Positions 1 to 32,169 of a DNA stretch of 32,169 bases are shown piece after piece. The DNA is from Octopus bimaculoides. Taxonomy: Eukaryota. Numbering within the stretch: position 1 is the first letter of the stretch; every line of letters starts with the position of its first letter. Under the pieces are notes generated by a model that was given only the letters and a program-made list of their open reading frames with translations, was not told the origin of the DNA and ran no database searches. The position numbers and the translations under genes are program-made. The stretch lies in contig NC_068985.1 in NCBI RefSeq assembly GCF_001194135.2, positions 14,392,247 through 14,424,415 on the forward strand, given 5' to 3'.

Positions 1-789
1 TATATATATATGCGTGTGTGTGTGTGTATGTGTGTATGATTCAGCACTAGGTTAATAAGTCGCCAACTTTTTATCGAGAATATGATCGGCTTAATTGCTA
101 CTGAAACGAGGTATGGAACTGGCATTAATAAACAAACTTTTTTTTCCTTTTGTTATTACGGCGTAGGGAATAGCGTAAATTTGAATGAAATACCGAGAAG
201 AAAACAAAATGGCAAAAAAAAAATTAAGACAAATTTTTTTCTTTTGTAAAATTTTGCTTACTTTTATTATTTTTTGTAGTTTCTTTTCTTTCTTGTAGCG
301 AATTCATTAACGTAAGAATATATTTGTAATGTCACACTCACTTTCGTAATATATATAGTTTTATAAATAATACTTTCAATATAAAAAAAGAAAAATGACT
401 AATTATAAAATATATTTATTTAACATAATTTATTTATTTAAGCATATAAAAAGGACATAAATAACTGAAAACTAGGAAGTTAAAAACAATATAAATCGTA
501 CGGCTGGTTATAATGTCGTACCTAAACGACCTCACATCGCTCAGAAGTTCATTCAGACAAAAGAATGAGCAATTGACCGAGTGACGTGAAATTGCTTAGT
601 CTCATGAAATTGTTTAGTCTCATGAAATTTATATGGCTTTTGTCCTATTACTCTCTCCGTCTACTCAACTTACAGCGTCATATGAACACTTTGGACTTTC
701 TTTCTGCTTTAGCCTGACATCTGCCTGCTTGCATCGCATCTATTTAGAACTCTCCACTGTCCTAACCTCCTGATATACTTACTCGTCTG

Positions 790-1196
790 AAGGCGGCGAA
801 CTGGCAGAAACGTTAGCACGCCGAGCGAAATGCGTAGCGGTATTTCATCTGTCTTTATGTTCTGAGTTCAGATTCCGCCGAGGTCAACTTTGCCTTTCTT
901 CCTTTTTCGGGGTCGATAAATTAAGTACCACTTACGCACTGGGGTCTATGTAATCGACTTAATCCCTTTGTCTGTCCTTGTTTGTCCCCTCTATATTTAG
1001 CCCCTTGTGGGCAATAAAGAAATAAGAAACGTTAGCACGCCGACGAAATGCTTAGCGGTATTTCGTTTGTCTTTATGTTCTGAGTTCAGATTCCGCCGAG
1101 GTCAACTTTGTCTTTCATCCTTTCGGGGTCGATAAATTAAGTACCAGTTGCGTACTGGGGTCAATTCCGGGCCTTGTGCTTAGAGTCGAAAAGGAT
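790..1196 (+). mobile_element. tRNA-derived SINE family 1, dimer (monomer with tail A + 5'-clipped monomer with tail B)
   Basis: Head AAGGCGGCGAACTGGCAGAAACGTTAGC (A-box-like), B-box-like GAGTTCAGATTCC, core CCGAGGTCAACTTTGCCTTTC..GGGGTCGATAAATTAAGTACC. The unit restarts at about 1025. The same sequence recurs more than 10 times in the window. Confidence 0.9.
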
Positions 1197-1240
1197 ATAT
1201 TTACATGATTATGTATTGATTTTCATCTCTATCTTTAGTC

Positions 1241-1459
1241 AAGTGGTTCTAAACCGGGGTCCATTATAAGGTTTTGTTGTTAAAATTTATGAGCAATAAA
1301 TTGGTCATACTTCTACAATGCACCAGACATTACAACAACATTTTTATACAATTCCTAATAATTATAAAAATATAAGATTTTCGTAATATCGAATGACTAT
1401 GAGGGTCAAAGAATCAAATTGGTCCCAAGATAAAAAAAAAAAATAGTTGACAATCACTG
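1241..1459. mobile_element. hAT (Charlie-like) MITE, degenerate
   Basis: Ends AAGTGGTTCTAAACCGGGGTCC and GTTGACAATCACTG resemble CAGTGGTTCTCAACC hAT TIRs. The 8-bp flanks CTTTAGTC and GTTTAGCA share a central TTTAG, consistent with a decayed 8-bp TSD. Confidence 0.55.
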
Positions 1460-1586
1460 GTTTAGCAGTACAAATATGTCATAATCTGGTCTGACACCAG
1501 TTGTCTGCTTGTTTATGATTTTGTTCTGTTATACACGTACCAGTTCGATTGGTACCTTGCCTTTAATCAATGCTCATTTAAGCAGC

Positions 1587-1651
1587 CAACACCCTAACCA
1601 CTAAGCCACGCGTCTCCACTGGAGACACGTGGTTTAGTGGTTAGGGTGTTG
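1587..1651. repeat. Near-perfect hairpin (32-bp arms, 1-nt loop) made from an inverted SINE head
   Basis: 1587-1618 CAACACCCTAACCACTAAGCCACGCGTCTCCA is the reverse complement of 1620-1651, with one mismatch and one G-T pair. Confidence 0.95.
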
Positions 1652-1775
1652 AACTCACGATCGTAAGATTGTGGTCTCTATCCCTGGGCCGGGCGATGCG
1701 TTGTGCTCTTCAGCAAAACACTTCATTTCACGTAGCTCCAGTCCAGTCAGCAGTAGAAATGAGTTTAGCATGGAG
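1620..1775 (+). mobile_element. tRNA-derived CORE-type SINE (family 4)
   Basis: Head TGGAGACACGTGGTTTAGTGGTTAGGG, then GTTGTGCTCTTCAGCAAAACACTTCATTTCACGTAGCTCCAGTCC. Homologous to the minus-strand copy at 11299-11418. Confidence 0.8.
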
Positions 1776-2008
1776 GGGGACGGTCTCCGGCAGGCTTTCT
1801 CGCCCTAGATGTGTTGCATGGCTGCAGCACTACAACGAACCCCAAAGGCGTTAAGGGACTTGTCAGTTGTCATTTAAGTAGCGATCACACGTTAGTATTT
1901 AAAACTGGAGTTGAAGCACAAATTCGACTAGAGCATGTACCTATTATCTCACGTCATTCGGCATAGTATTACCTACAATTTATATTCAAAAACAATATAT
2001 ATTCGGCT

Positions 2009-2009
2009 T

Positions 2010-2049
<40 letters not shown>

Positions 2050-2050
2050 T
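2009..2050. repeat. (CT)n(CA)n microsatellite
   Basis: Seen directly in sequence. Confidence 0.95.
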
Positions 2051-2407
2051 CAAATACACGTATTGACCCACACTTAATACAAAAGACACACGAATCACTT
2101 TATTGCTCATATCAATTATTTCTTAAAATATCATTTAGAATTTTCCTTCATTTTTTTCGTATTAATTTTCTCTGTAAACATTCTGGTGAATATGAATCCT
2201 GTCTGCCATTATTTTCGTCTAACTTTATCATACATCAAAAACTGGAATTTACGTGTACTTTTATGATTCATTTATACGTTTGTTTATATTTTTGCCAACA
2301 CTCTATCCGGTACTCGTGCTATTTTTACATTTTGCTTATATTTTCAAATTCCTGTTTCTGTTTTTATCCGTTCTGATTAACATATTCTTAGAAACGGAAA
2401 TAAATGA

Positions 2408-2794
2408 TCGCAAGAGCACTCAGAGAGCGCAAACCTCCGCCAAGGCAACACCAACGTCCTCTCAACGATTAGTCCAGATAATTTTTAAAATGAGAATATC
2501 TGAAATAAACTCGACTGCTTTCACAAACGAAAAATACTAAAAATAAACATGACCGTTCTCAAAAATTAAGTAAAAAAAAACAAAACAATAAATATATAAA
2601 AATAACGGAAAAATAATCCAGAATCCTTGTCCGGTACCAGATTTGTTCGAAAATGTAATCAGTTAGTCCCAGTCACGAGGCCAAATATCCTTGAAAGTTT
2701 AATCCGAATCCACCCAATGGTTCATGTAATATTTTGTCCACGGACAAACAAGCAAACAAACATGACTGAAAACAATAACGAAGGCGGAGGTAAT
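2408..2794. mobile_element. Putative non-autonomous Helentron/HINE-like element
   Basis: CAAGAGC..CCTCCGCCAAGG near one end (2434-2445) and an inverted GGCGGAGGTAA near the other (2783-2793), with internal (AAAC)n. The subterminal inverted-repeat layout resembles HINEs; the class is inferred. Confidence 0.35.
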
Positions 2795-2814
2795 TAATAT
2801 AATAGTTATTCTAT

Positions 2815-3028
2815 AAGGCAGCGAGCTGGCAAAATGATTAATACGCCGGGCAAAATGCATAGCGGTATTTCAACTCTCTTCACACTCTGAGTTTAAATTG
2901 CGCCGAGGTCGATTGACATTTCATCCTCTCGGGGGTCGATAAAATAAGTACCAGTTGAACATTGAGGTTTGTTGTAATCGACATAATCCCTCCTTGAAAT
3001 TACTAACCTTGGGCGAAAATTTGAAACC
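2815..3028 (+). mobile_element. SINE family 1 monomer, tail C (diverged)
   Basis: Head AAGGCAGCGAGCTGGC, core CCGAGGTCGA..TCGATAAAATAAGTACCAG, tail ending GAAAATTTGAAACC. Confidence 0.85.
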
Positions 3029-3909
3029 AGCATGTAATTCGGATCATTTTCTCTCCTGTATCTTCGGATATTTACGCTATATATTTCATATGTAACGTAA
3101 ATAAATCCTAATTTATTTACGATACATATTAAACAAAAGCAGCTAAAATGCTTCGAGAACGATTCGCAATAACTATTCAACATTTACTGGTCTTCTTGAG
3201 CTATTACAGGAATGCTTTTCCCCAGGACAAAATTTGAAATTAACCCTCAACAAAAAATTAATAAATAAAAGGCATAATAAACTGAAACCGAAATGACGAT
3301 GAAATAATCTGGGGCTGAGGACGAAATGACCGACAGCCAATTGTCCTAATATCATATTTACATGTCATATACTACCAACTTAGAAGAGGCAGGCTTGTGT
3401 TTATGATCTGCCCAGGCACTACATGCAAGTGGAATTTATAAGAGTAATGTAGAGCCTGAAATCTGCAGAGTAGGGTCCTTAAGAAACAACTGGCCTGACA
3501 GATATCAGCGGTCTGTTTGTAGATAATATGTGTAAAGACAGTAACGCAAATTATTATTTATACAAACAAATATGTGCACACACATACATATGTATAATAT
3601 AATACAGGATATGTATATATATAAAACGTCCTGTTATTTGTATTGTGTACCATCTCTCCGTTTTTTTTCCCGTATGTATTCGCTGCTTTCTTCCAAGGAA
3701 TCTAATGCTCTTTGCTTAGTTTTTCCTTGGGGCTGGCCAAAGATAATCTAGAACTCGACTGAGGAAAGAAAACTCCGAATGACCCATCCTTGCTTTTTTT
3801 GTATCGTCTGGATGTTCTGCGTTCTCGTCCCAATTTTTGTACTTTTATGTATAAAAAAATATAGCGGCGTACGTGCACTTTGGTCTTTCTTATATATATA
3901 TATATATAT

Positions 3910-4823
3910 NNNNNNNNNNNNNNNNNNNNNNNNNNNNNNNNNNNNNNNNNNNNNNNNNNNNNNNNNNNNNNNNNNNNNNNNNNNNNNNNNNNNNNNNNNN
4001 NNNNNNNNNNNNNNNNNNNNNNNNNNNNNNNNNNNNNNNNNNNNNNNNNNNNNNNNNNNNNNNNNNNNNNNNNNNNNNNNNNNNNNNNNNNNNNNNNNNN
4101 NNNNNNNNNNNNNNNNNNNNNNNNNNNNNNNNNNNNNNNNNNNNNNNNNNNNNNNNNNNNNNNNNNNNNNNNNNNNNNNNNNNNNNNNNNNNNNNNNNNN
4201 NNNNNNNNNNNNNNNNNNNNNNNNNNNNNNNNNNNNNNNNNNNNNNNNNNNNNNNNNNNNNNNNNNNNNNNNNNNNNNNNNNNNNNNNNNNNNNNNNNNN
4301 NNNNNNNNNNNNNNNNNNNNNNNNNNNNNNNNNNNNNNNNNNNNNNNNNNNNNNNNNNNNNNNNNNNNNNNNNNNNNNNNNNNNNNNNNNNNNNNNNNNN
4401 NNNNNNNNNNNNNNNNNNNNNNNNNNNNNNNNNNNNNNNNNNNNNNNNNNNNNNNNNNNNNNNNNNNNNNNNNNNNNNNNNNNNNNNNNNNNNNNNNNNN
4501 NNNNNNNNNNNNNNNNNNNNNNNNNNNNNNNNNNNNNNNNNNNNNNNNNNNNNNNNNNNNNNNNNNNNNNNNNNNNNNNNNNNNNNNNNNNNNNNNNNNN
4601 NNNNNNNNNNNNNNNNNNNNNNNNNNNNNNNNNNNNNNNNNNNNNNNNNNNNNNNNNNNNNNNNNNNNNNNNNNNNNNNNNNNNNNNNNNNNNNNNNNNN
4701 NNNNNNNNNNNNNNNNNNNNNNNNNNNNNNNNNNNNNNNNNNNNNNNNNNNNNNNNNNNNNNNNNNNNNNNNNNNNNNNNNNNNNNNNNNNNNNNNNNNN
4801 NNNNNNNNNNNNNNNNNNNNNNN
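3910..4823. other. Assembly gap (others: 5456-5901, 10404-11298, 15449-15576, 18347-18356, 21395-22008, 22691-22700, 27215-27823, 29919-30320)
   Basis: N runs; all long poly-X ORFs in the track come from these. Confidence 1.
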
Positions 4824-5390
4824 AACCCACTAAGGGATAGTATCTATCCAGTATACTGCTGGGAGGGTACCCAATTATTGCTACACTAGTGCTATACTAG
4901 GTGCAATCAATGGGAGCGGGTAAAAGTGGAGGTTTTACCCAAAATTTGTGTAACAATTAGAAAATGGAGGATAATATGCTGAACCCAACTACTTGCGGAC
5001 GGTGTATCCCGTTGAATTCATTAATTTAATTCATAGCAAAAGTGACAAAAGAGAGGAAGAAAAGAAAAAGAAAGAAAGAACCAAAGCACAGGTGTTTATG
5101 GCAGACTATGTTATTTTGCCAACATGGTTTACATATAGAAGTACAAAGTACATAAGGAATTAGAGGATAGTGTGTGTCTACACATACTGTGTATGCGTGT
5201 GTATGTCTACACACACATACACACGCACGCACAGGCATATACGTAAATAAATACATTTCAGACGATCTCATACACCGCAAAACTAACTGAAGCGAAAGAG
5301 CTTTACCACTGGCTTTGTGACCAGCTTCAAGTCTCCGAATGGAAAAGAAACTTGAATACATTCTACAGAAAACACATACTTATATATACT

Positions 5391-5392
<2 letters not shown>

Positions 5393-5455
<63 letters not shown>
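5393..5455. repeat. (CA)n microsatellite running into a gap
   Basis: Seen directly; N-gap 5456-5901 follows. Confidence 0.95.
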
Positions 5456-6009
5456 NNNNNNNNNNNNNNNNNNNNNNNNNNNNNNNNNNNNNNNNNNNNN
5501 NNNNNNNNNNNNNNNNNNNNNNNNNNNNNNNNNNNNNNNNNNNNNNNNNNNNNNNNNNNNNNNNNNNNNNNNNNNNNNNNNNNNNNNNNNNNNNNNNNNN
5601 NNNNNNNNNNNNNNNNNNNNNNNNNNNNNNNNNNNNNNNNNNNNNNNNNNNNNNNNNNNNNNNNNNNNNNNNNNNNNNNNNNNNNNNNNNNNNNNNNNNN
5701 NNNNNNNNNNNNNNNNNNNNNNNNNNNNNNNNNNNNNNNNNNNNNNNNNNNNNNNNNNNNNNNNNNNNNNNNNNNNNNNNNNNNNNNNNNNNNNNNNNNN
5801 NNNNNNNNNNNNNNNNNNNNNNNNNNNNNNNNNNNNNNNNNNNNNNNNNNNNNNNNNNNNNNNNNNNNNNNNNNNNNNNNNNNNNNNNNNNNNNNNNNNN
5901 NNGCATATTTACAAATTTGCTTTATCTTGCATATTGGAGGATTGAAAACATCACCGTGTCTTGCAGTTTCATCTTGGGCAGATATTCTCAGACTTTAGAA
6001 TTTAAAGCT

Positions 6010-6395
6010 GGCGTAGGCAAAAGGCGTGGATGTAGAATTGAGAAGCTTGCTTGCTAACCACGAGATTTTGAGTTCAGTCCTACTCTACGGCACCTTGGGC
6101 AAGTATCTTCTGTTATAGCCCCGGCCCGACCAATGCCTTGTGAGTGGGTTTCGTAGATAGAAACCGAAAGAAGCCCATTGTGTGTCTGTGTGTGTGTTTG
6201 TTCCCCGCCACTGCTTGACAAATAGTGTTGGTTTGTTTACGATCCCGTAACTTAGCAATTCGACATAAGAGTCCGATAAAATAAATACCAGATTTAAAAC
6301 AATAAGCACGGGATCGATTTGTCTGACTAAATCCTTCAAGACGGTGCCCTAGCATGGCCGCAGTCAAATGACTGGAACAAGTGAATGATAAAAGT
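6010..6395 (+). mobile_element. tRNA-derived CORE-type SINE family 2, near full length
   Basis: B-box-like GAGTTCAGTCC, CORE-like GGCACCTTGGGCAAGTATCTTCT, internal (GT)n, 3' end AGCATGGCCGCAGTCAAATGACTGGAACAAG. Homologous to copies at 21037, 25163 and 25675. Confidence 0.88.
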
Positions 6396-6611
6396 TAAGA
6401 GGGTTCGAATAGATTTTTCGCAGCTAGTATTTTTATATGGGTGGATCTCTTTATACGGGTATGTGCTGGTGGGTTGGGCCTATTTAAAGTTGAGGACATA
6501 GGCATTGTGGCGTCCGAGAACTATAAAGTTACATAAAATTGTTAGTCGTTCGTATGATACTTGACTACATGTAGAGTAGCGTGGTAGTTTTAAAAAACAA
6601 ACACACTTTGT

Positions 6612-6750
6612 TGTGTCTGGGGAGTCATTCTCTTTTCGTGCCTTATAATTTAACACACGCACCGGTAAAATTTCCACTCATTTACTTATTCATTTTGCAA
6701 CCTTTTCAACGGTTGTTGACTCTGTCTGTTATTCAAGATGCGTTCTTTTT
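6612..6750 (+). repeat. Unclassified interspersed repeat, copy 1
   Basis: TGTGTCTGGGGAGTCATTCTCTTT..CACCGGTAAAATTTCCACTC..GTTGTTGACTCTGTC..GCGTTCTTTT matches the reverse complement of 14814-14974. Both copies run into (TG)/(TATG)n. Confidence 0.8.
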
Positions 6751-6779
6751 ATTTGTTTATGCGCATGCGTTTAGGTCAG

Positions 6780-6990
6780 TGTGTGTGCGCGCATATACAT
6801 GTATGTATGCATGTATGTATGTATGCATGCATGTATGTATGCACGTAGGTGTGTGTATGCATATATGTATGTGTGTGTACGTGCATGTATATATGTATTC
6901 TGCATATTCATGTGTTCGTGTGTTCGTGTTTGTGTGTTTTTATGTGTGTGTGTGTGTGTGCGTTTGCATGTGTGTCCGTGTGTGTACCTC
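6780..6990. repeat. Degenerate (TG)n/(TATG)n microsatellite
   Basis: Seen directly; it produces the MYVC/CVCV pseudo-ORFs. Confidence 0.9.
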
Positions 6991-7536
6991 TGTCTCCTTG
7001 TTGGTAATTCTATTATGAGTGTTTTTTTTATTTTTTGGTAAGGTTGATGTGGGCGAATTACGGTGTTATGTGTGCAAGCGCAGCCCTAGGTAAACGGTTA
7101 AGTAACAGCCCGAACTTATAAAAACAATGAGTCTCTATTTCAATTTAATTTATAGCTAATTTAATGTTAATTTATTACCACCAGAATTGACTTTAAATAG
7201 AGATTCATTCTCTGTATAAGTTAGGGTCGGTTATTTTTTTTATCGCGGAGGGGAGAGAGGTGGGAAAGTAATTTGGCTCCTTCAAAGAGACAGCGACACA
7301 GTTGACGTGTGCTGAAATAGTCAATTCACAGCCTACTTATTATTTTATTATCTTTTTTTTTTTATTCTTCATTTTATTCTTTAGTTTGTCTAATACGTTC
7401 TTACTTTCTTCCTTATAATCTAACCTTTAGTCAGAATAGAAATTTACAATCAAATTGACCCTTTTATTTTCATTTGCTTATTTTTTTATCTCTGTATATT
7501 GTATCGTGATTGCAATTGTATCTTGTCTGTCACAGG

Positions 7537-7885
7537 GGAGGCGCAATGGCCCGGTGGTTAGGGCAGCAGACTCGCGGTCATAGGATCGCAGTTTCGATTC
7601 CCAAACCGGGTGTTGTGAGTGTTTATTGAGCGAAAACACCTAAAGCTCCACGAGGCTCCGGCAGGATATGGTGGCGAACCCTGCTGTACTCTTTCACCAC
7701 AACTTTCTCTCACTCTTACTTCCTGTTTCTGTTGCGCCCGTAATTCAAAGGGTCAGCCTTGTCACGCTGAATATCCCCGAGAACCACGTTAAGGATACAC
7801 ATGTCTGTGGAGTGCTCAGCCACTTGCACGTTAATTTCAGGAGCAGGCTGTTCCGTTGATCGGATCAACTGGAACCCTCGTCGAC
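7537..7885 (+). mobile_element. tRNA-derived SINE family 3
   Basis: A-box-like TGGCCCGGTGGTTAGG, B-box-like GTTTCGATTCCC, body TTTATTGAGCGAAAACACC..GGATCAACTGGAACCCTCGTCG. An inverted homologue lies at 19428-19810. Confidence 0.88.
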
Positions 7886-8289
7886 GACGTCGTTCTGCCA
7901 ATGAAAAGCTGGGAATGAAACGTTACTCTGAGCATACATTATCAAACTGAGTGAAATGGTGAGAGGATATAACAAAAGAACTTATTTAAACAATTACCTG
8001 AGGAGGTACATTCTGCACCTTGGATGTAAAATAATGATTGCACAATATCTGACCTATGTACTGACGGTGTAAGATTGCGTCGAAACGACTGTAGTGATTT
8101 TAAATAAAGGATGTGGTTTATTCCATTTTCTTTCCTTTATCTGTTGATGTAAACGTTGCAGAAACTATTGAATTCTTCATGATATATCCAGTGGCGGGAG
8201 CATTTCAACTGAATGATGACATCAGATACTCAATAACTGAGGACGAGCTTTGCACGGCATTTTATAAGGCTTTTAATCGGATCTCAATT

Positions 8290-8505
8290 AACTCTGCACG
8301 CGTGCGCGCGTGTGTGTATTTGTGTTGTGTTTGTTCTCCACCACTGCGTGTCTCTCGTAACTTAGTGGTTCGGCAAAAGAATCCAAGAAAATAAATATCA
8401 AAGTTAAAAATAAGTTTTGGGATCGATTCAATCGAGTAAAATCCTTCCAGGTGGTGCCCCAACCTGAACGCAGTCCAATGACGAAACAGATAAAAGCAAA
8501 AGATA
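8290..8505 (+). mobile_element. SINE family 2, 3' half (diverged)
   Basis: CGTAACTTAGTGGTTCGGCAAAAGA..GGGATCGATT..GCAGTCCAATGACGAAACAGATAAAAG. Confidence 0.75.
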
Positions 8506-8596
8506 AAAATATATGTTTAATATATATTTCGGAACCGTTAATAGCTACCTACCTGCCTACATACACACATGCACACATGCACACATGCACACATAC

Positions 8597-8972
8597 ATTG
8601 AACATTAGTGCAAGTTAAAAAGTAGAGCAGCCACAAAGCAAAAGCACAACCGATCAGATATCGTTGTGTGAGACTACAAAAAAATATATATATGCTTTGC
8701 TGTGGAAATCAGCTGCCATCTGGACGCTAATATGGTCAGAAAAACACAGGAGAAAGAGGGCATCTATGGACCACAGATAAGGAGTTTGCAATTCCTCTAC
8801 CCAGGATACACTTCCAGCTTCATACATATCATGTACCAACCCGTCTGTATCAAAGTATGGTTGAACTTTGGGTTCCTAAGGAGAGAACGCAACTACCATA
8901 GTCTATATGCTATAAATGATCAAGATACCTGGGACAATTACAATTTGCAAGACCTTAAGATTTAAAAGATGA
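8597..8972 (+). mobile_element. Non-LTR retrotransposon fragment, restriction-like endonuclease (RLE) domain, R2-group, pseudogenised
   Basis: Manual in-frame translation ATKQKHNRSDIVV*DYKKIYICFAVEISCHLDANMVRKTQEKEGIYGPQIRSLQFLYPGY matches the RPDIVVWD..EISCP..EK..Y..L RLE motif. The stop at 8669-8671 replaces Trp. Confidence 0.75.
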
Positions 8973-9019
8973 TAAATCAAAATGATTTTCTTCACAATCT
9001 TGCTTCCAAACACTTAACC

Positions 9020-9468
9020 TGTAAAAATTAACTCAGAATTAAAAAGAGAAAACATATTTGGGAATCTACAGCTATTCTATCCTGGTTACAAATTCAGGTT
9101 TGTAGCTGTAGTTTTGGGGGCACTGGGATATGTAATACTCTGCCTAAATACCGATCTTGAGAAATTAGGCTTCTCAAAACTAAAAAGGAGAAAGCTGATT
9201 CGAAGACTAGACATCCAAGCTATCATTGGAACTGTAAAAGTCTATAAACTTTTCCAGAAGTTTATCATTTAAGTATATATGAGCATGTCTAGATATACAG
9301 CTATATGCGTGAGAATACATACATAAATCAAAACATAGACCTGCATATGCATGCATGCATACATACATACATACATACATACATACATACATACATACAT
9401 ACATACATACATACAAACCGGCTCTTTCTCTACTGGCAAGGAATCTTGAGATATACTTGAATAACGAC
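9020..9468 (+). mobile_element. Second RLE-type LINE 3' end (C-terminus, 3' UTR, then (CATA)n)
   Basis: Reading frame missed by the ORF track: FGNLQLFYPGYKFRFVAVVLGALGYVILCLNTDLEKLGFSKLKRRKLIRRLDIQAIIGTVKVYKLFQKFII* (stop 9270-9272). The 3' UTR has internal (CATA)n and ends GGCAAGGAATCTTGAGATATACTTGAATAACGAC, followed by (CATA)n. Confidence 0.8.
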
Positions 9469-9612
9469 ACATACACATACATACATACATACATACATAC
9501 ATACATACGTATGTATGTGCGTATATGCGTAACGAATTGTATAATAATAACCTTAGTGTGACAATATGCGATATCATTATATCATTGATAACCATATCAT
9601 ATCAAATTGACT

Positions 9613-10236
9613 GAGGCGGCAAGCAGCTGGCGGAAGGTGTTCAAAAAGTCTCTCCGCGGTATGAATTTTATTGCAAAATGAATATTTATAAGATGGTATA
9701 AGACTACAAAAGAATATATTAGACTTTACAATATATGTTTTCAAATACATCTTGGAGAGTCTGGTGCGGTATGGACTGTGTGGCTCATTAATGATTTGGG
9801 GGCGATTCTTGTACACAGAAACAAAGTCTGGCGGTGTTAAATCAGGTGATCTTGGTGGCCAAAGACCCTTCGAAATAATCCGTTCACCGAAAAACTCTTG
9901 AGGTAGCACCATGGTGATGCGCGTAGTATGTGCTGTAGCTCCATCTTGCTGAAAAATATGCATTATTAATTTCACTTTCAGTGAGTTGGCCTACAAATGG
10001 ATAGACAATATTTGAGCAATATCTCTCGGTGTTGATGGTGTCTTCAAAAAATTTACTGCGGAGAGACTTTTTGAAAACCCTGTAGAATGCTAAGCGGCAT
10101 TTTTTTCTGGTTTCACATTCTGAGTTCAAATTTCGCCGGGGTTGACTTTGCTTTTCACCCTTTCGGAATTGATAAAAAAAATACCAGTTAGGAACTTCCC
10201 CTTCCCCTCAAAAGTTTCGTACCTTGTGACTATTGT
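9613..10236 (+). mobile_element. SINE family 1 interrupted by a Tc1/mariner element
   Basis: Head GAGGCGGCAAGCAGCTGGCGGA at 9613-9633. The remainder (GAATGCTAAGCGGCATTT..GAGTTCAAATTTCGCCGGGGTTGACTTTGC..TACCAG) resumes at 10085. Confidence 0.75.
9634..10084 (-). mobile_element. Internally deleted Tc1/mariner (rosa/DD41D-related) element with TIRs
   Basis: TIRs AGGTGTTCAAAAAGTCTCTCCGCGGT (9635-9660) and ACTGCGGAGAGACTTTTTGAAAACCCTGTA (10055-10084). Transposase remnant FFEDTINTERY..FQQDGATAHT..RIISKGLWPPRSPDLTPPDF..VYKNRP. Confidence 0.85.
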
Positions 10237-11298
10237 GAAAGGACAATATCAAATTAACTCGCTTGCAGTCATGTGAGGTCTTCACCTGAAGTAGAGTTTA
10301 ATAACTTTCTGTCACGCAGAGATAAGTGTTCTATAATTATATTTTTAACGTATACAAACTAGCTCTAAGTCTAACTTGTTAAACTAAACTATTCAGTGCA
10401 TGANNNNNNNNNNNNNNNNNNNNNNNNNNNNNNNNNNNNNNNNNNNNNNNNNNNNNNNNNNNNNNNNNNNNNNNNNNNNNNNNNNNNNNNNNNNNNNNNN
10501 NNNNNNNNNNNNNNNNNNNNNNNNNNNNNNNNNNNNNNNNNNNNNNNNNNNNNNNNNNNNNNNNNNNNNNNNNNNNNNNNNNNNNNNNNNNNNNNNNNNN
10601 NNNNNNNNNNNNNNNNNNNNNNNNNNNNNNNNNNNNNNNNNNNNNNNNNNNNNNNNNNNNNNNNNNNNNNNNNNNNNNNNNNNNNNNNNNNNNNNNNNNN
10701 NNNNNNNNNNNNNNNNNNNNNNNNNNNNNNNNNNNNNNNNNNNNNNNNNNNNNNNNNNNNNNNNNNNNNNNNNNNNNNNNNNNNNNNNNNNNNNNNNNNN
10801 NNNNNNNNNNNNNNNNNNNNNNNNNNNNNNNNNNNNNNNNNNNNNNNNNNNNNNNNNNNNNNNNNNNNNNNNNNNNNNNNNNNNNNNNNNNNNNNNNNNN
10901 NNNNNNNNNNNNNNNNNNNNNNNNNNNNNNNNNNNNNNNNNNNNNNNNNNNNNNNNNNNNNNNNNNNNNNNNNNNNNNNNNNNNNNNNNNNNNNNNNNNN
11001 NNNNNNNNNNNNNNNNNNNNNNNNNNNNNNNNNNNNNNNNNNNNNNNNNNNNNNNNNNNNNNNNNNNNNNNNNNNNNNNNNNNNNNNNNNNNNNNNNNNN
11101 NNNNNNNNNNNNNNNNNNNNNNNNNNNNNNNNNNNNNNNNNNNNNNNNNNNNNNNNNNNNNNNNNNNNNNNNNNNNNNNNNNNNNNNNNNNNNNNNNNNN
11201 NNNNNNNNNNNNNNNNNNNNNNNNNNNNNNNNNNNNNNNNNNNNNNNNNNNNNNNNNNNNNNNNNNNNNNNNNNNNNNNNNNNNNNNNNNNNNNNNNN

Positions 11299-11418
11299 AA
11301 TGGACTGGAGCAACGTGAAATAAAGTGCTTTGCTCAAGGACACAACGCGTCGCGGGGAATTGAACTCACGACTTTACGATCGTAAGCCAAATGCCCTAAC
11401 CACTAAGCCACGCGCCTT
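11299..11418 (-). mobile_element. tRNA-derived CORE-type SINE family 4 (3' end in gap)
   Basis: Reverse strand reads GAAGGCGCGTGGCTTAGTGGTTAGGGC..GTGAGTTCAATTCCCC..GTGTCCTTGAGCAAAGCACTTTATTTCACGTTGCTCCAGTCC. Confidence 0.85.
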
Positions 11419-11419
11419 C

Positions 11420-11459
<40 letters not shown>

Positions 11460-11465
<6 letters not shown>

Positions 11466-11643
11466 TTGTGTATCTGTGTTTGTCCCCTCAACGTCATCTG
11501 ACAACGGATGTTGGGTGTACTTACATCCCCGTAACCCTACTGGTTCGGCAAAAGAAACCAAAACAATAAGTGCTAGGCTTACAAAGAATAAGTCCCGGGG
11601 GTCGATTTGTTCGACTAACAGGCGGTGCTCCAGCATGGCCGCA
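11460..11643 (+). mobile_element. SINE family 2, 3' half, abutting the piggyBac remnant
   Basis: GTGTTTGTCCCC..CCCCGTAACC..GGTTCGGCAAAAGA..GGGTCGATTTGTTCGACTAA..GGTGCTCCAGCATGGCCGCA. Confidence 0.85.
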
Positions 11644-12782
11644 ATGAGATAGGATCATAGAATCCTTTTGAAATTCAAATATTGTGCTGTTGATTTCTTT
11701 CTTTTCCATTTGTGAAAGCACTTGGAAGTTCTACTCTGTTCTTTCTAATTGTTCCAACTGAAGTAGTTTTCTTGCTAAGCAGCTTTCGAGCCAATTCTAG
11801 ACTTGTAAAAAAAATTATCACAAGTTATATTGCGACCAGTATTTTCAAGTTCATTTACTAGGTCTTCAACAACTCTTGGACCTTGATTTGTCTCTCTCTC
11901 CCTTTTACTGGGTCTTTTCCAGTGTAGATTTGCATTTTCCAGGCTAAAGAGGTATCACTGTCGCATATTGCCCAAGTTTTGATTCCATATTTCCTTGGTT
12001 TTGAAGGAATATATACCCGGAATGGGAAGCGCCCTCTGAATGAAACTAATTGTTCATCAACTGTCATGCATGGACTTGGAACATATCTATCTTGCAAATT
12101 CTGATTCCACATTTCAAATACTTCTCTTATGGGCTCCAATTTATCATCACTTCGCTTTTATCTTCTTGTACTAGCATCATCAAACGCAATACTTGTAAAA
12201 TCTGTTGAAATCTTCCCCGGCTCATAATTTTGTTGAATATTGGGCGGCCATCTTTTTGACTCCATAACTGTGTAGCATTTTCATGTTTAGACTTATAAAC
12301 ACATAGAATAATCAATCCAATAAATTTGTTTAGTTCAGAGTGATCAATTTCCTTCCATTTATCTTTGTGAACAACCTGACCTTCAAGAATTACTTCAAGA
12401 AGATTCTGGCACATAAAGATAGTAAAACATGTTTCAATGCTATCGCAAGACCTTTTAGCTACACAGGATGGTCCACATTCTTGGCACACAATATTGCAAG
12501 ATGAAGTTCCTACTGTTGCTTGAGTAAGAGGATTAGAATGCTAAACTTCTTGTCTGTCTCTGGAAACATATTGCTCATTCGTAATCTGGTGGTTACAGAT
12601 AATTGTTTTTGAGTATCTTCATCATCTGATGACGCAGAACCTAAACTGTCCAGCACACAATCACTTTCACCATCATCTTCAGAGCAATAGAAGGAATCAC
12701 TACTATCTTCTTCTCATTCTTTATTTAATTTCAATAACCTTTGCGATATTTGGTTTTCACTCAAGTTTTCACGTCTAGGCAT
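11644..12782 (-). mobile_element. piggyBac transposase remnant (PGBD-like), frameshifted and truncated
   Basis: ATG at 12782 starts an acidic N-terminus (MPRRENLSENQISQRLL..EEDSSDSFYCSEDDGESD). Later blocks: ELNKFIGLIIL..LWS..RPIF..MSRGRF; TVDEQLVSFRGR..YIPSKPRKYGIKTWAICD; ITCDNFFTS..VGTIRKNR. The first two catalytic Asp motifs are present; the C-terminus is absent from the window. Confidence 0.93.
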
Positions 12783-13418
12783 ATTGGAAAGCACAACTGA
12801 ACAATATGAAACTTGATAGCAGACCAAAGGCAGATATTGCGCTTTCACATATTTATATTCTCCTGAAAGACGATGCAATATATTGTAAGAATTGCATAGA
12901 AATATTGCACCACCCTATAACCTAGCAGATTGAAGGTGATGCAATACCACACAAATTTACAGGAGTATTTTCATAATTTTTCCTATTTTATCTAAAATTC
13001 AGCAAATATTGAACACAATTTTATTTATTTTATATCTGAGAAATATCTAGGAAAATAATATTTGATACTGCTTTTATTCTGTTTAGAATGACAAGAGTAT
13101 TGTCTGAATTTAATTCGAGAGTGCAATGGACCATTACAGTAATTAATATATCAAGTGAAATTTTCTAGCTTTTATAAACATATGGAAAATTTTCCCATTT
13201 GACAAATAAAAGAGAGTCAAGAAAAAATAAGAGTCACGAGATTCCGAAGTTGTCTGGAAGCCGTGGTTGAAACCAATGGCGATTTTAATGAATAAGTTTA
13301 GTCCTTCATATTTCAAGATATTTTTTATGTAATTTTGGTAAATATATCTGTTAAAATAAGATGTCAGTGCTATTTTCATTTTTGCATAATTTAGACAACA
13401 ATTTATTCAACACACCTA

Positions 13419-13564
13419 GTATGTATGTATGTATGTATGTATGTATGTATGTATGTATGTATGTATGTATGCATGTATGTATGTATGTATGTATGTATGT
13501 ATGTATGTATTTAGAGAGCTAGAGCTAGCTAGCTAGCTAGCTAGATAGATAGATAGATAGATAG
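13419..13564. repeat. Compound microsatellite (TATG)n-(GCTA)n-(GATA)n
   Basis: Seen directly. Confidence 0.95.
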
Positions 13565-14427
13565 AGCCACTTTATTCTGGTGTAAGTCACATATTTTGTA
13601 CCCAATAATCAAAATCAGGCGAGGTGGACGATTTAGACTAAGACATTTTGTGCCAGAAAATTTGATCTTTTTTCTCAACTTGGCGCTGTTATAAAAGCCG
13701 AATCATAATAGTGTACTTTTGTGTGGGTGCAGACATCTTGAATAAATTACCATACTTTTCAATGAGGAAAAAGTAAGGTATTATTCTCCGTCTGATCTTT
13801 TGAGCTTGCCAACTGTAAACATGTTACAGAAGAGTTCAGAAGCTAGATTGATACAATGAATTGTAATTGCTCAATTAAACAAAGGATATTTGACAAAAAG
13901 AACAACAACAAAAAAAAAAAGAAAAGAAAACGGTGGCAAGAGGGGCAAAATTTGAAAGAAACAGTTTGGATTTCATATATATTAAAGAATTTATAAGGGT
14001 GGAGATTGTATGTTGGAGATAACTGACGATCACAGTGGTGAGAAGGACTTCAGGCAACATGTTAATATACCTGAGGGAACGAAATTTGCTTAGGGGATGC
14101 AAACCCAAGTTCCATCCCGGATGGTCAAAGCATTTTCATTGCATCAACGACCCACGCCCCGCCAAAAAAAAAAAAAAGACAAAAATAGGAGTGTGTTTGC
14201 ACCCATGCAATCCTGAAGACCAACATGGAGGCAAAGTGGGTCAACTTGACATCCGCAATTTATCCAAGCATCCGAAGAATACAGCACTCAGACAAATAGA
14301 GGAGTACGTCTTCATAAATGAAACATTCCCAGTACTAAATAGGACATATACGTAGAAGGTAGTCATACCCCAATACCCACAGTTTATGCATACGCAAGTA
14401 GAGTTGTTAGTAGGTTGTTATGTAGAC

Positions 14428-14462
<35 letters not shown>

Positions 14463-14467
<5 letters not shown>

Positions 14468-14690
14468 TTATTGCCCACAGGGGACTAAACACAGAAGGGA
14501 CAAACAAGGACAGACAAAGGGATTAAGTAGATTACACCGACCACAGTGCGTAACTGGTACTTATTTAATCGACCCCGAAAGGATGAAAGCCAAAGTCGAC
14601 CTCGGCGGAGTTTGAATTCAGAACGTAACAGTAGACGAAATACCTCTAAGTATTTCACCAGCGTGCTAACGATTCTGCCAGCTCGCCGCC
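14463..14690 (-). mobile_element. SINE family 1 monomer, tail A
   Basis: Reverse strand reads GGCGGCGAGCTGGCAGAATCGTTAGC..GAATTCAAACTCCGCCGAGGTCGACTTTGG..CCCTGTGGGCAATAAAGA. Flanked by (TA)n and (TACA)n. Confidence 0.9.
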
Positions 14691-14813
14691 ATATATATAC
14701 ATACATACATGCATACATACATACATACATACATACATACATACATACATACATACATACATACACACATACACATGCACATTGAGGCACACACATACGC
14801 ACAGACAAACAGA

Positions 14814-14974
14814 CAAAAAGAACGCAGCTCTGATAACGGACAGAGTCAACAACTATTGAAAAATTTGCAAGACGCAACGAAAATTCTTGAAAAGATATAT
14901 AAATGAGTGGAAATCAAACCGGTGAGTGTGTTAAATAATAAGGCACTAAAAGAGAATGACTCTCCCCAGACACA
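14814..14974 (-). repeat. Unclassified interspersed repeat, copy 2
   Basis: Reverse-complement homologue of 6612-6750. Confidence 0.8.
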
Positions 14975-15367
14975 GATTTGTGCACAATATTTACCATTGT
15001 GCTTCGTAATGACAATACAAATACTGCATGCAAATGTAGATAAACTTTAAATTGTTCTAGTTAAAGAACTATTGGAATTTGTGATCGTTCAAGAAATATT
15101 AAAAAGATAAGTAATTTTTAAAGGTATATAACTTTTAATGTATTAATTGATTTATACTTTATATTCTATATTTTATAAATAATTATTTACCCTGTGTATT
15201 TACAAACTCTTTGATTTAAGGTTTTCTTCGATTTTATAATAATATGATTTTATACCGATATTTGTTCATTGCAGGCTACCGGTCATTGTAAAGACCGTTA
15301 GTTGAAATGACCAATGAAGCAAAACCATTTTCAAATGTGTTTCCATTAAACTTACTGTACATGCTAG

Positions 15368-15996
15368 TATATATATATATATATACTCATACCAGAGTTT
15401 TGCAACACTGGTATTTACATGACTCATATATGAGAGGATTAAACTATTNNNNNNNNNNNNNNNNNNNNNNNNNNNNNNNNNNNNNNNNNNNNNNNNNNNN
15501 NNNNNNNNNNNNNNNNNNNNNNNNNNNNNNNNNNNNNNNNNNNNNNNNNNNNNNNNNNNNNNNNNNNNNNNNNNNNGTGACAGACCATGTCTGTCCTTGG
15601 CTGGCCTCAAATCTCACCTGCGAACTCATGGAAAACAAACTTCAACCAGCTATTCTGATTATATGTCTGTGCACACGTTTGAATGTTGTGTGTGCCAGAG
15701 GGTTTGCAAATTCAATGGGGGTCTTAAAAGACATGTTAGGATCCACAGTGAGCAGAACTTACTTGCAGGTATTGGTAGTGCAAATCAGAGGTGCAATCTG
15801 TGTGGGTGTTTTTTTCAAAACACTGTCTGGTTTAAAAAGTCACATTAGACGCCATGAACGGGCTAAGGTGTAGGTGCAGGAGGTGGTCAAACTCTGTGAA
15901 ATTGTAGACAACCACCATATATATATATATATACTCATACCAGAGTTTTGCAACACTGGTATTTACATGACTCATATATGAGAGGATTAAACTATT
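15368..15996 (+). repeat. Direct repeat of at least 80 bp flanking LINE copy 1 (15368-15448 and 15917-15996)
   Basis: (TA)n plus an identical 63-bp unique block CTCATACCAGAG..GGATTAAACTATT at 15386-15448 and 15934-15996. The left copy runs into N-gap 15449-15576. Confidence 0.9.
15577..15916 (+). mobile_element. LINE 3' end (probably RTE-related) encoding three C2H2 zinc fingers, copy 1
   Basis: DRPCLSLAGLKSHLRTH..FECCVCQRVCKFNGGLKRHVRIH..RCNLCGCFF[+1 T]KTLSGLKSHIRRHERAKV*, then a short 3' UTR ending GTAGACAACCACC and (AT)n. The second copy at 18255-18514 lacks the frameshift. The RTE assignment is inferred. Confidence 0.75.
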
Positions 15997-17012
15997 AAAA
16001 CTGAATATGTGAAGTATACTATGATACTTAACAAAGTCTCGTTGGCGTGCATTTAATGTTTTCCTGACGTCGATTGCATTTTTTTAGTGCTTTGTGACAC
16101 AACTCTGCGATGCTTTGAACAAAGCACTTACTCGTTGGTTGGTAATTTTCCAAATATGCTTCATGATGCTGATCTGACAGACAAAAAAAAAAAAAGAACA
16201 TAAAATTGTGCAGTACAACATTAAGAACAACTTCATGAAATTAAAGAGTTTGCAATTACAATCGGAATGTATGTAATAATTCAGGAAACATTCTTTCAAC
16301 TTGAACACTGAACATTCAACATTTCAAGTGATACTCGTATTAGACAAAATAGACTCTCTTCACAGCGCTGACAGCCTTATCAAATATATAAGTGTGTATG
16401 TATTATATGTTGATATCGCAAATGATATTCGTAAAACAACACGAAAGAACACAACAGAACAAACATACTTAAAAACATACCCAAAAAGAAACATCCAGAA
16501 ATCTGAAGAACATTAACAGAATAATTACATATGTTGAGACATACGGTGAGGTGTTGGGTGTATGAGATCCTCTTCTAGCAATTGTGTTTTAACAGGACAA
16601 TAAAAATCACGAGCAACATTGTTGGGGATGTTTCAACGTACTCAACATGTGAATTTGAAATTGTACCGATGAGAAAACCAAAATGATAATATAGCAGCAT
16701 CACAATAAAATCCATATACATCCCAGTGAACCACAACAATATACCTACCCACGCTAACTCCAGTAACTCTTGCCCTGGAACAATAACTACCTACTAATAA
16801 TCGTAGCAACGCGCACGTCCATGATGAAAGCATAAAGACTTTTATAAAATTAAAAGAAAGAAAGCATATTGAAACGGTTTCGATGAAAAAACTCAATGAA
16901 GCTTTCCAGAACTCAGTAGCAGCGCGAGTATCAACGTAAACACTATATTGGTTTCAAATTCTGGCACAAGGTCAGCGATTTTTTTGTCGATGATGATGAT
17001 GTTTTTGTTGCT

Positions 17013-17235
17013 AGACGGCGAGCTGGCGGAATCATTAACACTCTGGGAAGGATGCAAAGCGGCATTTCGTCCGTGTTTACGTTTTGAGTTCAAATTCCAC
17101 TGAGGTCAACTTTGCTTTTCATCCTTTCGAAACCGATAAAATAAATACCAGTTGAACTCTGGGGGTAGTAGATTCGATGTAATCGACTTAGCCTCTCCCC
17201 TGAAATTGCTGGCATTGGGCTAAATTTCCAAAATC
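17013..17235 (+). mobile_element. SINE family 1 monomer, tail C
   Basis: GACGGCGAGCTGGCGGAATC..GAGTTCAAATTCC..TAATCGACTTAGCCTCTCCCCTGAAATTGCTGG. Confidence 0.85.
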
Positions 17236-17305
17236 AATATAAATATGTCACACATAGACAAGAAAGAGAATAATACACAGCTCCTCTACAACATTTACGA
17301 CACAC

Positions 17306-17596
17306 AAGGCGGTGAGCTGGCCGGAACGTTAGCACACCGGACGAAATGCTTAGCGGTATTTCGTCTGGCTTTACGTTTTGAGTTCAAATTCCGCCGAGAT
17401 TGACTTTGCCTTTCATCCTTTCTGGGTTGATAAATTAAGTACCAGTTGCGTACTGAGGTCGATCTAATCGACTGGCTCCCTCCCTCCAAAATTTCGGGCC
17501 TTGTTCCTAGAGTAGAAAAGAATATTTTAAGGTGGCGAGCTGGCAGAAACGTCAGCTCACCGGGCGAAATGCTTAGCGGTATTTCGTCTGTCTTAC
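17306..17596 (+). mobile_element. SINE family 1: full tail-B monomer followed by a second truncated head
   Basis: Junction GAGTAGAAAAGAATATTTTAAGGTGGCGAGCTGGC at about 17510-17545, near-identical to the junction at about 24148-24183. Confidence 0.9.
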
Positions 17597-17724
17597 ACAT
17601 ACTTCATTCGATAATTCCTACATGTTGAATAAACATGTACAATTGTGTGATTCCTATTAGCAAATGAAATATGTGTAACGGTGAATAATAATGTCAAAAG
17701 ATTTTCCAGATTCCTAATTTGTTT

Positions 17725-18015
17725 ATCCATCCATCCATCCATACATACATACATACATACATACATACATGCAGACATACACATACACACACACATACAT
17801 ACATACATACTTACATACATACATACATACACACACATACACACACATACATACATACATATACACATACAAACACATACACACACATATATACATACAT
17901 ACTTGCATACATACACACACATACACACATACATACACACTTATATATATACATACATACGTACATACATACATACATACATACATACATACATACATAC
18001 ATACATACATACAAA
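17725..18015. repeat. Long degenerate (TACA)n/(CA)n microsatellite, about 290 bp
   Basis: Seen directly; it produces the HTYI/MYVC pseudo-ORFs. Confidence 0.95.
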
Positions 18016-18254
18016 CATTAAAGTCTGTCATACCGGCCATGATGAAATACTACAAAGTATAGAAAATATGAAATACCACAAGGAATATAAATAAAACATA
18101 AAAAACAGACAGTGTTGGAACTCTTTTAAACAAAATAATATATTCCTCTATACACAATCATACAAAAAAACCCCCCTTTTTTGTATTTATTTTTGTATTT
18201 ATTTTTGTATTTATTTTTACATACATATATACATAGATACTTACATACATACAT

Positions 18255-18514
18255 GGTGGTTGTCTACTCCTTAAACAGAGTTTGACCACCTCCTGCACCT
18301 ACACCTTAGCCCTTTCATGGCGTCTGATGTGGCTTTTTAAACCAGANNNNNNNNNNTTTCATGGCGTCTGATGTGGCTTTTTAAACCAGACAGTGATTTG
18401 AAAAAACACCCACACAGATTGCACCTCTGATTTGCACTACCAATACCTGCAAGTAAGTTCTGCACACTGTGGATCCTAACATGTCTTTTAAAACCCCCAT
18501 TGGATTTGCAAACC
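18255..18514 (-). mobile_element. C2H2-tailed LINE 3' end, copy 2 (5'-truncated)
   Basis: Reverse complement of 15690-15916 with about 12 differences. Reads ..CNLCGCFFKSLSGLKSHIRRHERAKV* in frame, with a (TATG)n tail on the minus strand. Contains a 10-N gap (18347-18356) with a 34-bp overlap artefact. Confidence 0.8.
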
Positions 18515-18636
18515 GATAAAATAAATACCAGTTGAACTCTGGGGGTAGTAGGTTCGATGTAATCGACTTAGCCTCTCCCCTGAAATTGCTGGCATTGGGC
18601 TAAATTTCCAAAATCAATATAAATATGTCACACATA

Positions 18637-18775
18637 CATACATACATACATACATACATACATACATACCTGTGGTTGATGTTGAAATTCCAATGAAAGA
18701 GTATTGGATCTCGGCTAGAAACGGCTCTCTATTGACAAGAAATCTCGAAATAAACTGAATAATGACATACATAAA
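18637..18775 (+). mobile_element. Isolated 3' UTR end of the RLE LINE between (CATA)n tracts
   Basis: AACGGCTCTCTATTGACAAGAAATCTCGAAATAAACTGAATAATGACATACATA is homologous to 9415-9475. Confidence 0.65.
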
Positions 18776-18886
18776 ATCGTCTATAAACAGACAGCTAAGC
18801 ACACCCCAAACACCACAAAACACAAATACTAATCATAAAAAATGCAGAATGTGTCGCTATCAGCCCAATTTGGATAAAATAGACTA

Positions 18887-19101
18887 CAGTAATCCGTTGC
18901 CATATCGCGGTTCACCTATCCCAGTTTATTATTTAAGCTTACGTCGATTCCTCCGTGATGTTTTTTTGCATTTGTAATAAAATAAATATAGACAAATGAT
19001 AAAAATAATTTTTAAAAATATACATTACTGTTTCTACTTCGCGGATTTTCACCTATTACGGAGTGGGAAACGTAACACACTCGATAGTCGAGGGATTACT
19101 G
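18887..19101. mobile_element. Tc1/mariner (Tigger/pogo-like) MITE with TA TSD
   Basis: TA|CAGTAATCCGTTGCCATATCGCGG ... CGATAGTCGAGGGATTACTG|TA. Confidence 0.8.
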
Positions 19102-19116
19102 TACATATAAGCACAT

Positions 19117-19195
19117 AAATAGCTACAACGTTAGTAAATAGCTACAATGTTAGTAAATAGCTACAATGTTAGTAAATAGCTACAATGTTAGTAAA
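19117..19195. repeat. 19-bp minisatellite, 4 copies (TAAATAGCTACAATGTTAG)
   Basis: Four tandem units with one substitution; no spacers, so not CRISPR. Confidence 0.95.
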
Positions 19196-19427
19196 CTTAT
19201 TATATGCTTGAGTAATATCTTAAGCACTAAAAAAAATCTACTAGACCGTCTTAACACGGTTGCGCATAGAACAACAAAAGATATATCTATTTTTATATTT
19301 CTATTCTCCCGTTTTTAATAAGCTGTCAACGAACGTGCGACTGATATGACTGGTGAAGTATATTAAAAGATTTGAAGCAAGAAGAGAAAAGTTGTGCTCA
19401 TCCAAGCCCTTCTCATACATACAAATT

Positions 19428-19810
19428 GTTGACACTCCGTCGGTTACGACGACGAGGGTTCCAGTTGATCCGATCAACGGAACAGTCTGCTCGTGAAATT
19501 AACGTGCAAGTGGCTGAGCACTCCACAGACACGTGTACCCTTAACGTAGTTCTCGGGGGAAATTCAGCGTGACACAGAGTGTGACAAGGCTGGCCCTTTG
19601 AAATACAGGTACAACAGAAACAGGAAGTAAGAGTGAGAGAAAGTTGTGGTGAAAGAGTACAGCAGGGTTCGCCACCATCCCCTGCCGGAGCCTCGTGGAT
19701 CTTTAGTTGTTTACGCTCAATAAACACTGACAACGCCCGGTCTGAGAATCAAAACCGCGATCCTATGACCGCGAGTCCGTTGCCCTAACCACCGGGCCAT
19801 TGCGCCTCCA
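19428..19810 (-). mobile_element. SINE family 3, full length
   Basis: Reverse complement of the 7537-7885 family, ending GGAACCCTCGTCGTCGTAACCGACGGAGTGTCAAC. Confidence 0.9.
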
Positions 19811-20399
19811 CTATACATACAAGCACACACAGCCATAAGCACTAGCAGACACACTAACAAACACACAAACACATACATAAGCACACGCATGTACGCACAC
19901 ATACGTGTTTCCACACCCGTATGCTCACATTCACACACAAAAATGCATTAAAAAAAACCAAATAAACGTTCACAACCTCATTGAAATGTGAGGAACTCCA
20001 GCATGACCGTAGCAGCATGGCTTAAACGCAACATATAAAATAATAAAAGGATACAATTTTGAACCCCTGTGTAAAGTTGATAGCCTGTATTCACCATAGA
20101 TTTTATCATTTCGAGAGCAATCAAACTAAATGAAACTGATAAGCTTCTAATCTTCTCTGACCTCATCGGTCAGAGAAAATCTATCTTCTGTATAGAAAAA
20201 ACATTACCAGATCACAATCAGGAACATTACTGGTTTATTGTTAATTGCTGTGTATACAAACTTGATCTCATTTAAACTGCCCAGACTAATTTCTCTAATG
20301 AAGGATATAAGTGAAGTAGAAACTAGTCTAGTTGACACTGTAATTTGTCTGTTTTTCGCAGTGTGGTTAAAATTTCACGTATAAAATGGTGCTTTAGTA

Positions 20400-31348: not shown

Positions 31349-32169
31349 TTATTCTACCATGTAGCCATAACTCATTTTCGACAAACAGTCAAAGGTTATT
31401 TATAGTCAGAATTGGAGCCGAAAGTCTTCGTACTTTAATTTCTGATTCAGTATTAACTCTGAGTTTTCCTATTTTTTATATATTTTTGTACAGTTCGGAT
31501 GTCATATCATTTTACTCTTTTACTCTGCCTTCAGTCTCGTAGAATACTTTATTTTCTCGACTTATTGTAGTGCAGAAAAAAAAATGCTTAATAATCAGTA
31601 TAAAGCGTATTGTGAAAATCAGATCCAGCTACATTTAACTTCTTGTTTATTAATTATTAAAAGGATAAGTTTTCTCCTCATTTACGTAACTTATAGAAGG
31701 AAGGTTGAACTCTAATAAAATTTAAGTATTCAATATAGTGGTTTCATATTTTTTTCTTTATTTTGTTCACACTCGTTTCAATATATTTAGAGCTCACTGT
31801 TGCAGCTTATCAATATCTATAAAACACAAGATGTTTGTGTGTGTGTGTACGTGATGTGGGTTATGCACGTCCTCAAATTAGCACGCATGTCACTCCAATT
31901 TTAGGAGGACATTTTTCATGACCCTATCTGTGTTTTTGTCAACTTTTCTCTCAGAGGCACCCGCGTATAGCTGTAAAAATCGATAAACTTTTACCAATTT
32001 TGAAGTTTGTTGACATGGCGAAGTCAAATCTGTGCGTACGCGCGTGAAGGCGAGGGAAGAGGGAGACAGCGTATTACGAAAGAAAATGTAGCTAAGACGG
32101 AGTAAAATGCATTTTTTTTCTTAAACATGAGATATAGTTTCAAATATAAGATGTTTTTGAAAGACACTA

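Follow-up and report, generated by a model that had tools for sequence, protein, structure and literature searches.

A 5′-truncated LINE bracketed by a 127-bp direct repeat, a likely long target-site duplication, in Octopus bimaculoides

Recently active RTE and SINE elements abound in octopus genomes, and the role of these in genome restructuring is debated. Among LINEs of other animals, some L1 insertions have long target duplications, and C. elegans RTE-1 is reportedly flanked by a duplication of about 200 bp. Transduction of 3′ flanking DNA is, to our knowledge, established for L1 only. The duplications made by L1 range up to several hundred nucleotides (PMC1291365), and those of RTE elements are mostly 7–20 bp (PMC6007223, PMC2887409, PMC1291365, PMC5850137, PMC1852546). 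Long duplications are also known for R9 of bdelloid rotifers (Gladyshev and Arkhipova 2009, cited in PMC8557442). Simple repeats carried by RTE elements at their 3′ ends act as seeds for genomic microsatellites or match them (Tay et al. 2010, PMC2887409; Nishiyama and Ohshima 2018, PMC6007223), and the tail repeat correlates with the cleavage site (PMC2887409, PMC6007223). The octopus element RTE-2_OV, of 1109 aa, contains an endonuclease, a reverse transcriptase (RT) and C2H2 fingers and has a microsatellite at its 3′ end (PMC9115989).

The window analysed here is the whole stretch of 32,169 nucleotides from contig NC_068985.1 of Octopus bimaculoides. It contains two copies, A and B, of one LINE family, each bracketed by a long direct repeat, and the features of the two loci are as follows.

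15369–15448: left arm of an exact 80-bp direct repeat around copy B; begins with (TA)9 and abuts a gap (15449–15576)
15577–15916, plus strand: second copy (B) of the same LINE family, found by self-comparison; its 5′ side is cut by the 128-N gap
15917–15996: right arm of the 80-bp repeat, directly 3′ of the end of copy B
17013–17256, plus strand: complete octopus-type SINE (at copy A, end near 17236) with about 20 bp of non-SINE flank, from alignment with 13 other SINEs of the window
17130–17256: left copy of the 127-bp direct repeat, 126/127 identical to 18510–18636
17257–18217: 961 bp of non-LINE DNA from the left repeat to the LINE tail, the unique parts of which have no other copy in the window
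17306–17525: full SINE within the 961-bp segment, preceded by 49 bp of unique sequence
17528–17598: SINE 5′ fragment within the 961-bp segment, followed by 118 bp of unique sequence
17717–18018: (CATC/CATA)n array within the 961-bp segment
18178–18218: 12-mer tandem repeat, part of 200 bp of unique sequence at the end of the 961-bp segment
18218–18254, minus strand: imperfect (GTAT)n tract adjoining the LINE at its 3′ side, compared with the (GTAT)n tails of relatives
18255–18514, minus strand: 5′-truncated 3′ fragment of the LINE (copy A), 94% identical (204/217 columns) to copy B at 15701–15916, with a Pfam zf-C2H2 match
18313–18390: assembly artefact, an exact 34-bp duplicate on either side of a 10-N gap (18347–18356); copy B has a single 34-mer
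18510–18514: 5-bp microhomology AAACC at the LINE 5′ junction, common to the LINE consensus (copy B) and the SINE
18510–18636: right copy of the 127-bp repeat, with the SINE 3′ half and flank only, from the repeat scan and SINE alignment
18632–18669: perfect (ACAT)9.5 microsatellite abutting the right 127-mer and complementary to the LINE tail repeat

The 127-bp repeat reported in the initial annotation was reproduced by repeat scans and by self-comparison of the whole window, and its two copies differ at one position (17172 A, 18552 G). Only two pairs of direct repeats in the window are at least 99% identical, this one and the 80-bp pair around copy B. Alignment of the 14 SINE copies of the window placed the end of the SINE near 17236, and the 127-mer comprised about 105 bp of SINE and about 20 bp of non-SINE flank (aatataaatatgtcacacata). 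The same alignment upheld the description of the left copy as completing a full SINE (17013 to about 17236) and of the right copy as its 3′ half, the latter being preceded by LINE and not SINE sequence. The other copies of the SINE in the window were 72–90% identical. Since the repeat includes the flank and its identity lies above this range, it is no chance match but a duplication of this specific locus; two independent SINE insertions were rejected as its source on the same grounds, 99% identity against 72–90% for the family. A target duplication of the SINE itself was looked for by eye in the local sequence, and only a 7-nt match, at chance level, was seen. A matching SINE 3′-end subfamily is present in an Octopus vulgaris transcript (supplement of PMC9115989).

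Copy A retains the last 55 codons of the ORF, which encode two C2H2 fingers, together with the stop codon and about 50 bp of 3′ UTR, and is interrupted by the 10-N gap. The 34-mer on its two sides (18313–18346 and 18357–18390) is exact and is found once in copy B, which is colinear with copy A on both sides. When overlap and gap were collapsed, copy A measured 216 bp, matched copy B in the 204 of 217 columns given above and had an uninterrupted frame, ...RCNLCGCFFKSLSGLKSHIRRHERAKV*, also given as ...VCKSNGGFKRHVRIHSVQNLLAGIGSANQRCNLCGCFFKSLSGLKSHIRRHERAKV*. The single 34-mer in copy B and the restored frame indicated that two overlapping contig ends had been left unmerged at the gap, whose true length is about minus 34. 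A haplotype mis-join at this gap had been named as one way in which the repeat could prove false: an artefact is indeed present, the 34-mer being doubled, but the LINE is not broken there and runs through continuously and in frame. With the collapse, the LINE piece was shortened from the annotated 260 bp to 216 bp, and the bracketed DNA was corrected from 1253 to about 1209 bp, with the bracketing itself unchanged.

At its 5′ end, copy A joins the right 127-mer in the sequence ...tttgcAAACCgat. The LINE consensus (copy B) reads ...tttgcAAACCctc and continues as AAACCctc, and the SINE reads ...tttcgAAACCgat, i.e. cgAAACCgat; the proposed AAACC microhomology was thus seen in both. Such a match would arise by chance at a spurious abutment in about 1 of 1000 cases, indicating that the LINE 5′ junction is biological, and an assembly artefact at this point appears unlikely from the two sequences.

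Pfam detected C2H2 fingers in the 91-aa end of the ORF. A word-indexed homology search with these 91 residues gave no match; a full HMMER scan found relatives. One of them, P0022 (748 aa), has RVT_1 at residues 167–436 and three spaced C-terminal fingers with a like terminus, and its C-terminus is 51% identical to the ORF end of the window over 75 aa. Its relatives (P0151, P0153 to P0155 and others) are 1097–1200 aa long, are encoded on contigs of about 4 kb and match PF03372/PF14529, PF00078 and C2H2 profiles. The relatives therefore carry an APE endonuclease, a reverse transcriptase and three C2H2 fingers, and the copies in the window are themselves truncated. With RT-bearing relatives of homologous C-terminus, the “C2H2-LINE” of the initial annotation is a real LINE, of APE type as judged from those relatives. 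It may be described as RTE-like from this architecture and from the published description of RTE-2_OV (PMC9115989). Penelope-like and Dong/R4 elements, considered for their microsatellite targeting (PMC8557442, PMC13282606), were rejected because the relatives have APE and not a GIY-YIG or restriction-like endonuclease. Rfam gave no match anywhere in the window.

The O. bimaculoides MELT reference RTE8BF6ALB220127 was also rejected as the window LINE, its 3′ end of about 400 bp being unlike copy B at any offset. When 75 ref/alt bases from the VCF DIFF fields were compared with copy B, agreement was at background level at every offset (best 0.71). By this comparison the window LINE is of a family or subfamily other than the published O. 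bimaculoides RTE.

The relatives share a 3′ end, GAGTAGACA.CCA.CAT, then (GTAT)n, in the form CCAyCAT before the repeat, and in the window family the stop codon lies about 50 bp upstream. Relative L002 ends GAGTAGACAGCCATCAT(GTAT)11, L001 ends ...CAATCACCAT(GTAT)n and L005 ends GAGTAGATAACCACCAT(AT)6; copy A ends GAGTAGACAACCACCAT, then (GTAT)n, and copy B ends ...GTAGACAACCACCAT, then (AT)8. L002, L005 and L001 all keep the 17-mer at the 3′ terminus and a GTAT or AT tail. Because these three end like both copies in the window, the conserved 3′ end and the simple-repeat tail are genuine family features, and the relatives agree with the original reading of copy A as a 5′-truncated LINE on the minus strand with a (TATG)n, i.e. 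(GTAT)n, tail. A profile of the closest fragments recovered three old copies only (67–70% identical, on short Logan contigs of SRR11869391) and confirmed the 3′ end. GTAT-type arrays lie on both flanks of L001, and the GTAT and AT tails together with the flanking arrays bear out the suggested association of the family with microsatellites. No long duplication of unique sequence (at least 12 bp) was found at the distant relatives L001 and L002, and L003 to L005 are too old or short to gauge duplication length. Given L001 and L002, long staggers are not shown as a rule of this LINE family.

Within the window, the other copy of the family, copy B, also has a long flanking repeat, which is 80 bp long and exact and has one arm abutting the gap. 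The entire (TA)9 microsatellite of copy B lies within the duplicated segment, the nick falls right after the array, and the microsatellite measures 17 and 18 bp on the two sides. That the one further direct repeat reaching 99% identity anywhere in the 32 kb likewise encloses a copy of this LINE family favours target-primed duplication.

The 961-bp segment is non-element DNA placed between the tail of copy A (18218–18254) and the left 127-mer, the position that transduced 3′ flanking DNA would occupy. A second tail at the end of this segment is absent; it ends ...CTTTCTTGTC and passes straight into the 127-mer, with neither (GTAT)n nor poly(A). The first 32 nt beyond the LINE tail contain three AATAAA hexamers, and no LINE 3′ end was found beside the 300-bp (CATA)n array at 17717–18018. 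Exact-sequence look-ups of five ORFs of the window (17090–17215, 18488–18595, 17295–17600, 18614–18823 and 16893–17093) gave no match. The tract at 18218–18254 could be the tail of the LINE itself, the microsatellite of the target site, or both. It is 37 bp long and the microsatellite upstream of the LINE is 38 bp long. The two differ at 3 of 35 positions as against 1 of 127 for the 127-mers (Fisher p = 0.03), a result that fits a donor-derived tail better than a duplicated microsatellite.

At copy A, a near-identical repeat brackets the whole insert and the LINE 5′ end adjoins its right arm. This geometry fits the target-site duplication first proposed, and the 127-bp repeat is likely to be a long duplication of this kind. 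It is best explained by a target-primed insertion in which the break was widely staggered. Our main reading of the locus, to which we give a probability of roughly 0.4, is a LINE insertion by target priming at a long staggered break with the 961 bp carried in as RNA. Target-primed reverse transcription would have placed a 5′-truncated RTE-like LINE, in minus-strand orientation, at the border of a (CATA)n array beside a pre-existing SINE. The plus strand would be the primer, first nicked at 18636|18637, and the other strand would be broken at 17129|17130, the two target-strand breaks lying about 122–127 bp apart. The cDNA would be extended rightwards via the tail and the LINE to the truncation point, where AAACC would let its 3′ end pair with that of the other strand, and fill-in between the breaks would double the 127-bp stretch. 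The 961 bp 3′ of the LINE tail would have been copied from RNA in the same single event, either as part of a read-through transcript of the source copy, which would be 3′ transduction, or because the template switched from a different RNA to that of the LINE. We infer this order of events and the staggered break from the arrangement of the junctions, and the RNA origin of the 961 bp is the most conjectural step of all. That a single event explains everything counts in its favour; the lack of a long duplication at L001 and L002 and the published 7–20 bp for RTE elements argue against a one-event model with a long stagger. Transduction of the 961 bp is not established.

The evidence against transduction suits another account, one that fits equally well but that we hold less probable, in which the 961 bp are native to the locus. 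Here a local (CATA)n array, of which 18218–18254 and 18632–18669 would be the two present-day parts, would have served the (GUAU)n tail for priming. The second 127-mer would have arisen at the 5′ junction by one of two routes: either the second strand was broken about 1.1 kb off and fill-in skipped from 17256 to the microsatellite, or end joining added a templated filler of 127 nt copied at a distance of 1.1 kb. The geometry would be that of copy B, with the entire microsatellite on the primer side and the nick after its final unit. Under transduction, only 5 nt of the microsatellite would be on the primer, against the whole (TA)9 duplicated at copy B; the nick geometry of the initial annotation is not supported on this point, since it would put the first nick at the end of the (CATA)n array opposite to that expected from copy B. 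The near-equal lengths of the two halves, at copy A as at copy B, are expected if the microsatellite itself was duplicated, and likewise argue against transduction. The conserved family 3′ end with its (GTAT)n tail suggests that the enzyme recognises this end, which suits priming of the tail on a microsatellite and not a start 961 nt further downstream. The missing terminal tail of the segment and the three hexamers close behind the LINE tail, both of which weigh against transduction, are also in keeping with native DNA, as is L001 with its arrays on either side. Native DNA would moreover involve no unusual RNA and would leave 5 nt of microhomology at each new junction (AAACC and ACATA). The account does require a stagger of 1.1 kb together with an internal skip, or else a templated insertion of unusual length, and the microsatellite halves have diverged further (3/35) than the 127-mers (1/127).

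Two further explanations were considered. In one, which we consider unlikely, a short-read assembler placed allelic or paralogous pieces of a heterozygous insertion or multi-copy LINE in tandem, and the second 127-mer and the copy B 80-mer are false duplications. The assembly is a gapped short-read draft in which each LINE copy contains or abuts a gap, and contigs X (15577–18346) and Y (18357–21394) meet with unmerged 34-bp ends within the multi-copy LINE. At copy B the left 80-mer stops exactly at the 128-N gap, as is typical when a heterozygous insertion is assembled into a false duplication; a related octopus RTE is polymorphic among individuals (PMC9115989), and the lone mismatch between the 127-mers could be a heterozygous SNP. 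While the 34-mer at the 10-N gap and the left 80-mer end at gaps, no gap touches either 127-mer, and their arms and all four junctions are contig-internal. The agreement of AAACC with the LINE consensus would itself be a coincidence, allelic contigs would have to differ on both sides precisely at the repeat boundaries, and the seven other gaps of the window, unlike the 128-N gap, have no flanking duplicates. In the other explanation, which is very unlikely, the LINE made a duplication of about 165 bp (microsatellite plus 127-mer), and the 961 bp were later inserted into the downstream copy, where microsatellite and 127-mer meet, e.g. through another round of reverse transcription at this hot spot. 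The geometry and microsatellite lengths would then agree with copy B, and such microsatellites are preferred sites of the family. The second hit must, however, have fallen exactly at the boundary within the short time set by 0.8% divergence, and the 961 bp cannot be recognised as any one element and are not themselves flanked by a duplication. Two events are thus possible but less economical than the one-event insertion that we prefer.

A LINE insertion with a long target duplication is of a kind already known, and the co-inserted flanking DNA is an unproven extra; as a single locus in a gapped draft assembly, the finding is modest by itself. In its broadest form, the proposal would be an active octopus family of RTE-like C2H2-finger LINEs that routinely takes entire microsatellites of the genome as primers, with a second-strand break at a distance of 80 to more than 100 bp (possibly up to 1 kb), and that can carry or copy adjacent non-element DNA to its new locus, which we consider quite unlikely. 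If true, the family would be a regular source of local duplications and of sequence shuffling in cephalopod genomes. A LINE family habitually making 80–130-bp duplications at microsatellites would bias short-read insertion callers, would yield tandem duplications, false or real, in draft assemblies, and would be well suited to work on the positioning of second-strand cleavage by LINEs of APE type. Transduction would no longer be confined to L1 if the flanking DNA does travel with the element.

Among described elements, octopus RTE-2 (RTE-2_OV / RTE-2_OB; Petrosino et al. 2022, PMC9115989) is like the LINE family described here in its single ORF with endonuclease, RT and C2H2 fingers, in its microsatellite 3′ end and octopus host, and in size, 1109 aa for RTE-2_OV compared with 1097–1200 aa for the relatives. 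That study reports no long duplications for RTE-2, and its MELT calls are mostly TSD=null, in fields that are mostly null and one-sided and are uninformative on long duplications; these calls for a related octopus RTE may be set beside the bias of short-read callers considered above. C. elegans RTE-1 (Youngman et al. 1996; Malik and Eickbush 1998) has an RTE-type organisation as here but no C2H2 fingers. R9 is specific for rDNA, has a restriction-like endonuclease and makes a duplication of fixed length, whereas the lengths here differ (80 and 127 bp). The locus resembles an L1 3′ transduction in having non-element DNA between the element tail and the downstream duplication. L1 transductions, in contrast, use a polyadenylation signal further downstream, behind which a second poly(A) ends the segment, and their donor locus can be traced, whereas the 961-bp segment has no second tail, and the conserved 3′ end of the octopus family suggests stringent end recognition. 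Finally, published cases of RTE elements at microsatellites involve overlaps of 1–2 nt and short duplications, whereas whole arrays of 18–38 bp are found on both sides of the copies described here.

A second copy of the RTE-like LINE family, copy B (15577–15916, + strand), was flanked on both sides by an exact 80-bp direct repeat starting with (TA)9, the whole spanning 15369–15996. The left arm of this repeat stopped exactly where a 128-N gap began. The repeat was therefore one of two things: another long target duplication, or a false duplication at a site heterozygous for the insertion.

The window was very rich in (CATA)n/(GTAT)n arrays (at least 11 per 32 kb), part of which may be tails of the LINE family, or its targets. 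These arrays, and the sequence beside the tail of the 5′-truncated copy A (18255–18514, − strand), were as follows.

6799, 9350, 9475, 13419, 14693, 17728, 18218, 18632, 22806, 26853 and 27029: examples of (CATA)n/(GTAT)n arrays
18178–18218: perfect 12-mer tandem repeat, TTTTTGTATTTA × 3.4, directly beside the copy A tail
18150–18177: A7-C6-T6 tract, aaaaaaaccccccttttttg, adjoining the 12-mer repeat

Read on the strand of copy A, the 18150–18218 region supplied three AATAAA hexamers. In L001, a relative of the LINE on an ENA metagenome contig, the (GTAT)n tail was an array of ~4.7 kb, an expanded LINE tail that has grown to this length, and directly 5′ of the element lay a further array, (GT)n/(GTAT)n. 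This LINE was therefore flanked on both sides by its own tail repeat.

L001, 3816–3906: array 5′ of the LINE
L001, 8060–12780: array of the LINE tail

Other repeats were also seen in the window. A 19-bp unit, TAAATAGCTACAATGTTAG, was repeated 4.2 times in tandem at 19116–19195 (98% identity), and a near-perfect palindrome of 65 bp (92%) was located at 1587–1651. An 83-bp inverted repeat (30461–30543 and 30822–30903, 95% identity), with arms ~280 bp apart, could belong to a small DNA transposon as its terminal inverted repeats, and the inverted pair of 378 bp at 7522–7886 and 19447–19823 (89% identity) is another interspersed repeat family. The second 10-N gap (22691–22700) lay between complementary microsatellites, (AC)n on one side and (GT)n on the other; no overlapping ends were found at this gap, where an array may have collapsed or two pieces may have been joined in inverted orientation.

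Distant members of the LINE family kept a 3′ terminal motif, GAGTAGAyAnCCAyCAT, followed by a (GTAT)n or (AT)n tail depending on the member. In three relatives (own coordinates) it was located as follows.

L002, 10990–11080: 3′ terminal motif
L005, 870–895: 3′ terminal motif
L003, 1003–1021: 3′ terminal motif

This motif is a candidate for the element that the reverse transcriptase recognises.
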